Source: Actinomycetota bacterium (GTDB taxonomy: Bacteria > Actinomycetota > Acidimicrobiia > Acidimicrobiales > Aldehydirespiratoraceae). From it: a stretch of DNA of 64,000 nucleotides. The notes under the pieces were generated by a model. It saw only the letters and a list, made by a program, of their open reading frames with translations, ran no database searches and had not been told where the DNA came from. A program made the translations under genes and the position numbers. Positions 1 through 64,000 of the stretch are shown one piece after another (the first letter of the stretch is position 1; every line of letters starts with the position of its first letter). Where the stretch lies: positions 796-64,795 of the forward strand of contig JBCCWI010000011.1 in the NCBI GenBank assembly GCA_039193795.1. The letters are read 5' to 3'.

Positions 1-514
1 GCGGCATCGGGGCGTAGACCCCGAACGTGAGGTAGCCCTGCCACGGCTGGCGCAGAGCGGTCGACAGGTTGTAGTGCTGGCTCGAGTGGTGGGTGACGTG
101 GTTCGCCCACATGAGGCGACGCTCATGCTGCCAGCGGTGCGACCAGTAGTAGAAGAAGTCCCAGGCCACGAACGTGACCGCGAACGACACCGCCGGGTTG
201 GCGAAGGTGACGAGGCGGCGGGCGTAGAGCTTGTTGGTGACCTTGCCGTAGAGTCCCGCCAGCGTCGCGTTGACCGCGACGTTGCCGGCCAGCATCAGCA
301 GGCTGGCCCGGGTGTCGTTGCGCTCGTAGCCGACCGGTACGAGCGGGTCCGCGGGGAGGGAGGTGTCCGACAGCTGCTCGGGAGTGGCGTCGTCGAGATC
401 GCCGAAGGTGCGCAGCCGGCGCTTCTTGAGCACCTGTGCCTCCCACAGCATCGTCGCGATGAAGATCGGCCCCGAGGCCAGATCGACCTTGTTGAGCGGG
501 AGCGACCTCTTCAT
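1..514 (-). CDS. Fatty acid hydroxylase / sterol desaturase superfamily membrane protein (partial; 3' end lies beyond the window start)
   Basis: Absent from the ORF track because it runs off the edge. My minus-strand translation from the ATG (complement of 512..514) reads MKRSLPLNKVDLASGPIFIATMLWEAQ...FFYYWSHRWQHERRLMWANHVTHHSSQHYNLSTALRQPW. It carries the His boxes HRWQHE and HVTHH typical of the family. Confidence 0.7.
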   Translation of the reverse strand, partial: MKRSLPLNKVDLASGPIFIATMLWEAQVLKKRRLRTFGDLDDATPEQLSDTSLPADPLVPVGYERNDTRASLLMLAGNVAVNATLAGLYGKVTNKLYARRLVTFANPAVSFAVTFVAWDFFYYWSHRWQHERRLMWANHVTHHSSQHYNLSTALRQPWQGYLTFGVYAPMP

Positions 515-570
515 TCGTCCAGTGTGGCGCGCCGCGCTCCGGTGTGACCATCGGGGCCTAGGGTTCGGCC

Positions 571-1749
571 GTGGAACGATCGAAGGTGACGGTCGTCGGC
601 GCCGGGCCGGCCGGACTGATGGCCGCGGAGGCCGCGGCGACCACCGGTGCGACGGTGACCATCGTCGACCAGCGCCGTTCGTTCGGCCGCACGCTCCTGC
701 TGGCCGGCCGCTCGGGGCTGAACCTCACCCACGCAGAACCGATCGAGTCGTTTCTCGACCGGTACGGCGAGGGCCGCTCGCTGGTCGAGCCGGCGATTCG
801 CGACTTCCCACCCGAGGCCGTGCGGGTCTGGGCGGACGAGCTGGGCGCCGACACCTTCGTCGGCTCGTCGGGCCGCGTGTTCCCCGCCGCGATGCGAGCG
901 ACCGGGCTGTTGCGGGCGTGGACGGCGCGCCTCGACGCCGCGGGCGTGACGATGCGGACCGGGGTCGTGTGGCGCGGGTTCCAGAACGCGATCGGTACCG
1001 GGGGTTCGGTGGTGCTGGCGCTCGGCGGGGCCAGCTGGCCGTCGGTCGGTGGCGACGGCTCGTGGGTCGACGCGTTCCGCGCCGCCGGTATCGCCGTCGA
1101 CCCCCTCGTCGCCTCGAACGTGGGCGCGCTGGTCGAGTGGTCGTCGCCGATGCGGGAACGCCACGAGGGGCACCCCGTGAAGAACGCGGCGGTCTCGATC
1201 GGGGGTCGTGCGGTCAGGGGTGAGCCGACGATCACGGCGACGGGGCTCGAGGGAGGACCGATCTACGCGGTCGGGCCCGAACTGCGGGCGGCGGTCGCCG
1301 ACGGTCACGCCGTGCTGACGATCGACCTGCAACCGGATCGCACACTCGAGTCGCTCGGCCGGCGACTCGCCGACGCCCGTCGGCCGAAGGACTCCGTGTC
1401 GAGCTGGCTCCGCAAGGCGGGGCTGACGCCGGTCGCGGTCGCGCTGCTGCGCGAGGCGACCGGAAACCGGGTACCCACCGATGCGTCTCGGGTGGCTGCG
1501 CTCGCGAAGGCGCTCCCGATTCCGGTGGTGGGCCTCGCCCCGATCGCCCGGGCGATCTCGACCGCGGGTGGTGTCGCGGTCGACGAGATCGACGATACCG
1601 GCATGCTGCGACGGCGGCCCGGGCACTGGGTGGCGGGGGAGATGACGGCCTGGGATGCCCCGACCGGCGGCTACCTCCTCCAGGCGTGCCTGAGCACGGG
1701 CCGCCGCGCCGGCCTGGCCGCCGCCGGCTGGGTGCCGCCGTCGGACTGA
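571..1749 (+). CDS. HI0933/BaiN-like (TIGR03862-type) FAD-dependent flavoprotein
   Basis: 392-aa ORF. N-terminal dinucleotide-binding motif VTVVGAGPAGLMAAEAA. The C-terminal GEMTAWDAPTGGYLLQACLSTG resembles the HI0933-like family. GTG start. Confidence 0.75.
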   Translation: MERSKVTVVGAGPAGLMAAEAAATTGATVTIVDQRRSFGRTLLLAGRSGLNLTHAEPIESFLDRYGEGRSLVEPAIRDFPPEAVRVWADELGADTFVGSSGRVFPAAMRATGLLRAWTARLDAAGVTMRTGVVWRGFQNAIGTGGSVVLALGGASWPSVGGDGSWVDAFRAAGIAVDPLVASNVGALVEWSSPMRERHEGHPVKNAAVSIGGRAVRGEPTITATGLEGGPIYAVGPELRAAVADGHAVLTIDLQPDRTLESLGRRLADARRPKDSVSSWLRKAGLTPVAVALLREATGNRVPTDASRVAALAKALPIPVVGLAPIARAISTAGGVAVDEIDDTGMLRRRPGHWVAGEMTAWDAPTGGYLLQACLSTGRRAGLAAAGWVPPSD

Positions 1750-1794
1750 GCGGACCGGTGACACATCTCGGCCCGGTCCGGCGTCTCAGAGGGT

Positions 1795-2301
1795 GTGCAT
1801 GACGTCCGAGCTGCGCGGGTGACCGCCGCCGAACCCCCCTCGTCGCCCGACGACCGGGTGTTCGCCGAGCTCTACCCGGGCCTGCGGCGGTTCGCGGCGG
1901 TCGTGGCGAGTCCCGGGACCGACCCTGACGACCTCGTCCAGGACGCGCTGGTACGCGTGCTGCGCCGAGGAGGGTTGGGGCGGCTGGAGCATCCCGCGGC
2001 CTACCTCCGCCAGGCGATCCTGCGGTTGGCCATGGACGACCGACGGTCCTTCGGGCGTCGGATGCGCGCGATCGGCCGCCTGGGAAGCGCCGGCCCGTCG
2101 GCGTCCAGCTACCCGTCGGAACTCGGCGATCTCGACCAGCTCGAATCGGTCGACCGGGCGATCCTCTACCTCGGCGACGTCGAGGGCATCCCCCAGGCCG
2201 ACATCGCCGACCAACTCGGACTCACGCACCAAGCCGTGCGCACCCGCGCATCCCGAGCGCGCCGCCAGCTGCGGCGGGTCATCGAAGAGGAGGAATCGTG
2301 A
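1795..2301 (+). CDS. ECF-type RNA polymerase sigma-70 family factor
   Basis: 168-aa ORF. Region 2-like DDLVQDALVRVLRR and region 4 HTH IPQADIADQLGLTHQAVRTRASRARRQLR. Its stop overlaps the next gene's start (GTGA). Confidence 0.8.
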   Translation: MHDVRAARVTAAEPPSSPDDRVFAELYPGLRRFAAVVASPGTDPDDLVQDALVRVLRRGGLGRLEHPAAYLRQAILRLAMDDRRSFGRRMRAIGRLGSAGPSASSYPSELGDLDQLESVDRAILYLGDVEGIPQADIADQLGLTHQAVRTRASRARRQLRRVIEEEES

Positions 2302-3605
2302 GCGAATTCGACACCGACGATCTGCGCCGACGCGCCGAGTCCGGCGTGCCGCGTGGCGCGGCGAGCGTCTGGTCAGCCGCGACCGGTGAGGTGCGCCGCC
2401 GGCGCCGACGGGCCCGGGTCGGCGCGGGGCTCAGCGCAGCGGCTGCCGCCGTGTTCGCGCTCTCGTTCGTGGTCGGCGGCGACGACGGTGCCGACACCGA
2501 GGTCGTCTCGCCCCCGACGACGCAGGCCGGGTCGGGGGGCGACGCAGCGACCGCGTCGCCGGACGGTACGACGGACGACGTCGATGTCGATCGAGCCGGC
2601 CCCTCGGCCGACGGGTTGGTCGACGTGCTCCTGCTCCCGCTGCCGGAGGCGGAGGAGCGGCTCGCCTCGGTGGGACACGCGACCGAGGTCGTCGTGGGAT
2701 CGTCATCACCGGGTGCCGTGGTGCTCGCCAGTGATCCGCCACCCGGCCGCGGTGCGGCCGCCGGCCAGACCGTGCGACTCGTCGTCGGATCGGTGCCGAT
2801 CCCGTGGAGGGAGACCCCCATGCGAGCGATGCTGGACGATCTGTTCCTGTGGACCTGGGACGGGGCCGCCGGCCAGCGGATCGCGCTCCGGACGTCGGAG
2901 CTGGTCGCGGCCTGCATGACCGAGCAGGGGCAGCCCTACGAGGTGTGGGTACAGCCCGTGCCCGAGCAGGAGATCGGCGTCGTCGAGCTCGCCCGCAACG
3001 GGTGGGGACTGGCCCGTCGTCTGGTCGACGGGCCGGAACCGCAGCCGTCGTGGATGGAGCCGAATCCGAACCTGGCCTACGCCGCGTCCCTGAGCGGTGC
3101 GGCCTTCGAGACCTACAACGAGATCGAAGGGGCGTGTCACCGTCGGGCGACCGAGGAGATCGACGCCTGGCAGTCGCCGTTCAACCTCGAACAGCAGGAT
3201 CTGTTGGCCGAGGTCGCCGCCGAGCTCGGCGCGAGTTTCGCGGCGATCGACTCCGATCCGGCGTTGATCGAGGGGCGCCGCCGCTACTTCGAGTGCCTCC
3301 GCGCCGCGCACGGCGTCGAGATCGAGGAGTTCTTCCACGAGCACCTGATCGTCACCGAACGGCTCGACGAATTCGTCGCCCGCCACGGCGACGATCCGTC
3401 GTCGTGGTCGCAAGACGCCTGGGACGAGTTCGTCGCGCTCGAACACTTCGAACACGAGGTCGCCTTCACGGTGGTGGCCTGCGTGACCGAGCACGTCGAC
3501 CCCGTCCGCGACGAGGTCGCGACGCGAGTCGAGGAGGCGATGATCGAGGAGTACGCCGACTTCCTGGCCGGGTTGCAAGATGTCGTCGATCGGGCGCTCG
3601 GCTGA
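2298..3605 (+). CDS. Single-pass membrane protein with a PASTA-like extracytoplasmic segment and an unknown acidic C-terminal domain (possible sigma-factor partner)
   Basis: 435-aa ORF translationally coupled to the ECF sigma. Arg-rich stop-transfer followed by a TM helix (RRRRRARVGAGLSAAAAAVFALSFVVGG). The segment VDVLLLPLPEAEERLASVGHATEVVVGSSSPGAVVLASDPPPGRGAAAGQTVRLVVGS resembles a PASTA repeat. Confidence 0.55.
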   Translation: MSEFDTDDLRRRAESGVPRGAASVWSAATGEVRRRRRRARVGAGLSAAAAAVFALSFVVGGDDGADTEVVSPPTTQAGSGGDAATASPDGTTDDVDVDRAGPSADGLVDVLLLPLPEAEERLASVGHATEVVVGSSSPGAVVLASDPPPGRGAAAGQTVRLVVGSVPIPWRETPMRAMLDDLFLWTWDGAAGQRIALRTSELVAACMTEQGQPYEVWVQPVPEQEIGVVELARNGWGLARRLVDGPEPQPSWMEPNPNLAYAASLSGAAFETYNEIEGACHRRATEEIDAWQSPFNLEQQDLLAEVAAELGASFAAIDSDPALIEGRRRYFECLRAAHGVEIEEFFHEHLIVTERLDEFVARHGDDPSSWSQDAWDEFVALEHFEHEVAFTVVACVTEHVDPVRDEVATRVEEAMIEEYADFLAGLQDVVDRALG

Positions 3606-3635
3606 TCGGACGGTCGGGCGGCGTACGCTCCGCCC

Positions 3636-5723
3636 ATGGCCTTCACCTATCCCCCCGCCCGGCGAGGCGACGTCGTCGACGACTATCACGGCACCGAGAT
3701 CGCCGATCCGTATCGATGGCTCGAAGAGGTCGACGCAGCGGACACCAAGGCGTTCGTGGAGGCCCAGAACGCGGTGAGTGCTCCGTATCTCGCGAGCCTG
3801 CCCGACCGGGCTGCGTTGATCGACCGCATGACCGAGCTGTGGGACATCCCCCGGACCGAGCCTCCGCGTGTGCGGGGCGAGGGCGACGCCCGGGTCATGG
3901 TGTGGAGCCACAACGACGGCCTCGCCGACCAGCCGACGATCTGGATCCGACGAGGCGACGCCGACCCCGACGTGCTGCTCGACCCCAACACGCTCTCCGA
4001 GGACGGTGCCGTCGCGGTGACGGGATCCGCGCTGTCCGAGGACGGCCGCCTCTTCGCCTACCTCGTGGCCGAAGCCGGCAGCGATCGGCAGTACCTCGCC
4101 ATCCGCAGCACCGAGACCGGCGCAGACCTCGACGACCGGCTCGAACACCTGCGCTTCACGAGCATCGCCTGGTTCGGCGACGGCTTCTTCTACACCCGGT
4201 GGCCCGAGGTCGAACCCGGCTCGACGGCTCCCGTCCGGGATCCCTCGGTGCACTACCACCGGGTCGGAACCCCCCAGGCCGATGATCCGCTCGTGTTCCA
4301 CAACGACGACGACGCGGAGCCGATCTACAGCGCAGGACTCACCGAGGACCGTCGCTATCTCGTGTTGGCCGAACTGCTCGGCACCGACCGACGCAACGGT
4401 CTGCTCTATCTCGACCTCGACACCCACGGTGCCTCGATCGTCGACGGCGCGGCTGTCGACCCCGCTGGTTGGGTCCAGCTGGTGGCCCAGGGGGAAGCGG
4501 CCCACGAGGTCGTGTTGCACGTCGCCGGAGACGACGGCTCGAGCCGCTTCGTCGTGCAGACCGATCGCGATGCGCCCAACGGCCGCCTCGTGACGATCGA
4601 CCTGGCCGATCCGGACCCGGCGGCGTGGACGACGATCGTCGCCGAGACCGAGCAGCCGCTCGAGTGGGCCGCCGCTCTCGCCGGCGAGGTGATCGTCAAC
4701 CACCTCGCCGAGGCGTCGAGCGAGCTCACGCGCCACGCGCCGGACGGCACCGAACTCGGACGGCTCGACCTGCCGGGCGTGGGCAGTGTCACCGGCCTCG
4801 CCGGACGCTTCACCGACCCGGTCTTCTTCATCGGCTACCAGTCCTTCGTCGAACCGCCGACCGTGTTGCGGGTCTCGGAGGGCGCGAGCGAGGTGTGGGC
4901 GGCGAGCGAGGCGCCGATCGACCCCGCCGACGTGATCGTCGAACGCCTGCATGCGACCTCCACCGACGGTGCGCAGGTCGGCATGTTCGTGATCCGGCAC
5001 AAGGACGCTGCGCTCCCGGGGCCGGTCGAGCTCTACGGCTACGGCGGGTTCACCATCAACCTCACACCGGCATACAGCCCATCGCGGCTCGCGTTCCTCG
5101 AGGCGGGTGGGATCGTCGCGATCGCCAACCTGCGCGGCGGCTCCGAACACGGCGAGACCTGGCACGAGCAGGGCGCGCTGGGCAACAAGCAGCAGGTCTT
5201 CGACGACTTCGTCGCCTGCGGCCGCCACCTGATCGACCGGGGCGTCGCCACCGCCGACACCCTCGGGATCCGGGGTGGATCGAACGGCGGACTCCTCACC
5301 GCAGCAACGATGCTGCAGGCGCCGGAGCTCTTCGGTGCGGTGATCACCCAGGTGCCGGTGATCGACATGCTCCGGTTCCAGCACTTCACCGCAGGCCGAT
5401 TCTGGACGGTCGAGTACGGCGACGCCGCCGATCCCGAGGCGTTCGAATGGCTGATCGAGTACTCCCCGCTGCACAACGTGGCGGAGGGCGTCGACTACCC
5501 GCCGTTGCTGATCATGACGGCGGAGTCCGACGACCGGGTGGTCCCGATGCACTCCCACAAGTTCGCCGCGGAGGTGCAGTTCTGCGCCGGTGGATCGTCG
5601 GACAACCCGCTGATCGAACGGGTCGAGACACGAGCCGGTCACGGCATGGGGAAGCCGACCGCCAAGGCCATCGAGGAGGCGGCCGACATCTTCGCCTTCC
5701 TGCTGCATCACCTCCGGCCCTGA
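3636..5723 (+). CDS. Prolyl oligopeptidase (peptidase S9A family)
   Basis: 695-aa ORF. N-terminus YPPARRGDVVDDYHGTEIADPYRWLEE. Catalytic Ser motif IRGGSNGGLL. C-terminal D/H region (DDRVVPMHSHKF, RAGHGMG). Confidence 0.9.
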   Translation: MAFTYPPARRGDVVDDYHGTEIADPYRWLEEVDAADTKAFVEAQNAVSAPYLASLPDRAALIDRMTELWDIPRTEPPRVRGEGDARVMVWSHNDGLADQPTIWIRRGDADPDVLLDPNTLSEDGAVAVTGSALSEDGRLFAYLVAEAGSDRQYLAIRSTETGADLDDRLEHLRFTSIAWFGDGFFYTRWPEVEPGSTAPVRDPSVHYHRVGTPQADDPLVFHNDDDAEPIYSAGLTEDRRYLVLAELLGTDRRNGLLYLDLDTHGASIVDGAAVDPAGWVQLVAQGEAAHEVVLHVAGDDGSSRFVVQTDRDAPNGRLVTIDLADPDPAAWTTIVAETEQPLEWAAALAGEVIVNHLAEASSELTRHAPDGTELGRLDLPGVGSVTGLAGRFTDPVFFIGYQSFVEPPTVLRVSEGASEVWAASEAPIDPADVIVERLHATSTDGAQVGMFVIRHKDAALPGPVELYGYGGFTINLTPAYSPSRLAFLEAGGIVAIANLRGGSEHGETWHEQGALGNKQQVFDDFVACGRHLIDRGVATADTLGIRGGSNGGLLTAATMLQAPELFGAVITQVPVIDMLRFQHFTAGRFWTVEYGDAADPEAFEWLIEYSPLHNVAEGVDYPPLLIMTAESDDRVVPMHSHKFAAEVQFCAGGSSDNPLIERVETRAGHGMGKPTAKAIEEAADIFAFLLHHLRP

Positions 5724-5735
5724 CCGGGCCGGGGC

Positions 5736-6734
5736 TCAGTCGGCGAGCACCGCGTTGACCGCGTGCATGTGGTCGGGACCGATGCCGCAGCAGCCGCCGA
5801 TCAGGGTGGCGCCGACCGCACGCCAGATCGGGACGAACGCGGCGTAGTCGTCGGGGGTGATCGCATCGTCGAAGGACGGGAACTGGCCATCGACGACGAT
5901 CGCCGCGTGGGCGTAGGCCCCGAGCGGCCCGTCCCACCGGGTACGCATGGCGCGGAGCCCGGGCTCGATCAGGCGGGTGTCGGTGTGCATCAGGCACAGC
6001 ACGTCGGCGCCGTGATCTCGGGCGACATCGACCGCGTCGACCAGGAGATCGGCGTCCCGCAACGGGATCGGGTCCGCAAGCTCGCTCGCGTCGTGCCCTT
6101 CCTCCGGTCCGATGCTGAAGCCGACCCAGATCGGCAACCCGACGGTGGTGACGGCGTCGAGCGTGGCGGTCATCCGGTCGATGTCGACCATCATCTCCAG
6201 GCTGATGAGATCGGCGCCCGCGTCCCGCATGATCTCCGCCTGTCGGACGGTGTCCTCGCGGAGCCGATCGAGTGGTGGGTGGTCGCCCGAGAAACTCCAG
6301 TTGGACACGCCGCCGGCGACCACGACGTCGTCGCGTCTCGAGGCGTCACGAGCCGCCACCGCCAACTCGACCGCGATGCGGTTCACGTCCTCGAACTGGT
6401 GACCCCGTCCGACGTCGTCCATGACGTTGCGTCCGGCCGCGAAGGTGCATGACGCGATCAGGTCGGCACCGAGTCGGAGATAGTCGTCATGCACGGCCCG
6501 GACGATCTCGGGGTGGGTCAGGGCGGCGGCTCCGCTCCACCCCAGTTCGTGTTCGGGGACGCCGCGCCGGATCACCTCGGACCCGGTGGCGCCGTCGATC
6601 CGGACGAGGTCGCCTCGACGGGCTCGTTCGATCAGTCGGTCGTAGCGATCCACCCCCGGATCCTTGCCGATCGTCGCGTCCGGCGCAGCTCGTCCACGGG
6701 ACAGCGCCGTCAGCTTGATGTCATGCTGTGGCAT
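5736..6734 (-). CDS. Homocysteine S-methyltransferase family protein
   Basis: The ORF is 5736..6791; I prefer the ATG at 6734 (MPQHDIKL). An alternative GTG at 6653 would leave room for a promoter. Contains IDGATGSEVIRRG and the C-terminal zinc-site motif GGCCGIGPDHM. Confidence 0.75.
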   Translation of the reverse strand: MPQHDIKLTALSRGRAAPDATIGKDPGVDRYDRLIERARRGDLVRIDGATGSEVIRRGVPEHELGWSGAAALTHPEIVRAVHDDYLRLGADLIASCTFAAGRNVMDDVGRGHQFEDVNRIAVELAVAARDASRRDDVVVAGGVSNWSFSGDHPPLDRLREDTVRQAEIMRDAGADLISLEMMVDIDRMTATLDAVTTVGLPIWVGFSIGPEEGHDASELADPIPLRDADLLVDAVDVARDHGADVLCLMHTDTRLIEPGLRAMRTRWDGPLGAYAHAAIVVDGQFPSFDDAITPDDYAAFVPIWRAVGATLIGGCCGIGPDHMHAVNAVLAD

Positions 6735-8337
6735 GGCTTTGACGGAATCCCACGCCCACGGCGTCGAAACCCCCGCAGTCCTCGATGTCACGATCGGCGA
6801 TCTCCTCCGGTCTGCGGCGGACCGAGCGCCCGACCGAGTCGCGTTGATCGAAGGGATCCCCGAGGTGGGGGCGCGTCGCCAATGGACCTACACCGAGCTG
6901 CTGGCCGACGCCGAGCGGACCGCACGCGCCCTGCTCGCCACCTATCGGCCCGGCGACCACGTCGCGGTCTGGGCCCACAACGTGCCGGAGTGGGTGCTCC
7001 TCGAATTCGGGTGCGCGCTCGCGGGCATGACGATCGTGACGGTCAACCCGGCCTATCAGGCCTCCGAGCTCCAGTACGTCGTCAGCCAGTCCAACTCCAA
7101 GGCGCTGTTCGTGGTCGACGATCATCGTGGCAACCCGATGCTCACGATCGCGGAGAAGGTCCATCCCGGCTGCCCGGACCTCGAGGAGATCGTGCGCTTC
7201 GCGGACTGGGAGTCGTTCCTCGCCAGGGGCGACGAGGCGACGACGCTGCCCGCCGTGACCCCCGACGATCAGGTGATGATCCAGTACACGTCGGGCACGA
7301 CCGGCTTCCCCAAGGGCGCCGCGCTCCACCATCGCGGGCTCGTGACCAACTCGTACCACTTCCTCGATCGCCTCGGCATGGAGGACGGCGCGGTGATCGT
7401 CACCCAGATGCCGCTGTTCCACACGGCCGGCAGCGTGATGTCGGTGCTCGGCAGTACGTCGCTGGCATGCACCCAGGTGCTGGTGCCCGCATTCGAGCCG
7501 GGGCTCGTGCTCGAACTCACCGAGACCTACGGCGCCCACGGGATGATGGGCGTGCCGACCATGCTGATCGCGCTGATGGAGCATCCGAACTTCGACGACA
7601 CCGACCTGTCGTCGCTGCAGGCGATCTGCTCGGGCGGTTCGCTCGTCCCCGAGCACCTCGTGCGCACCCTCGAGAAGGAGCTCGGCTGCCCGTTCACGAT
7701 CGTCTACGGCCAGACCGAGTGTTCGCCGGTGCTCAACATGACCCGGCCCGACGACACGATCGAAGACAAGGCACTCACGATCGGTGCGCCGATGCCGTGC
7801 ATGGAGATCCGCATCGTCGACCCCGAGACGGGTGCGACCCTGCCCGTCGGCGAGACCGGCGAGTTGATCACCCGCGGCTATCAGGTGATGCACGGCTACT
7901 ACGAGATGCCCGAGCGCACGGCCGAGACGATCGACGCCGACGGCTGGTTGCACACCGGTGACCTGGCCGCCATGGACGATCGCGGCTACTGCACGATCGA
8001 GGGCCGTCTCAAGGACATGGTCATCCGAGGGGGCGAGAACATCTACCCCAAGGAGATCGAAGAGGTGCTCTTCGCGCACGACGCCGTCGCCGAGGTCGCC
8101 ATCGTCGGTCTCCCCGACGACAAGTGGGGCGAGACGGTCGGCGCGTTCATCCGCCCGGCGACCGATGCGGGCGTCAACAAGGCCGAACTCTTCGACTACC
8201 TGCGAGAGCACCTCGCCCCACACAAGACGCCGAAGCAGTGGTTCTCGGTCGACGCCTTCCCGCTCACCGGCTCGGGGAAGATCCAGAAGTTCGTCCTGCG
8301 CGACCAGTGGGTCGCCGGGGAGTGGGCCGAACTCTGA
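6733..8337 (+). CDS. AMP-dependent acyl-CoA synthetase/ligase (FadD-like)
   Basis: The ORF is 6664..8337; the likely start is MALTES at 6733. AMP-binding motif IQYTSGTTGFPKGAALHHRG; also GYCTIEGRLKDMVIRGGENIYPKEIE and GKIQKF. Confidence 0.85.
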   Translation: MALTESHAHGVETPAVLDVTIGDLLRSAADRAPDRVALIEGIPEVGARRQWTYTELLADAERTARALLATYRPGDHVAVWAHNVPEWVLLEFGCALAGMTIVTVNPAYQASELQYVVSQSNSKALFVVDDHRGNPMLTIAEKVHPGCPDLEEIVRFADWESFLARGDEATTLPAVTPDDQVMIQYTSGTTGFPKGAALHHRGLVTNSYHFLDRLGMEDGAVIVTQMPLFHTAGSVMSVLGSTSLACTQVLVPAFEPGLVLELTETYGAHGMMGVPTMLIALMEHPNFDDTDLSSLQAICSGGSLVPEHLVRTLEKELGCPFTIVYGQTECSPVLNMTRPDDTIEDKALTIGAPMPCMEIRIVDPETGATLPVGETGELITRGYQVMHGYYEMPERTAETIDADGWLHTGDLAAMDDRGYCTIEGRLKDMVIRGGENIYPKEIEEVLFAHDAVAEVAIVGLPDDKWGETVGAFIRPATDAGVNKAELFDYLREHLAPHKTPKQWFSVDAFPLTGSGKIQKFVLRDQWVAGEWAEL

Positions 8338-8350
8338 GCCCACACGCGAC

Positions 8351-8376
8351 GAACCCCCGGCCGGAGCCGGGGGTTC
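8351..8376. terminator. Bidirectional intrinsic-terminator-like hairpin between convergent genes
   Basis: Perfect 11-bp stem GAACCCCCGGC (8351..8361) / GCCGGGGGTTC (8366..8376) with loop CGGA. It lies between the stops at 8337 (+) and 8397 (-). Confidence 0.6.
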
Positions 8377-8396
8377 GGTGACGGCGTCGTCGGCGA

Positions 8397-9653
8397 TCAG
8401 AGGGCGGTGCGGATCCGCTCCCGGAGTTCGACCATGTCGGCGTCGTTCCACAGGAACTCGATCTTCTGATCGGCGATCGTGTCGCCGGTCGGGCGGTCGT
8501 TGAGCACGAACACGGTGAACGTCTCCGCCAGGTCCTCGGCCGGGTTGGTGGTCGCGTAGTCGGTCACGAAGTCGTCCCGGTGCTCCTCGTAGAACCGGTC
8601 GAGGGCGTCCCAGTCCTCGTTCTCCTGCGCCGAGAAGATCTCGTCGATCTGGGCCCGGGGCCAGAACCGCTCGACGAACTCGTTCATCGTGCTGGACTTC
8701 AGCGAGCAGCCCTCACCGGTGTGATAGGTCGGGCAGCTCCCGTCGTCGAAGCTCGGCGGCACCTCTTCGGCCTGCAGGGTGAGCAGGTGGGCGAACTCGT
8801 GGATCAGCACCCAGTCCTCGTCGGCGCCCAGCCCGGGGCTGATGCCCATGTGCCACTTCGTCGGGTCGTTGTCGTCGGGGTAGACGTACCCTCCGCCGCC
8901 GCGTTCGGCGATCACCTCGAACCCGATCAGCATCTGTCGCTGTTCGGCCGGGATCAGCTCGACGAACCGCCGCCAGATCGCCTCGCCTTCGGCGACGGCG
9001 TCGGCATCGCCCGTCGTCGGGGTGATGCGATCGCCGTCGACCGTGAAGACCGCAGCGGTCTCGTCGAAGGCGCCGTCGTGGTGATCGTGGTCGCCGTCGA
9101 AGGATCCGTCGGCCTCGCCCTCCGGGACGATCCAGCCGTCGTCGTCGACGGTCCAGCCCGCCTCCTCGAGCATCGAGAAGAACTCCTCGTCGGAGAGTGC
9201 GTCGATCTCGGCGTCGGTCATGCCGGCGAAGGGATCGTCGCCGGGTTCGCCGGCAGGCGATGCGGGTTCGTCGGTCTCGACGGCCGTGTCGTCGGGTTCG
9301 ACGGCAGGCGATGCGGGTTCGTCGGGTTCGTCGCCGCCGTCGACGGTGGCGTCGGCCGGTGCGATCGTGACCTCGAGACCGAGCTCGGCGAGCTGGTCGG
9401 CGAGGTCGTCGAGGGTGACGGTGCCGAGATCGTCGGCGTCGCGGACGAGGTCGGCGACCGTGCGGTCGTTGCGATTCGTGCTTGCGGTCCCGGTGGTGTC
9501 GTCGGCTCGCAGGCTGGCGAGGCCGAGGCTCGCCACCGCCACGGTGCCCGCCACGCCCGCCGCGGCCAGCGTGCGGCGGCGAGGGCGGCGGGTCGTCGGT
9601 GCGGACGGCGGCTCGGCTGGTTCGGTGACGGGGGTGGGGGTGGGGGCGTCCAT
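8397..9653 (-). CDS. Secreted putative zinc metallopeptidase (HExxH) with an acidic repeat linker
   Basis: Only the C-terminal 418 aa of ORF 8397..10433 are credible; the rest is antisense to the response regulator. Start is MDAPTPTP at 9653. Tat-like signal TRRPRRRTLAAAGVAGTVAVASLGLA. Contains HEFAHLLT plus a downstream EDLAE. Confidence 0.6.
   Translation of the reverse strand: MDAPTPTPVTEPAEPPSAPTTRRPRRRTLAAAGVAGTVAVASLGLASLRADDTTGTASTNRNDRTVADLVRDADDLGTVTLDDLADQLAELGLEVTIAPADATVDGGDEPDEPASPAVEPDDTAVETDEPASPAGEPGDDPFAGMTDAEIDALSDEEFFSMLEEAGWTVDDDGWIVPEGEADGSFDGDHDHHDGAFDETAAVFTVDGDRITPTTGDADAVAEGEAIWRRFVELIPAEQRQMLIGFEVIAERGGGGYVYPDDNDPTKWHMGISPGLGADEDWVLIHEFAHLLTLQAEEVPPSFDDGSCPTYHTGEGCSLKSSTMNEFVERFWPRAQIDEIFSAQENEDWDALDRFYEEHRDDFVTDYATTNPAEDLAETFTVFVLNDRPTGDTIADQKIEFLWNDADMVELRERIRTAL
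9243..9325. repeat. Imperfect 51-nt tandem duplication inside the metallopeptidase gene (acidic EPASPAxEP peptide repeat)
   Basis: GGGTTCGcCGGCAGGCGATGCGGGTTCGTCGG at about 9243 recurs as GGGTTCGaCGGCAGGCGATGCGGGTTCGTCGG at about 9294. Confidence 0.6.
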
Positions 9654-9788
9654 CGGGGTTCCTCTCGGTCGTGGTGGGTGGACGCTTCGCACCCTGACGA
9701 TCCCTCCCTGAGAGACCGTTGAGCGATCTTGAGAGAACGCTGAGAACGGCTCCTCGTCGCCTGGGCCCGTCGCTGCGATCATGGACCC

Positions 9789-10463
9789 GTGCGTGTGCTC
9801 ATCGTCGAAGACGAACCCCTGATCGCCAAGGCCCTCGAGGCGGGTCTCACCGCGGACGGCTACGGCGTCGACATCGCCGACCGGGGCGACGTCGGGCTCT
9901 GGCAGGCGGTCGAGAACGACTACGACGCCATCATCCTCGACGTCATGCTGCCCGGCATGAACGGGTTCAAGGTGTGCAGCGAACTCCGCGCCACCGGCGA
10001 CACCACGCCGATCATGATGCTCACCGCCAAGGACGGCGAGTACGACCACGCCGAAGGCCTCGACACCGGTGCCGACGACTATGTGACCAAGCCCTTCTCG
10101 ATGGTGGTCGTGTCGGCCCGACTCCGTGCGCTGATCCGCCGGGGTCCGACGGAGCGGGCCGCCCGCCTCGAGGCCGGCGACCTGGTGCTCGATCCGGCGG
10201 ACCGCACCGTGCGCCGCGGCGACACCCCCATCGAACTCACCCCGCGCGAGTTCGGTCTGCTGCGATACCTGATGCATCGACGGGGCGAGCCGGTGTCGAA
10301 GCGGGAGCTCGTCGAGCATGTGTGGGCCGACGACGATCTCGAGGACAACGTGGTCCAGGTCTATGTCGGCTATCTGCGCCGCAAGGTCGACGAGCCGTTC
10401 GGCCGGACCGCCATCGAGACCGTCCGTGGTCACGGCTACCGCCTCGCTGCGGACGGTGGCTGA
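9789..10463 (+). CDS. OmpR/PhoB-family response regulator
   Basis: 224 aa. Receiver domain MRVLIVEDEPLIAKAL...DAIILDVMLPGMNG...TAKD. Winged-helix output LTPREFGLLRYLMHRRGEPVSKRELVEHVW...VRGHGYRL. Confidence 0.9.
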   Translation: MRVLIVEDEPLIAKALEAGLTADGYGVDIADRGDVGLWQAVENDYDAIILDVMLPGMNGFKVCSELRATGDTTPIMMLTAKDGEYDHAEGLDTGADDYVTKPFSMVVVSARLRALIRRGPTERAARLEAGDLVLDPADRTVRRGDTPIELTPREFGLLRYLMHRRGEPVSKRELVEHVWADDDLEDNVVQVYVGYLRRKVDEPFGRTAIETVRGHGYRLAADGG

Positions 10464-11779
10464 TGGGGTCGCTGCGGCGTCGACTCGGGATCGCGATCAG
10501 CGCCGGCGCCTTCGTCCTCACGGCGATCGCGGGCGTGGTCGTCGTCTACGAGCGTTGGCAGGAGGCGTTGTCGGCACTCCCCGAGGCGATCGACCTGGAG
10601 GCGTTCCGCCTCGCCGAGTCGACCGGTCTCAGCCTCGATGACCTGCCCGGTGACGACGGCTTCGCCCTGATGCTCGACGACGAGGGATCCGAACTCGCCT
10701 CGGTCGGCGACGTCGGCGACGAACTCTTCGACGTGCTGCTGTTCGACATCTGGGCGGAGACGACCATCCAGGATCTCGCCGTGAGCACCGGCCTCGAGAC
10801 CGACGCGGGCCTGGTGATCGCGACCGGGGTGGCCTGCACCGACACGGCCCGCTGCGACACGGTGGTGGTCGGGGCGACGGAGTTCTCGTTCTGGTCCTTC
10901 GCCGGGCCCCGGCTCGGTTGGGTGATCGGTCTCGCGACGGCGACCGCAGCCCTGACCCTGGTCGTGGTGCGGTGGCTCATCGGCCGGGCGTTGGAGCCGG
11001 TCGAGACGATGCGACAGGAACTCACGACGATCACTGCGACCGACCTCGACGCGCGGATCTCCGCCCCCGCGACCGGCGACGAGATCGAACGGCTCGGTCA
11101 CACGCTCGACGAGACGATCGGCCGGCTCGGGGCGGCCGTCGCGGCGAATGAACGGTTCGTCGCCGATGCCGCTCACGAACTGCGGAGCCCCATCACCGGC
11201 GTTCGAGCGGCCATCGAGGTCGAGGCGGCGGCCGGCGATCGTCCGCTGCTCGACGAGAGCATCCGCGAGCTCGATCGCGCCGGTCGGTTGGTCGACGACC
11301 TGCTGGTGCTCGCCCGTCGTCAAGGAGACGCTGCGCCGTCGGCCGAGGTCGATCTCGACGACGTCGGGCGCGCCGCGGTCGCCGCGTTCCTGGTCCGGCA
11401 TCCCGATGTCGAGATCGACGCCTCCTTCGCCCCGATCCGGGTTCGCGGGGACGCCGACGCACTCAACCGGGTGGTCACCAACCTGCTCGACAACGCGGCC
11501 CGCTACGGCGACGGGCAGATCCGCATCCAGGTACGGCAGAGCGCAAACCGGGCGGTTCTGCGCGTCGAGGACGATGGCCCGGGCATCCCGGTCGCCGACC
11601 GTGCGCGGGTGTTCGAACGATTCACCCGGCTCGACGAGTCGCGCGCCCGGGCCACCGGCGGGTCGGGGGGGGGCCGCGCCCGCCGGCGCGAGGGGGTGGA
11701 GGCGCACGGCGGCACCGTCGCCGTCGAGGGCCCCGACGGCGGTGGCGCCCATGTCGTGATCGAACTCCCGACGAGCTGA
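10463..11779 (+). CDS. Sensor histidine kinase (atypical G2 box)
   Basis: Start MGSLRRRLGIAISAGAFVL overlaps the regulator stop (TGATG). H-box HELRSPITGV, N-box LLDNAARYG, G1 DDGPGI. The expected GxGLGL is replaced by GGSGGGRARRRE ahead of VEAHGG. Confidence 0.8.
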   Translation: MGSLRRRLGIAISAGAFVLTAIAGVVVVYERWQEALSALPEAIDLEAFRLAESTGLSLDDLPGDDGFALMLDDEGSELASVGDVGDELFDVLLFDIWAETTIQDLAVSTGLETDAGLVIATGVACTDTARCDTVVVGATEFSFWSFAGPRLGWVIGLATATAALTLVVVRWLIGRALEPVETMRQELTTITATDLDARISAPATGDEIERLGHTLDETIGRLGAAVAANERFVADAAHELRSPITGVRAAIEVEAAAGDRPLLDESIRELDRAGRLVDDLLVLARRQGDAAPSAEVDLDDVGRAAVAAFLVRHPDVEIDASFAPIRVRGDADALNRVVTNLLDNAARYGDGQIRIQVRQSANRAVLRVEDDGPGIPVADRARVFERFTRLDESRARATGGSGGGRARRREGVEAHGGTVAVEGPDGGGAHVVIELPTS

Positions 11780-11800
11780 CACCCGCTGCGATCGCGGCCG

Positions 11801-13027
11801 CTACCCTTCGCCGGCCATCGCCTCGTCGACCCGGGAGAACAACGGTCGCGCCGTGATGAGCAGTGAGCCGACCACGACGCCGGCGAGGATCGTGACCCAC
11901 TCCGGACCTGCCGCTTCGGCGATCACGCCGCCGAGGAACGCCCCCACCGGGCGCATGCCCCACGCGATGAAGAGGTAGGCGGTCATCATGCGGCCGAACA
12001 CCTCGTCGGGGACGAGCCGTTGGCGAACCGTGGCGCTCACGATGTTCCACGTCGGATCGGCGATGCCGTTGATCGCGACGGCGACGAACGCGATCGCCGG
12101 CGCGGTGGTGAACCCGAGCAGGAACATTGCGGTGGTGAAACACACGACGCTCACCTGCTGGCTGAACCCGTGGCTGGTCCGGCGGATGAACGCAGCGACG
12201 AAGAACGACGTCGCGACCGCCACGACCGCGTCGAGGCTCTGGGTCAACCCGAACCCGACTTCGGACAGGCCGAATCGTTCGGTCATCAAGATGACCGCGG
12301 TCGAGTTGATCGCCGCCCCGACGAAAGAGAACATCGCGACCGCGATCACCAGGGGCCGAAGGACCGGGTGTCGCCAGACGAAGCGAAGCCCGACCTGCAT
12401 GTCGGTGAGCAGCGCACCCGGGTCGTCGTTTCGCTCGGGTCGGTGACGCCCGGGCAGCCGGACCAGGGCGACGACCCCGAGCCCCGTGACGGCCGCCGAC
12501 AAGAGGAACGGCAGCGCGTCATCGGCGGCGAACAGCACCGCGCCCAGCGGCGGTCCGACGAAGGCGTTGGTCACGCGTTGCGTGGCCATCATCCGGGCGT
12601 TGGCGACCTCGAGTTGTTCGCTCCGTACGAGATCTCGGACGATCGCCGGCAGCCCACTGTCGGTCAGGACCTCGGCGCATCCGATGAGGAAGGCGACCAC
12701 GAACAGCCAGCCGATCGCCGGACGGCCCGACAGCAGCGCGACACCGAGCGTCGCCGTCACCGCCGCTCGGCCGGTCTGGGCCGCGACGGCGATCCATCGC
12801 CGGTCGAGTCGGTCGATCATGGTGCCCGCCGGCAGGCCGATCACCAGGAACGGCAGGTACTGGAACGCGGTCACCGCGGCGATCAGACGGGCGTCGCCGG
12901 TGATCTGGATCGCGAGCAGCGGCAGCGCCACCAGGCTGAGCCCGTCGGCCAGGTTGGTGGCGCTGAACGCCGACCACAGGGTCCAGAACGGGCGCCCGAG
13001 TCCTCGTTCGACGGATCGATCGCTCAC
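11801..13027 (-). CDS. MFS transporter
   Basis: The ORF is 11801..13213; the plausible GTG start is VSDRSVERGLGRPFWTLWSAF, placed at 13027 by codon counting. Multiple TM helices throughout. Confidence 0.75.
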   Translation of the reverse strand: MSDRSVERGLGRPFWTLWSAFSATNLADGLSLVALPLLAIQITGDARLIAAVTAFQYLPFLVIGLPAGTMIDRLDRRWIAVAAQTGRAAVTATLGVALLSGRPAIGWLFVVAFLIGCAEVLTDSGLPAIVRDLVRSEQLEVANARMMATQRVTNAFVGPPLGAVLFAADDALPFLLSAAVTGLGVVALVRLPGRHRPERNDDPGALLTDMQVGLRFVWRHPVLRPLVIAVAMFSFVGAAINSTAVILMTERFGLSEVGFGLTQSLDAVVAVATSFFVAAFIRRTSHGFSQQVSVVCFTTAMFLLGFTTAPAIAFVAVAINGIADPTWNIVSATVRQRLVPDEVFGRMMTAYLFIAWGMRPVGAFLGGVIAEAAGPEWVTILAGVVVGSLLITARPLFSRVDEAMAGEG

Positions 13028-13089
13028 CGCTCCACCCTTGCACGTGTCGGCGTGACGGTCGCGAGACGCCCCTCTGCTTCGCTGACCTG

Positions 13090-16000
13090 GTGAGCTCGAC
13101 GGGCCGCCTCCACCCGCTTCCGCCCGAGACGATCGGCCGCGAACCGGTACGATCCGGCGGGCCGCGCCATTCCGTGACAAGGGGGAGAGTGAGCCGCCGA
13201 CCCTTCCGTACACGTGTGCCGGCCAGCGAGGGCACGATTCCCCGTCGTCGGGTGCAACGGGTGCTCCAGGGCCGCTTCGATCGCCGGGTCACCGTGCTCC
13301 AGGCGGGTGCCGGATTCGGCAAGACGACCGCGCTCGCCAACGCCCTCGCCGAGAACGCCCTCCTTCCCCGCGGTCGCGACGTGTGGTTGGCGTGTGAGCC
13401 CGACGATGCCGACGCCGCACACCTGCTCGCCGGTCTCTCGGAGTGTCTCGGGCTCGGATCGACCGGCGATCTGGAGGCGATCGCCGCGTCGCTGTCGGCC
13501 CGGTCACCGTCGGCGGTGTGCCTGGTGCTCGACGACGTGCATCACATCCCGGACGGATCCTCGGGGGCGGCCACGCTCGCAGCCGCGGTCGAGGAGTTTC
13601 CGGGCAACGCGTCGCTCCTGCTCGCCAGCCGGATCGATCCTCCACTGCCCCTGGCCCGGCTCGAGGCGCAGGGGCAGGTGGGGAGGGTCGGCGAGCGGGA
13701 CCTGGCGCTGACCGATGCGGAGATCCGCGAACTGGCGGGGGGCGTCGACGACGCGGACGGGGTGTTCGACCTCGGCGGTTGGCCGGCGCTCGTGTCGCTG
13801 GGCCTACAGACCCGGAACCCGGCCGCCTTCCTCGACGAAGAGGTCTTGGCGTCGCTCGACGGCGATCAGCGTCGAGCGCTCGATCTCGTCGTCACGATCG
13901 GCGGCGCCGACGGCGAGCTCGCCAAGACGCTGCTCGGCTCGACCGCGGTGACGACACTGCGGAGTCTGCCGCTGGTCAGCGAAGCCGGCGGCTGGTTCGT
14001 GGCCCACGACCTGTGGGGGACGGTGGTGGTCGAGCCGGAGGGGGCGGCGGCGCTCCGACGGGCCGCGACCGATCACCTCCTCGATCGGGGCGATGCCGGC
14101 CATGCGCTCGATCTGGCGCTCGATCACCCCGACGACGTCGACGTCGACCGGATCCTGCGCGCTGCGGGTGTTCCGGGCTGGCACGTTCATCCGGATCGGC
14201 GCCGACGCTGGCTCGACCGGCTGCCGGCCGAGCGTCGGCGGTCCGGGGCGGCCGACTATCTCGCCGCGACGGTCGAGCGGGATCGTGATGCGGGGTCGAG
14301 CGAGGCGCGTGATCTCTTCGCCCGGGCGGCCGAACGATTCCGCTCCGAGGGCGACGGTGCGGGCGAGGCCCACGCGGCCGCCTCCGCAGCGGTGACGAGC
14401 TACATCCGACGCGAGTCCGACGGGCTCGTCGCGCCGGGGCTCCGGCTGATGGAACTCGCCGCCGAGGGGGTCGACGACGCAGTGTCCTTCGCGGCGATGG
14501 CGACCGCGATCTACCAGCTCGGCCAGGACGAACCCGACGCGACGCTCCAGACCATCGCCGGCATCGACATCACCGCCCTCCAGGGACCGTTTCGGCCGAT
14601 GGCCGACTGGATGATCGCCCAGGCGCAGCTCAACGCCGGCCATCCGGCGATCGATGCCGCCCGCCGCTGCGTCGCCGAGGTGTTGCCCCTGCCCGGGATG
14701 GTCGACGTGTTGCTCAGCGCACTCTGGCGGGAGGGTCACCTGCACGAGGCCGCCGACCTGTTGACCCAACCCCCACCCCGAGGGGAGCGACATCGCTATC
14801 TCCACTTCGTCTGGGGCGCGCTGGTCCACGGCGCGCTGGGCGACGCCGACGGCCGGGCCCGCGCCCTCGCCGGGGCGAAGGAGCGTCAACAGATGTCGGA
14901 CCAGCAGTCGACGGCAGTCGTGTTGGCGTTGGCTGAGGTCGCGCTCGACATCGAGGACGGTGATCCCGATCCCGAGGCGCGGTACCGGGCGTTGCTCGAC
15001 GCGTACCCGATCTCGCCGGAGACCCGACCCTGGTATGCGGCGGCGGCCGGCATGCTCGCCCGTTGGGTCCCCGACGCCGCCGATGCGATCGGGCGGGGTC
15101 CCGACGGCGAGATCATCCGTCGCGATCTCCGCACCGGCGAGATCCTCCGTCGCATCGACGGCGGGGACGTCGCGGCGATCGAGGCGTTCGTCTGGCCGTC
15201 GAACCCGGGGGCCGTCATCGCCGGCGTGATGCTCAAGGGTGCATGCGAACTGGTCGCGGCCGGGTGGGCCGCCGGGTCGCCCGACGCCCGTCGCACCGCC
15301 GACTGGTTGGCGGAGCGCATCGGCGAACCGGCCCGGGCCCACTTCCACGAGCTGGCCGCGTCCCATCCGGTCGCCAAGGTGCGCTCGGGAGCGACCGACA
15401 TCGTGGCCCGCACACCCGTCGCCCCGGCCCGACATCGACAGCTCCAGCTTCTCGGGCCGGCCCGCCTCCTCCTCGACGGTGTTGCGATCGAGGACGCCGG
15501 ATGGCGGCGGGAGAAGGTCCGGGCCCTGATCGGCTTCCTCGTGCTGCACCCCGACTCGACGAGGGACGCGGCGATGGTCGCGCTGTGGCCCGACGCCGAT
15601 GAGGAGTCCGGACGTCGGAACCTCCGTTCGACGCTCAACCTGCTCCACAAGGTGCTCGAACCGAATCGCGAGTCCGGCGACGCGACGTTCTTCGTCCGCG
15701 CCGACGCAGCCCGCCTGCGCCTCGTTCGATCCCCTCGGCTCACGATCGATGCGTGGGACTTCGAGGAGCTCCTCGACGATGCGGCTGCGCTCCAGCGCGA
15801 CGGCGTGCCGAGCCTGGCGCTGGCGCCGCTGACCGAGGCGGTCGAGTTGTACCGCGGCGACTTCCTCGCCGACGCGGCCTACGACGACTGGTCGCTCGCG
15901 GAGCGCGACCGGCTGCGGTCGCGGTTCGTCGACGCCGCGTGTCGCACGGCGGAGCTCCGACTGGCCGGCGACGATCTGGACGGCGCCGTCGCGATGGCGA

Positions 16001-16185
16001 CCCGGGCGTTGACCGTCGAGCCCTGGAGCGAGCGGGCGCATCGCTGCTCGATCGCGGCGCATCTCGCTCGGGGCGACCGGGCCGGCGCCCGGCGGGCCGT
16101 CGAGGCGTGCGTCGAAGCGCTCGCGGACTTCGGTGGCCCGGCGGACACCGAGACCGCGATGCTGTTCCGGCGCGTTCGCGACTGA
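13090..16185 (+). CDS. Large transcriptional regulator: N-terminal MalT/STAND-like P-loop ATPase plus C-terminal SARP module (OmpR-type winged helix + BTAD)
   Basis: 1031-aa ORF; the start is uncertain. Walker A VLQAGAGFGKTTAL and Walker B VCLVLDDVHHI. C-terminus (about 15440..16185): LQLLGPARLLLDGVAIED..RREKVRALIGFLVLHPD...RNLRSTLNLLHKVL, then AVELYRGDFLADAAYDDWSLAERDRLRSRF...ERAHRCSIAAHLARGDRAGARRAVEAC. Confidence 0.75.
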   Translation: MSSTGRLHPLPPETIGREPVRSGGPRHSVTRGRVSRRPFRTRVPASEGTIPRRRVQRVLQGRFDRRVTVLQAGAGFGKTTALANALAENALLPRGRDVWLACEPDDADAAHLLAGLSECLGLGSTGDLEAIAASLSARSPSAVCLVLDDVHHIPDGSSGAATLAAAVEEFPGNASLLLASRIDPPLPLARLEAQGQVGRVGERDLALTDAEIRELAGGVDDADGVFDLGGWPALVSLGLQTRNPAAFLDEEVLASLDGDQRRALDLVVTIGGADGELAKTLLGSTAVTTLRSLPLVSEAGGWFVAHDLWGTVVVEPEGAAALRRAATDHLLDRGDAGHALDLALDHPDDVDVDRILRAAGVPGWHVHPDRRRRWLDRLPAERRRSGAADYLAATVERDRDAGSSEARDLFARAAERFRSEGDGAGEAHAAASAAVTSYIRRESDGLVAPGLRLMELAAEGVDDAVSFAAMATAIYQLGQDEPDATLQTIAGIDITALQGPFRPMADWMIAQAQLNAGHPAIDAARRCVAEVLPLPGMVDVLLSALWREGHLHEAADLLTQPPPRGERHRYLHFVWGALVHGALGDADGRARALAGAKERQQMSDQQSTAVVLALAEVALDIEDGDPDPEARYRALLDAYPISPETRPWYAAAAGMLARWVPDAADAIGRGPDGEIIRRDLRTGEILRRIDGGDVAAIEAFVWPSNPGAVIAGVMLKGACELVAAGWAAGSPDARRTADWLAERIGEPARAHFHELAASHPVAKVRSGATDIVARTPVAPARHRQLQLLGPARLLLDGVAIEDAGWRREKVRALIGFLVLHPDSTRDAAMVALWPDADEESGRRNLRSTLNLLHKVLEPNRESGDATFFVRADAARLRLVRSPRLTIDAWDFEELLDDAAALQRDGVPSLALAPLTEAVELYRGDFLADAAYDDWSLAERDRLRSRFVDAACRTAELRLAGDDLDGAVAMATRALTVEPWSERAHRCSIAAHLARGDRAGARRAVEACVEALADFGGPADTETAMLFRRVRD

Positions 16186-16278
16186 CCCTGCGTCTTGCAA
16201 CGGTGCCCGCGGCGACGAGCCGGCATGGTTCAGCCGCTTCACGAACACTTCAGGGTCCGGTTCGTAGCGTCGGTCCCG

Positions 16279-17665
16279 ATGACGACGACCCACACTCCCG
16301 ACTCCGGTGTGCTCGACCCAGACGCCCCGACCGGCCGACTGCGATATCGACCCGACGGTGGTCGAGACCTCCGACTCGATCTCATGCGCGGCTATGCCCT
16401 CGCCGCGATGTCGATCAACCACCTGGGTCTGCAGAACAGCTGGTTCCACGAGGTGTCCGGTCGGTCGTCGTTCCTGCTGAGCGCAGCGGAGGCCTTCCTG
16501 TTCATCTCCGGGTTCACGCTCGGTTGGATCAGTGTCGGTCGACCGGCCGGCGCTGCCATGGAACGGCTGTGGACGCGCACCTGGGTGCTCTACCTCGCGA
16601 CGACCGGCGTGAGCGTCGGGTTCGCGATCGTGGCCCTCCAGACCGACTGGTCCCTGTGGGCCGGTTTCGACGCCGGCGAGCTCGCCGGTCCGGCCGACCT
16701 GTTGGCCCGGATCGCGACCCTCCGCATCGCCATCGGCGGCGTCGACATCCTCGTGGCCTATGTCTTCTATCTGCTCGCGGCGATCGCCGCGCTGCGGTTG
16801 ATGGAGCAGGGCCGGTCATGGCTCGTCGCCGTCGGTGTCGCCGGGCTCTACGTGGCCTCGCAGATCGCCGAGGGAAGGCGCGTTCGCGCTGGGGTTCGCG
16901 TCGTTCCGGGTGCTCGTGCCGAACGCGCCGCTCTTCTTCGGTGGGCTGCTGCTCGGGTATCACCGCGATGCGGTGGCCGCCGCGTGGCGTCGCCTGCGGT
17001 TCCACCGAGCCGCCGACGTCGCCGCGGTCGTCGCCGCCCTCACCGTCGGCGTCCTGCACGCCCGCGGCTGGCGGGAGCTCGCTCCCCTCGGCGACTTCCT
17101 GACCGCCGGCGCGCCCGACGAGCCGCTGTGGGCGCGCGAGTCGGAGATGCCGATCGGCCCGCTCCTGGGCGTGATGCTGTTCATGCGGGCGGGCTGGATC
17201 ATCGCCGACCGGCTCTATCAGCCGCTCCGCCGGACGCTCGGTTGGCTGTTGCTCCCCCTGGGTGAGGCCGCGCTCTTCACCTTCGTCGCCCACCTCGTCG
17301 CCATCCCGGTCTTCTACAACCTGCCCGGCTTCCCGCTCGATGACGACGTGTCCACGGTGACGGCGACGCTCTGGGTGGCGGCCTATCTGGCGTCGATCCT
17401 CCTCGCCGTCCACCTTCGTCGGCACGTGATCGGCTGGCTGCGGTCCGGGGACTCGGCGCGGGCGTGGGTGCGGCGGCACGGCCCGGCGGCGGCGGTGGCC
17501 GCGCTGTGTGTCGGCCTGCTCGTCGCCGGTGCCGACCCCGACGGCCAGGCCGGGCGCTGGCGGGAGGGCGAACGAGAGGAGGAGTTCTTCGACGAGGACG
17601 AGTTCGAGGAAACCGACGACGAGGACGCGTCGGTTCAGCTCGGGTCCGCCGGCGCCGAGCCGTAG
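16279..17665 (+). pseudogene. OpgC-like / acyltransferase-3-like integral membrane protein interrupted by a +1 frameshift near 16876
   Basis: ORF 16195..17265 is credible up to ...GLYVASQIAEG (codon GGA at 16873..16875). The hydrophobic protein continues in ORF 16835..17665 from GAFALGFASFRVLVPNAPLFFGGLLLGYH (GGC at 16877). Skipping nt 16876 joins the two frames. Confidence 0.6.
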
Positions 17666-18531
17666 TCCTCCCACGGATCGTCCCGTTCGCGGACGACCTG
17701 CCGGAAGCCCTTCTCCTCGAACGACTCGACCCAGCGGTAGGCCTCTTCGGTGTGGCGGGTCACGCCGTCGAAGAACGTGCCGAGCATCTGGCTGGTCCGC
17801 AGCCCCATGTTCTCGAACGCCTGGTTGATCAACAGCTTGTTGAGGGCGAGCTGGTTGGCCGGGATCGTCGCGAAGCGACGGGCCTCCGCCTCGACCTCGG
17901 CCTCGATGTCGGCGGAGTCGACGACGTGAGACACCAGGCCGATCCGGTGCGCTTCCCCGGCGGAGATCGCCCGCCCGGTCAGCAGGTACTGCTTGGCGTG
18001 CTCGAGCCCGAGCCGGTACACCCACATCATCGTCGTCGGCGTGCCGTAGATCCGGCTCGGGGCGTAGCCGATGTGCGCGTCGCTGGCCATGTAGAGCAGG
18101 TCGGCGCACAGGATCATGTCGGTCGCACCGCCGATCGCCCACCCCTCGATCTGCCCGATCACCGGCTTGGGACACTCCCAGATCTTCATGAAGCGGCGGA
18201 CGTTGTTGCCCATGAACTGGTAGTCCCGCACCGGATCCCAGGCCCCCTCCCGCGGCGCGGGACCCTTCGCGCCGTAGGGCGTCGACCAACCGGCTTCGAT
18301 GTCGCCCGAGGCAGGGGTGAGGTCGTAGCCGGCGGTGAGCGTGCCGCCCGCACCCCGGATCACGATCGCCGCGACGTCGGGGGACTTGGCGGCAGTGTCG
18401 ATGCCGTCGGCGACGCCCTGGATCACCGCGTCGGTGAGCGTGTTCTTCTTCTCGGGGCGGTTCAGGGTGATGATCGCGATGTCGTCGCGCTCGTCGTAGC
18501 GGACCGGCTGGGAGTCACTCATGGCGACCAT
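17635..18531 (-). CDS. Enoyl-CoA hydratase/isomerase (crotonase) family protein
   Basis: 298 aa. IAIITLNRPEKKNTL...AIVIRGAGGTLTAGYDL and GWAIGGATDMILCADL. Confidence 0.85.
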   Translation of the reverse strand: MVAMSDSQPVRYDERDDIAIITLNRPEKKNTLTDAVIQGVADGIDTAAKSPDVAAIVIRGAGGTLTAGYDLTPASGDIEAGWSTPYGAKGPAPREGAWDPVRDYQFMGNNVRRFMKIWECPKPVIGQIEGWAIGGATDMILCADLLYMASDAHIGYAPSRIYGTPTTMMWVYRLGLEHAKQYLLTGRAISAGEAHRIGLVSHVVDSADIEAEVEAEARRFATIPANQLALNKLLINQAFENMGLRTSQMLGTFFDGVTRHTEEAYRWVESFEEKGFRQVVRERDDPWEDYGSAPADPS

Positions 18532-18547
18532 GTTGGTGCGCCGGCGG

Positions 18548-19096
18548 TCAGCGTGTCGCCTCGACGGCGGCGATGATCTCGTCGACGGCGGGTCGGTCGT
18601 CGGGGCCGGCGCCCCAGAAGCCCCACGCGAGCGTGCCGTCGGGACCGATCACCATGTCGCCACCGAGTTGCAGGGTGTCCTCGGTCGGCCGGGCGAGGTC
18701 ACGCCAGCCGCCATCGGCGAGCAGCTGGACGTAGCGACGGGCCGCCCGCCATCCCCAGACGCGGGTGATCGAGCCCCGCCCGAACCCATAGGCGCGGTAC
18801 GCCCGCCGGTCGGGATCGGTCAGCACCGGGAACGGGAGCATGGTGCGGATGATGTGATCCGACAGGTTCGCCGGATCGGTGAAGGTCACGAGCACGACCG
18901 TCGTGTCCGGTCCGAGATCGTCGAGCCGGTCGCGCACGGCGACGGCATGAGCCGTGCACGGGAGTCAATGGATGTGACGGTGGAAGATGACGACCACGGT
19001 CGAGCCCTGCTGATCGGTGAGTCGCCACGGCTCGCCATCGCCGTCGATGAGTTCGAGCGGTGGTGTGGGATCCCCGATGATCGGTCGAGTGGTCAT
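18548..19096 (-). CDS. PRX_like2 / AhpC-TSA-type thioredoxin-fold redoxin with in-frame UGA (candidate selenocysteine, U44) in a U-L-P-C motif
   Basis: Track ORF 18548..18937 lacks the family's redox motif. The same frame upstream from ATG 19094..19096 reads MTTRPIIGDPTPPLELIDGDGEPWRLTDQQGSTVVVIFHRHIH-TGA(18965..18967)-LPCTAHAVAVRDRLDDL... Downstream family motifs: FPVLTDPDRRAYRAYGF and LGGDMVIGPDGTL. Confidence 0.65.
18931..18960 (-). promoter_or_regulatory. SECIS-like hairpin directly 3' of the in-frame UGA
   Basis: The mRNA reads UGA CUCC then CGUGCACGGC-[UCAUGCCGUC]-GCCGUGCGCG. This is a 10-bp stem including one G.U. The loop starts 15 nt after the UGA. A mutually exclusive inner hairpin, ACGGC-UCAU-GCCGU, is also possible. 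Confidence 0.4.
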
Positions 19097-19200
19097 CGCT
19101 GCGCATCATGCCGTGCCCGGCGTCTTGAGCGGTCCCGGCCGGCCACGTACCGTTGGGACGCAGACCGTGTGGAGCGGCGAACCGAACGGAAGGGGATCCG

Positions 19201-20445
19201 ATGTCGGTCGATCATCGCAGCCGACGCCACGAGGATGTGGCCGATCTCGACGCGCTCGCCGCGTTCGATGAGTACATCCCCGACGCGATCGATCGCCACG
19301 GCGAGCTCGCAGCATGTGGGGTCGCCTCCAAGGGCCTGGCCCCGCTCGGCTTCGACCTCGGCGACCATCAGGCGACCCTCGTCGTCGACGGCGAGACGCT
19401 CGTGCTCGTCGACGGGCTCGAGCACGCAGGCGTCGTCGCTCACCTCCCCGCCGATGCGCTCTCCGATCTGCTCCAGGATCGCCAGTCGACCATGGGGCTG
19501 GCGATGACCGCCCGGGTCAAGATCGAGCGGGGCTCGCTCGACGACTGGATCCGCTGGGAACCGGCGTTGCGGGCGCTCCTCGACGGCCGCGCCGTGCACG
19601 AGTCGGGCGCCGTTGCGATGGTCGATGGCGACGGGGACCCCCTCGACCTCGACCGACGCTTCACCCTCGAGGACGATCGCGACGAGATGCGACACTTCCT
19701 CACCGAGGCGGGGTTCCTGCATCTCACCGGCGTGTTCGATCCCGACGAGATGGCCCGGATCGGGCACGACATCGACGAGTCGATCGCAGCCGCCGCCGAC
19801 GGCGATCCCGAGTACTGGTGGTGCACCAACAGCGACGGCGAGCAGGTCGCGGTCCGCAGCCTCAACTTCCAGGAGAAGTCCGAGGCCGTCCGTGCGGCGC
19901 TGACCGACGAACGGCTGCTCTGGTTGGGGGAACTGACCGGCGACGCCCACCGGGCCCCCACCACCTGTGAAGGGCTGGTCAAGCCCCTCGACATCGTGCA
20001 GGGCCTGTCGGATCTGCCGTGGCACAAGGACTGCGGGCAGGGGCTGCACAGCTACATGTGCAACAGCCTGACCGTCGGGATCTCCGTGACGGGCGCCGAT
20101 CGGGTCAGCGGCGCCCTCGGCGTGATCCCCGGGAGCCATCGCGCCAACACGGTCGCCTCGATGCGCGACCGGGACCTCGACCTGCCGAGCCGACTGCTCG
20201 AGACCACGACCGGCGACATCACCGTGCACTGCAGCGACACGCTGCATCGGGCGTACCCGCCCTCCGCACACCCCCGCAAGGTCGTCTACACCAGCTTCCG
20301 TCTCGCACCGCTGGACGGTGACGAGGAGAAGCCAAACCCCCGCTACAGCCGGTCGGCGCGCAGCGAGCTCACGAGTGTGCAGGACCGGATCGCCGCAGCG
20401 GACAACGCCGCCGCCGACAACCGGTACGTCCCGAGCAACGGGTGA
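19201..20445 (+). CDS. Phytanoyl-CoA dioxygenase (PhyH) family Fe(II)/2-oxoglutarate oxygenase with an N-terminal SCP2-like domain
   Basis: ATG at 19201 preceded by GGAAGGGGA. C-terminal half has LSDLPWHKDCG (HxD) and DITVHCSDTLHRAYP. The N-terminal half (...TMGLAMTARVKIERGSLDDWIRWEPAL) resembles the SCP2 sterol-carrier fold. Confidence 0.7.
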   Translation: MSVDHRSRRHEDVADLDALAAFDEYIPDAIDRHGELAACGVASKGLAPLGFDLGDHQATLVVDGETLVLVDGLEHAGVVAHLPADALSDLLQDRQSTMGLAMTARVKIERGSLDDWIRWEPALRALLDGRAVHESGAVAMVDGDGDPLDLDRRFTLEDDRDEMRHFLTEAGFLHLTGVFDPDEMARIGHDIDESIAAAADGDPEYWWCTNSDGEQVAVRSLNFQEKSEAVRAALTDERLLWLGELTGDAHRAPTTCEGLVKPLDIVQGLSDLPWHKDCGQGLHSYMCNSLTVGISVTGADRVSGALGVIPGSHRANTVASMRDRDLDLPSRLLETTTGDITVHCSDTLHRAYPPSAHPRKVVYTSFRLAPLDGDEEKPNPRYSRSARSELTSVQDRIAAADNAAADNRYVPSNG

Positions 20446-20499
20446 TTTTCTCGCGGGCTCGCGACGGAACCCCCCACCGTCGTTCGTTGGACGGGGTGT

Positions 20500-21027
20500 A
20501 TGGCTGCCGCACACGACGTTCCGATGGGTGATCCGACTCGCCTGTCGGAGATCTACGACGATGCCGTCGACGAGGTGTTCCGATATCTCCGGGCGCGCTG
20601 CGGCTCGGCAGTCCTCGCCGAGGAGCTGACCTCCGCGACCTTCGTGCAGGCCGCACTCGAGACGTCGCGTGGAACGGTGCCGGACCTCTCGGTTCGGTGG
20701 CTGGTCACCGTCGCCCGTCACAAGCTCGTCGACCACTGGCGCCGCGAGGCGATGGCCGACCGCAAGCTGGTGCTACTCGAAGGCGGCCGCATCGACACGG
20801 TCGACCCGTGGAACGCAGTGCTCGACGAAGCCCGCGCCCGACAGGTGCTGCTCGACATCGCCCCGACCTACCGCGCCGTGTTGACCCTGCGGTATCTCGA
20901 CGATCTGAGCGTGCCCGAGTGCGCCGAGCAACTCGGTAAGTCCGTCCACGCGACCGAGAGCGTGCTCGCGCGAGCCCGCAACGCCTTCCGAACCGCCTAC
21001 GAGCAGACCGGAGGTCATGATGACTGA
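20500..21027 (+). CDS. ECF-type RNA polymerase sigma-70 family factor
   Basis: 175 aa. EELTSATFVQAAL...WLVTVARHKLVDHWRR (region 2). YRAVLTLRYLDDLSVPECAEQLGKSVHATESVLARARNAFR (region 4). Confidence 0.8.
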   Translation: MAAAHDVPMGDPTRLSEIYDDAVDEVFRYLRARCGSAVLAEELTSATFVQAALETSRGTVPDLSVRWLVTVARHKLVDHWRREAMADRKLVLLEGGRIDTVDPWNAVLDEARARQVLLDIAPTYRAVLTLRYLDDLSVPECAEQLGKSVHATESVLARARNAFRTAYEQTGGHDD

Positions 21028-22015
21028 CCCGCTCCGCGACCTGAACCCGCCCGAGGCCGTCGACTCGCCGAGCCCGGGCTTCGTGGAACGCCTGCGGGCC
21101 CGCGTCCATGCGATCGAGGCGCGAGCGGACCGTGCGCCGCAGGGTTGGCACCTCGCCCAACTCAACCTCGGGGTGTTCAAGGCACCGCTCGACGCCCCGG
21201 AGATGGCGCCGTTCGCCGCGGCCCTCGATCGCATCAACGCGATCGCCGACGAGTCGCCCGGGTTCGTGTGGCGCCTCACCGACGACGACGGGGGACCGTC
21301 GAGCAATGTCGAGGTCCCGGGATCCGACGATCCGCTGCTCGCGTCGAACCTGTCGGTGTGGCGCGACTACGACTCGCTGCGGGAGTTCATGTATCGCACC
21401 GACCACGCGTCGTACCTCCGCCGTCGAGCCGAGTGGTTCGAGCGGGAGTCGATCCCGATGGTGGTCGGCTGGTGGGTGCCCGCCGGAACCGTTCCCACGC
21501 TCGATGAGGCGCTGGACCGCCTCGAACACCTGCGCCGTGAGGGCCCGTCTGCGGCGGCGTTCCCGCTCACCCGCACCATTCCCGATCCCCCGTCCACCGC
21601 GACCAACCAGGAGGTACCCGCCATGGGTCAGGTCTTCATCCCGTATCTCACCGTCGGCGACAGTCGTGCGGCGCTCCAGTTCTACGGCGAGGTGTTCGGC
21701 GCCGAGCGCTCCGGCGAACTCTTCGAGATGGACGATGGCCGGATCGGCCACGCCGAGATGACGATCGGCGATCAGGTCTTCTACATGGCCGACGAGTTCG
21801 CCGAGATGCAGCTGCACGCGCCGACGGCGCACGGCGGCAACTCGGTCTCGTTGGTGATCCATGTCGAGGACTGCGACGCCGTCTACGAACACGCGCTCCT
21901 CGCCGGTGCGACCGGCGAGCGCCCCCCGGCCGATCAGCACGGCTTCCGGTCCGGATGGTTCGTCGACCCCTGGGGCCACCGCTGGTCGCCGACCAGCGCC
22001 GCCACCGGCGCCTGA
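21017..22015 (+). CDS. Fusion protein: DUF3291-like domain + VOC/glyoxalase (PhnB-like) domain
   Basis: 332 aa; overlaps the sigma gene by 11 nt. The N-terminal half is paralogous to ORF 60377..60826 (LAQLNLG..., WRLTDDDG..., SVWRDYDSLREFMYRTDHASYLRRRAEWFE..., WWVPAG). The C-terminal half reads IPYLTVGDSRAALQFYGEVFGAE...GHAEMTIGDQVFYMADE...DPWGHRW. Confidence 0.7.
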   Translation: MMTDPLRDLNPPEAVDSPSPGFVERLRARVHAIEARADRAPQGWHLAQLNLGVFKAPLDAPEMAPFAAALDRINAIADESPGFVWRLTDDDGGPSSNVEVPGSDDPLLASNLSVWRDYDSLREFMYRTDHASYLRRRAEWFERESIPMVVGWWVPAGTVPTLDEALDRLEHLRREGPSAAAFPLTRTIPDPPSTATNQEVPAMGQVFIPYLTVGDSRAALQFYGEVFGAERSGELFEMDDGRIGHAEMTIGDQVFYMADEFAEMQLHAPTAHGGNSVSLVIHVEDCDAVYEHALLAGATGERPPADQHGFRSGWFVDPWGHRWSPTSAATGA

Positions 22016-22060
22016 CCTCAGCCGTCGAGACGGTGGGGCCGTGAACGGGCGGTCATCGCC

Positions 22061-23215
22061 CTACGAGGCGGCCTCGACCGCCGCCTTGATCGCATCGCAG
22101 GTTCGCTGCATGTTGGCGCGGAGTTGCTTGCGGCGGCCGTTGATGACGGCCGCCGGGTTGTCCGAGTCGGCGGCGATGCCGACGAGGAGGTTGTTCTCCG
22201 TGCCGATCTCCATCGAGAACCGCAGGCGGATGCCGACACCCTGATCCATGATCTCGAACCGCCAGCGTCCCCCGGGTGACGCGGGATCGACGGTCGACCA
22301 CTCGAAGACGCGGCCCTCCTCGTAGGCGGTCACGTGGTTCTGCAGCGACCATTCCATGTCGCCCAGCTTGTTGTGCCCGGTGAACGTCGCCCCCAGGCCG
22401 CGCTCGTCGGAGTCCCATTCGGCGCCCTGGGTCTCGTCGCTCACCCCGACCGGGAAGCCGATGTCGCTCACGAACGGCCAGACCGTGCGCGGCGATGCCT
22501 CGATGTCGACCTCGGCCACGACCCCTTGGCCGTCGTTGAAGGACGTGCCACCGTCCTCGGACGCCCGAGCCCGGGTGAAGCCCCAACGATCGAAGTAGGT
22601 GATCTGCTCGGCCGGCCGGCGAGGTGCGGGCCGGAACTCGCTGCCCTTCGTGTACGCGACGGGGAAGGTCACGATCGTCGTGACGCCGTCGGGAATCGCC
22701 AGGATCCCGGCGAGCTCGTCGACGCTCGCGTTGAGCAGGGTGGTCCACGTGCTGCCGAGGCCCCGGGAGCGCAGGGCGAGGTTGAAGCTCCAGGCCGACT
22801 GGATGACCGAGTCGAAGAGGCCGGGGCGGCCCGAGTCGTCGTGGATGCCCCAGATGGCGGCGATCACGAGCACCGGTGCCTTGGCGAAGTTCTCCACCAG
22901 GTAGGCGCTCGAGTTGAACACCTTCTCCTTGCCGTGGCCCGTGCCCTCGAGTCGTTCGGAGACGCGCGTCATGAACTCGCCGTTGCGGGCGTAGATCTCG
23001 CCGAGCCGCTGCTTCGTCGCCTCGTCGCGCACCACGATCCAGCGGCGGCTGGCGTCGTTGCCGCCACTCGGCGCCTGTTCGGCGAGATCGATGCAGTCGA
23101 ACAGCACCTGGTCCTCGACCGGACGCTCGAAGTCGAGCCGTTTGCGCACCGATCGGGTCGTGGTCAGGAGGCGGTCGATCTGATCGAGATCGAATCCGGC
23201 GTCGTTGGTGGTCAT
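22061..23215 (-). CDS. Fusion protein: nitroreductase family domain + SRPBCC (START/polyketide cyclase-like) domain
   Basis: Start MTTNDAGFDL at 23215. N-terminus: LLTTTRSVRKRLDFERPVEDQVLFDCIDLAEQAPSGGNDASRRWIVV. The C-terminal ~150 aa (VVAEVDIEASPRTVWPFVSDIG...GRWRFEI...) has an SRPBCC-like pattern. Confidence 0.65.
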   Translation of the reverse strand: MTTNDAGFDLDQIDRLLTTTRSVRKRLDFERPVEDQVLFDCIDLAEQAPSGGNDASRRWIVVRDEATKQRLGEIYARNGEFMTRVSERLEGTGHGKEKVFNSSAYLVENFAKAPVLVIAAIWGIHDDSGRPGLFDSVIQSAWSFNLALRSRGLGSTWTTLLNASVDELAGILAIPDGVTTIVTFPVAYTKGSEFRPAPRRPAEQITYFDRWGFTRARASEDGGTSFNDGQGVVAEVDIEASPRTVWPFVSDIGFPVGVSDETQGAEWDSDERGLGATFTGHNKLGDMEWSLQNHVTAYEEGRVFEWSTVDPASPGGRWRFEIMDQGVGIRLRFSMEIGTENNLLVGIAADSDNPAAVINGRRKQLRANMQRTCDAIKAAVEAAS

Positions 23216-23240
23216 CGGGAATCCTCGTCGGGTGTCGGGG

Positions 23241-23981
23241 TCAGCCCTGGTGGGCTCGTGCGGCCTTGGCCAGGGTGCGGAGATCAGCACGTTCGTCGTC
23301 GGTCAAGACGTCGAGATCGGCGGCGTGGAGCTGGTCGGTGACCGTCTCCACGGCCTCCCGGGCGTCGCCGAGGCCGCTCACGTCGGGATAGGGCTCGGGC
23401 CAGCCGAACATCTTGGCGTTCCACTCGCCGGCGGGACCCGACAGGATCGCCTCCAGCGGGCCGAGGCCGGCGGCCTGGACTGCGACACAGTGCCGACTGA
23501 ACCGCAGCTCGCGCATCACCTGGGCGAGCTGGAACGTCCGGGCCGGGCCGGGCGCGTCGGGCAGCGGCATGTCGCGCCAACCGACGAAGAGGGGCGCGCC
23601 GTTGGGCGACGCCTGAGCCACGACCTTCTCCATGATCTCTCCGAGGCGTTCGACCCCATCGAGCCCCTCGAGCTTGGCCGCGCCCCACTCCTGACAGATC
23701 GTGGTGTAGATCGCGGCCCCCTCGCGAGGGGTCATCGCCGCCCGCCCGGCGTCGACCATCGTGCGCATCGTGGTGGGCTCCCAGAAGAAGGCGGCCCCGA
23801 CCACCGCATCGACCGGACAGTCGCCGAGCACGCCGAGCCGACCGACCGCATAGCCGCCGAGCCCCTCGGCCTGCAGCCCGAGCTCGGCGGATCGTCGGAA
23901 CGTCGACTCGTCCATCAACCAGGCCATCGCGAGCATGCCGATCGAGCCGCGCATGCTGCGGGCGACGGTGAGACTGTCCAT
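23241..23981 (-). CDS. Conserved hypothetical helical protein (actinobacterial type)
   Basis: Only the last 246 aa of ORF 23241..25157 look like real protein: MDSLTVARSMRGSIGMLAMAWLMDESTFRRSAELGLQAEGLGGYAVGRLGVLGDCPVD... The ATG is at 23979..23981. The upstream part is low-complexity and antisense to the next gene. Confidence 0.55.
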   Translation of the reverse strand: MDSLTVARSMRGSIGMLAMAWLMDESTFRRSAELGLQAEGLGGYAVGRLGVLGDCPVDAVVGAAFFWEPTTMRTMVDAGRAAMTPREGAAIYTTICQEWGAAKLEGLDGVERLGEIMEKVVAQASPNGAPLFVGWRDMPLPDAPGPARTFQLAQVMRELRFSRHCVAVQAAGLGPLEAILSGPAGEWNAKMFGWPEPYPDVSGLGDAREAVETVTDQLHAADLDVLTDDERADLRTLAKAARAHQG

Positions 23982-24009
23982 GGCGTTCTCCTCGTGACGC
24001 ACCGACCCG

Positions 24010-26430
24010 ATGCGGCGGCCCCACGTTTGCAGGCCCGCCGCCGTCGGGCCAGCCCACGATCGGTCGCCGGGCGGTGGTGGAGTGCGATACACAGTCGTCG
24101 TGTCGAATCGATCTCGGAGCATCGTGTCGTGGGTCGCGTTCGGGCTGGCGTTCGTGGTGGCCCTGGCCGCTGCGCCGGTGCTGTACGTCTCCACCGTGAT
24201 CGAGGAGGAGGACGCCTTCGTCTCGCTCACCGATGCGGTGATCGACCATCCCGACGTCCGCAGCGCGCTGGCCACCGAGGCGACCAACCTGACCTTCGAC
24301 GTGCTCGAAGCCGATGAGCTCGTCGCCGATCTGCTCCCTGAGCAGACACGGTCGATCGCCGTTCCGCTGACCCGGATCGCTGCCAACCAGGTCACCGATG
24401 CCGCCTTCGTGGTGCTCGACACGCCCGTCGGCGTCGACGCTCGACGCGCCGCGGTCCGCGAGCTCCACCGCCAGTTCCTGGCCGACGACGACTCCCTCGT
24501 CATCGACTTGCGCGCCGTGCTGGTTCGCACCGCTCGCGAGCTCGGTGGGCCGGCGGTCGGCGCCGGAGCCGCCAAGTTGGTCGCCGACACCGAGACCGGA
24601 CGCTTCGTCATCGTCGACGAAGGATCCTCGGAGCAGGATCTGCTCGCTGCGGTCCGTGCCATCCCCGTACTCGGGGTGGCGCTGTTCCTCGTCGCCTTCG
24701 TCCTGTGGGCACTCGGGGTCCTGGTCGCGCCCGATCGCCGGGCCGCGCTCATCCGGGCTGCGGTGCTCAACGCCATCGCGTCCGTCGTCGCGATCGTCAT
24801 CGTGGCGATCGCCCTGTACGGCGTGCTCGGGATGATCGGGGAGGGTTCGCCGTCGGCGTTCGCGGTCGCCGAGGTCGTCACCCAGGACTTCATCCGGCTC
24901 CAGTGGGGGACCATCCTGTCGTCGTTGGCGGTCGCGCTCGCCGCCATGCTCCTCGGTGATCGCGTCGCTGCGGTCGCGCTGCGGCGCCTGCCCGGCGAGC
25001 TCTGGCGGCGCTCGCCCGATCGCTGGCACACGATCGCCGACATCATCGGCGACAACGCCGCCCTGGCACGGATCGTCGTGTGGGCGATGGGCGCGCTCAC
25101 GCTGGTCGGTTGGCGCAACCCGACCGTGCGCGTGGTGCTGACCGTCGTCGTGCTCACCGGCGCCGCCCACGGGGTGATCTGGCTGCTGACCGCGGCCAGC
25201 CCGCTCGCCGCGCGGGCGCGCGCTCGGCTCGGCGCGCCCGGGACCTATGTGGACCCGACGAGTTCACGAGCCCGCCGGCTTCGGCTCAACGCGGCCGGCA
25301 CCGTCGCGGTGATCGCGGTGTTCTGGCCTGCGTGGAGCCGTGACGTGTTCATCACCTTGTTCGTGGCACTGGCCGTCGTGTTCGTGCTGATCGACGTCCG
25401 CACCGCCTGGACGACGGCCCGGGCGGCGGACCGGCTCGCCGTCGCCGATGTGGCCGACGAGGGCTGGTCGCGTCGACGCAGCCTCATGGTCGCGTTCGGC
25501 GTCTCGCTCGCGCTCGTCGTCGTCGGTGCGCTCTTCACCGGCTCCGCCGACGATCGGGTGGCGGCGAGCACCGGCTGCAACGGCGCCGACGAACTGTGTG
25601 ATCGAGCGATCGACGAGATCGTGTTCGCCGGTTCGCACAACGCGATGTCGTCGACCGATCTCGGTTGGCAACTCGCCATGCAGACGGGCGACATCGTGAC
25701 CCAGCTCGACCACGGTGTTCGCGCCCTCCTCATCGACGCCCTCTATTGGCGGGCCGAGGGGGTGGTCGAAGGCGGCGACGACGCGGCCGCCGCTGCGGTG
25801 ATCGAGGCGTCGCTGTCCAACGACGAGCCGCGGGCGGGCACCTGGTTGTGCCACGGATTCTGCGCCCTCGGTGCCACCGACCTCACCGCCGGCCTCGCCG
25901 ACATCTCGCTGTGGCTCGATGCCAACCCGCGCGAAATCCTGCTCATCATCGTGCAGGACGAGATCTCCACGCCGGATCTCGAGGCCGCGTTCGAGGCGAG
26001 CGGGCTCCGAGACCATGTGCACATCCATGAGCCGGGTACGGCCTGGCCCACCCTCGGGGCGCTCATCGACGCCGACGAACGGGTGCTCGTGTGGGGTGAG
26101 AACGGTGGTAGCCCCGACAGCTGGTTCCAGAACGTCTGGGACACCGATTTCACCGAGACGCCCTTCGCCTTCGGCCTGCGCAGCGACTTCTCCTGCGCTC
26201 CGAATCGAGGCGACGACGCGAACGATCTCTTCCTCATCAATCATTGGCTCACCAACGGCATCCCGGTGCGGGAGATCGCGTCGTCGGTCAACAGCCGTGA
26301 GGCCCTGCTCGAACGCGTCGCGGATTGTGAGGCGGAGCGCGGGCGTCGGCCCACGATCCTCGCCGTGGACTTCGTCGAGACCGGCGATCTCGTCGCGACC
26401 GTCGCCGAGCTGAACGAGGTGGACGGTTGA
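24010..26430 (+). CDS. Polytopic membrane protein with a C-terminal PLC-like phosphodiesterase (PI-PLC X-domain-like) domain
   Basis: 806-aa ORF; the start is uncertain. Several TM segments. C-terminal domain: CDRAIDEIVFAGSHNAMSS...LDHGVRALLIDALYW...WLCHGFC...LLIIVQDE...FLINHW. Confidence 0.55.
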   Translation: MRRPHVCRPAAVGPAHDRSPGGGGVRYTVVVSNRSRSIVSWVAFGLAFVVALAAAPVLYVSTVIEEEDAFVSLTDAVIDHPDVRSALATEATNLTFDVLEADELVADLLPEQTRSIAVPLTRIAANQVTDAAFVVLDTPVGVDARRAAVRELHRQFLADDDSLVIDLRAVLVRTARELGGPAVGAGAAKLVADTETGRFVIVDEGSSEQDLLAAVRAIPVLGVALFLVAFVLWALGVLVAPDRRAALIRAAVLNAIASVVAIVIVAIALYGVLGMIGEGSPSAFAVAEVVTQDFIRLQWGTILSSLAVALAAMLLGDRVAAVALRRLPGELWRRSPDRWHTIADIIGDNAALARIVVWAMGALTLVGWRNPTVRVVLTVVVLTGAAHGVIWLLTAASPLAARARARLGAPGTYVDPTSSRARRLRLNAAGTVAVIAVFWPAWSRDVFITLFVALAVVFVLIDVRTAWTTARAADRLAVADVADEGWSRRRSLMVAFGVSLALVVVGALFTGSADDRVAASTGCNGADELCDRAIDEIVFAGSHNAMSSTDLGWQLAMQTGDIVTQLDHGVRALLIDALYWRAEGVVEGGDDAAAAAVIEASLSNDEPRAGTWLCHGFCALGATDLTAGLADISLWLDANPREILLIIVQDEISTPDLEAAFEASGLRDHVHIHEPGTAWPTLGALIDADERVLVWGENGGSPDSWFQNVWDTDFTETPFAFGLRSDFSCAPNRGDDANDLFLINHWLTNGIPVREIASSVNSREALLERVADCEAERGRRPTILAVDFVETGDLVATVAELNEVDG

Positions 26431-26506
26431 GCCGCAGCCATCCCTGAGAGTCGTGTCTCGCCCCGATACCGTGGCTGCCACGGAGCGCGGCGAAAGGCGG
26501 GCCGGC

Positions 26507-27610
26507 ATGACCACGGGCGTTGAGGTCATCCCCACTCGGACTCTGGGAATCGACGAGATCGAACTCCTCGCGGTCGGCGCGTCGGTCTACGGGTGTGGAA
26601 GCGGCGGTTCGCTGATCGAGGGAAGGATCCTGGCATCGGCGCTGGCCGGTCGCCTCGGGCGCGGTCGGGTGGGGATGGTGCCGCTGGCCGACCTGCCCGA
26701 TGCCGCCCGGGTGGCGGTTCCGTCGACGTTCGCACGACCACGCAGCGTGGCATCGATCGACGCCGCGACCCGAGCCTTCGGCGAGCTGGCCGACCGCACC
26801 GGCGGCCCGTTCGACGCGGTCCTCCCGGCCGATCTCGGTGTGGTGTCGGTGCTCGTCGCCTTCGCCGTCGCCGCCGAACTCGACGTGCCGGTCGTCGACG
26901 CCGGCGGTGCGGTGCGCGCCGCACCCCATCTCGATCAGACCACCTGGGCGGCGGCCGGTGTCGTGCCGGGGACGGCGGTCCTGAGCGACGGCGAGGATCT
27001 CGTCGGCGTCGACAGCGACTCCGTCATCGTCGCCGATCGCTCGGTGCGGGCGCTCGCGACCGGCGACTCCCTCCAGGGCTCGATCGCCGGTGCGACCTGG
27101 GCGATGCGAGGCCCGACCGCCCGCCGCAGCTCGCTGCCGGGCATCGTGACCGCCGCCCTCGAAGCCGGCCAGGCGGTCGACGCGGTGACCGACCAGGGCG
27201 GCGACCCGGTCGCGGAGCTGGTTCGGGTGGTCGACGGCGCGGTGCTCGCCGGACGGGGCCCGATCGCAGCGGTGACGGTCGCGCTCCATGAGCGCACGGA
27301 GCACTTCGAGATCCGGATCGACACCGACGCCGGCCCGATCGACGTGGTGTCCCTCGACGGCCACGTTCAGCTGCGCGTCGACGGCGAGATCGTCGTCGGT
27401 GCGCCCGATCTCATCGCGGTGGTGACCCCCGGCGGGCTCGGGTGCACCCCCCGCGATCTCGCCGCCCCTGCGATGGAGGGTCAGGCGGTCGCGGTGATCG
27501 CCGCACCCCAGCCGGCGATCGACGCGCTGCGGGTCGATCCGACCGCCTTCGCTTCGGCGCACCGGTTCCTCGGCGCCGACGAGGACGCGCCGCCGTTCTC
27601 GCTGTCCTGA
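26507..27610 (+). CDS. DUF917 family protein
   Basis: The ORF is 26453..27610; I prefer the ATG at 26507 (MTTGVEVIP). The pattern LGIDEIELLAVGASVYGCGSGGS is characteristic of DUF917 N-termini. Confidence 0.65.
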   Translation: MTTGVEVIPTRTLGIDEIELLAVGASVYGCGSGGSLIEGRILASALAGRLGRGRVGMVPLADLPDAARVAVPSTFARPRSVASIDAATRAFGELADRTGGPFDAVLPADLGVVSVLVAFAVAAELDVPVVDAGGAVRAAPHLDQTTWAAAGVVPGTAVLSDGEDLVGVDSDSVIVADRSVRALATGDSLQGSIAGATWAMRGPTARRSSLPGIVTAALEAGQAVDAVTDQGGDPVAELVRVVDGAVLAGRGPIAAVTVALHERTEHFEIRIDTDAGPIDVVSLDGHVQLRVDGEIVVGAPDLIAVVTPGGLGCTPRDLAAPAMEGQAVAVIAAPQPAIDALRVDPTAFASAHRFLGADEDAPPFSLS

Positions 27611-27682
27611 CGGGCTCACCGGGCGGGCGGTGGTCGCCGCAACGATCCGCTGACAGGTGGCGGCGGGATCTAGGGTCGGGAC

Positions 27683-28717
27683 ATGTTCGTCCCCCTCACC
27701 ACCGAGCGGTTGCGCGTGCGTCGTGCCGAGCCGACCGACGTCGACGCGTTGGTCGAGCGACGCAACGACCCCGACGTCGCCGAACTCCAATCGTGGGAGA
27801 CCCCGTTCGCCGCCGCGGAGGCGGAGCGGATCGTGGCCGACGCCGGTCGGCACGAGGACCCGCCCCACGATCAGTGGTGGATGTTGACGGTGGAGCGCCT
27901 CGACGACGGCGCGGTCGTGGGCGACCTCGCGCTGCGGCTCGGATGGGCGGGGCGCTCTGCGGAGATCGGCTACACCTTCGCCCGCGAGGCGTGGGGGCAC
28001 GGGTACGCGACCGAAGCGACCGCCGCACTCGTCGACGGGCTGTTCGCTCGCCCGGACCTCACCCGGGTCCACGCCACGCTGCATCCCGACAACCATCGCT
28101 CGGCCCGAGTGCTCGAGAACCTCGGCTTCCGGTTCGAAGGGCGTACGAGGCTGTCGTTCTGGGTGGGCGACGAGAACAGCGACGACGCGCTGTACGGCCT
28201 CACCCGCGACGACCACGCCGATTGGGCGGCTCGCCCGACCGAGGCGCCCGCCGCCGTCGAACTGGTCGAGATCACCGCTGACCTCGCTGGTGCGGTCGAG
28301 CGGCTGGTGACCCACAAGAGCCAGGAACGGTTCGTCTCGCCCAACCTGCATTCGTTCGCCGACGCCCTCCTGCCCGAGGTCGTCGACGGTGCGCCGGTCG
28401 TGCCGTGGTATCGGGCGGTGGAGGCCGACGGCGAACTCGTCGGCTTCGTGATGCTCGCCGAGATCACCGACGCGCATCCCGAGCCGTATCTGTGGCGGTT
28501 GATGATCGACCGTCGTCACCAACGGCGACGGATCGGTGACCGGGTGCTCGATCTCGTGATCGACCAGTGCCGGACTTGGGGCGCGTCGGCCCTCGTCGTG
28601 TCCTGGGAGGAGGGCGTCGGCGGCCCGCGCCCGTTCTACGAACGCCGGGGGTTCGTGCCGACCGGACGCATCATCGAGGGCGAGACCGAGGCGCGGCTCG
28701 TGTTCGACGGTTCGTGA
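27683..28717 (+). CDS. Tandem GNAT N-acetyltransferase (two acetyltransferase domains)
   Basis: 344 aa. First domain is RimJ/RimL-like (LTTERLRVRRAEPTDVDAL...GYTFAREAWGHGYATEA...NHRSARVLENLGFRFEG). Second domain has RRHQRRRIGDRVLDLVI...PFYERRGFVPTG. Confidence 0.8.
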   Translation: MFVPLTTERLRVRRAEPTDVDALVERRNDPDVAELQSWETPFAAAEAERIVADAGRHEDPPHDQWWMLTVERLDDGAVVGDLALRLGWAGRSAEIGYTFAREAWGHGYATEATAALVDGLFARPDLTRVHATLHPDNHRSARVLENLGFRFEGRTRLSFWVGDENSDDALYGLTRDDHADWAARPTEAPAAVELVEITADLAGAVERLVTHKSQERFVSPNLHSFADALLPEVVDGAPVVPWYRAVEADGELVGFVMLAEITDAHPEPYLWRLMIDRRHQRRRIGDRVLDLVIDQCRTWGASALVVSWEEGVGGPRPFYERRGFVPTGRIIEGETEARLVFDGS

Positions 28718-29889
28718 CCGCCACCGCCGCGCCCACCGACACCCGCGCCATCGTCGCCACCTCGGTGGTGGCGACGATCGGCTGTGTCTACCCCGGGTTC
28801 TTGATCGGTGCGATCTCGGTGCAGGTTATCGACGAGTTCGGCGTCAGCGCCGGCCGCTACGGCTGGGCGATGGGCACCTACTTCCTGGCCGCGACGTTCG
28901 CCTCCGTCCTCGGCGGCCGGCTCGTGCAACGCATCGGGCCTCGCCGGCAACTGATCGGCTGTCTGCTGACGACGATCGTGGCCCAGTCCCTGATCGCGTC
29001 GATCGGCGACTCGTTCGGTGTCGTCGTGGCGTTGCTGGCGGTCTGTGGCGTCGTGAACGCCGCCAACCAGACCGCGGTCAACCTCGCGCTCACCCGGGCC
29101 CGGCTGCCACGACTCGGCCTCGCGATCGCCATCAAGCAGTCCGGCATGCCGTCGGCGGCGATGATCAGCGGCGCGACCGTGCCGCTGCTCGCACTGACGC
29201 TCGGCTGGCGGTCGGCGTTCGTCCTCGGCGTCGGTATCGCCGTCGTCGGCCTGCTCATGGTCGTGCGGTTCATCGAGCCGGGTGGTGTCGACGTGCTGCG
29301 GTCGGCCAAGCCGGTGTCGTCCAACCGGGCCCTCTACTGGTCGTTGATCGGTGGATCGTTCCTCTCGTTCTCCGCCGGTGGACTCACGTCGTGGCTGGTC
29401 GCCTCCGGCGTCGACGCAGGCCTCGGCGAAGGGACCGCGGGCTGGCTGCTCAGCCTCGGTGCCGCGTTCGGCATCTCCGCCCGGCTCTTCTGGGGCGTGC
29501 GGAACGACGCGATGAAGGCGAGCCCGTACTCGATGGCGGCGCTGATGGCGGCGATCGGCGCGATCGGCATGCTCGGGCTGGCTCCCCGGATCGAGGCGTT
29601 GCATGTCGCCGCCACGTTCCTCGCATTCGGTGCCGGGTGGTCGTGGCCGGTGTTCACCAACTTCGGGATCATGCGGGCCAACGGCGATGCGGCCGGAGCA
29701 GCGTCGGGGGTGACCCAGATGGGCATCTACCTCGGCGTGTTCGCTGGTCCGCTCGTCACCGGGTGGACCATCGACGAGTACGGCTACCCGATGATGTGGT
29801 CCCTCGTCGCCGTCTGCATGCTGATCGGCGCAGGCCTGACCTACTGGATCCGGGAGGAGTTCTCGGTCGGCGCGGGCGTGGGCGCGTAG
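28714..29889 (+). CDS. MFS transporter
   Basis: GTG start (VTATAAPTD) overlaps the GNAT stop (GTGA). About 12 hydrophobic segments. The upstream part of ORF 28567.. is out-of-frame GNAT sequence. Confidence 0.75.
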   Translation: MTATAAPTDTRAIVATSVVATIGCVYPGFLIGAISVQVIDEFGVSAGRYGWAMGTYFLAATFASVLGGRLVQRIGPRRQLIGCLLTTIVAQSLIASIGDSFGVVVALLAVCGVVNAANQTAVNLALTRARLPRLGLAIAIKQSGMPSAAMISGATVPLLALTLGWRSAFVLGVGIAVVGLLMVVRFIEPGGVDVLRSAKPVSSNRALYWSLIGGSFLSFSAGGLTSWLVASGVDAGLGEGTAGWLLSLGAAFGISARLFWGVRNDAMKASPYSMAALMAAIGAIGMLGLAPRIEALHVAATFLAFGAGWSWPVFTNFGIMRANGDAAGAASGVTQMGIYLGVFAGPLVTGWTIDEYGYPMMWSLVAVCMLIGAGLTYWIREEFSVGAGVGA

Positions 29890-30854
29890 GCGGTGTAGCG
29901 GCGAGCCAACTGGCGCTGCAGGTCTTGGCTGGCGACCGAGTCCCCGGCCAGCGTCTCGGGGCGGTCGCCGGTGGCGAGATCGGCACCCAGCCGCTCGATC
30001 GCCTCGTCGATGGTGAGGCCGATCCCGGCATCGGCATCGGCCCGTTCGGTGTCGTCGCGGTAGACCTTGGCCTTCCACGACAGCGAGAGTCGGACGGCCT
30101 CGTCGGGGTGGGTGGCCAGCACCGCACCGCCGTCGATGATGTGCCAGTCGACGCCATCGCAGACCAGTTCGCTCCCGAGGGTCATGCCGGCGGGCTTGAC
30201 CGAGCCGCGCGGGCCGACCCGCTGCACCTCGTGGGGCATGAAGTCGTTGTCGCCGACGATCGCGGTGTTCCACGTGTCGTCGTGGAGGAACGACGGCCCG
30301 CCCATGCCCTCGGGCCAGTAGCGGAAGCCGCCGGCCTCGCCTCGGTAGAACCAGGCGACCGCGGTGACGATGTGGATCCGTTCGGCCTCGAAGCAGCGGC
30401 TCATCCCCATCGCGGTCAAGAGCCAGGCGGGCGCATTGCGGCGATCGACCCCGCGGAACTCGGGGATGTCGGTGTGGCTGAACCCCTGCCGCCCGATCGG
30501 GGTCGTGAGGTTGACGTAGACCTGCTCTGGAACGATGACGTCCCAGCCGTACATCGAGCGGGCTGCGTCGGTGAAGCCGCGGTGGTGGAGGAGCGCGTCC
30601 GCCCCGTCGACCAACGGCTCGCCGAAGGCCCACTGGCCGCGAAAGGTCGGGCCGACCATGGCGTCGGCGAAGTCGGTCGCGTCGTCGTCGCCGTCGTTGG
30701 CGGCCACTTCGGTGGCCGACTTCGAGGAGGCGATGGTTCGGCCCGGCTGCCAGTACGGGCCGTGCTCGCGTGCCATCCGCCGGATCGACTCCGGATCGTC
30801 GACGACCGTGTCGACGGTGATCGGAGCCTTCGGAGGACGCACGGTGGTGGCCAT
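29841..30854 (-). CDS. Hypothetical protein (337 aa), no family recognised
   Basis: C-terminal 337 aa of ORF 29841..31886, starting MATTVRPPKAPITVDTVVDD (ATG at 30852..30854). Non-repetitive, globular-looking composition. Lies co-directionally downstream of coaA. Confidence 0.5.
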   Translation of the reverse strand: MATTVRPPKAPITVDTVVDDPESIRRMAREHGPYWQPGRTIASSKSATEVAANDGDDDATDFADAMVGPTFRGQWAFGEPLVDGADALLHHRGFTDAARSMYGWDVIVPEQVYVNLTTPIGRQGFSHTDIPEFRGVDRRNAPAWLLTAMGMSRCFEAERIHIVTAVAWFYRGEAGGFRYWPEGMGGPSFLHDDTWNTAIVGDNDFMPHEVQRVGPRGSVKPAGMTLGSELVCDGVDWHIIDGGAVLATHPDEAVRLSLSWKAKVYRDDTERADADAGIGLTIDEAIERLGADLATGDRPETLAGDSVASQDLQRQLARRYTAYAPTPAPTENSSRIQ

Positions 30855-30913
30855 GACGCCGACGCTACCGGCCGACTCGATCGCGTTGAAGTCCGTGGGG
30901 GCTCGCCGGGGTA

Positions 30914-31840
30914 TCAGAGCCGTCGCAGGCGGACCCGGCTCACCCGGTGGTCGGCCGCCTTCGTGAGGATCAGGCTCGCCCTCTCGCGGGTGGGCGCGAT
31001 GTTCTCGACGAGGTTCTTGCCGTTGATCGAGGCCCAGATCCCGCGTGCGACCTGCTCGGCCTCGTCGTCGCTCAGCCCGGCGAAGTTCGAGAAGTAGCTG
31101 TCGGGGTTCTGGAACACCGACTCTCGGAACGCGAAGAAGCGTTCGACGTACCACCGCTCGATGTCGGTCTCGTCGGCGTCGACATAGATCGAGAAGTCGA
31201 AGTGGTCGCTGACGAACTCGACGCCGTCGCCGCCCACCTGCAACACGTTGAGCCCTTCGACGATCACGATGTCGGGTTGGCGCACGACGACGCGCTCGTC
31301 GGGTCTGATGTCGTAGGTGATGTGGTCGTAGACCGGTGCGGCGACCTCGGGCTCGCCGCTCTTCACACCGCGGAGGAAGGCGACGAGCGCCCGGGTGTCG
31401 TAGCTCTCCGGGAACCCCTTGCGATCCATGATCCCGCGGTCGAGGAGTTCCGCGTTGGGGTACAGGAAGCCGTCGGTGGTGATCAGGTCGACCTGGGGAT
31501 GGTCGGGCCACCGTGACAGCAGGGCTTGGAGGATGCGGGCGAAGGTCGACTTTCCCACCGCGACCGAACCGGCCACACCGATGACGTACGGCACCTTGGG
31601 GGTCATCGAGCCGAGGAACGTCGACGACACCCGTTGGAGGTTCTGTACGGCGGATACGTAGAGGTTGAGCAGTCGGCTCAGCGGGAGATACACCGCCGCG
31701 ACCTCGTCGAGATCGATCTGCTCGTTGATGCCCTGGAGCTGGGCGAGGTCGTCCTCCCGCAAGGTCATCGGGGTCGCGGCGCGCAACGCAGCCCAGTCGT
31801 CGCGTGAGAACGTCAGGTACCGATCCGACACGCCCGTCAC
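30914..31840 (-). CDS. coaA: Type I pantothenate kinase
   Basis: 308 aa. P-loop [26 protein letters not shown]. Also [29 protein letters not shown] and [11 protein letters not shown]. Collinear with E. coli CoaA as I recall it. Confidence 0.9.
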
Positions 31841-31855
31841 CGTAGGCTGCGCGCC

Positions 31856-32266
31856 ATGACCGAGCTGCGCTACCTGGAACAGACACCGGCGATCGGGGAG
31901 TTCCGCGCCCTACGCGAGCGGGCCGGCCTGAGCTCGAAGACGCAGGAGGCGGCGGCCGCCGGTCTGCCGAACACGCTCCACGCCGTGTGTGTTCGCGACG
32001 GCGACCGTCTCGTCGGGATGGGCCGGGTCGTCGGCGACGGCGGCCTCAACTTCGAGATCGTCGACATGGCGGTCGATCCCGACCACCAACGACAGGGGAT
32101 CGGCTACCGGGTCATGGAGCTGCTCATGGCATACGTGCATCGCACGGCAGCACCCTCGGCGTACGTGAGCCTGATCGCCGACGACGGGGCACCGGCGCTC
32201 TACGCCAAGTTCGGGTTCGCACCGACGGCACCGGCGTCGATCGGCATGTCGGTGACGATCGATTGA
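31856..32266 (+). CDS. GNAT family N-acetyltransferase
   Basis: 136 aa. [27 protein letters not shown] and ALYAKFGF. Confidence 0.8.
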
Positions 32267-32270
32267 CCGT

Positions 32271-32313
32271 GGCGGGCACCGCGGCCGACGGCCCGCCGGC
32301 CGCGGTGCCCGCC
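32271..32313 (+). terminator. Strong hairpin after the GNAT gene (terminator-like, no U-tract)
   Basis: Perfect 17-bp stem GGCGGGCACCGCGGCCG (32271..32287) / CGGCCGCGGTGCCCGCC (32297..32313) with a 9-nt loop. Confidence 0.55.
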
Positions 32314-32333
32314 ATCATCTCGCCGTAGGATCC

Positions 32334-34481
32334 GTGCCGATGTCGACCGTCGGCTCCATCACCTTCGACGACGTGATCGTGCCGTTCAACGACGGCGACG
32401 ACGTGATGACGGCACTCGTGCGCGCCGGGCTCCACCCGAGCGGCGGTGGCGTGCTCTGCACCGAGGGCGTGTCGCCCCACAGCCTTGCGGAGATCGACGG
32501 GATCACCTACCGCCACACCGCGTTCACGCGGGCCCGCGACGGCATGGTCGTCCGGGCCCATGCCGCCGACGATCCGCCACCTCTGCCGGCGCACCCCACC
32601 TCGCCGGCCGCCGTGAGCGTCACCAACGTCCACCACCGCACGGTCGTCGTGGGTGGGGGATCGTCCGGGAGGGCCGCGGCCGCCCAGCATGACGACGTCG
32701 TCGTCTTCGATGCCCACGACGGCGAGGAGGTCGTGGGCATCTTCCCCGGACCGCTGGTCGTCGTGCGCACCGATGCGGGCATGATCCACGCCCACGCCGA
32801 ACACGTGGTCGTCGCCACCGGCTCCGTGCCGATCATGCCGGTGTGCCCCGGCACCGAGCTCGCCGGCATCTACACCCCGGGTGCGGCGGCGCGGCTCCGA
32901 TCGGCCGGGATCGACCTGGGGCGGGTCGTGACCGTGTCGCGCCCGCCCGATCGCTTCGCGGGTGATGGTGGGGTCGCGGCGGTCGTCGGCGCCGGCGACC
33001 GCCACGAATGTGAGGCCGTCATCGTCGACCTCGGCACGACACCCAACGATCTGCTCGCTCGGATGGGGGGCGACGACGTGTCGGTCGTCGGCGCTGCGGC
33101 GCTCACAGCCGAGCCCCCGCCGATGCCGGCGGAGGGCGTGGTGTGTCATGCCAACGGTGTCACCGTCGCCGACCTCCACGACGCATGGGATCGCGGCTTC
33201 ACCGGCATGGAACTGCTCAAGCGGGCGACGCTCGCGGGGACGGGCGCGACCCAGGGCATCGACTCGGTGCCGTATCTGCGCCGGTTCATCCTCGAGCGTG
33301 GCGGACGGCTCGAACCGGCCTTCACCGCCCGCCCGGTCGCCCGTCAGGCGACGCTCGGCGAGCTCGCTGCGGGGCGCCACCACGCCGTCGTGCCTCGCAC
33401 CGCTCTCCACGACGAACACCTCGCGCTCGGCGCGACGATGGATCGACTCGGCGGCTGGTGGCGGCCCTGGACCTATGGCGACGCCGACGCCGAGTACCGG
33501 GCCGTTCGCGAGGCGGTCTCGCTCGGCGACGTCGGCACGCTCGGCAAGTTCCTCGTGTCGGGGCCCGACGCCGAAGCCGCGCTCCAGCGGGTGTTCCCGA
33601 CCGACGTGTCGACGATCCGCCCGGGCCGCAGCCGCTATATCCTCATGCTCGACGAGCGCGGTTGTGTTCTCGATGACGGCATGATCCTGCGAGAGGCCGA
33701 GGGCGACCGCTTCTACGTGACCGTCACCTCCGGCGGTGCGAGCGTTGCCGAGATGTGGGTTCGAGACTGGACGGCGCACCTCGACGTGCGCTGGCTCAAC
33801 GCCACCATGTCGCTCGGGGCGATCAACGTGACCGGGCCGAAGGCGCCGGACGTGATGGCGCGGGCTGGACTCGACGAGACCCTGTCGATGCTGCGTCACA
33901 CCCACGCCGAGATCGCCGGCGTGCCGTGCCGGGTCGTGCGGCTGAGCTTCACCGGCGAGGTGAGCTACGAACTCCATCACCCCTTCGCCCGGTCGCCGGA
34001 GCTGTGGCGGGCGCTGCTCGACCTCGGCGCCGATCTCGGGATCGCTCCGCACGGGCTCGATGCGCTCACCCGACTGCGGCTCGAGAAGGGCCACCTCATC
34101 GTCGGTCAGGACACCGACTACGACTCGACGCCACGGCGGTTGCACCACGAGGCGATGGTCAATCTCGAGCGGGGCGGTGACTTCATCGGTCGCCATGCGA
34201 TCGAGCGGACCGACCGTCTGCCGCTCGACAAGATGCTGGTCGGACTCGAGTGCGACACCGAGGCACCCTTCGAGGGTGCGGTCGCCTGGCGCACCGATGG
34301 CGAGTACGCCGGCTACGTCACGTCGTCCACCTGGTCACCCACCCTCGACCGGGCGGTGATGTTGGCGTGGGTCCGCACCGTCGACGGCGATCTGCCCGAC
34401 GAGGTCGTGGTCGAGGGTCGGACGGCTCGTCGGGTGCCGGTGCCCTTCTACGATCCGGACGGGGAGCGGGCCCGTGGCTGA
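32334..34481 (+). CDS. Sarcosine oxidase alpha-subunit-like protein (short form with GcvT-type aminomethyltransferase C-terminal domain)
   Basis: 715 aa. VVVGGGSSGRAAA. The C-terminal half is GcvT-like (YRAVREAVSLGDVGTLGKFLVSGPDA...RLSFTGEVSYELHHP...GLDALTRLRLEKGH). Confidence 0.75.
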   Translation: MPMSTVGSITFDDVIVPFNDGDDVMTALVRAGLHPSGGGVLCTEGVSPHSLAEIDGITYRHTAFTRARDGMVVRAHAADDPPPLPAHPTSPAAVSVTNVHHRTVVVGGGSSGRAAAAQHDDVVVFDAHDGEEVVGIFPGPLVVVRTDAGMIHAHAEHVVVATGSVPIMPVCPGTELAGIYTPGAAARLRSAGIDLGRVVTVSRPPDRFAGDGGVAAVVGAGDRHECEAVIVDLGTTPNDLLARMGGDDVSVVGAAALTAEPPPMPAEGVVCHANGVTVADLHDAWDRGFTGMELLKRATLAGTGATQGIDSVPYLRRFILERGGRLEPAFTARPVARQATLGELAAGRHHAVVPRTALHDEHLALGATMDRLGGWWRPWTYGDADAEYRAVREAVSLGDVGTLGKFLVSGPDAEAALQRVFPTDVSTIRPGRSRYILMLDERGCVLDDGMILREAEGDRFYVTVTSGGASVAEMWVRDWTAHLDVRWLNATMSLGAINVTGPKAPDVMARAGLDETLSMLRHTHAEIAGVPCRVVRLSFTGEVSYELHHPFARSPELWRALLDLGADLGIAPHGLDALTRLRLEKGHLIVGQDTDYDSTPRRLHHEAMVNLERGGDFIGRHAIERTDRLPLDKMLVGLECDTEAPFEGAVAWRTDGEYAGYVTSSTWSPTLDRAVMLAWVRTVDGDLPDEVVVEGRTARRVPVPFYDPDGERARG

Positions 34482-34869
34482 GCCGACCCGCCGCGAGGTG
34501 GTGGCCGCCGTTCGGGTCGCCGCCCGCCCCGAAGCGCTCGATACGGCCTCCTGGCCCGTCGACGCGACGGTGCTGCGCACCGCGCCCGACGAGGTGCTGC
34601 TCGTCGACTCCCTCGACGCAACGCCGCCGGAGCCGGATGCGATCGTCTTCCCCGACATGGGGTGGGTCCGGTTCGCGATGGCGCCCGCCACGGGTGCGCA
34701 GGTGATGGCGCATGCCGCTGCGTGGCCGCCTCCGACCGCCGGGCTCGGGCAGGGTTTGGTCGCCGGAGTGCCCGCCAAGGTGGTCGTTCGCGACGACGAG
34801 TGGTGGATCATCGTGGGCGCGGTCGTCGCCGACGAGTTCGAGGAGCGGGTCGCGGAGGTGTTGACGTGA
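34474..34869 (+). CDS. Sarcosine oxidase gamma-subunit-like protein (short)
   Basis: 131-aa ORF. It is translationally coupled to both neighbours and lies between the alpha- and beta-like genes. The sequence itself is weakly diagnostic. Confidence 0.45.
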   Translation: MAEPTRREVVAAVRVAARPEALDTASWPVDATVLRTAPDEVLLVDSLDATPPEPDAIVFPDMGWVRFAMAPATGAQVMAHAAAWPPPTAGLGQGLVAGVPAKVVVRDDEWWIIVGAVVADEFEERVAEVLT

Positions 34870-36074
34870 ACGAGCATCCCGAGACCGAGATCTCCCTCGA
34901 CTGGAACGCACCCGAGGCGAGCTACGACGTCGTCATCGTCGGGGGAGGGGGCCACGGTCTCTCGACCGCCTACCACCTCGCGACCCGCCACGACATCACC
35001 GATGTGCTCGTGCTCGAACAGGGCTACATCGGTGGAGGGAACAGCGGTCGCAACACCACGGTGATCCGATCCAACTACGGCATTCCAGAGGCGGTGCGGT
35101 TCTATCAGCACTCCGTCGAGCGCTATCGCCGACTCGAAGCCGAGACCGGTCGAACGATGATGCACGACCGCAAGGGACTGCTGTGGATGGCGCACTCGGA
35201 GGCCGGTGTCCGTCGCGAACGGGCGAGGGCGGCGGTCAACCAGGCGTTCGGCGCGGAGACGGTGTATCTCGAGCCATCCGAGATCGCCGAGATCTGCCCC
35301 GAGATCGACCTGCGCTGCGGAGGCGGGTTCCCCGAGGTGATGGGCGCGTCCTACCACCAGGGCGCCACCGCTCGCCACGACCGTGTGGTGTGGGCGCTCG
35401 CCGAGGGCGCCATGCGGCGCGGGGTGCACGTGGCACCCCACACCGAGGTGACCGGACTGGTGCTCGACGGTGAGCGGGTCGTCGGCGTCGAGACCCCGGC
35501 CGGGCGGATCGCCGCCGGCGTCGTCGTTTCGGCGGTCGGTGGTGATGCGACTCGGCTCGGGAACATGGCGGGCGTACGCCTACCGATCCGAACCCATCCG
35601 TTGCAGGCCTATGTCACCAACCGTCACGTCCGCAGCTTCGATCCGATCGTCGCGTCGGGCGACCTCGGGTTCTACGTCTCCCAGACCGCACGGGGTCAGA
35701 TGCTGCTCGGCGCCGAGATCGATCGACAGCCGAGCTACTCCCGCCGAGCCACCCACGATCTCCTGGCGTCGCTGGCTCACCGGGCGATCACGGTGTTGCC
35801 GTTCATGCGCGACCTCCGGGTGCTGCGGCAGTGGGCGGGAAGCTGCGATATGTCGCCGGACTACTCGCCGATCATCGGCGACACCGGGGTCGACGGGTTC
35901 CTGATCACGACCGGCTGGGGCACGTGGGGCTTCAAGGCGATCCCGGCCGGCGGCGAGCTGCTGGCCGAGCGCATCGCGACCGGTGCCACGCCGGCGTTGA
36001 TCGAACCGTTCGCACTCGACCGCTTCGAGCGGGACCGCACGCTCGCGGACCGCGGCTCGGCGGGGACCCACTGA
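34866..36074 (+). CDS. Sarcosine oxidase beta-subunit-like FAD-dependent oxidoreductase
   Basis: GTG start at 34866 (VNEHPETEISLDWNAPEASYDVVIVGGGGHGLSTAYHLA). DAO-family features follow, and the C-terminus reads ITTGWGTWGFKAIPAGG. Confidence 0.85.
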   Translation: MNEHPETEISLDWNAPEASYDVVIVGGGGHGLSTAYHLATRHDITDVLVLEQGYIGGGNSGRNTTVIRSNYGIPEAVRFYQHSVERYRRLEAETGRTMMHDRKGLLWMAHSEAGVRRERARAAVNQAFGAETVYLEPSEIAEICPEIDLRCGGGFPEVMGASYHQGATARHDRVVWALAEGAMRRGVHVAPHTEVTGLVLDGERVVGVETPAGRIAAGVVVSAVGGDATRLGNMAGVRLPIRTHPLQAYVTNRHVRSFDPIVASGDLGFYVSQTARGQMLLGAEIDRQPSYSRRATHDLLASLAHRAITVLPFMRDLRVLRQWAGSCDMSPDYSPIIGDTGVDGFLITTGWGTWGFKAIPAGGELLAERIATGATPALIEPFALDRFERDRTLADRGSAGTH

Positions 36075-36322
36075 TGAGCCTGCGCATCCCCTGCCCGACC
36101 TGTGGTCCGCTGCCCATCGACCACTGGGTCCACGGCGAGATCCCCGTGGTGCCCGACTCCATCACCGACCCGGACGCCCGCGACGTCGATCGCGGGTACA
36201 TGCACGCGAACGAAGCGGGAGTCGTCCGGGAGGCGTGGTTCTGTCTCGGTGGCTGCCGGCGCTGGGTCACGCTGTGGCGCGACACCCGGACCGACACCTT
36301 CGTCGACCCGTCCTCAGACTGA
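36074..36322 (+). CDS. Sarcosine oxidase delta-subunit-like zinc-ribbon protein
   Basis: 82 aa. MSLRIPCPTCGPLPIDHWVHGE...WFCLGGCRRWVTLWRDTRT (Cys4 pattern). The ATG overlaps the beta-subunit stop. Confidence 0.75.
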   Translation: MSLRIPCPTCGPLPIDHWVHGEIPVVPDSITDPDARDVDRGYMHANEAGVVREAWFCLGGCRRWVTLWRDTRTDTFVDPSSD

Positions 36323-36886
36323 TCGGCCGATCGTTCGCAGGAACCGCGTCTGCGGGTCGGCGGCGGCGCCGTGCACGACGGCCTCGGCGAAGTGGGTCGA
36401 CGTCTCCAGCATGTCGCGTTCGGCATCGGCCACCTCGAGCGCGACCTGCAGCGCAGCAGGGTCGAGGGTGACCGCGCGGTCGAGGGCGGCGGCGATGTCC
36501 CACGTGTGGCCCAGCTGGTCGAACACGCGGAAGCCGATGAAGCGGCGAGCGGGGATGGCGCCGACCGGATGATCGACCGTGCGGTCGAGTGACCCGGCGA
36601 AGGCGTCGCGTGTCGAGGCGGCTGCGTCGGCGACCGCACCGGACGGGTCGTCGCCGAGATGATCGACGCCGATGACGGCTTCGATCGCCTCGTCGAGTCC
36701 GCCTCCGGCGAGAAGGATCGGTGCGAAACGATCCCCTCCCACGACGTGCTCGACGACGTCGCGGACCGTCCAGCCCTCGCACATCGACGAACGGTCCCAG
36801 TCGCCGTCGCCGAGTTCGGCCACCACCGCGGCGAAGCCCGCCATCGCACGAGCCATCGCGTCTCGAAGCTCGTCGTCGGTGGCCAT
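36314..36886 (-). CDS. DinB/MDMPI-type (mycothiol-dependent maleylpyruvate isomerase N-terminal domain, TIGR03086-like) protein
   Basis: 190 aa. DWDRSSMCEGWTVRDVVEHVVGGDRF...FDQLGHTWDIAAAL. Confidence 0.65.
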   Translation of the reverse strand: MATDDELRDAMARAMAGFAAVVAELGDGDWDRSSMCEGWTVRDVVEHVVGGDRFAPILLAGGGLDEAIEAVIGVDHLGDDPSGAVADAAASTRDAFAGSLDRTVDHPVGAIPARRFIGFRVFDQLGHTWDIAAALDRAVTLDPAALQVALEVADAERDMLETSTHFAEAVVHGAAADPQTRFLRTIGRSV

Positions 36887-36895
36887 GGAGGGACG

Positions 36896-38089
36896 TTAGT
36901 CGTCGAGGAGGGCCCCCACGCTGGGCGAGTGGGCCACCCGTCGTTCGTTCACGTAGGCCTCGTGGTTCTCCGCGAGCGTGTCGAGGTCGTAGAGATAGTT
37001 CACGAGGACACCGAACGACTCGGCGTCGCCCTTCGCCGACGGATCACCGGCGACGTTGATCTGCTCGAGCCGGGCGCCGTTGCGCAGATGGAACCGGGCG
37101 ACCGGATCGAACGGCTCGCCTCGGCGCTTGGCGGTGAGGAGATACCGGGCGGTGAGCGCCCGGAGCCCGTCGTCGGAGTGATCGACCTCGATCCCCTCGG
37201 CGTCGACCCACCGGCGCAGACCGGGGACCGGGGAGAGGGTCGAGAAGCGCTCCAGGCTCGGCACCGTGGCCCGCAACTCCTCGGTGACCTGCTTGATCAG
37301 GAAGTCGCCGAGCGGGATGCCGCGCAGGCCGGCCTGACAGTTGGTGATCGAGTAGAAGATGGCGGTGTCGGCCGGGTCGAGGCCGTCCGGGTCGGTGAGG
37401 TCGTCGTCGGGCACGGGCGCATCGATCACGTCGGTGATGCGTGTCGCCAGACCGTGCACGAGGGCGATCTCGACGAAGATCAGCGGCTCGGCCGGCAGGG
37501 ATGGGTGAAAGAAGCCGTAGCAGCGACGATCGGATTCGAGTCGCCGGCGCAGGTCGTCCCAGCCGCGGATCTCGTGCACCGCCTCGTACTCGATCAGCTT
37601 CTCCAGCGTCTCGGCCGGCGTGTTCCAGTCGATCGCCCGTAGCTCGAGGAACCCGCGGTTGAACCACGATGCGAGCAGATAGGCGAGGTCACCCTCGGCC
37701 GGGGCGAGCCGCTCGTCGCGCAGACGCAGCAGATCGGCCCGCATGGTGAGCAGGGTGTGGATGCCGTCGGCGGCGAGGTTGATCGACCGGAAGAGTTCGA
37801 GCCGGGGTGCTTCGGCGGCCTGCCAGAGACGGTGGACCGAGGAGGGGCCCGGGTCGTCGCGCCAGGCGGCGACAGCGGCCGTCACCGCGCTCGGGTCGGG
37901 CGCGAAGTCATCGACGAGGAAGCCGAAGAAGGCCGCCTTGGCGGCGTCGTCGCCCTGGCGGGTGAGGGTGGCGTACCGACGCGCGACGAGCTCGGCCAGG
38001 CTTCGGGCCGCGGCCTCGTCGCGCAGCCGGGTGAGGGCCCGGCAGGTCTCACGAAGGACGGCGAGTTCGGGGTTGGTCGCCTCGCTCAC
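36896..38089 (-). CDS. Malonyl-CoA decarboxylase
   Basis: The ORF is 36896..38182; the likely GTG start is at 38089 (VSEATNPEL). LLASWFNRGFLELRAIDWNTPAETLEKLIEYEAVHEIRGWDDLRRRL...FFHPSLPAEPLIFVEIAL...AIFYSITNCQAGLRGIPLGDFLIKQV. Confidence 0.8.
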   Translation of the reverse strand: MSEATNPELAVLRETCRALTRLRDEAAARSLAELVARRYATLTRQGDDAAKAAFFGFLVDDFAPDPSAVTAAVAAWRDDPGPSSVHRLWQAAEAPRLELFRSINLAADGIHTLLTMRADLLRLRDERLAPAEGDLAYLLASWFNRGFLELRAIDWNTPAETLEKLIEYEAVHEIRGWDDLRRRLESDRRCYGFFHPSLPAEPLIFVEIALVHGLATRITDVIDAPVPDDDLTDPDGLDPADTAIFYSITNCQAGLRGIPLGDFLIKQVTEELRATVPSLERFSTLSPVPGLRRWVDAEGIEVDHSDDGLRALTARYLLTAKRRGEPFDPVARFHLRNGARLEQINVAGDPSAKGDAESFGVLVNYLYDLDTLAENHEAYVNERRVAHSPSVGALLDD

Positions 38090-38150
38090 CCCATCCAGTG
38101 TACGGCAGTTAGCCGATGGCTGACCGATCGAGCCCCTACGCTGAACGGCG

Positions 38151-39656
38151 ATGGCCGGGTTGACGACGATGCCGAAGCCCACCGCGGGGGACCTCGTCGC
38201 GGGGATCTCGGTGGCTCTCGTCGCGCTGCCCCAGTCGCTCGCCTACGCGGAGATCGCCGGCCTGCCGCCCCAGTACGGCCTCTTCGCATCGGCACTGCCC
38301 GCCATCCTCGCCGCCTTCTTCGTGTCGTCGCGCTATCTCCAGACCGGGCCGGTCGCGCTGACCGCGCTGTTGACCTACGGCGCCCTCGAACCGCTCGCCG
38401 AACCCGAATCGGCCGACTTCATCGCCCTCGCGGCCGAGCTCGCCCTGCTCGTGGGAGTGTTCCGCATCCTGCTGGGCCTCCTGCGGCTGGGCGGAGTCGC
38501 CTACCTGCTCTCGGATCCGGTGCTCACCGGGTTCACGACCGGCGCCGCGATCTTGATCACGTCGAGCCAGCTTCCCAAGGTCTTCGACGTCGCCACCGAC
38601 GACCAGGGGGTCCTCGCCGACGCGTGGCAGGCGATCTCGTCGCCGGGCGACTGGCACTGGCCGGCGGTGGGATTCTCCGTGCTGACCCTCGTCGCGATGT
38701 TCGGAGGCCGTCGGCTGCACGCGCTGTTCCCCGGCGTGCTCGTCGCCGTGATCGTCGGGGTGGTCATCAGTTCGGCGACGAGCTACTCGGGCTCGACGAT
38801 CGGCGAGCTCGATGGCGGGTTCGTCTCGCTCTCCTTCGACTTCCCGTGGGACCGCACCGGCGACCTGATCCTGCCCGCGCTCGTGATCGCGCTCGTCGGC
38901 TTCGCCGAGCCGTCGTCGATCGCCCGCACCTTCGCGGCCCAGGAGCGCGAGCCCTGGAACGCGAATCAGGAGATGGTGAGTCAGGGGGTGGCGAATCTCG
39001 CGTCGGCGGTCTCGGGGGCGTTCCCGGTCGGCGGCTCGTTCAGTCGCAGTTCGCTGAACAAGCTGGCCGGTGCCCGGACGGCGTGGGCCGGCGCCTTCAC
39101 CGGCGGCTTCGTGCTGCTGGCGCTGCCGCTCACCCCGCTGCTCGAGGACCTGCCCAACGCCATCCTCGGCGCGATCGTCGTGGGCGCGGTCGCGAAGCTC
39201 ATCCGGCTCGACGAGTTGATCGCGCTGGCGCGTGCCAACTGGATCCAGGCGATCGTCGGCTTCGGCACGCTCACCGCGACGATCTTCTCGGCCCCACGCG
39301 TCGAGCGGGGTGTCGTGATCGGGGTCGTCCTGGCCCTGCTGGTGCACCTCTACCGTGAGCTCACGATCACCAGCCCGTTCCTGCGGGTCGAGAACACGCT
39401 GACGATCGCACCGGAGGGTGTGCTCTGGTTCGCCACCATTCCCGGCGTCGAGCGCCAGATCCGCTCGCACTCCGCGGAGTACGAGGAGCTCGAGCGGATC
39501 GTGCTCGACCTCGCCGGGGTCGGTCGCCTCGACTACTCCGCTGCGGCGGCGCTTCGTCGCATCGTCGAGGAGATGCGGGAGGCCGACATCGAGGTCGAGA
39601 TCATCAACGTGCGGCAGGGTGCTGCCCGCGGGGCGGCGCTCCACCTGCTCGACTGA
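38151..39656 (+). CDS. SulP family sulfate/anion permease with C-terminal STAS domain
   Basis: 501 aa. DLVAGISVALVALPQSLAYAEIAGLPPQYGLF. The C-terminal STAS-like segment is RIVLDLAGVGRLDYSAAAALRRIVEEM. Confidence 0.9.
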   Translation: MAGLTTMPKPTAGDLVAGISVALVALPQSLAYAEIAGLPPQYGLFASALPAILAAFFVSSRYLQTGPVALTALLTYGALEPLAEPESADFIALAAELALLVGVFRILLGLLRLGGVAYLLSDPVLTGFTTGAAILITSSQLPKVFDVATDDQGVLADAWQAISSPGDWHWPAVGFSVLTLVAMFGGRRLHALFPGVLVAVIVGVVISSATSYSGSTIGELDGGFVSLSFDFPWDRTGDLILPALVIALVGFAEPSSIARTFAAQEREPWNANQEMVSQGVANLASAVSGAFPVGGSFSRSSLNKLAGARTAWAGAFTGGFVLLALPLTPLLEDLPNAILGAIVVGAVAKLIRLDELIALARANWIQAIVGFGTLTATIFSAPRVERGVVIGVVLALLVHLYRELTITSPFLRVENTLTIAPEGVLWFATIPGVERQIRSHSAEYEELERIVLDLAGVGRLDYSAAAALRRIVEEMREADIEVEIINVRQGAARGAALHLLD

Positions 39657-39688
39657 GCGCGCGGCGCCGGGTCGCTACGGTGCGGGGC

Positions 39689-40342
39689 ATGCCCCGATTG
39701 CGACAGATCCCCAAGGACGAAGCCCACGAGCTGGCCCAGACGTTGTACTCGATGTTGTTCGGTGACCGCGATCCGGTCGCCGAGCCGGGAACGGCGACCG
39801 GCAGCCCCGGCAACTGGTGGACGGTGACGGCCCTCGTGCCCGATCTGTTCGACCACATCGTCGGGGGGTTCGGGTTCTACCGATCGCCGAACCGAGTGCT
39901 CGATGCCCAGCTGCGCGAGCTCGGACAGACCCGGGCCGGCTTCGCCCGCGGCAGCCGGTTCGTCTACTCCCAGCACGTGAAGGCCTGTCGCGAGGTCGGC
40001 CTGCCCGAGGAGAAGATCGACGCCATCCGAGCCTGGTCGGTCGCTGACGTCTACACGCCGATCGAACGGGCGGTGCTGGCGTACACCGACGCGCTGGTGC
40101 TCCAGGGCGGTCGGGTCCCCGACGAGGTCTTCGATGCGATGCGCGCCGAACTCTCCGAGGAGGAGATCATCGAGCTGACCTACATCGTGTGCACCTACGA
40201 CATGCACGCGACGATGTCGAAGGCCCTGCGGCTCGAGTTCGACGACGTCGACGATCCGATCACCGAGGTGCCCGGCCCCGAGGGCGTCGGGCCGTCGACG
40301 ATGGATGCGATGCGCGTCGTCGAGGATCTCGACCAGGACTGA
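39689..40342 (+). CDS. Carboxymuconolactone decarboxylase (AhpD-like fold) family protein
   Basis: ATG at 39689 (MPRLRQIPKDEAHE...). Helical CMD-like pattern: LGQTRAGFARGSRFVYSQHVKACREVGL...ERAVLAYTDALV. No CxxC or UxxC motif is present. Confidence 0.65.
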   Translation: MPRLRQIPKDEAHELAQTLYSMLFGDRDPVAEPGTATGSPGNWWTVTALVPDLFDHIVGGFGFYRSPNRVLDAQLRELGQTRAGFARGSRFVYSQHVKACREVGLPEEKIDAIRAWSVADVYTPIERAVLAYTDALVLQGGRVPDEVFDAMRAELSEEEIIELTYIVCTYDMHATMSKALRLEFDDVDDPITEVPGPEGVGPSTMDAMRVVEDLDQD

Positions 40343-40345
40343 CGC

Positions 40346-41089
40346 TCAGGCGATCGAGCGGGCTCGGACGGCGGCCGCGCCGGCCGCCCCGAACAGACCG
40401 AGGATCGCCAGCCCGACCAGTGCAGCGCCCGACCGACCCGGCGGGCCGGCGTCGGTGGAGCGTACGACCGGTGCGGCGAGGTCGTCGGCGTCGTCCGCGT
40501 CGGCTGGCGTCGTGGCGGTGGTGGTCGTCGACGTGGTGGTCGTGGTCGCCACCGTCGTGGTCGTCGAGGTGGTGATCGCGACGGTCGTCGTCGTGGTGTC
40601 CGCTGCGAGCGTCGTCGTCGCCTGCGCGGCGTCGCCGACGGTGAGGATCCCCCACGTGATGTCGCCGAGTGGGGTCGTGCACGGATCGTTGCAGTGCAGG
40701 ATCCAGTACTCGCCCGAGGCGAGGTCCGGGACGGTCAGTTCGAAGATCGCGTGGTTGGGCCCGTAGCTCCCGCGCCCGGAGTCGTAGGGTCCCTCGACGA
40801 CCTCGATCTCGGCCACCCACATCGCTTCGGGCGGGATCTCGCCGTGGGAACCGTCGTCCGCGTAGGCCCCGGCTCGGGCGAGCAGGTAGGCGTGGAAGGG
40901 GCCGTCATCGGGCGTGCCGAGCGATGGATTGTGGTCCCAGGCGACCGCCGCCCAGACCGTCACCGTCTCGCCGACCGAGACCGTGTCGGGATGGCGCCAC
41001 ACGGATCCGCCGGCCAGCGCCGGGGCCGCGGCGAAGCCGAGCACGAGGACGAGGGCGCCGATGCGAGCACCCCAGCGGACCGATCGCAT
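40346..41089 (-). CDS. Secreted, C-terminally membrane-anchored protein with a Thr-rich linker
   Basis: Start MRSVRWGARIGALVLVLGFAAAPALA (signal peptide) at 41089. Long T-rich tract (TTTLAADTTTTTVAITTSTTTTVATTTTTSTTTTATT). C-terminal TM helix LVGLAILGLFGAAGAAAV. Confidence 0.55.
   Translation of the reverse strand: MRSVRWGARIGALVLVLGFAAAPALAGGSVWRHPDTVSVGETVTVWAAVAWDHNPSLGTPDDGPFHAYLLARAGAYADDGSHGEIPPEAMWVAEIEVVEGPYDSGRGSYGPNHAIFELTVPDLASGEYWILHCNDPCTTPLGDITWGILTVGDAAQATTTLAADTTTTTVAITTSTTTTVATTTTTSTTTTATTPADADDADDLAAPVVRSTDAGPPGRSGAALVGLAILGLFGAAGAAAVRARSIA
40505..40625. repeat. Low-complexity GTC/GTG-rich DNA encoding the Thr-rich linker
   Basis: Runs of gtggtggtcgtc / gtcgtcgtc triplets on the plus strand. 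In-frame coding low complexity, not an array. Confidence 0.6.
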
Positions 41090-41150
41090 ACGCCACGGTA
41101 CCCCGACCCCTCGGGTGCGGGGCCGCGGCGTCCGCGTGCCGGTCGTGGCC

Positions 41151-41762
41151 TCACCCGTCGAGGCGGGCGATCCAGTCGTGGTCGGGATGCGCGCGAGCGA
41201 GGGCGTCGCGGAGCCAGATTCGCTCGGCATCGCCGAGCAGGCCGAACGCGACGTCGAAGTCGTGCTGATCCTTCGGGCGGGTCGCCTTGGCCTTGAACAA
41301 CAGGGCGCCGTGGGGACGCAGGTGCGGGATGCCGTCCGGTGATCGGCCGACCACTGCGGCTCGAGGCGCCTCGATGCTGGGGTCGCGGCGGAACACCCAC
41401 GTGTCGGCGTCGCCGGGTTCGGTCATCACGTCGAGCCGCCAGACGTCGGCGACCGGATCGAGCACCCAGTGCTGGTGGACGCCGTCGGGAGGCGACTCGG
41501 TGGGCCCGAGCCGATGGACCTCGCCCGCTCCGGCGGCGTGGAAGACGAAGCCGTCGAGGTGCCGGCGGATCGCCGGGAGGTCGCCGCGGGGGATGGCGAT
41601 CTCGAGATCCTCGTGGGTCCTCGTGGTCGTCCCCAGCGCGAGGTCGATCGCCCACCCGCCGACGACGCACCAGGGCACGTCGAGGTCGGCCAGACGCTCC
41701 GCGAGGTCCCACGGGCTCCACGCTGCCCACGACTCCGCCGGTGGCCCGTCCCACCGGGTCAC
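41151..41762 (-). CDS. Nucleotidyltransferase-fold protein resembling the aminoglycoside 2-double-prime-adenylyltransferase (AadB-like) family
   Basis: 203 aa. The motif VPWCVVGGWAIDLALGTTTRTHEDLEIAIP parallels the LPLWIGGGWAIDARLGRVTRKHDDIDLTFP of ANT(2)-Ia as I recall it. Confidence 0.45.
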   Translation of the reverse strand: MTRWDGPPAESWAAWSPWDLAERLADLDVPWCVVGGWAIDLALGTTTRTHEDLEIAIPRGDLPAIRRHLDGFVFHAAGAGEVHRLGPTESPPDGVHQHWVLDPVADVWRLDVMTEPGDADTWVFRRDPSIEAPRAAVVGRSPDGIPHLRPHGALLFKAKATRPKDQHDFDVAFGLLGDAERIWLRDALARAHPDHDWIARLDG

Positions 41763-41781
41763 GGTGACTCCCGCAAGGCGG

Positions 41782-42669
41782 TCACTCGAAGGGTCGGTCG
41801 TCCCACCACGGGATCGAAGGCGGCATGTCGCTCGACGGGCGGCCGGGGAACTCCGGCGGTCGCTTCTCGAGGAAGCTCATCACGCCCTCGGCGACATCGA
41901 CCCCCCGTCCGAGCTCGTCGATCATCCGGCTGTCGACCTTGTGGGCCTCCATCGGGTGGTCGGCGCCGAGCATCCGCCACAGCAGTTGGCGGGTCGTGGC
42001 GACCGACACCGCCGACGTGCCGTCGGCGAACGACGCCGCCAGCTCCCGGGCCGCGGGAAGGAGATCGTCGGGCGCGTGCACGCTTCGGATCAGCCCCGCC
42101 CGATGCGCTTCGTCGGCCAGGAACACCCGACCGGAGTACGTCCATTCGAGCGCCTGGCTGATGCCGACCAGACGAGGGAGGAACCAGCTCGACGCAGCTT
42201 CGGGCACGATGCCGCGCTTGGCGAAGACGAAGCCGATCTTGGCATCGGACGACGCCAGTCGGATGTCCATCGGGAGGGTCATCGTGATGCCGACGCCGAC
42301 CGCGTGGCCGTTGATCGCGGCGATGACCGGCTTGCGGGATTCGTAGATGCGGGTCGTGACGCGCCCGCCACCGTCGCGGGGCACCCGGGTCGTGTTGTCG
42401 CTGGCGACCCGGTCGGGTTGTTCGGATGCGTTGAACGTGTCGGCGCCGCCGGCGAGGTCGGCTCCGGCGCAGAACGCCCGACCGGCGCCGGTGACGATCA
42501 CCGAACGGACCGAGTCGTCGGCATCGGTGACGTCGAACGCGGCGACCATCTCGCGCACCATCACATTGGTGAACGCGTTGAGCTTGTCGGGCCGGTTGAG
42601 CGTGATCGTGGCGATGCCCGAGTCGTCGGGCCCGGGAAGGTCGAGGGTGATCTGTTCGAAGTCGGTCAT
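41782..42669 (-). CDS. Enoyl-CoA hydratase/isomerase (crotonase) family protein
   Basis: 295 aa. IATITLNRPDKLNAF...VIVTGAGRAFCAGADL...AINGHAVGVGITMTLPMDIRL. Confidence 0.85.
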   Translation of the reverse strand: MTDFEQITLDLPGPDDSGIATITLNRPDKLNAFTNVMVREMVAAFDVTDADDSVRSVIVTGAGRAFCAGADLAGGADTFNASEQPDRVASDNTTRVPRDGGGRVTTRIYESRKPVIAAINGHAVGVGITMTLPMDIRLASSDAKIGFVFAKRGIVPEAASSWFLPRLVGISQALEWTYSGRVFLADEAHRAGLIRSVHAPDDLLPAARELAASFADGTSAVSVATTRQLLWRMLGADHPMEAHKVDSRMIDELGRGVDVAEGVMSFLEKRPPEFPGRPSSDMPPSIPWWDDRPFE

Positions 42670-43874
42670 GACGCCGCCTCCACGACGAAGCAGGCGGTGG
42701 TCGCGGTCGATCCGCCGATGTTGAGGGTGGCGACCCGCGCGGCGCCGTCGACCTGGTAGTCGCCGGCGGTGCCGCTCACCTGCTTGGTGGCGTCGACCAA
42801 CATGCGGGCGCCGGTCGCGCCGACCGGATGGCCACCGCCGATGAGGCCGCCGCTGGGGTTGACCGGCATGTCACCGTCGCGTTCGAGTCGGCCTTCCTCG
42901 ACCGCCTTCCACGACTCGCCGGGTGCGGTGATGCCGAAGTGGTCGATCGCCATGTACTCCGACGGCGTCATGCAGTCGTGGGTCTCGATCGCGTCGAGCT
43001 GGCCCGTTCCTTCGATGCCGGCTCGGCCGAAGGCGTCGGTGATGGCCCGCCGCACGTGCGGCATGACGTACGCCTCGTCGCTCGACCGTTCGAACTTCTG
43101 ATCGATCGGCAGGCCGACGGTCGTGTGGCCCCACCCGCCGATGACCGACCGGGCCGATCGATCGTGCTCGGCGAGCCACCGGTCGCTGACGAGGACGACG
43201 CCGGCTGCGCCGTCGGTGATCTGGGTCACGTCGTTGCGACGGAGCCGTCCCTCGACGACGGGGTTGGCGTCGTCGTCGGCCATGAACGACTCGGGGGTGA
43301 GGGCCCACGCTCGGGTCTGGGCGTTGGGGTTGTCCTTCGCGTTGCGCAGGTTGAGCTCGCCGATCGCACGCAGGTGTTGCTCGTCGATGCCGTAGCGGCG
43401 GTCGTACTCACCGGCCACCCGCTCGAAGGCGTACGGCCAGAAGAACTCGATGCCCTCGGTCTCGTGCCCGACCCATGCGGCTGCGGTCTGAACGGCGGCG
43501 GCCGGCCCACCCGGCATCGTCTTCTCCTGCTCGACGCCGAGCACGAGCACACAGTCGTAGCGGCCGGCTTCGATCTCGGCCATGCCCGCCAGCACGGCCA
43601 TCGACGACGAGGCGCACGCGGCCTCGTGGCGCATCGCCGGCACGCCCCACAGGTCCGGCTCCACGGTCGCCGGCATCGCGCCGAGGTGGCCCTGGCCGGT
43701 GTAGAGCTGCCCGAAGGCGTTGCCGACGTGGATGCTCTCGACCGCCGTCGCATCGATGCCGGCGTCGGCCAGGGTGGCGGCGACGACGTCGGCGGTGAGG
43801 TCGGCGATGTCGCGGTCGGTCTTGGCGAGATTGTCGGCGAAGTCGGTCTGATGGACCCCGAGGATGTTGGTCAT
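42666..43874 (-). CDS. Thiolase-family protein (SCP-x/lipid-transfer-type acetyl-CoA acetyltransferase)
   Basis: 402 aa. RHEAACASSSMAVLAGMAEIEAGRYDCVLVLGVE (active-site Cys region), ETHDCMTPSE and NPSGGLIGGGHPVGATG. 4-nt overlap with the crotonase gene. Confidence 0.85.
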   Translation of the reverse strand: MTNILGVHQTDFADNLAKTDRDIADLTADVVAATLADAGIDATAVESIHVGNAFGQLYTGQGHLGAMPATVEPDLWGVPAMRHEAACASSSMAVLAGMAEIEAGRYDCVLVLGVEQEKTMPGGPAAAVQTAAAWVGHETEGIEFFWPYAFERVAGEYDRRYGIDEQHLRAIGELNLRNAKDNPNAQTRAWALTPESFMADDDANPVVEGRLRRNDVTQITDGAAGVVLVSDRWLAEHDRSARSVIGGWGHTTVGLPIDQKFERSSDEAYVMPHVRRAITDAFGRAGIEGTGQLDAIETHDCMTPSEYMAIDHFGITAPGESWKAVEEGRLERDGDMPVNPSGGLIGGGHPVGATGARMLVDATKQVSGTAGDYQVDGAARVATLNIGGSTATTACFVVEAAS

Positions 43875-44034
43875 GAGCGGTCTCCTGTCGCCGGCCGCCG
43901 CGAGCGGTCGCTGGCGATCTCATCGTCGCGCAGATGCTCGGCTGGACGGAGCGGAACCGCTCGGCGGACGAGGTCGTCGATCGTGACGGGAACGGGCATC
44001 GGGCCATGTTCGCAGACGTGACGCCGAGACACCC

Positions 44035-45534
44035 ATGGGCCAGCATGGGGTCATGAAGGTCGAGATGCGTCACGAGGTTCACGGCGGGCTCCCGCCGGGC
44101 GACGATCACCCGTATCGCAGCGGCGTCTGGCGCCCCCAGTACCGCGAGTACGACGCTTGGGATCTCGCGGTCATCGGCGAGATCCCCGACGATCTCGCCG
44201 GCGTGTATCTGCGCAACACCGAGACCGCGGTCTTCGAACCGGCGAAGCGGTACCACCCCTTCGACGGCGACGGCATGATCCACTCGATCGGGTTCGCGGG
44301 CGGTGAGGCGAGGTACGCGAACCGGTTCGTGCGCACCGAGGGCTTCCTCGCCGAACAGGAGGCCGGCCGGTCGCTCTGGGCGGGAATCGCCGAGCATCCG
44401 TCGAACGCGGTCGCCGACCACGGGTGGGGGGCTCGGTCGATGATGAAGGACAACGCCTCCACCGATGTCATCGTCCACCGCGGCGAGGCGCTCGCCAGCT
44501 TCTACCAGTGCGGGGAGCTCTACCGACTCGACCCGCACACGCTCGAGACCCGGGGTACGACCGAGTGGGATGGCTTCTTCCCGCCCGAGGGGGTGTCGGC
44601 GCACCCGCGGGTCGACGAGCACACCGGCGAGCTGCTCTTCTTCAACTACGGCGTCAACGCGCCCTACATGCACTACGGCGTGGTCAGCGCCGAGGGCGAG
44701 CTCGTCACCTACATCGACGTTCCGCTGCCCGGGCCCCGGCTGCCCCACGACATGATGTTCACCGAACACTGGACGATCCTCAACGACCTGCCGTTGTTCT
44801 GGGATCCCGAAGCGCTGGAGGCGGGCTACTACTCCAATGTCTTCCGCCGCGATCTCCCGAGCCGATTCGCCCTCGTGCCTCGCCATGGCTCCACCGATGA
44901 CATCCGCTGGTTCGAGGCCGATCCGACCTTCGTCCTGCATTGGATCAACGCTCATGAGGACGGCGACGAGGTCGTGCTCGACGGCTTCTTCCAGCACAAC
45001 CCGACGGCCCGCGGCATCGACCGCAGCGCCAACGCCGACCCTCGCTACAAGGGTTTCGAGACACTCGACATGAACGTGCTTCAGGCCCGGGCTCATCGCT
45101 GGCGGTTCAACCTCGTCACTGGCGAGACCACCGAGGAGCCGTTGAGCGAGACCTGCACGGAGTTCCCGATGATCAACGGGCAGCACTGGGGACGTCCGTA
45201 CCGCTACAGCTACAACGCCCGGTGCGCCCATGGCATCTTCGCCTTCGACGGGCTCGTCAAACACGACCTCGCAACGGGCGAGGAGCGGCTGTGGGAGGCA
45301 CCCGCAGGGACGTTCGTGAGCGAGACCGTCGTCGCGCCGAAGCTCGGTTCGGCCGCGGAGGACGACGCCTATCTGCTCACCTTCTCGTGCGATCTCGTGA
45401 ACGACGAATCGCACTGTGAGATCTTCGAGGCCGCCGACCCGGTCGCCGGGCCGATCGCTCGGGTCAAGCTGCCCGAGCGGATCTCGTCCGGGACCCACGC
45501 CACCTGGGCGCCGGCATCGCAGCTCGGCGGCTAG
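44035..45534 (+). CDS. Carotenoid oxygenase (carotenoid/stilbene cleavage dioxygenase, RPE65) family protein
   Basis: 499 aa; the start may be MKVEM at 44053. YHPFDGDGMIHSIGF..., NASTDVIVHRGEALA, PHDMMFTEHW and HWINAHEDGDEVV. Confidence 0.85.
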   Translation: MGQHGVMKVEMRHEVHGGLPPGDDHPYRSGVWRPQYREYDAWDLAVIGEIPDDLAGVYLRNTETAVFEPAKRYHPFDGDGMIHSIGFAGGEARYANRFVRTEGFLAEQEAGRSLWAGIAEHPSNAVADHGWGARSMMKDNASTDVIVHRGEALASFYQCGELYRLDPHTLETRGTTEWDGFFPPEGVSAHPRVDEHTGELLFFNYGVNAPYMHYGVVSAEGELVTYIDVPLPGPRLPHDMMFTEHWTILNDLPLFWDPEALEAGYYSNVFRRDLPSRFALVPRHGSTDDIRWFEADPTFVLHWINAHEDGDEVVLDGFFQHNPTARGIDRSANADPRYKGFETLDMNVLQARAHRWRFNLVTGETTEEPLSETCTEFPMINGQHWGRPYRYSYNARCAHGIFAFDGLVKHDLATGEERLWEAPAGTFVSETVVAPKLGSAAEDDAYLLTFSCDLVNDESHCEIFEAADPVAGPIARVKLPERISSGTHATWAPASQLGG

Positions 45535-46382
45535 CCGGCGTCGGCCGGGATCAGCGGTTCGATCGCGTTCCAGATCGTGCGACGCACCATGTCGTGGTGG
45601 AGGTACGCGTCGATCGCGTGCCACGGGCTCCCGGTGTCGAGGACGAGGTCGATGATCGCCGGCTCGCCGTCGGTGTCGGGGAAGAGCGGGGCGAGTTCGT
45701 TCACGAGGGCGACCGGCTCGTTCGGGTGGGAGATGTTGACCCAACGACGCACGGTCGTCGGCATGCGGTCCGGCACCGACAGGCGGCGCCGGACGTACCC
45801 CTCGACGCCGAGGGGCGAACCGAGTGTGATCAGTGCATCGAGTTCGAGTCCGGTCGCGTGGATGGCCTCGAGGGCGACGATCGAGCCCATCGAATGGGCG
45901 ACGATGACGCGGGTCGCCGAGCCGACGACGTCGGCGAAGCGCTCGAGCACGACGTCACGGGTGCCGTCGAGGTTCTCGAAGAACGCCGGGACCTGCCAGA
46001 GGTTGAACGCCGAGACACGATCGGCCGCCAGGTTGCCGGCGGCCACCACCGCATCGGAGTCCGACCAGCGGTTGGCGACCTCGGCGAGATCGGTGAGGCG
46101 CTCGGGTTTCACCTCGTCGTACGCAGCGTGGGCCTCGTCGACGACGTCGCCGAGGGTCCGGCGCACCGTCGCCCAGGTCGACTCGGCGGCGCGCTCAGCC
46201 GCCGCGTCGCCGGCGTACCACGACCAGTCCTGGTAGTAGGCGAGTGCGCTGTTTTCCCGCAGCCAGTCGTCGAAACGCGCCGGTGCCGGGGCCGCCAGGG
46301 CGTCGATCCAGGTTGCACGAGCCTCGTCGGCTCCGGGTCCCGGTGGGGGTCCGACGCCGTGGACGAAGACGATGGGCGCCAT
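45531..46382 (-). CDS. Alpha/beta-hydrolase fold protein (lipase/esterase-like)
   Basis: C-terminal 283 aa of ORF 45531..46631, starting MAPIVFVHGVG. Nucleophile-elbow motif VIVAHSMGS. Confidence 0.55.
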   Translation of the reverse strand: MAPIVFVHGVGPPPGPGADEARATWIDALAAPAPARFDDWLRENSALAYYQDWSWYAGDAAAERAAESTWATVRRTLGDVVDEAHAAYDEVKPERLTDLAEVANRWSDSDAVVAAGNLAADRVSAFNLWQVPAFFENLDGTRDVVLERFADVVGSATRVIVAHSMGSIVALEAIHATGLELDALITLGSPLGVEGYVRRRLSVPDRMPTTVRRWVNISHPNEPVALVNELAPLFPDTDGEPAIIDLVLDTGSPWHAIDAYLHHDMVRRTIWNAIEPLIPADAG

Positions 46383-46389
46383 CGGGCGA

Positions 46390-46746
46390 TCAGAGTTCGA
46401 ACGTGGCGCGGGTGAGGACCTCGCCCTCGGTGATCTCGGCGGTCGCCTCACGACGCGTGCCGAACAGCCAGACCGCGCCGTCGGGATCGGCCTCGAGGTT
46501 CTTGATCCACTGGGAGTCGCGCCGCACGGTCGACACGTCGATGCGATCGCCGATGCGGGTTGCCAGCAGCGGGACTTCGCGGGTCTTGCCGCTCTTGCGG
46601 CCGGTCGTCTCGACGACCACGACGCCGACACCGATCGGCAGTGGCGACGTGAGGCCGGCCTTGGCGAGGGGGCGAACGACCGAGTTCAGCGTGCGGAAGC
46701 CCTGCTGGACGGCCGTCTTCTGGAGTTCTTCGAAGAGGGGGATCAC
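46390..46746 (-). CDS. Deazaflavin (F420)-dependent nitroreductase family (DDN-like) small oxidoreductase
   Basis: 118 aa. [47 protein letters not shown] fits the split-barrel DDN-type family. Confidence 0.65.
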
Positions 46747-46755
46747 CCCTCCAGG

Positions 46756-47475
46756 CTACGGGAAGGCGACCTCGTCGAGGAACCAGTCGACCAGGCGGTG
46801 GCAGCGTTCGGTGTTGCCGGCCTCGCGTTCGGTCATCTCGGCCACCATCTCCTCGGGCACCACGCCGATCTCGGCCAGGTAGTCCGGCGGCGCCTCGCGC
46901 AGGAACCCGCGGACGTGCCCGACGTCGACCTCGGGGTGGAACTGGGTGCCGACGGATCGACCGATGCGGATCAGCTGGGTCGACGAGCCGTTGCGGGCCA
47001 GCACCTCGGCCTCGGCGGGCGGATGAAAGCGGTCGTGGTGCCACTCGAACCACGGGCCGTCCGCGAGGACGGCGGGTGCGCCGTCGACGGGCTCGAGGTC
47101 GTACCAGCCGACCTCGGTCACCGGCGCGACCTCGACCGATCCGCCGAGGGCGTCTGCGATCAGCTGACCGCCGAAGCAGACGCCCAGGATCGGCTGGTCG
47201 GCGCTGACCGATCGACGGATCTCGGCCAGTTCGTCGTGGACCCAGTGGGAGATGGCGTCCTTGTCGGCGAGCGAGCGCACCGAGCCCATCAGCACCACCA
47301 GGTCGAAGTCGGCCCAGTCGGGCCAGGGCTCGAACTCCTGTGGCTCGTCGTAGTCGGCGGTGAGCACGTGGGTGTGGACGGTGAAGCCGCGTTCGGCCAG
47401 ACGGACCCCGACCTGCCCGCTCGGACCGTCGGGCTCGTGGGCGATGACCAGGGCGGTGCGGTGGGGGTCGCTCAC
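46756..47475 (-). CDS. Class I glutamine amidotransferase-like protein
   Basis: GTG start at 47475 (VSDPHRTALVIAHEPDG) overlaps the upstream stop. Contains ILGVCFGGQLIADALGG and GTQFHPEVD. Confidence 0.75.
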   Translation of the reverse strand: MSDPHRTALVIAHEPDGPSGQVGVRLAERGFTVHTHVLTADYDEPQEFEPWPDWADFDLVVLMGSVRSLADKDAISHWVHDELAEIRRSVSADQPILGVCFGGQLIADALGGSVEVAPVTEVGWYDLEPVDGAPAVLADGPWFEWHHDRFHPPAEAEVLARNGSSTQLIRIGRSVGTQFHPEVDVGHVRGFLREAPPDYLAEIGVVPEEMVAEMTEREAGNTERCHRLVDWFLDEVAFP

Positions 47476-48332
47476 AGGTCGAACCACACGTGAGCCTGGC
47501 CGGTGCCCGACACCGACTCGTACGCCCCGAACTGGGTGCCCTTGGCCGTGCACGTCGCGCCGCCGAGCGCCCCGACCATCGTGAGGTAGTGGCCGAAGTA
47601 GCCCTCGGGCGCGTGCTGACCGTACTCAGGCACGAAGTCGAGGATGGCGGCGTGGTCGCCGGCCTTCATCCACTCGAGCACCTGGCGGTCGGCGGCACAC
47701 GCCTCCGGCGTGCGGACGTGGAGGTCGGGGTCGGCGGCCTCGTGGTCCCGGAACTGGCGCAGCGGCCAGAACCGGTGGCTGAGCCCACCCGACGCGAGGA
47801 TCACGACCCGACGGTCGAGGCCGGCGATCGCTTCGGCGAGCAGCTGGCCGAACAGGAGGAAGTCGTACGGCTCGCCGGTCTGGACGACGCCGGCCGAGAG
47901 CCAGCGCTCGTCACCCTGGAGGAAGGGCAGGAGGTTGATCGTCGGGTAGTGCACCGGAAGGTACGGGTCGTCGATCGGGGTGATCCAGGTGTCGTCTCGA
48001 CGCTCGCCTGCGGCCGCCCAGGCTTCGGCGAGCTCGCGATCGCCGGGCATGTCGTAGGGCATCTGTCGCATCCCGCGGGGGAGTTCCTCGGAGGTGTAGA
48101 TCCCGGTTCGGCGGTCGTGGCTGGCCACGATGTGCTCGATCGTGGTGAACCAGTGCGTGTCGATCACGACGACGGTGTCGGCCTGCGCCGGCCCGAGCTT
48201 CTCGGACCGGAGGTCGTGGAGACCCTGGAACAGGCTGGTGTCCTCGCCGTCGTTGAGTTCCCGCCGGATCTGCTCGGGCAGGACGAGGGGTGGGACGTGG
48301 GAGACGAGTGCGGCGCCGACGATGCTTCCCAT
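47472..48332 (-). CDS. Class III (LigB-type) extradiol ring-cleavage dioxygenase
   Basis: 286 aa. MGSIVGAALVSHVPPL..., VVIDTHWF, PVHYPTINLLPF and ILASGGLSHRFWPL. Confidence 0.8.
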   Translation of the reverse strand: MGSIVGAALVSHVPPLVLPEQIRRELNDGEDTSLFQGLHDLRSEKLGPAQADTVVVIDTHWFTTIEHIVASHDRRTGIYTSEELPRGMRQMPYDMPGDRELAEAWAAAGERRDDTWITPIDDPYLPVHYPTINLLPFLQGDERWLSAGVVQTGEPYDFLLFGQLLAEAIAGLDRRVVILASGGLSHRFWPLRQFRDHEAADPDLHVRTPEACAADRQVLEWMKAGDHAAILDFVPEYGQHAPEGYFGHYLTMVGALGGATCTAKGTQFGAYESVSGTGQAHVWFDL

Positions 48333-48339
48333 GGTTCTC

Positions 48340-49608
48340 CTAGGCGATGACCTTGACGGGCAGGGTCTTGATCCCGGCGATGAAGTTCGAGCGTAGGTGC
48401 TGGATCTCGCCGTTCGGTTCGAGGCGGTCGACCCGCTTGGCGAGCTCTTCGAAGACGAGTCGCAGCTCCATCCGGGCGAGCCAGGCGCCGAGGCAGAGGT
48501 GAGGGCCGTTGCGGCCGAACGCCATGTGGTCGTTCTTCTCGCGTTCCATGTCGAAGCGCCACGGGTGCTCGAAGCCGTCCTCGTCGTGATTCGCCGAGTT
48601 GAACCAGATCACGACCTTGTCCCCGGCCCTGATCGCCTTTCCGCCGAACTCGACGTCGCGGGTCGCCGTTCGACGGAAGTGCATGGTGACGGCGCTGGTG
48701 CGCAGCACCTCCTCGGTGGTGGTGGCCAGGAGCTCGGGTCGGGCTCGCAGGGTCTGCCACAGCTCCGGGTGGTTCATGAAGTTCCACATGCCATGGGTCA
48801 TCGAATACCGGGTGGTGTCGTTGCCGGCCGCGACGAGCAGGGTGAAGAAGTTGTTGAACTCGCGATCGGTGAGCGGCGTGCCGTCCTTGGTCGGTTCGAG
48901 CAGCTGGCTGATGATGTCGCCGGTGGGGCAGTGCCGACGCTCGGCGGCCCGTTCCTGGGCGAACCGGAAGATCTCGATGGCGGCGGGGGAGCGGAACGGC
49001 ACCATGCGGAACTCGTCGGTGTCGACCAGATCGACGGGGTGGTCGGTGAAGTCCGGGTCGGTGTTGCCCAGCAGTGCGTCGCCCCAGGCGACCAGCTGGC
49101 GGCCGTGCTCGTCGCTCGTGCCGAGCAGCTTGCCGAGCATGCGCATCGGGAGTTCTTCGGCGATGTCGTGCACGAAGTCGAACTCGTCGTTGCGGAGCGC
49201 GCGCTCCACGACCTCGGCGGCCAACTCGCGGATCGGCTCCTCGTAGGTCTCGACCGTGCGCCGGGTGAAGCCCTTGTTGACGAGGCGGCGGTACCGGGTG
49301 TGCTCCGGGGGGTCCATCTCCATCATCGTCTTGCGGGCCGCGTTCTCGTCGGCGTCCATCTCCTCGAGGCGGATGCCCTGTTCGGAGGTGAACGTCTCGA
49401 CGTCGCGGCTGACCGCGAGCGCGTCCCGGTACTTCAGGATCGACCAGAAACCGGAGGCGTCGGCCTCGGGGGTCCAGTGCACCGGGTCCTCGCGGCGCAG
49501 GCGGGCGAAGGTCGCGTGCGGCACCCCCTGGGTGTAGGTGTCATGCGAGGTGATGTCGGCGTCGTCGGGACCGAGGTCGGCGAGATAGTCGTCGACGAAC
49601 GTGCTCAT
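48340..49608 (-). CDS. Cytochrome P450 monooxygenase
   Basis: Start MSTFVDDYL at 49608 (ATGA overlap with the upstream gene). EMDPPEHTRYRRLV, AGNDTTR, and the heme-binding FGRNGPHLCLGAWLA. Confidence 0.9.
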   Translation of the reverse strand: MSTFVDDYLADLGPDDADITSHDTYTQGVPHATFARLRREDPVHWTPEADASGFWSILKYRDALAVSRDVETFTSEQGIRLEEMDADENAARKTMMEMDPPEHTRYRRLVNKGFTRRTVETYEEPIRELAAEVVERALRNDEFDFVHDIAEELPMRMLGKLLGTSDEHGRQLVAWGDALLGNTDPDFTDHPVDLVDTDEFRMVPFRSPAAIEIFRFAQERAAERRHCPTGDIISQLLEPTKDGTPLTDREFNNFFTLLVAAGNDTTRYSMTHGMWNFMNHPELWQTLRARPELLATTTEEVLRTSAVTMHFRRTATRDVEFGGKAIRAGDKVVIWFNSANHDEDGFEHPWRFDMEREKNDHMAFGRNGPHLCLGAWLARMELRLVFEELAKRVDRLEPNGEIQHLRSNFIAGIKTLPVKVIA

Positions 49609-50435
49609 CGGTCGGTCCGGGGTGCGGCCGCCATCGGGTTGGGGCCGGCCCAGACCGTGGTGCCGCCGCCCATCGAGTTGCCGACCTGGCGGTAGTAGCC
49701 ACCGATGATCTCGTACGGGGCGAGTCGGGCCAGCTCCTCGGTGGGGTTGTCGAAGATGTCGAGTTCGGCGTCGCCGGAGTACACCGGGCCGAGCTCGACG
49801 TCGTGGCCGCGCATGGTCACGAGCTCGTCGAGGGAGTCGCGTCCGTCCATCTCGATCGCCGGCATCTGCCGGGTGTGCAGCATCGGGTGGCCGTTGACGA
49901 ACCCCGCCGTCTCGGCCGTCCCGGTGATCGTGAAGCGGGCGTCGGCGATGCGGCGGCCCCACGTGGACAGCGTGGCGCCGAAGCGGCCGCCCGGCTCGAG
50001 CCGGGGACCGGCCTTGCCGATCGTGATCGCCCGGGTCATCCAGATCTCACTCATCTTCTTCGGGTAGCCCTGCACATGTCCCCGGGCCATCGCGAAGTCC
50101 TTGTCGACCCAGATGTAGGCGGCCCGGCTGTAGATCTGGCCCTCGTACTGGCAGCGGACGACGAGGAAGACCTCCTTGTACTGCGCCCGCGCCGGGTCGA
50201 GGAGCTCTTCGAAGGAGTCTGAGCAGCTCTGCCACTCGGCCCAGATCAGGGCGCAGGCGCCGGGGTCGTCGTCGACCGGCTCCAAGCCGTCGGGCAACAG
50301 CTCGGCGACGTTGGCCGGATCGGTGCGGAACTCGACGGTGAGCATCTCGCCCGAGTAGTGCCACGGCGGCCCGGGGAGGATGCCGCCGGCGCCGGTCGGT
50401 GTCCGCGGGTACATGAAGCCCTGGAGTTCTGCCAT
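49605..50435 (-). CDS. Acetoacetate decarboxylase (ADC) family protein
   Basis: 276 aa. YPRTPTGAGGILPGPPWHYSGEMLTVEFRTDPANVAELLP...KEVFLVVRCQYEG is the typical ADC-family pattern. Confidence 0.75.
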   Translation of the reverse strand: MAELQGFMYPRTPTGAGGILPGPPWHYSGEMLTVEFRTDPANVAELLPDGLEPVDDDPGACALIWAEWQSCSDSFEELLDPARAQYKEVFLVVRCQYEGQIYSRAAYIWVDKDFAMARGHVQGYPKKMSEIWMTRAITIGKAGPRLEPGGRFGATLSTWGRRIADARFTITGTAETAGFVNGHPMLHTRQMPAIEMDGRDSLDELVTMRGHDVELGPVYSGDAELDIFDNPTEELARLAPYEIIGGYYRQVGNSMGGGTTVWAGPNPMAAAPRTDR

Positions 50436-50451
50436 GCACCGAGCCTATTCG

Positions 50452-50463
50452 TTTGGTACCGAA
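50452..50463. promoter_or_regulatory. Candidate operator, site A (TTTGGTACCGAA; 11/12 match to the palindrome TTCGGTACCGAA)
   Basis: Lies in the 79-bp divergent region between the ADC-family operon (start 50435, -) and the acyl-CoA dehydrogenase (start 50515, +). Locally AT-richer context ctaTTCGTTTGGTACCGAATgattc. Confidence 0.4.
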
Positions 50464-50514
50464 TGATTCAACCGAGCGGGTTCCCGACGGTCGGTTCTGG
50501 AAGGATGCGAGACG

Positions 50515-51702
50515 ATGACCGACGCACCGACACCCGACGATGCCAAACCGGAGGACTTCGACGACATCCGTGTCGAGGTCCGGCGCCTGTGCGACACGTA
50601 CGGCAACGAGTACTGGCGAGGTCTCGAACCCGATCGCTACCCGACCGAGTTCGTCACCGAGCTCACCGATCAGGGCTGGCTCGGGTCGCTGATCCCCGGG
50701 GAGTACGGGGGTGGTGGTCTGAGCCTCGCCGGCGCGTCGGTGATCCTCGAGGAGATCTCCGCCAGCGGCGGCAACCCGTCGGCGTGCCACGCCCAGATGT
50801 ACGTGATGGGGACCGTGTTGCGGCACGGCTCCGATGAGCAGAAGCGGCACTACCTCCCCCAGGTCGCCGACGGGCGCAAGCGACTCCAGGCGTTCGGTGT
50901 CACCGAACCCTCCGCCGGTTCCGAGACCACCGCGATCCGCACCCGAGCCGAACGCGACGGCGACACCTGGCGCATCAACGGCCAGAAGATCTGGACCAGC
51001 CGCGCCGAGCACTCCGATCTCATGGTGCTCCTCGCCCGCACGACCCCGGCCGACGACGTCGTCAACCGGACGGAGGGTCTGTCGGTGTTCCTCGTCGAGA
51101 TGCGCGGCGACGACGGTGCGCTCGTCCCCGGGCTGACGATCAACCCGATCAAGACGATGATGAACCACAACAGCACCGAGGTGTTCTTCGACGATGTGGT
51201 CGTCCCCGCCGACGCACTGATCGGTACCGAGGGCATGGGGTTCCGTCACATCCTCGACGGCATGAACGCCGAACGCATCCTGATCGCTGCGGAGTGCATC
51301 GGCGACGGTCGCTTCTTCCTCGACAGGGCGAGCGGCTACGCCAACGAGCGGGAGGTGTTCGGGCGCCCGATCGGCATGAACCAGGGCGTCGCCTTCCCGC
51401 TCGCCAAGGCCTACGCCAACCTCGAGGCCGCCGATCTGATGCGCTGGAAGGCCGCCAACCTCTTCGATGCCGGTGCCTCGTGCGCCGCCGAGGCGAACAT
51501 GGCGAAGATGCTCGCCTCGGAGGCCTCGTGGGAAGCGGGGAACGCCGCGGTCCAGACGTTCGGCGGCTTCGGCTTCGCCGAGGAGTACGACATCGAACGC
51601 AAACTGCGCGAGACCCGCCTCTACCAAGTCGCCCCGATCAACAACAATCTCGTGCTCGCCTTCCTCGCCCAGAAGTGCCTGGGACTGCCGAAGAGCTACT
51701 GA
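50515..51702 (+). CDS. Acyl-CoA dehydrogenase
   Basis: 395 aa. FGVTEPSAGSETTAIRTRAERDGDTWRINGQKIWTS and QTFGGFGFAEEYDIERKLRETRLYQVAP. Confidence 0.9.
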   Translation: MTDAPTPDDAKPEDFDDIRVEVRRLCDTYGNEYWRGLEPDRYPTEFVTELTDQGWLGSLIPGEYGGGGLSLAGASVILEEISASGGNPSACHAQMYVMGTVLRHGSDEQKRHYLPQVADGRKRLQAFGVTEPSAGSETTAIRTRAERDGDTWRINGQKIWTSRAEHSDLMVLLARTTPADDVVNRTEGLSVFLVEMRGDDGALVPGLTINPIKTMMNHNSTEVFFDDVVVPADALIGTEGMGFRHILDGMNAERILIAAECIGDGRFFLDRASGYANEREVFGRPIGMNQGVAFPLAKAYANLEAADLMRWKAANLFDAGASCAAEANMAKMLASEASWEAGNAAVQTFGGFGFAEEYDIERKLRETRLYQVAPINNNLVLAFLAQKCLGLPKSY

Positions 51703-52865
51703 TGACCGCACCGCTCGACGGGGTGATCGTCGTCGCTGTCGAACAGGCCATCGCCGCGCCGTTCGCAACGAGACAGCTCGCCGACCTCGGTGCTCGGGTG
51801 GTCAAGATCGAGCGGCCCGGCTCGGGTGACTTCGCCCGCGACTACGACACGGCCGTCGACGGCAGTTCGGCGTTCTTCGTCTGGGGCAACCGCGGCAAGG
51901 ACAGTGTCGTGCTCGACCTGAAGTCCGAGGACGGCCGGGCCACCCTCGAGACCTATGTGGCCGGCGCCGACGTGTTCGTGCAGAACCTCGCACCGTCGGC
52001 TGCCGAACGGATCGGTCTGCTCGCCGCGCAGGTGCACGAACGGCATCCTCATCTGATCGCCTGCGGCATCTCCGGCTACGGCCTCGACGGTCCTCGCACC
52101 GACGACAAGGCGTATGACCTCGCGATCCAGGCCGAGGCCGGCGCGATCTCGCTCACCGGTTCGGAGGTCGAGCCGAGCAAGGTGGGCTTCTCGGTCGCCG
52201 ACATCTCGGCGGCGATGTACGCGCTCACCTCGATCCTCGCCGCGCTCAACCGCCGCCATCTGACTGGCCAGGGTGCCGTCATCGAGCTCTCGATGCTCGA
52301 GACGCTCGCCGAGTGGACCGCCGCTCCGACCTCCGGTGCGGTCGGTCGGGGCGTTCGCCCGACCCGGGCGGGCCATCGCCACGCCATGATCGCCCCCTAC
52401 GGGGTGTACCCCCTCGCCGACGGGAGTGAGATCGTGATCGCCGTGCAGAACCAGACCGAGTGGGTCGCGCTCTGCACCGATGTGTTCGAGCAACCTCAGC
52501 TCGTCGACGATCCGCGGTTCGCGGCCAACGAGGACCGCATCGCCAACATCGAGGCGTTCGAACCGGTCCTCCGTGCCGCTCTCGTCGCCGTGCCCGCGGA
52601 TGAGATGCGCGCCCGGCTCGCGGCCGCGCGGATCGCCGTGTCCTCGGTCAACGAGCCGCTCGCGCTCTGGGAGCACGAGCAGCTTCGGGCTCGTGGGCGC
52701 TTCACCGCCACCGAACTCCCCGGTGGGCGCGTCGAGACCTATCGGGCACCGTTCAACATCGACGGTGTCGCCGGCGCCGCGCCGAAGGTCCCCGCGCTCG
52801 GCGAGCACGACGCCGAGGTGCTCGCAGAACTGGAGCGGCGAGCGATCAGCCGCCGGCGTTCGTGA
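51702..52865 (+). CDS. Family III CoA-transferase (CaiB/BaiF-type)
   Basis: Start MTAPLDGVIVV overlaps the dehydrogenase stop (TGATG). VEQAIAAPFATRQLADLGARVVKIERPGSGDFAR...GKDSVVLDLK. Confidence 0.85.
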   Translation: MTAPLDGVIVVAVEQAIAAPFATRQLADLGARVVKIERPGSGDFARDYDTAVDGSSAFFVWGNRGKDSVVLDLKSEDGRATLETYVAGADVFVQNLAPSAAERIGLLAAQVHERHPHLIACGISGYGLDGPRTDDKAYDLAIQAEAGAISLTGSEVEPSKVGFSVADISAAMYALTSILAALNRRHLTGQGAVIELSMLETLAEWTAAPTSGAVGRGVRPTRAGHRHAMIAPYGVYPLADGSEIVIAVQNQTEWVALCTDVFEQPQLVDDPRFAANEDRIANIEAFEPVLRAALVAVPADEMRARLAAARIAVSSVNEPLALWEHEQLRARGRFTATELPGGRVETYRAPFNIDGVAGAAPKVPALGEHDAEVLAELERRAISRRRS

Positions 52866-53373
52866 TGACCTGACGCAACAGCTGTGCGAGTTGGTGCTTC
52901 TGGTCGTCGTCGAGGCCGGCCGCCATCTCCACCTCGAAGGCGTTGAAGCGAGGGAAGACGTCCTCGATCGTGTCGAGGCCCGCGGGCGTGAGGCGCACGA
53001 GCACCCGGCGGCGGTCCGCCTCCACGCGTTCGCGCTCGACGAGTTGCTGCTTCTCCAGGGTGGTCACGAGCCCGGTCACGGTGCCCTTGGCGAGGTCGCA
53101 CTCGGTGGCGAGCCGGTTGGTCTCCATCTCACCCCACACCCACAGCACCCACAGGATCGTGAAGCCACCCCAGGACAGGTTCGCCGAGGCGAGGACGGTG
53201 CGTTCGGCCGTGCGGCGAACCGCGGCGGCCGCCCGGTAGATGTTGGAGATCGCCTGGAGGGACACGAAATCGAGCGGACGGTCACCGATGGCGGCGCGGA
53301 TCTCGCGCTCGGCCTGCAGCATCTCGTCGGGGGTGGCGTCGGGAGCCATCGTCGTCCTTTCCGGCGACGTCAC
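52846..53373 (-). CDS. MarR family transcriptional regulator (HpaR-like by context)
   Basis: 175 aa. FVSLQAISNIYRAAAAV...WGGFTILWVLWVWGEMETNRLATECDLAKGTVTGLVTTLEKQQLVERE..DRRRVLVRLTPAG. Confidence 0.85.
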   Translation of the reverse strand: MTSPERTTMAPDATPDEMLQAEREIRAAIGDRPLDFVSLQAISNIYRAAAAVRRTAERTVLASANLSWGGFTILWVLWVWGEMETNRLATECDLAKGTVTGLVTTLEKQQLVERERVEADRRRVLVRLTPAGLDTIEDVFPRFNAFEVEMAAGLDDDQKHQLAQLLRQVITNAGG

Positions 53374-53404
53374 CCTAGGCCCGGAGCGCCGGCCGCGCAG
53401 ATCG

Positions 53405-53416
53405 TTCGGTACCGAA
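53405..53416. promoter_or_regulatory. Candidate operator, site B (perfect 12-bp palindrome TTCGGTACCGAA)
   Basis: Lies in the 71-bp divergent region between the MarR gene (start 53373, -) and the FAH-family gene (start 53445, +). Confidence 0.45.
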
Positions 53417-53444
53417 TCATCTCGGTTTGGGCTACGGTCGGACC

Positions 53445-54329
53445 ATGACGGAGATTCGCAGGATCCTGCTCGACGGCTACCCGACCGAGGTCGTCCGCGA
53501 CGGCGACGAGCTCGTCGCCGGCGACGGTCGGCGGGTCGCGATCGCCGACGCAGCGCACCTGGCGCCGGTCGAGCCGACCAAGATCATCTGCATCCATCTC
53601 AACTACCGCAGCCGGGTCGACGAGTTCATGACCAAGCTGCCCGCGGCACCGACCTACTTCCACAAGCCGATCACCGCGCTGTGCGGACATCGGGCCGACG
53701 TGGTCCGCCCCGACGGCTGCGAGTGGCTGAACTACGAGGGCGAGATCGCCATCGTCATCGGCAAGACCTGTCGCAACATCGCGCCCGAGGATGCCGGCGA
53801 GTACATCGCGGGCTACGCGGTCTCCAACGACTACGGCCTGCACGACTTCCGCGACACCGACGCCGGGTCGATGCTGCGGGTGAAGGGCAGCGACACCCTG
53901 TGTCCCGTCGGTCCCGGGCTCGTCACCGACTGGGACTTCCGCGGCAGGCGCATCCAGACGATCGTCAACGGTGAGGTGAAGCAGGACGCCACCACCGACG
54001 AGATGGAGTGGGACATGCACTACATCGTCGCCGACATCGCCCGCACCATCACCCTCGTCCCCGGCGACATCCTGCTGTCGGGCACACCCGCCAACTCCCG
54101 CACCGTCTACCCCGGCGATGTCGTCACCGTGTCGGTCGAGGGGCTCGGCGAGCTGACCAACACGATCGTTCACGGTCCGATGCCGATTCGCACCGACGTC
54201 GGCGCTCAGGTGTCTCGATCCGAAGAGGTCATGTCGACCGCCCAGGGCGGCGACTGGGAGTTCCGCGGCATCCGAGCCCCGCTCGGCCCCGGCGCCAAGC
54301 ACTACGAGAGCACCCTCGACGATGACTGA
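53445..54329 (+). CDS. Fumarylacetoacetate hydrolase (FAH) family enzyme (HpaG/HpcE-like isomerase/decarboxylase)
   Basis: ATG at 53445 (MTEIRRILLDG). KIICIHLNYRSR, NYEGEIAIVIGK and DILLSGTPAN. Confidence 0.85.
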   Translation: MTEIRRILLDGYPTEVVRDGDELVAGDGRRVAIADAAHLAPVEPTKIICIHLNYRSRVDEFMTKLPAAPTYFHKPITALCGHRADVVRPDGCEWLNYEGEIAIVIGKTCRNIAPEDAGEYIAGYAVSNDYGLHDFRDTDAGSMLRVKGSDTLCPVGPGLVTDWDFRGRRIQTIVNGEVKQDATTDEMEWDMHYIVADIARTITLVPGDILLSGTPANSRTVYPGDVVTVSVEGLGELTNTIVHGPMPIRTDVGAQVSRSEEVMSTAQGGDWEFRGIRAPLGPGAKHYESTLDDD

Positions 54330-55788
54330 CGACCTCCGGGCCGACGTCGACGGCGTGACGGTCCGCACCGGCCACCTGATCGCCAACGAATGGGTCGGAT
54401 CCGCCGCCACCTTCGAGAGCCGCTCACCGTTGGACTGGGACGGGCTGCATCTCGCCGACATCGCCCGCGGCGACGCATCGACCGCGGCCGACGCCGTCGC
54501 CGCCGCGGTCGCCGGGTTCGAGACATGGGGGGCGACGACGCCGGCCGAACGGGCCGAGGTCATGCACCGCCTGGCCGACCTGATCGAAGCGAACACCGAC
54601 GCCATCGCCCACGTCGAGAGCCTCGACATGGGCTTCCTCGAGGAGTCGATGCGGCTCCGGCTGGTCGGGCGTGGCGCGGCGAACTTCCGGCTCTACGCCG
54701 ACCTGATCGTCGAGCACGAGGAACGCCACTGGCCAGCGAAGGCCATGGACAACCGCGTCGTGCGGATGCCGGCCGGTCCCGCCGTCGTGATCACCCCGTG
54801 GAACGCGCCGTTCATGCTCTCGACGTGGAAGCTCGCGCCGGCCCTCGCCGCCGGCAACACCGTGATCCACAAGCCGGCCGAGTGGTCGCCGCTCAGCGCC
54901 GCAATCCTCGCCGAACTCGCCGTCGACGCCGGGTTCCCGGCCGGCGCCTACAACCTCGTGCAAGGCATCGGAGCCGAGGTCGGGGCCGAGTTGGTCGCCG
55001 ACCCCCGTGTCCGACGCATCACGTTCACCGGTTCACCGGCGACCGGGCGCCACATCGGCAAGGCGGCGGCGGAGAACCTCGTGCCGTTCACCGCCGAGCT
55101 CGGCGGCAAAGGCCCGCTCCTCGTCTTCGCCGACAGCGATCTCGACGCCGCCGCCGAGAAGGCGGCCTGGCAGTTCGACGACTCCGGTCAGGTCTGCCTC
55201 GCCGGCACCCGCCTGCTGGTCGAAGCGTCGATCAAGGACGACTTCCTCGAACGGTTCCACGCTCACGCTGACGCCCTCGTCCTCGGTGATTCACGCGATC
55301 CCGCCACCGACATCGCACCCCTCGCCAACCCGATCCATCGCGATCGGGTCCACGGCTTCGTCGAACGGGCCCGGGCCAACGGCGACACGATCGTGCGCGG
55401 GGGCGCGCCCGTCGACGGCTCGCTGCACTACGAACCCACCCTCATCGAGCCGGCGAGCAACCACAGCGAGATCGTGCAGTCCGAGATCTTCGGGCCGGTG
55501 CTCACCTTCCAGACCTTCGCTGACGAGGCCGAGGCCGTCGCCCTGGCCAACTCGACCGCCTACGGCCTCAGCGCCATCGTCTACACCGGGTCCCGGGAGC
55601 GAGCTGAGCGGCTTGGCCGCACGATCCGGGCGGGCCTCGTGTGGGTCAACACCTTCCTGGTGCGCGATCTCACCGCCCCGTTCGGCGGGTGCGGCATCTC
55701 CGGCATCGGGCGCGAGGGTGGCGATCACGCGCTCGACTTCCACGCCGATCTCAAGACGGTGATGATCCTCGACGGGACCACCGAGTAG
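54322..55788 (+). CDS. NAD(P)-dependent aldehyde dehydrogenase (HpaE-like semialdehyde dehydrogenase by context)
   Basis: 488 aa. VITPWNAPFMLSTWKLAPALAAGNTVIHKPAEWSP, FTAELGGKGP and QVCLAGTRLLV (catalytic Cys). Confidence 0.9.
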   Translation: MTDDLRADVDGVTVRTGHLIANEWVGSAATFESRSPLDWDGLHLADIARGDASTAADAVAAAVAGFETWGATTPAERAEVMHRLADLIEANTDAIAHVESLDMGFLEESMRLRLVGRGAANFRLYADLIVEHEERHWPAKAMDNRVVRMPAGPAVVITPWNAPFMLSTWKLAPALAAGNTVIHKPAEWSPLSAAILAELAVDAGFPAGAYNLVQGIGAEVGAELVADPRVRRITFTGSPATGRHIGKAAAENLVPFTAELGGKGPLLVFADSDLDAAAEKAAWQFDDSGQVCLAGTRLLVEASIKDDFLERFHAHADALVLGDSRDPATDIAPLANPIHRDRVHGFVERARANGDTIVRGGAPVDGSLHYEPTLIEPASNHSEIVQSEIFGPVLTFQTFADEAEAVALANSTAYGLSAIVYTGSRERAERLGRTIRAGLVWVNTFLVRDLTAPFGGCGISGIGREGGDHALDFHADLKTVMILDGTTE

Positions 55789-55803
55789 GGGTTCGAAGGC
55801 CGG

Positions 55804-56583
55804 TCAGTACAGCGAACCGCCGCCGCCCGACTCGACTTCGCCGCGTGCGGCAGCGAGCGAGGCTCGGGCGCCGTCGCCCAGTGCGAGCTGGTCGGCGATG
55901 GCGGTGACCATCCGCATGCCCTGCGCGAAGCGCTTGGGCACGAGCGGGCCGGTGGCGTGGCAGCCTGGCATCACCCCGGCCTTCTGACACTCGGCGATGA
56001 TCGTGGCGTAGGCCTCGTCGAAGGCCGGCTCACCGTCGTTGTTCGCCGGCGGAAGATCGAGGGTCAGCGACAGGTCGGCGGGGCCGACGTAGACCGCGTC
56101 GATACCAGGCACCTCGAGGATCGCCGGCAGGTTCTCGACCGCCTGCTTGGTCTCGATCATCGGGATGACAGCGACGTTCTCGCGGGCCCACTCGACATAG
56201 TCGGGTCGCCGGATCCGGCCGACCGTCGGACCGAACGAGCGCGAACCTTCCGGGGCGTACCGGCACGCCTTCACCGCGGCCTCGGCCTCCTCGGGGGTGT
56301 TGACCATGGGGATGATGACCCCCTCGGCGCCGGCGTCGAGCATCTTGCCGATGATGCCGGGCTCGTTCCACGGCACCCGCACGATCGGGATCGATCCACC
56401 GTGTTCGATCGCTCGGATCAGTTCCACCGTGATCTGGTACTCGACGGTGCCGTGCTGGGTGTCGACACAGACATAGTCGAAGCCGGCCCGGGCCATCACC
56501 TCCGCCGAAAGTGTCGCCGGGATCGAGAGCCAACCGCCGACGACGTTCTCACCGTCGTTCCACATCTGCCGAAGCGTTCGCAT
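55804..56583 (-). CDS. HpcH/HpaI family aldolase
   Basis: 259 aa. [56 protein letters not shown] and [14 protein letters not shown]. Confidence 0.85.
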
Positions 56584-56612
56584 GCCCGTTGTCTAGCGCA
56601 TACGTTTCGGCG

Positions 56613-57491
56613 ATGAGCGCCCTCGACCCCACGCCCCTCACGAAGTCCTACGCCACCGTCGCCGGCAAGCGGATGGCCTACCACGAGCGGGGTGAGGGCG
56701 ACGCGATCGTCTTCCTCCACGGCAACCCGACCTCGTCGTACCTGTGGCGCAACATCATTCCCCACGTCGAGTCGTCGGGTCGCTGCATCGCGCCCGATCT
56801 GATCGGGCAGGGCGACAGCGACAAGCTCGACGACACCGGGCCCGACGCCTACACCTTCGTCCAGCACCGCGAGTATCTCGACGGTCTGCTCGAACAGCTC
56901 GATCTCGGTGATGCGGTCACGCTCGTCATCCACGACTGGGGTTCCGCGCTCGGCTTCGACTGGGCGAACCGACACCGCGACCGGGTGAAGGGGATCTGTT
57001 ACATGGAGGCGATCGTTCGGCCCGTCACCTGGGCGCAGTGGCCCGAGGCGGCCCGGGGGATCTTCCAGGGGTTCCGCTCCGACGCAGGCGAGGACATGGT
57101 GATCGGCAAGAACCTGTTCGTCGAGGCGGTGCTGCCCGCGTCGATCCTGCGCGACCTCACCGATGACGAGATGAACGAGTATCGGCGCCCGTTCGTCGAG
57201 CCCGAGCACCGGCGCCCGACCCTCACCTGGCCCCGCCAGATCCCGATCGAGGGCGAGCCGGCCGACGTCGTCGAGATCGCCCAGTCCTACGCCGACTGGC
57301 TCTCGACGAGCGACGTGCCGAAGCTCTTCGTCGACTGTGATCCCGGGGCCATCCTCATCGGCGAGACCCGCGAGTTCTGCCGGACCTGGCCGAACCAGAC
57401 CGAAGTCCGGGTGTCGGGCAATCACTTCGTGCAGGAGGACTCCCCCCACGAGATCGGCGAGGCGCTGGCCGCCTGGCTGGACGGGATCTGA
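56613..57491 (+). CDS. Haloalkane dehalogenase (alpha/beta hydrolase, HLD-II type)
   Basis: ATG at 56613 ([13 protein letters not shown]). [19 protein letters not shown], nucleophile HDWGSALGF and a C-terminal [10 protein letters not shown]. Confidence 0.85.
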
Positions 57492-57509
57492 CCCGCCGTC
57501 CTCGCCTGT

Positions 57510-58814
57510 TCAGTGGTAGGGCAGGTACTGATCGCGCTCCCAGTCGGTGAGCTCGTCGCCGTCGACGTGCTCGCCGACCGCCGCGATGTAGCGCTCCCAC
57601 TCGGCGTCCTTGTTCACCAAGAAGTTGGCACAGACGTCTGCACCGACGGCCTCCTGGAGGCGTGTGTCGGCACGGAGATCGACGAGCGCGTCCCGGAGGT
57701 TCTCGGCGGAGTGGACGTCGGTGTTCACGTTCTCGAAGCCGTCCTCCACCATCGGGTCGGGACACGGGAGGTCGTCGACGACCCCCAACCGTGCCGCCTG
57801 GAGCACGGTGGTGACCGCGAGGTGGATGTTCGCCGAACCGTCGGGCAGCCGGTTCTCGATTCGTGTTCCGGGGCCGCCCACCTCGGGGATGCGGTTGCCG
57901 GCGCACCGGTGTTCATAGCCCCAGTTGGCCCAGTAGCCGTTGAGTTCGCCCGGCTGGAGTCGGCGATAGCCGGTGATGGTCGGCACGCACAGCGCGGTCA
58001 TGCCGCGATGGTGATGGGTGAGGCCCGCGAGACACTGCTTGGCCAGCGGGGAGAGGTCGCCATCGGCGACCAATGCGTTGTCGCCGTTCTCGTCGACGAG
58101 GGAGACGTTGACGTGGATCCCCGAACCGGACGAGCCGGCGAACGGCTTGCCGAGGAAGGTCAGGTCGAGGCCCTGCTTGAGCGCGGTCTCGCGGGCCAGG
58201 ACCCTGAACAAGAACGCGTCGTCGGCCGCCTTCAGCGCATCGTCGTACTCGAGTGTGAGCTCGAACTGGGCCTCGTCGAACTCGGCGTTGATGGACTCGG
58301 GCTTGAATCCACAGGCCTCGGCGGTCCAGGCGATGTCGGCGATGACGCCCTCGGGATCGGCGCCGGGTCCCGTCGCGTACACGAACGAACGGGGTGTCTC
58401 CCACCGTTTCCACCCGCCTGCGCCGTCGGGCTCCATCACATAGGCCTCGAGTTCGATGCCCACCTTGACGCCGAATCCGAGCTCGGCCCAATCGGCCACC
58501 GCCTGTTGCAGCGCGTACCGCGATGAGAAGGTGTACGGCGCGCCCTCGAAATCGAGGTGGGCGATCGCGACGCCGGTGCGGTCGTCCTCCCAGCTGGGCC
58601 GGAGGGTGTCGCGCTCCATCGTGGCCCAGACGTCCTTCAGTCCCTCGAACAACGATGCGCCGGGTGCGGGCACCAGGTCTCGGTCATAGGCCGTACCGAA
58701 GACGGTCACACAGTGTCCGGTGCCTCGCTCCGCGATGCGCGGTGGCAGGTACTTGCCGCGGGCGAGGCCCAGGTGGCACGGCCAGAGGATGCGGTAGCGG
58801 TCGTAGTCGGTCAC
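57510..58814 (-). CDS. Glutamine synthetase family protein (gamma-glutamyl-amine synthetase-like, GlnA-paralog type)
   Basis: 434 aa, GTG start. GIELEAYVM, NAEFDEAQFELTL, GSGIHVNVSL and NRIP...RIENRLPDGSANIHL. Confidence 0.85.
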   Translation of the reverse strand: MTDYDRYRILWPCHLGLARGKYLPPRIAERGTGHCVTVFGTAYDRDLVPAPGASLFEGLKDVWATMERDTLRPSWEDDRTGVAIAHLDFEGAPYTFSSRYALQQAVADWAELGFGVKVGIELEAYVMEPDGAGGWKRWETPRSFVYATGPGADPEGVIADIAWTAEACGFKPESINAEFDEAQFELTLEYDDALKAADDAFLFRVLARETALKQGLDLTFLGKPFAGSSGSGIHVNVSLVDENGDNALVADGDLSPLAKQCLAGLTHHHRGMTALCVPTITGYRRLQPGELNGYWANWGYEHRCAGNRIPEVGGPGTRIENRLPDGSANIHLAVTTVLQAARLGVVDDLPCPDPMVEDGFENVNTDVHSAENLRDALVDLRADTRLQEAVGADVCANFLVNKDAEWERYIAAVGEHVDGDELTDWERDQYLPYH

Positions 58815-58830
58815 GCTGCGACCCTACTCG

Positions 58831-58842
58831 TTCGCTACCGAA
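58831..58842. promoter_or_regulatory. Candidate operator, site C (TTCGCTACCGAA; 11/12 match to TTCGGTACCGAA)
   Basis: Lies in the 56-bp divergent region between the GS-like gene (start 58814, -) and the gamma-glutamyl hydrolase gene (start 58871, +). It shares the left flank CTCGTTCG and the right flank T with sites A and B. Confidence 0.4.
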
Positions 58843-58870
58843 TGGTCCTGTCCGACTAGCCTGCGACACC

Positions 58871-59587
58871 ATGAAGCCGCTGATCGGGATCGTCGGTCGC
58901 CGCAAGAAGGGCCACGACATCGCCGCGATGCCGGAGTCGCTGCACCACCTCGATCTCGAGCTGTATTTCAGCGACTACAGCCGGGGGGTTCTGGCCGCCG
59001 GTGGCCTCCCGGTCCACATCCCGATCGAGGCCGATCCGGCCGCGATCGCCGCACGCATCGACGGTGTGCTGCTGTCCGGTGGGGCCGACGTCGCACCGGC
59101 GCTCTACGGCCAAGACGCCGAGACCGACCTGTACCCGCCCGAAGCCGACCGCGACCGGATGGAGATGGCCCTGATGGATGCCGCGGTCGACACCGGCATG
59201 CCGGTGCTCGGCATCTGCCGGGGCCTGCAGATCGCCAACGTGCATGGTGGCGGGTCACTGCATCAGCACGTGCCGGAGCAGGCGCGCTACGACATCGCGC
59301 CCACGGCGGTGGTCGACGCCGTCCGTTTCGAGTCCGATTCGGTGCTCGGTCGCCTGTACGGCGAACACCGCGACGTCAACACCTTGCACCACCAGACCGT
59401 CGACCGGGTCGCCGCCGACTACCGGGTCACCGCCTGGGGAGCCGACGGCGGCGTCGAGGGTCTCGAACACGCGGAGCTCCCCATCGTGTCCGTGCAGTGG
59501 CACCCGGAGATGATGACCGAGCGCGACACCGACCCGGTCTTCGGCTGGTTGGTCGAGGCTGCGAAGCTGTACGCCGCGGCGCGCTGA
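58871..59587 (+). CDS. Gamma-glutamyl-gamma-aminobutyrate hydrolase-like peptidase C26 (class I amidotransferase fold, PuuD-like)
   Basis: ATG at 58871 (MKPLIGIVGRR). GVLLSGGADVAPALYG, PVLGICRGLQIANV and VQWHPE. Confidence 0.85.
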   Translation: MKPLIGIVGRRKKGHDIAAMPESLHHLDLELYFSDYSRGVLAAGGLPVHIPIEADPAAIAARIDGVLLSGGADVAPALYGQDAETDLYPPEADRDRMEMALMDAAVDTGMPVLGICRGLQIANVHGGGSLHQHVPEQARYDIAPTAVVDAVRFESDSVLGRLYGEHRDVNTLHHQTVDRVAADYRVTAWGADGGVEGLEHAELPIVSVQWHPEMMTERDTDPVFGWLVEAAKLYAAAR

Positions 59588-59603
59588 TTGGTACCGTCGC
59601 GCC

Positions 59604-60380
59604 ATGGCGTACGAACGGATCACGGTCGAGCGCGACGGCGACGTCGTCACCCTCACCCTCGCCAACCCCGAGAAGCGCAACGTGTTGGCGCTCGACACGA
59701 TGCAGGAGATCACCGCGGCGTTGACCGAGATCGGTGACACCGACGCGCTCGGCGTCATCGTCGCGGCCGAAGGCCCGGTGTTCTCCGCCGGCCACAACTT
59801 CGGCGACATGCTCGGTCAGTCCGAGGAGGACGTGCGGGCACTCTTCGACGTCTGCACCGAGATGATGACCCTCATCCAGGCACTGCCCCAGGTCGTGATC
59901 GCCCGGGTCCACGCCCTGGCGACGGCCGCCGGTTGCCAGTTGGTCTCGATGTGTGACCTGGCGGTCGCCGGTGCGTCGGCGGCGTTCGCTGCGCCCGGGG
60001 GCAAAGGCGGGTTGTTCTGCCACACGCCGATGGTCGGCATCTCCCGGGCCATCGGTCGCAAGCGAGGCCTCGAGCTCGCCTTGATCGGGGATCCGATCGA
60101 CGCGCACACCGCCGCCGACTGGGGGCTCGTGAACCGGGTTGTCCCCGACGATCGGCTGGTGGACGAGACGGCGGAGCTGATGGCTCGCGCCACCCGCGGT
60201 TCGGCCACGTCCAAGGCGCTCGGGAAGCAGACGTACTACGCCCAGATCGACATGGCGCAGAGCGATGCCTACGAGTTCGCGACCGGCGTGATGTCGGCCG
60301 GCGCGGTCTCACCCGACGGGCAGGAGGGCATCGCATCCTTCGTGGAGAAGCGGCGACCGGAGTTCGGTCCTCGGGTGTGA
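59604..60380 (+). CDS. Enoyl-CoA hydratase/isomerase (crotonase) family protein
   Basis: 258 aa. VVTLTLANPEKRNVL...VIVAAEGPVFSAGHNF...ATAAGCQLVSMCDLAV. Confidence 0.85.
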   Translation: MAYERITVERDGDVVTLTLANPEKRNVLALDTMQEITAALTEIGDTDALGVIVAAEGPVFSAGHNFGDMLGQSEEDVRALFDVCTEMMTLIQALPQVVIARVHALATAAGCQLVSMCDLAVAGASAAFAAPGGKGGLFCHTPMVGISRAIGRKRGLELALIGDPIDAHTAADWGLVNRVVPDDRLVDETAELMARATRGSATSKALGKQTYYAQIDMAQSDAYEFATGVMSAGAVSPDGQEGIASFVEKRRPEFGPRV

Positions 60381-60826
60381 GCTGGCAGCTCGCCCAGTTC
60401 AACGTCGCGACGGCGAAGTTCGACGACGACGATCCGCGACTGGCCGAGTTCATCGACAACCTCGATCGGCTCAACACCCTCGGCGACGACGCGCCCGGTT
60501 CGGTGTGGCGCTTCCAGAGTGACTCCGGCAACTCCGTGGACGTGAAGGCGTACGAGGATCCGCGGATCCTGCTCAACCTCACGGTGTGGGAGGACGTGAA
60601 GTCGCTCTGGGACTATGTCTACAAGACCGATCACGTCGACTTCCTGCGACGCCGCACCGAGTGGTTCGAGGTCGAGTCGCAACCCTTCGTCGTGATGTGG
60701 TGGGTCCCGGCCGGCCATCGACCCACCCCGGCGGAAGGCGTCGAGCGTCTCGAACACCTGCGGGCGAACGGGCCGACGCCCTACGCCTTCTCGTTCCGTG
60801 ACAACTACGAGCCACCGTCCCGGTGA
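60377..60826 (+). CDS. DUF3291-like protein (stand-alone paralog of the N-domain of 21017..22015)
   Basis: 149 aa. WQLAQFNVA, WRFQSDSG, TVWEDVKSLWDYVYKTDHVDFLRRRTEWFE, MWWVPAGHRPT and ERLEHLRANGPTPYAF. 4-nt overlap with the crotonase gene. Confidence 0.7.
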   Translation: MSWQLAQFNVATAKFDDDDPRLAEFIDNLDRLNTLGDDAPGSVWRFQSDSGNSVDVKAYEDPRILLNLTVWEDVKSLWDYVYKTDHVDFLRRRTEWFEVESQPFVVMWWVPAGHRPTPAEGVERLEHLRANGPTPYAFSFRDNYEPPSR

Positions 60827-60829
60827 CGG

Positions 60830-62347
60830 TCAGTCGATGATGTTGTCGTACACCCAGTCGTTGTAGGTGACGCCCTCCGGCAGCACATGTCGGGTCGCCT
60901 GATCGGCGGGTGCCTGGCGCCACTCGGGGGCCGTGCCTCCGGCGTAGAGCTCACGCAGGAAGGTGCGTCGACGCTGGCTCTCCTCGACGAGCGGGCCGAG
61001 GGTTTCGAGGTCCCACCGGTCCTCGACGAGGGCGTTGAGTTCGGTCTGTGCCTCGGCGTAGGCGGCGTCGTCGGCGAGGTTGGTCAGCTCATGGGGGTCG
61101 GTGCGGAGGTCGAAGAGCTGGGCCGGATCGCAGCCGCTCCACACGTACTTCATCGCGCCGCGCTTGGCCATGAGGATCGGGGCGGTGGCGCCCTCGGACA
61201 GGTTCTCGCCGAACACGACGTCACGATCGCTGGTGAGCAGCGACGTGCCCTCGATCGGCTCGACGACGTGGGTCCCGCCGGCCAGCTCGACGAACGTCGG
61301 CAGCAGGTCGGCGAGCGAGACGTTGCGGCTGCTTCGCCCCGGGTCGATCCCAGCGCCGGCGACGAGCAGCGGGATGCGCGACGACGGCTCGAAGAACGAG
61401 CGCTTGTACCAGAGGCCCCGTTCGCCGAGGAAGTCGCCGTGGTCGGTCGAGAACACGATGACCGTGTTGTCGGCCATGCCCGACTCTTCGAGTGCACCGA
61501 GGACTTCCCCGACGATGTCATCGCAGTAGCTCACCGAGCCGTAGTAGCCGTGGCGAGCGGTGCGGATCTGCTTGGCGGTCGGCACGAAGTGTTCGAGGCC
61601 GGTCTGTTGCAGCAGTCGCAGGCTGTACGGGTCCTGCTCGTCGAGTCGTCCGACGGCCGGCATGTCGATCTCGTCGTGGTCGTAGCGCGCCCAGTGTTCG
61701 TGGTCGCACTGGTACGGATCGTGGGGGTGGGTGAACGACAGCGTGAGGTGCCATGGCTGGCCGTCGTCGATGCCGACGCCACGTCCGAGGTCGAAGAGCT
61801 TGCGGCGGGCGCGGTGCAGGACCTCCTCGTCGTAGTCGATCTGCACGTTGCGGGTGACCGGTCCGGCGAGGGTGAACGAACGGGCGTCGTTGCCGTGCTC
61901 CTCGCTGGTGTCGGTCCAGTCACCGGTCCACTGGAAGCTGGCGGGGTAGATGTCGATCGTGAGTCGTTCGTCGAATCCGTGGAGCTGGTCGGCACCGACG
62001 AAGTGCATCTTGCCGACCAGGGCGGTGTGGTAGCCGGCCGCCTTGAGATAGTGCGCGTAGGTCGGATACGAGCTCGGGAACTCCGCGCCGTTGTCGTACG
62101 CGCCGACCTCGGAGGCCAGCCGCCCCGACAGCATCGAGAAGCGGCTCGGCGCGCAGAGGGCGAAGTTCGTGTATGCCGAGTCGAACACGAGTGAGCGTTC
62201 GGCGAGTCCGTCGAGATGCGGTGTCTTCGCGATCGGGTTGCCGTACGCCGGGAGGAACGAGGCGGCGAGCTGGTCGACCTGGATGAACACGATGTTCGGC
62301 TGCGGCACGGCGAGAGTCTGCCGCAGCGAGCCAGTGCGCGCATCCAC
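60830..62347 (-). CDS. betC: Choline-sulfatase
   Basis: 505 aa. The formylglycine motif CAPSR sits in YTNFALCAPSRFSMLSG. Long collinear matches to Sinorhizobium BetC as I recall it: YDNGAEF..S.PTYAHYL..AGY.TAL.GKMHFVG.DQLHGF.ERL..DIYPA.F, SFTHPHDPY and DHGD.LGERGLW.K..FFE.S.R.PL. Confidence 0.85.
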   Translation of the reverse strand: MDARTGSLRQTLAVPQPNIVFIQVDQLAASFLPAYGNPIAKTPHLDGLAERSLVFDSAYTNFALCAPSRFSMLSGRLASEVGAYDNGAEFPSSYPTYAHYLKAAGYHTALVGKMHFVGADQLHGFDERLTIDIYPASFQWTGDWTDTSEEHGNDARSFTLAGPVTRNVQIDYDEEVLHRARRKLFDLGRGVGIDDGQPWHLTLSFTHPHDPYQCDHEHWARYDHDEIDMPAVGRLDEQDPYSLRLLQQTGLEHFVPTAKQIRTARHGYYGSVSYCDDIVGEVLGALEESGMADNTVIVFSTDHGDFLGERGLWYKRSFFEPSSRIPLLVAGAGIDPGRSSRNVSLADLLPTFVELAGGTHVVEPIEGTSLLTSDRDVVFGENLSEGATAPILMAKRGAMKYVWSGCDPAQLFDLRTDPHELTNLADDAAYAEAQTELNALVEDRWDLETLGPLVEESQRRRTFLRELYAGGTAPEWRQAPADQATRHVLPEGVTYNDWVYDNIID

Positions 62348-62373
62348 CCGGCCGTGACCGCTCGGTCAGACGT

Positions 62374-63339
62374 TCACCACTCGAGGCGGCGGACGGAGGC
62401 TCCTTCGGTCGCCGCCTCGAGGAACGCTCTGGCCTCCTCGAGCACGACGCGTTGGCGCTCGGCATCGCCAGGTGGGCCGAGCGGACGGCCGAGGGGTTGC
62501 GGGGTCAGCACGAGTCGAGGGATCGACATCGGGATCATGCGGCCGGCGAACGTCTCCGACGCGATCATGACCGTCGGGATTCCGGCCGCTTCGAGCAGGC
62601 GTGCGACGTGCCCCACGGACACGTGGCAGACCGGTCAAAGGGGGACGAGGAACGCCGCTTCGATCCCGTCGGTCCGGAACTGCTCGACCCACTCGGGGCC
62701 GGTCTTCTTGGTGAGGCGGACCTGTGAGCAGGCGCCGACGAAGGAGAAGGCACCGGCGTACTCGCCGAGCGCGCCGTCGGCGGCCCACGCCTCCATGTGG
62801 TCGATCGGGAGGCCGACGTTGTGGTCGAGCTGCGCCCCTTCGATCGGGTAGCCGCCGTGGCGGACGCGCAGCTGGTCACCCGTCGTGCCCGGAGGGATCG
62901 ACGACAGCGACGGCGCCTCCTTGAGGAAGTCCTGGATGCGTTCGACCGCTTCGTCCTGGGTCATGTCGGCGACGCCGAACGGTTCGGGGTCGTCGCCGTC
63001 GAGGAAGTGGCCGCTCGATGTGACCAGGGCGACCTTACGCTCGGAGAGCGGCGACGACAGCGGGGTGAACGGGGCGTCGTCGTAGCTGAACTGGCCGGGT
63101 TTGTCGTAGGCCCTGACCTGCCAGTCCTTGAGGAAGAGCGCCATCTCCCGAGCTCGTTCGTCGGTGCCGTCGGCGACGGTCACCGCATGACGGATCAGTT
63201 CTTCGAAGAAGGTGGCGGCGTCGGCCTCGTCGAGCGCGGCCAGGAACTTGGCATCGAGGTTGGTGCGGGTGCTGTAGGAGAAGGAGTTCTTGAAGGCCTC
63301 GAACGTCTCCGGTGTCGGCTGGTCCTGCTCATCGCTCAT
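62374..63339 (-). CDS. GrdB/PrdB-family (glycine/sarcosine/betaine/D-proline reductase selenoprotein B-like) protein with in-frame UGA (candidate Sec, about U235) in a U-P-V-C motif
   Basis: Track ORFs 62635..63381 and 62374..62622 are in the same frame, separated only by TGA (62635..62637). The joined reading is ...GIEAAFLVPL-U-PVCHVSVGHVARLLEAAGIPTVMIASETFAGRMIPMSIPRLVLTPQPLGRPLGPPGDAERQRVVLEEARAFL... This parallels the GrdB region around Sec as I recall it (..ILTST-U-GTCTRCGATMVKEIERAGIPVVH....RIVP...PHPLGNP...). The likely start is the ATG at 63339 (MSDEQDQ). Confidence 0.65.
62602..62628 (-). promoter_or_regulatory. SECIS-like hairpin 3' of the in-frame UGA
   Basis: The mRNA reads UGA CCGGUC then UGCCACGUG-[UCCGUGGGG]-CACGUCGCA. 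This gives 8 pairs plus one C.C mismatch. The G-rich 9-nt loop begins 16 nt after the UGA. A shorter alternative is CCACG-UGUC-CGUGG. Confidence 0.35.
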
Positions 63340-63432
63340 GTGCTCATCATGTCTCAGCGGTGTCGGCGACGGCGTACCCAATGGTCGTCACGGCGACAGG
63401 CGACGGCCTCGCCCGCCGATCGGATTCGTCTG

Positions 63433-63497
63433 GGTGTCGCACCGTAGTGGAACGCCGTTCGCCGCCCCCGGCCTGCGTTCCACTACCGTGCGACACC
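63433..63497 (-). terminator. Very stable hairpin (23-nt arms, 22 paired) overlapping the stop codon of the small upstream ORF
   Basis: GGTGTCGCACCGTAGTGGAACGC (63433..63455) and GCGTTCCACTACCGTGCGACACC (63475..63497) are reverse complements with one central mismatch, separated by a 19-nt loop. The stop (complement of 63483..63485) lies inside one arm. No U-tract follows. Confidence 0.5.
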
Positions 63498-63776
63498 CCT
63501 CACCAGAGTCCGCAATGCGGCGGTTCGGTGGATCATCCGGTGTCTGGTGGTGCGGGGGAGATCACCGATCGCGTCGTGACCGTGTCCGGTGCGGACGACA
63601 CGGCCACGCCGGACCTCGGCCCGAAAGGCGTCCGGGATCGTACGACTGGCGCGGCCGCCGACTCGGAACCCGTCGGCCTCGAGGTCGAGCCGGAGCTCGG
63701 CGACCGTCGCCGAGCCGCCTCGTTCGATGAGCAGGGTGACCAGGTAGCGGCGCAGATCGAGGGTGTGAAGGATCAC
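63483..63776 (-). CDS. Small hypothetical protein (about 97 aa), possibly winged-helix-like
   Basis: GTG at 63776 (VILHTLDLRRYLVTLLIERGGSATVAELRLDLEADGF...). GC3-rich codon usage in this frame. The part of ORF 63483..63947 upstream of this start overlaps the acyl-CoA dehydrogenase gene and looks non-coding. Confidence 0.35.
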   Translation of the reverse strand: MILHTLDLRRYLVTLLIERGGSATVAELRLDLEADGFRVGGRASRTIPDAFRAEVRRGRVVRTGHGHDAIGDLPRTTRHRMIHRTAALRTLVRGVAR

Positions 63777-63807
63777 CGCCCGAGCCTGCTCGGGCGGTGT
63801 GACCTGC

Positions 63808-64000
63808 CTAGGCGTAGGAACGCTTGGCGACCTCTTCGAGCATGACCTCGGTGGCACCACCACCGATCGGCAGGATGCGGGCATCTCGGTACATGCGCTC
63901 GATGGTGGACTCTCGCATGTAGCCCATCCCGCCGTGGAACTGCACACAGTCGTACATGACCTGGTTGACGACCTCGCAGCCCCAGGCCTTCACGCCCGAC
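63808..64000 (-). CDS. Acyl-CoA dehydrogenase, C-terminal end (partial; 5' part lies beyond the window end)
   Basis: The ORF tail ...AWGCEVVNQVMYDCVQFHGGMGYMRESTIERMYRDARILPIGGGATEVMLEEVAKRSYA is the canonical ACAD C-terminus. The reading frame stays open to position 64000. Confidence 0.75.
   Translation of the reverse strand, partial: SGVKAWGCEVVNQVMYDCVQFHGGMGYMRESTIERMYRDARILPIGGGATEVMLEEVAKRSYA

Follow-up and report, generated by a model that had tools for sequence, protein, structure and literature searches.

A PrdB/GrdB-like selenoprotein gene with a predicted selenocysteine codon, from a stand-alone clade of the GRDB superfamily

In the window analysed here, a 64-kb stretch of actinobacterial DNA, the minus-strand segment 62374..63339 is very probably one gene encoding a selenoprotein of 321 residues, which reads an in-frame UGA as selenocysteine (Sec) and falls into a stand-alone clade of the GRDB (GrdB/PrdB) superfamily rather than being the B subunit of a canonical reductase. 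Comparison of related loci indicates that selection maintains this UGA, at 62635..62637, as a sense codon that stands in for cysteine, within a UxxC motif and with a conserved hairpin after it. The gene read in this way corrects the GenBank entry MEM9464595.1 (234 aa), which is without the active-site UxxC motif and 88 residues, and it points to the organism as a probable user of Sec.

The in-frame UGA and the frame around it

Two minus-strand ORFs, 62635..63381 and 62374..62622, form a single frame in which the TGA at 62635..62637 is the sole break. This had been claimed in the first-pass annotation of the window and is confirmed by translation of 62374..63339, which yields 321 residues and a terminal stop, with an internal stop at residue 233. 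The sequence around U233 reads ...EAAFLVPL-U-PVCHVSVGHVARLLEAAGIPTVMIAS..., with the motif LVPL-U-PVC-HVSVGH. The ATG at 63339 is the start used in the GenBank protein (P0001) and agrees with the N-termini of the homologues. The gene has the following features:

62374..63339, minus strand: coding sequence of the PrdB/GrdB-like selenoprotein, 321 residues with Sec as residue 233 (translation, Pfam GRDB match)
63339 and 62374..62376, minus strand: ends of the coding sequence, start ATG and terminal TGA
62635..62637, minus strand: in-frame UGA, predicted selenocysteine codon, U233 (TGA or TGC at this column in relatives)
62626..62628, minus strand: codon of Cys236, putative resolving cysteine of the U-P-V-C (UxxC) motif (PVCH at least 90% conserved in 86 C-terminal parts)
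62602..62628, minus strand: SECIS-like hairpin within the coding sequence (fold, covariation, synonymous constraint)
62606..62624, minus strand: 8-bp core of the hairpin, ACGUGUCC-GUG-GGGCACGU, with the loop GUG at 62614..62616

Coding bias had been reported on both sides of the TGA, and GC3 is indeed 0.94 in the 80 codons 5' of it and 0.82 on its 3' side. Under a filter for two-sided coding signal, just two in-frame TGAs pass in the 64 kb, this one and one at 3603 on the plus strand. The latter was rejected as a selenoprotein candidate: its upstream ORF is without a Pfam match and its downstream ORF is a complete prolyl oligopeptidase.

Among 5.8 billion proteins, 292 gave a match, and nearly all of the 120 matches listed are 220–263 residues long and end at the U column. 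The entry with 100% identity is MEM9464595.1, from an Actinomycetota MAG, named 'glycine/sarcosine/betaine reductase selenoprotein B family protein'. Its length and those of the listed homologues bear out the expectation that automatic callers would truncate the gene. The host had been taken for an actinobacterium, in agreement with the GenBank label and with the nearest relative, a Candidatus Microthrix MAG. A few matches are full length (328–338 aa), carry cysteine at the U column and read LVPVCPVCHVSVGH or LVPGCPVCHVSVGH; proteins P0007–P0011 read LVPVCPVCH or LVPGCPVCH at this position. In a set of 1.84 billion representative proteins, 286 clusters are matched at E <= 1e-3 and 28 at E <= 1e-30, and most of the full-length top matches stop at about residue 231–241, truncated at U.

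With one genome scanned per GTDB species, relatives turned up in at least 228 genomes, from which 80 loci were kept. The description of the gene as an isolated 'orphan' does not survive this result: it belongs to a clade present in at least 228 species genomes and to a family that is already catalogued. The hosts, by record titles, are Actinomycetota (many of them Acidimicrobiales), Chloroflexota, delta-proteobacteria/Desulfobacterales and Spirochaetales, with further labels of SAR324, Acidobacteriota, Bacillota and Deferrisomatales. Carriers that can be cultivated include Deferrisoma camini, Litorilinea aerophila and Ilumatobacter. The codon of the orthologues at the U column, a check proposed with the original claim, is TGA in 79 of the 80 species loci and TGC in one (L038). 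TGC is also found in five further loci (L081–L085), located via four full-length Cys-form proteins. The UxxC motif is visible in every locus of the 80-locus set, and the assignment of the UGA to a U-x-x-C site is upheld by the cysteine found at the U column of homologues (L038, L081–L085, P0007–P0011).

We then compared 86 loci, comprising the window, the 80 species loci and the five Cys-form loci. The frame 3' of the U column is open for 74–112 codons in all 86. The C-terminal 86 residues encoded in the window are 43–93% identical to the equivalent part in the 85 other loci, and the motifs PVCH, SVGH and GR..G are nearly invariant.

These observations bear directly on a reading in which the TGA is a true stop, so that the product is a 234-aa protein or the gene a pseudogene, with the downstream frame untranslated. 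GenBank and nearly all listed database entries do end at the U codon, and TGA is an ordinary stop in these loci, where it terminates 44 of the 86 genes of the PrdB-like family. Against this stand the length and conservation of the downstream frame in every locus, the continuous 328–338-aa proteins formed by the Cys-form homologues, and the fact that a truncated product would be left without any UxxC motif. Because the column alternates between TGA and TGC and is followed by a conserved open frame across loci, a pseudogene or a sequencing error is incompatible with the data, and we regard termination at this codon as extremely improbable.

The hairpin 3' of the UGA and selenocysteine decoding

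A stem-loop with a G-rich loop had been proposed at 62602..62628, beginning 7 nt 3' of the UGA, and folding recovers a SECIS-like hairpin there, with GUG as its loop. The 8-bp core starts 10 nt 3' of the UGA and is extended at its base by 3 bp across a 1x1 mismatch. The apical loop begins 18 nt 3' of the UGA and opens with a conserved G, and conservation reaches at least 90% at its first two positions (G, U). A 71-nt segment that includes the hairpin shows no unusual stability given the local G+C content (z = -0.81). We therefore dropped the thermodynamic argument, and the support for the hairpin is comparative.

An ungapped alignment of 80 TGA-form sequences was evaluated against an 11-pair structure. 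In this structure 88.7% of the cells pair, as opposed to 23–57% when the 3' partners are slid by 1–3 columns. Compensatory double changes are observed in two core pairs, from C-G to U-A in 12 sequences and from G-C to A-U in 10. Changes on both sides of a pair amount to 22 cells, against 4.4 expected, and the observed score is reached in 0 of 500 shuffles; these counts are not probabilities, because the aligned sequences are related. In these compensatory changes, a silent switch of the His codon from CAC to CAU is accompanied, on the opposite arm, by replacement of Val with Ile or Met. The glycine codon in the stem is GGR (GGA or GGG) in 80 of 80 sequences, compared with 37% of the glycine codons among the 200 codons that lie upstream in these genes. 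UCC encodes the stem serine in 68 of 80 sequences, compared with 24% elsewhere in these genes.

The six Cys-form genes keep 7–8 of the 8 stem pairs with a similar MFE. Part of the stem is thus forced by the repeated His-Val peptide, since the Cys forms keep the pairs and CACGUG is self-complementary. With 7–8 of 8 pairs and similar MFE in the Cys forms, the comparison of Cys- and Sec-form hairpins was rejected as a discriminator. Rfam gave no match at gathering thresholds in the window and none at E <= 10 around the UGA. Taken with the covariation and codon choice, the alignment predicts a conserved hairpin of the kind expected of a bacterial SECIS element.

A second gene of the window has a comparable arrangement:

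18548..19096, minus strand, with TGA at 18965..18967: SelL-related UxxC gene (NF040769, Pfam AhpC-TSA_2, conserved TGA)

Its product reads MTTRP...VVVIFHRHIH-U-LPC-TAHAV..., matches Pfam AhpC-TSA_2 and scores 116.6 bits with NF040769, for which the cut-off is 120. GenBank calls just the 129 residues 3' of the TGA, as an AhpC/TSA family protein, and nearly every database homologue is shortened likewise. The frame extends upstream through a conserved TGA, with LIFHRHIH-U-LPC, in 5 of 5 other loci. A 10-bp hairpin starts 5 nt 3' of this TGA (z = -2.3). This corrects a second annotation, that of a 129-aa protein which was likewise cut short because of a UGA, here at the opposite end. The presence of this putative UxxC gene supports Sec decoding in the organism. 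The window itself contains no tRNA gene, and Pfam scans of its large high-GC3 ORFs revealed no sel gene. In the locus of a Desulfobacula MAG (L074), tRNA-Sec is encoded 2.4 kb away from the PrdB-like gene; across the flanks of all loci just seven tRNA genes were found, this one included.

The UGA might alternatively be read through without selenium, by a near-cognate Cys or Trp tRNA or under a reassigned code, with the hairpin as a by-product of the His-Val...His-Val peptide. The stem pairs kept in the Cys-form genes are in line with this reading. However, the genes of the window are strongly TGA-terminated and just two in-frame TGAs are flanked by coding signal on either side, so that the code is not reassigned. 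The invariant GGR codon, the preference for TCC in the stem and the coupled His and Val changes point to selection on the RNA. The unrelated second UxxC gene with its conserved TGA, and the tRNA-Sec gene beside the homologue in L074, also argue against it. We consider selenium-free read-through highly improbable.

Family assignment and the canonical reductases

Profile searches were run with the two halves joined and U replaced by C. The joined protein scores 39.5 bits with Pfam GRDB (PF07355; cut-off 22, E = 5.5e-10), with residues 36–232 aligned to columns 162–345 of the 347-column model, which bears out the membership in this family proposed from the sequence. The model ends directly before the UGA. 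The best NCBIfam match is PrdB (TIGR04483), with 80.8 bits against a cut-off of 300, covering residues 90–317 and columns 19–228 of 238; U233 is located near column 150–155 of this model, as placed by HMM coordinates alone. The scores with GrdB (TIGR01917; 31.1 bits, cut-off 602.2), GrdH (NF040795; 49.5 bits, cut-off 775) and GrdF (NF040794; 39.8 bits, cut-off 800) are below their cut-offs. The search against the curated TIGR selenoprotein-B model that had been suggested earlier gave the same outcome (subfamily TIGR01918; 34.4 bits, cut-off 65.45). Since the GRDB cut-off is passed and those of PrdB, GrdB, GrdF, GrdH and TIGR01918 are missed, we assign the protein to the superfamily and not as an equivalog of a characterised B subunit. 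The N-terminal segment ETFExFKNSFxYGSRxDLNFKFL is specific to the clade and highly conserved, and it lies outside the parts matched by the PrdB and GRDB models.

Among the large high-GC3 ORFs of the window, Pfam scans find no GrdA, GrdE/PrdA, GrdC/D, thioredoxin or thioredoxin reductase, in accord with the earlier statement that the canonical partners are absent from it; the other ORFs of this kind are ordinary catabolic and regulatory genes. Three of the neighbouring and more distant genes are considered below:

60830..62347: sulfatase, directly downstream of the PrdB-like gene
32256..34478: GCV_T-domain protein
5739..6887: S-methyltransferase

Clustering of the ORFs found up to 6 kb from the gene in the 80 loci revealed no conserved partner; no PrdA- or GrdE-like cluster recurred, and the top non-self neighbour clusters were shadow ORFs of the PrdB-like gene itself. 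The arrangement with a downstream sulfatase is common to just the two closest relatives (L001 and L002), and in the Cys-form locus L081 a sulfatase and an ECH gene lie 4–7 kb from the gene. This synteny was considered too weak for a functional conclusion.

The protein could still be the B subunit of a canonical D-proline, glycine, sarcosine or betaine reductase whose partners are encoded elsewhere in the genome. Its best curated match, PrdB, is covered over most of its length (columns 19–228 of 238), sequences of this sort are labelled 'proline reductase PrdB' in the literature (PMC1088965, PMC2398784), and possible betaine/sarcosine/glycine-pool genes occur far off in the window (5739..6887, 32256..34478), in addition to the one at 60830..62347. 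The scores, however, are far under every curated cut-off, and the clade's conserved N-terminal segment lies outside both models. Canonical systems are operonic, as in grdA-grdB and prdB-prdC (PMC13188914), whereas no gene of the PrdA or GrdE type recurs near the present one in 80 genomes. Many of the hosts are MAGs labelled Acidimicrobiales, Microthrix or Chloroflexota, and not fermentative anaerobes. To our knowledge, Stickland-type reductases belong to strict anaerobes. The canonical-subunit reading is therefore disfavoured, by the failed equivalog scores, the lack of a pyruvoyl proprotein in any of the neighbourhoods, the clade's own N-terminal segment and the many non-fermentative hosts, and we judge it improbable.

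In comparison with D-proline reductase PrdB of Clostridium sticklandii and Clostridioides difficile, the present protein has homology over residues 90–317 and a UxxC motif with Sec, presumably the nucleophile. In contrast to PrdB, it has about 80 additional residues at its N-terminus, scores 80.8 bits where 300 are required, and has no prdA, prdC or other prd gene nearby, either in the window or in the 80 related loci. Like GrdB, GrdF and GrdH, it passes Pfam PF07355 over residues 36–232, but it matches just roughly the C-terminal 275 of about 435 model positions of GrdB and GrdH. It reaches 31–50 bits with models whose cut-offs are 602–800, and grdA, grdE, grdC/D and thioredoxin genes occur neither in the window nor among the recurrent neighbours in the 80 loci. 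The UGSC family (PF24696, NF041046) is another stand-alone environmental UxxC selenoprotein family. Weak similarity to it at residues 235–265 (E = 0.012 and 0.12) extends over about 30 residues and gives 15.6 bits against a cut-off of 125, and is a lead, not a relationship.

The environmental 'PrdB' family and a possible function

In a survey of the Sargasso Sea in 2005, 'proline reductase PrdB' with a UxxC motif was the third most abundant known selenoprotein family, with 42 genes (PMC1088965). The GOS survey of 2008 listed 235 Sec forms and 110 Cys forms, assigned to pfam07355 and with a UxxC motif (PMC2398784). PrdA is mentioned in neither survey, and recent reviews retain the 'PrdB' label (PMC9312934, PMC13188914). 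The present clade shares with this marine family the Pfam domain, a UxxC motif with Sec in first position, the occurrence of Sec and Cys forms, a SECIS element right after the UGA and an abundance in oxic environmental samples rather than in fermenters. From these shared features we infer that the clade and the survey sequences are the same. The gene described here is a real selenoprotein gene and a member of this known environmental 'PrdB' family, and in that respect the finding is neither rare nor new in kind and will not surprise a selenoprotein specialist. New here are the stand-alone nature of the clade and its scores below the cut-offs of the PrdB and GrdB models. Our search of the literature on PrdB-like, GrdB-like or PF07355 proteins in aerobes found nothing specific to this clade. 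A widespread clade is thus filed as 'D-proline reductase PrdB' with no partner genes nearby and with scores that fail the curated models, which makes its real function a testable question.

For a structural view, the Cys homologue P0008, 52% identical to the present protein, was modelled with a pLDDT of 92.3 and a pTM of 0.91. The PDB contains no sequence match at E <= 1, and a Foldseek search gave nothing significant (best E = 6e-3, TM 0.21). In the model, the U/C column is placed in a loop between the strand 225–229 and the helix 235–248. A loop leading from a β-strand to the N-terminus of a helix is the usual site of redox-active CxxC and UxxC motifs. The motif and the homologue model together suggest that Sec233 and Cys236 constitute a redox-active UxxC pair.

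On the comparative evidence, the UGA would be decoded as selenocysteine. In bacterial Sec insertion, a SECIS hairpin recruits SelB with Sec-tRNA(Sec), and by analogy the hairpin 10 nt 3' of the UGA may do the same here. The selenol of Sec233 would then act as the nucleophile of a reductive step, as proposed by analogy with PrdB and GrdB, and would end as a selenenyl-sulfide with Cys236, a bond that would subsequently be re-reduced. As the reductant, the best candidate is a flavoprotein disulfide reductase that uses NAD(P)H and is of the same type as MerA, Lpd and glutathione reductase. We tentatively propose, as a possibility to which we give somewhat less than even weight, that the clade of about 320-residue proteins acts as a self-contained selenoenzyme in aerobic or facultative members of Acidimicrobiia, Chloroflexota and other groups, in which the N-terminal segment replaces the pyruvoyl partner and a dedicated MerA/Lpd-like flavoprotein recycles the selenenyl-sulfide. 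If this were true, the label 'proline reductase' would be wrong for one of the most abundant marine selenoprotein families.

The flavoprotein adjoins the gene in some genomes and offers a concrete start for testing the function of the clade. This class I flavoprotein disulfide reductase, whose CxxxxC motif is intact, is the one functional neighbour that recurs; it matches the models of MerA, Lpd and glutathione reductase best, with all scores below the cut-offs. A tblastn search with the representative of this cluster gave no match in the window. In five loci (L048, L052, L055, L067 and L076) the flavoprotein gene is located directly upstream of the PrdB-like gene, on the same strand and at a distance of 0–61 nt, and in seven more it lies within 6 kb, giving a total of 12 of the 80 loci. 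A thioredoxin-reductase-like gene is found nearby in four loci.

Redox partner candidate and possible distant relatives of the PrdB-like selenoprotein

In genomes from several phyla, the PrdB-like gene repeatedly has as its neighbor a flavoprotein disulfide reductase resembling MerA, Lpd and glutathione reductase, whose CxxxxC motif is intact. Among the species loci carrying a PrdB-like homolog, the reductase is located directly upstream of this gene, with a gap of 0-61 nt, in L048, L052, L055, L067, and L076, and lies within 6 kb of it in L020, L021, L023, L046, L057, L077, and L080. We consider this flavoprotein a candidate redox partner of the PrdB-like protein. A tRNA-Sec gene with anticodon TCA (L074, 10980..11077) is found 2.4 kb downstream of the homolog in a Desulfobacula MAG.

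Residues 235-265 of the PrdB-like protein (window 62539..62631), just past the Sec codon, are weakly similar to UGSC family selenoproteins (E = 0.012 against NF041046 and 0.12 against PF24696). On the basis of this sequence similarity, the two abundant environmental UxxC families may be distantly linked.

Inverted repeat upstream of the PrdB-like gene

The region upstream of the selenoprotein gene contains two features:

63432..63498, inverted repeat of 24 nt, 96% complementary, with a 19-nt spacer
about 63483..63800, minus strand, small unannotated ORF (GC3 0.80)

The repeat is located ~95 nt upstream of the PrdB-like start and overlaps the stop of the small ORF, for which a Pfam search gave no match. 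A single copy of the repeat is present in the window, and the closest relative, L001, keeps it at the same position. The repeat is probably a terminator or a regulatory hairpin.

In-frame TGA codons elsewhere in the window

A second selenoprotein gene is present in the window, encoding a SelL-related/AhpC-TSA_2 redox protein:

18548..19096, minus strand, SelL-related gene whose FHRHIH-U-LPC motif contains an in-frame TGA
18965..18967, minus strand, the in-frame TGA
18951..18960 and 18931..18940, arms of a 10-bp hairpin starting 5 nt past the TGA

The GenBank entry for this gene comprises just the 129 residues 3' of the TGA, a codon that is kept in 5 of 5 other loci compared.

Another TGA (3603..3605, plus strand) separates two long ORFs that share the same frame and a high GC3:

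1929..3602, plus strand, ORF with no Pfam match
3606..5720, plus strand, complete prolyl oligopeptidase ORF

This TGA was set aside as a recoding site, being probably an ordinary gene boundary.

DUF3291 and catabolic genes

Two DUF3291 genes are observed in the window, one of them fused to a glyoxalase domain, together with scattered sulfatase, S-methyltransferase, and GCV_T-domain genes:

60377..60826, plus strand, DUF3291 gene
20909..22012, plus strand, DUF3291-glyoxalase fusion
60830..62347, sulfatase
5739..6887, S-methyltransferase
32256..34478, GCV_T-domain protein

The last three could be part of choline-sulfate or betaine catabolism.
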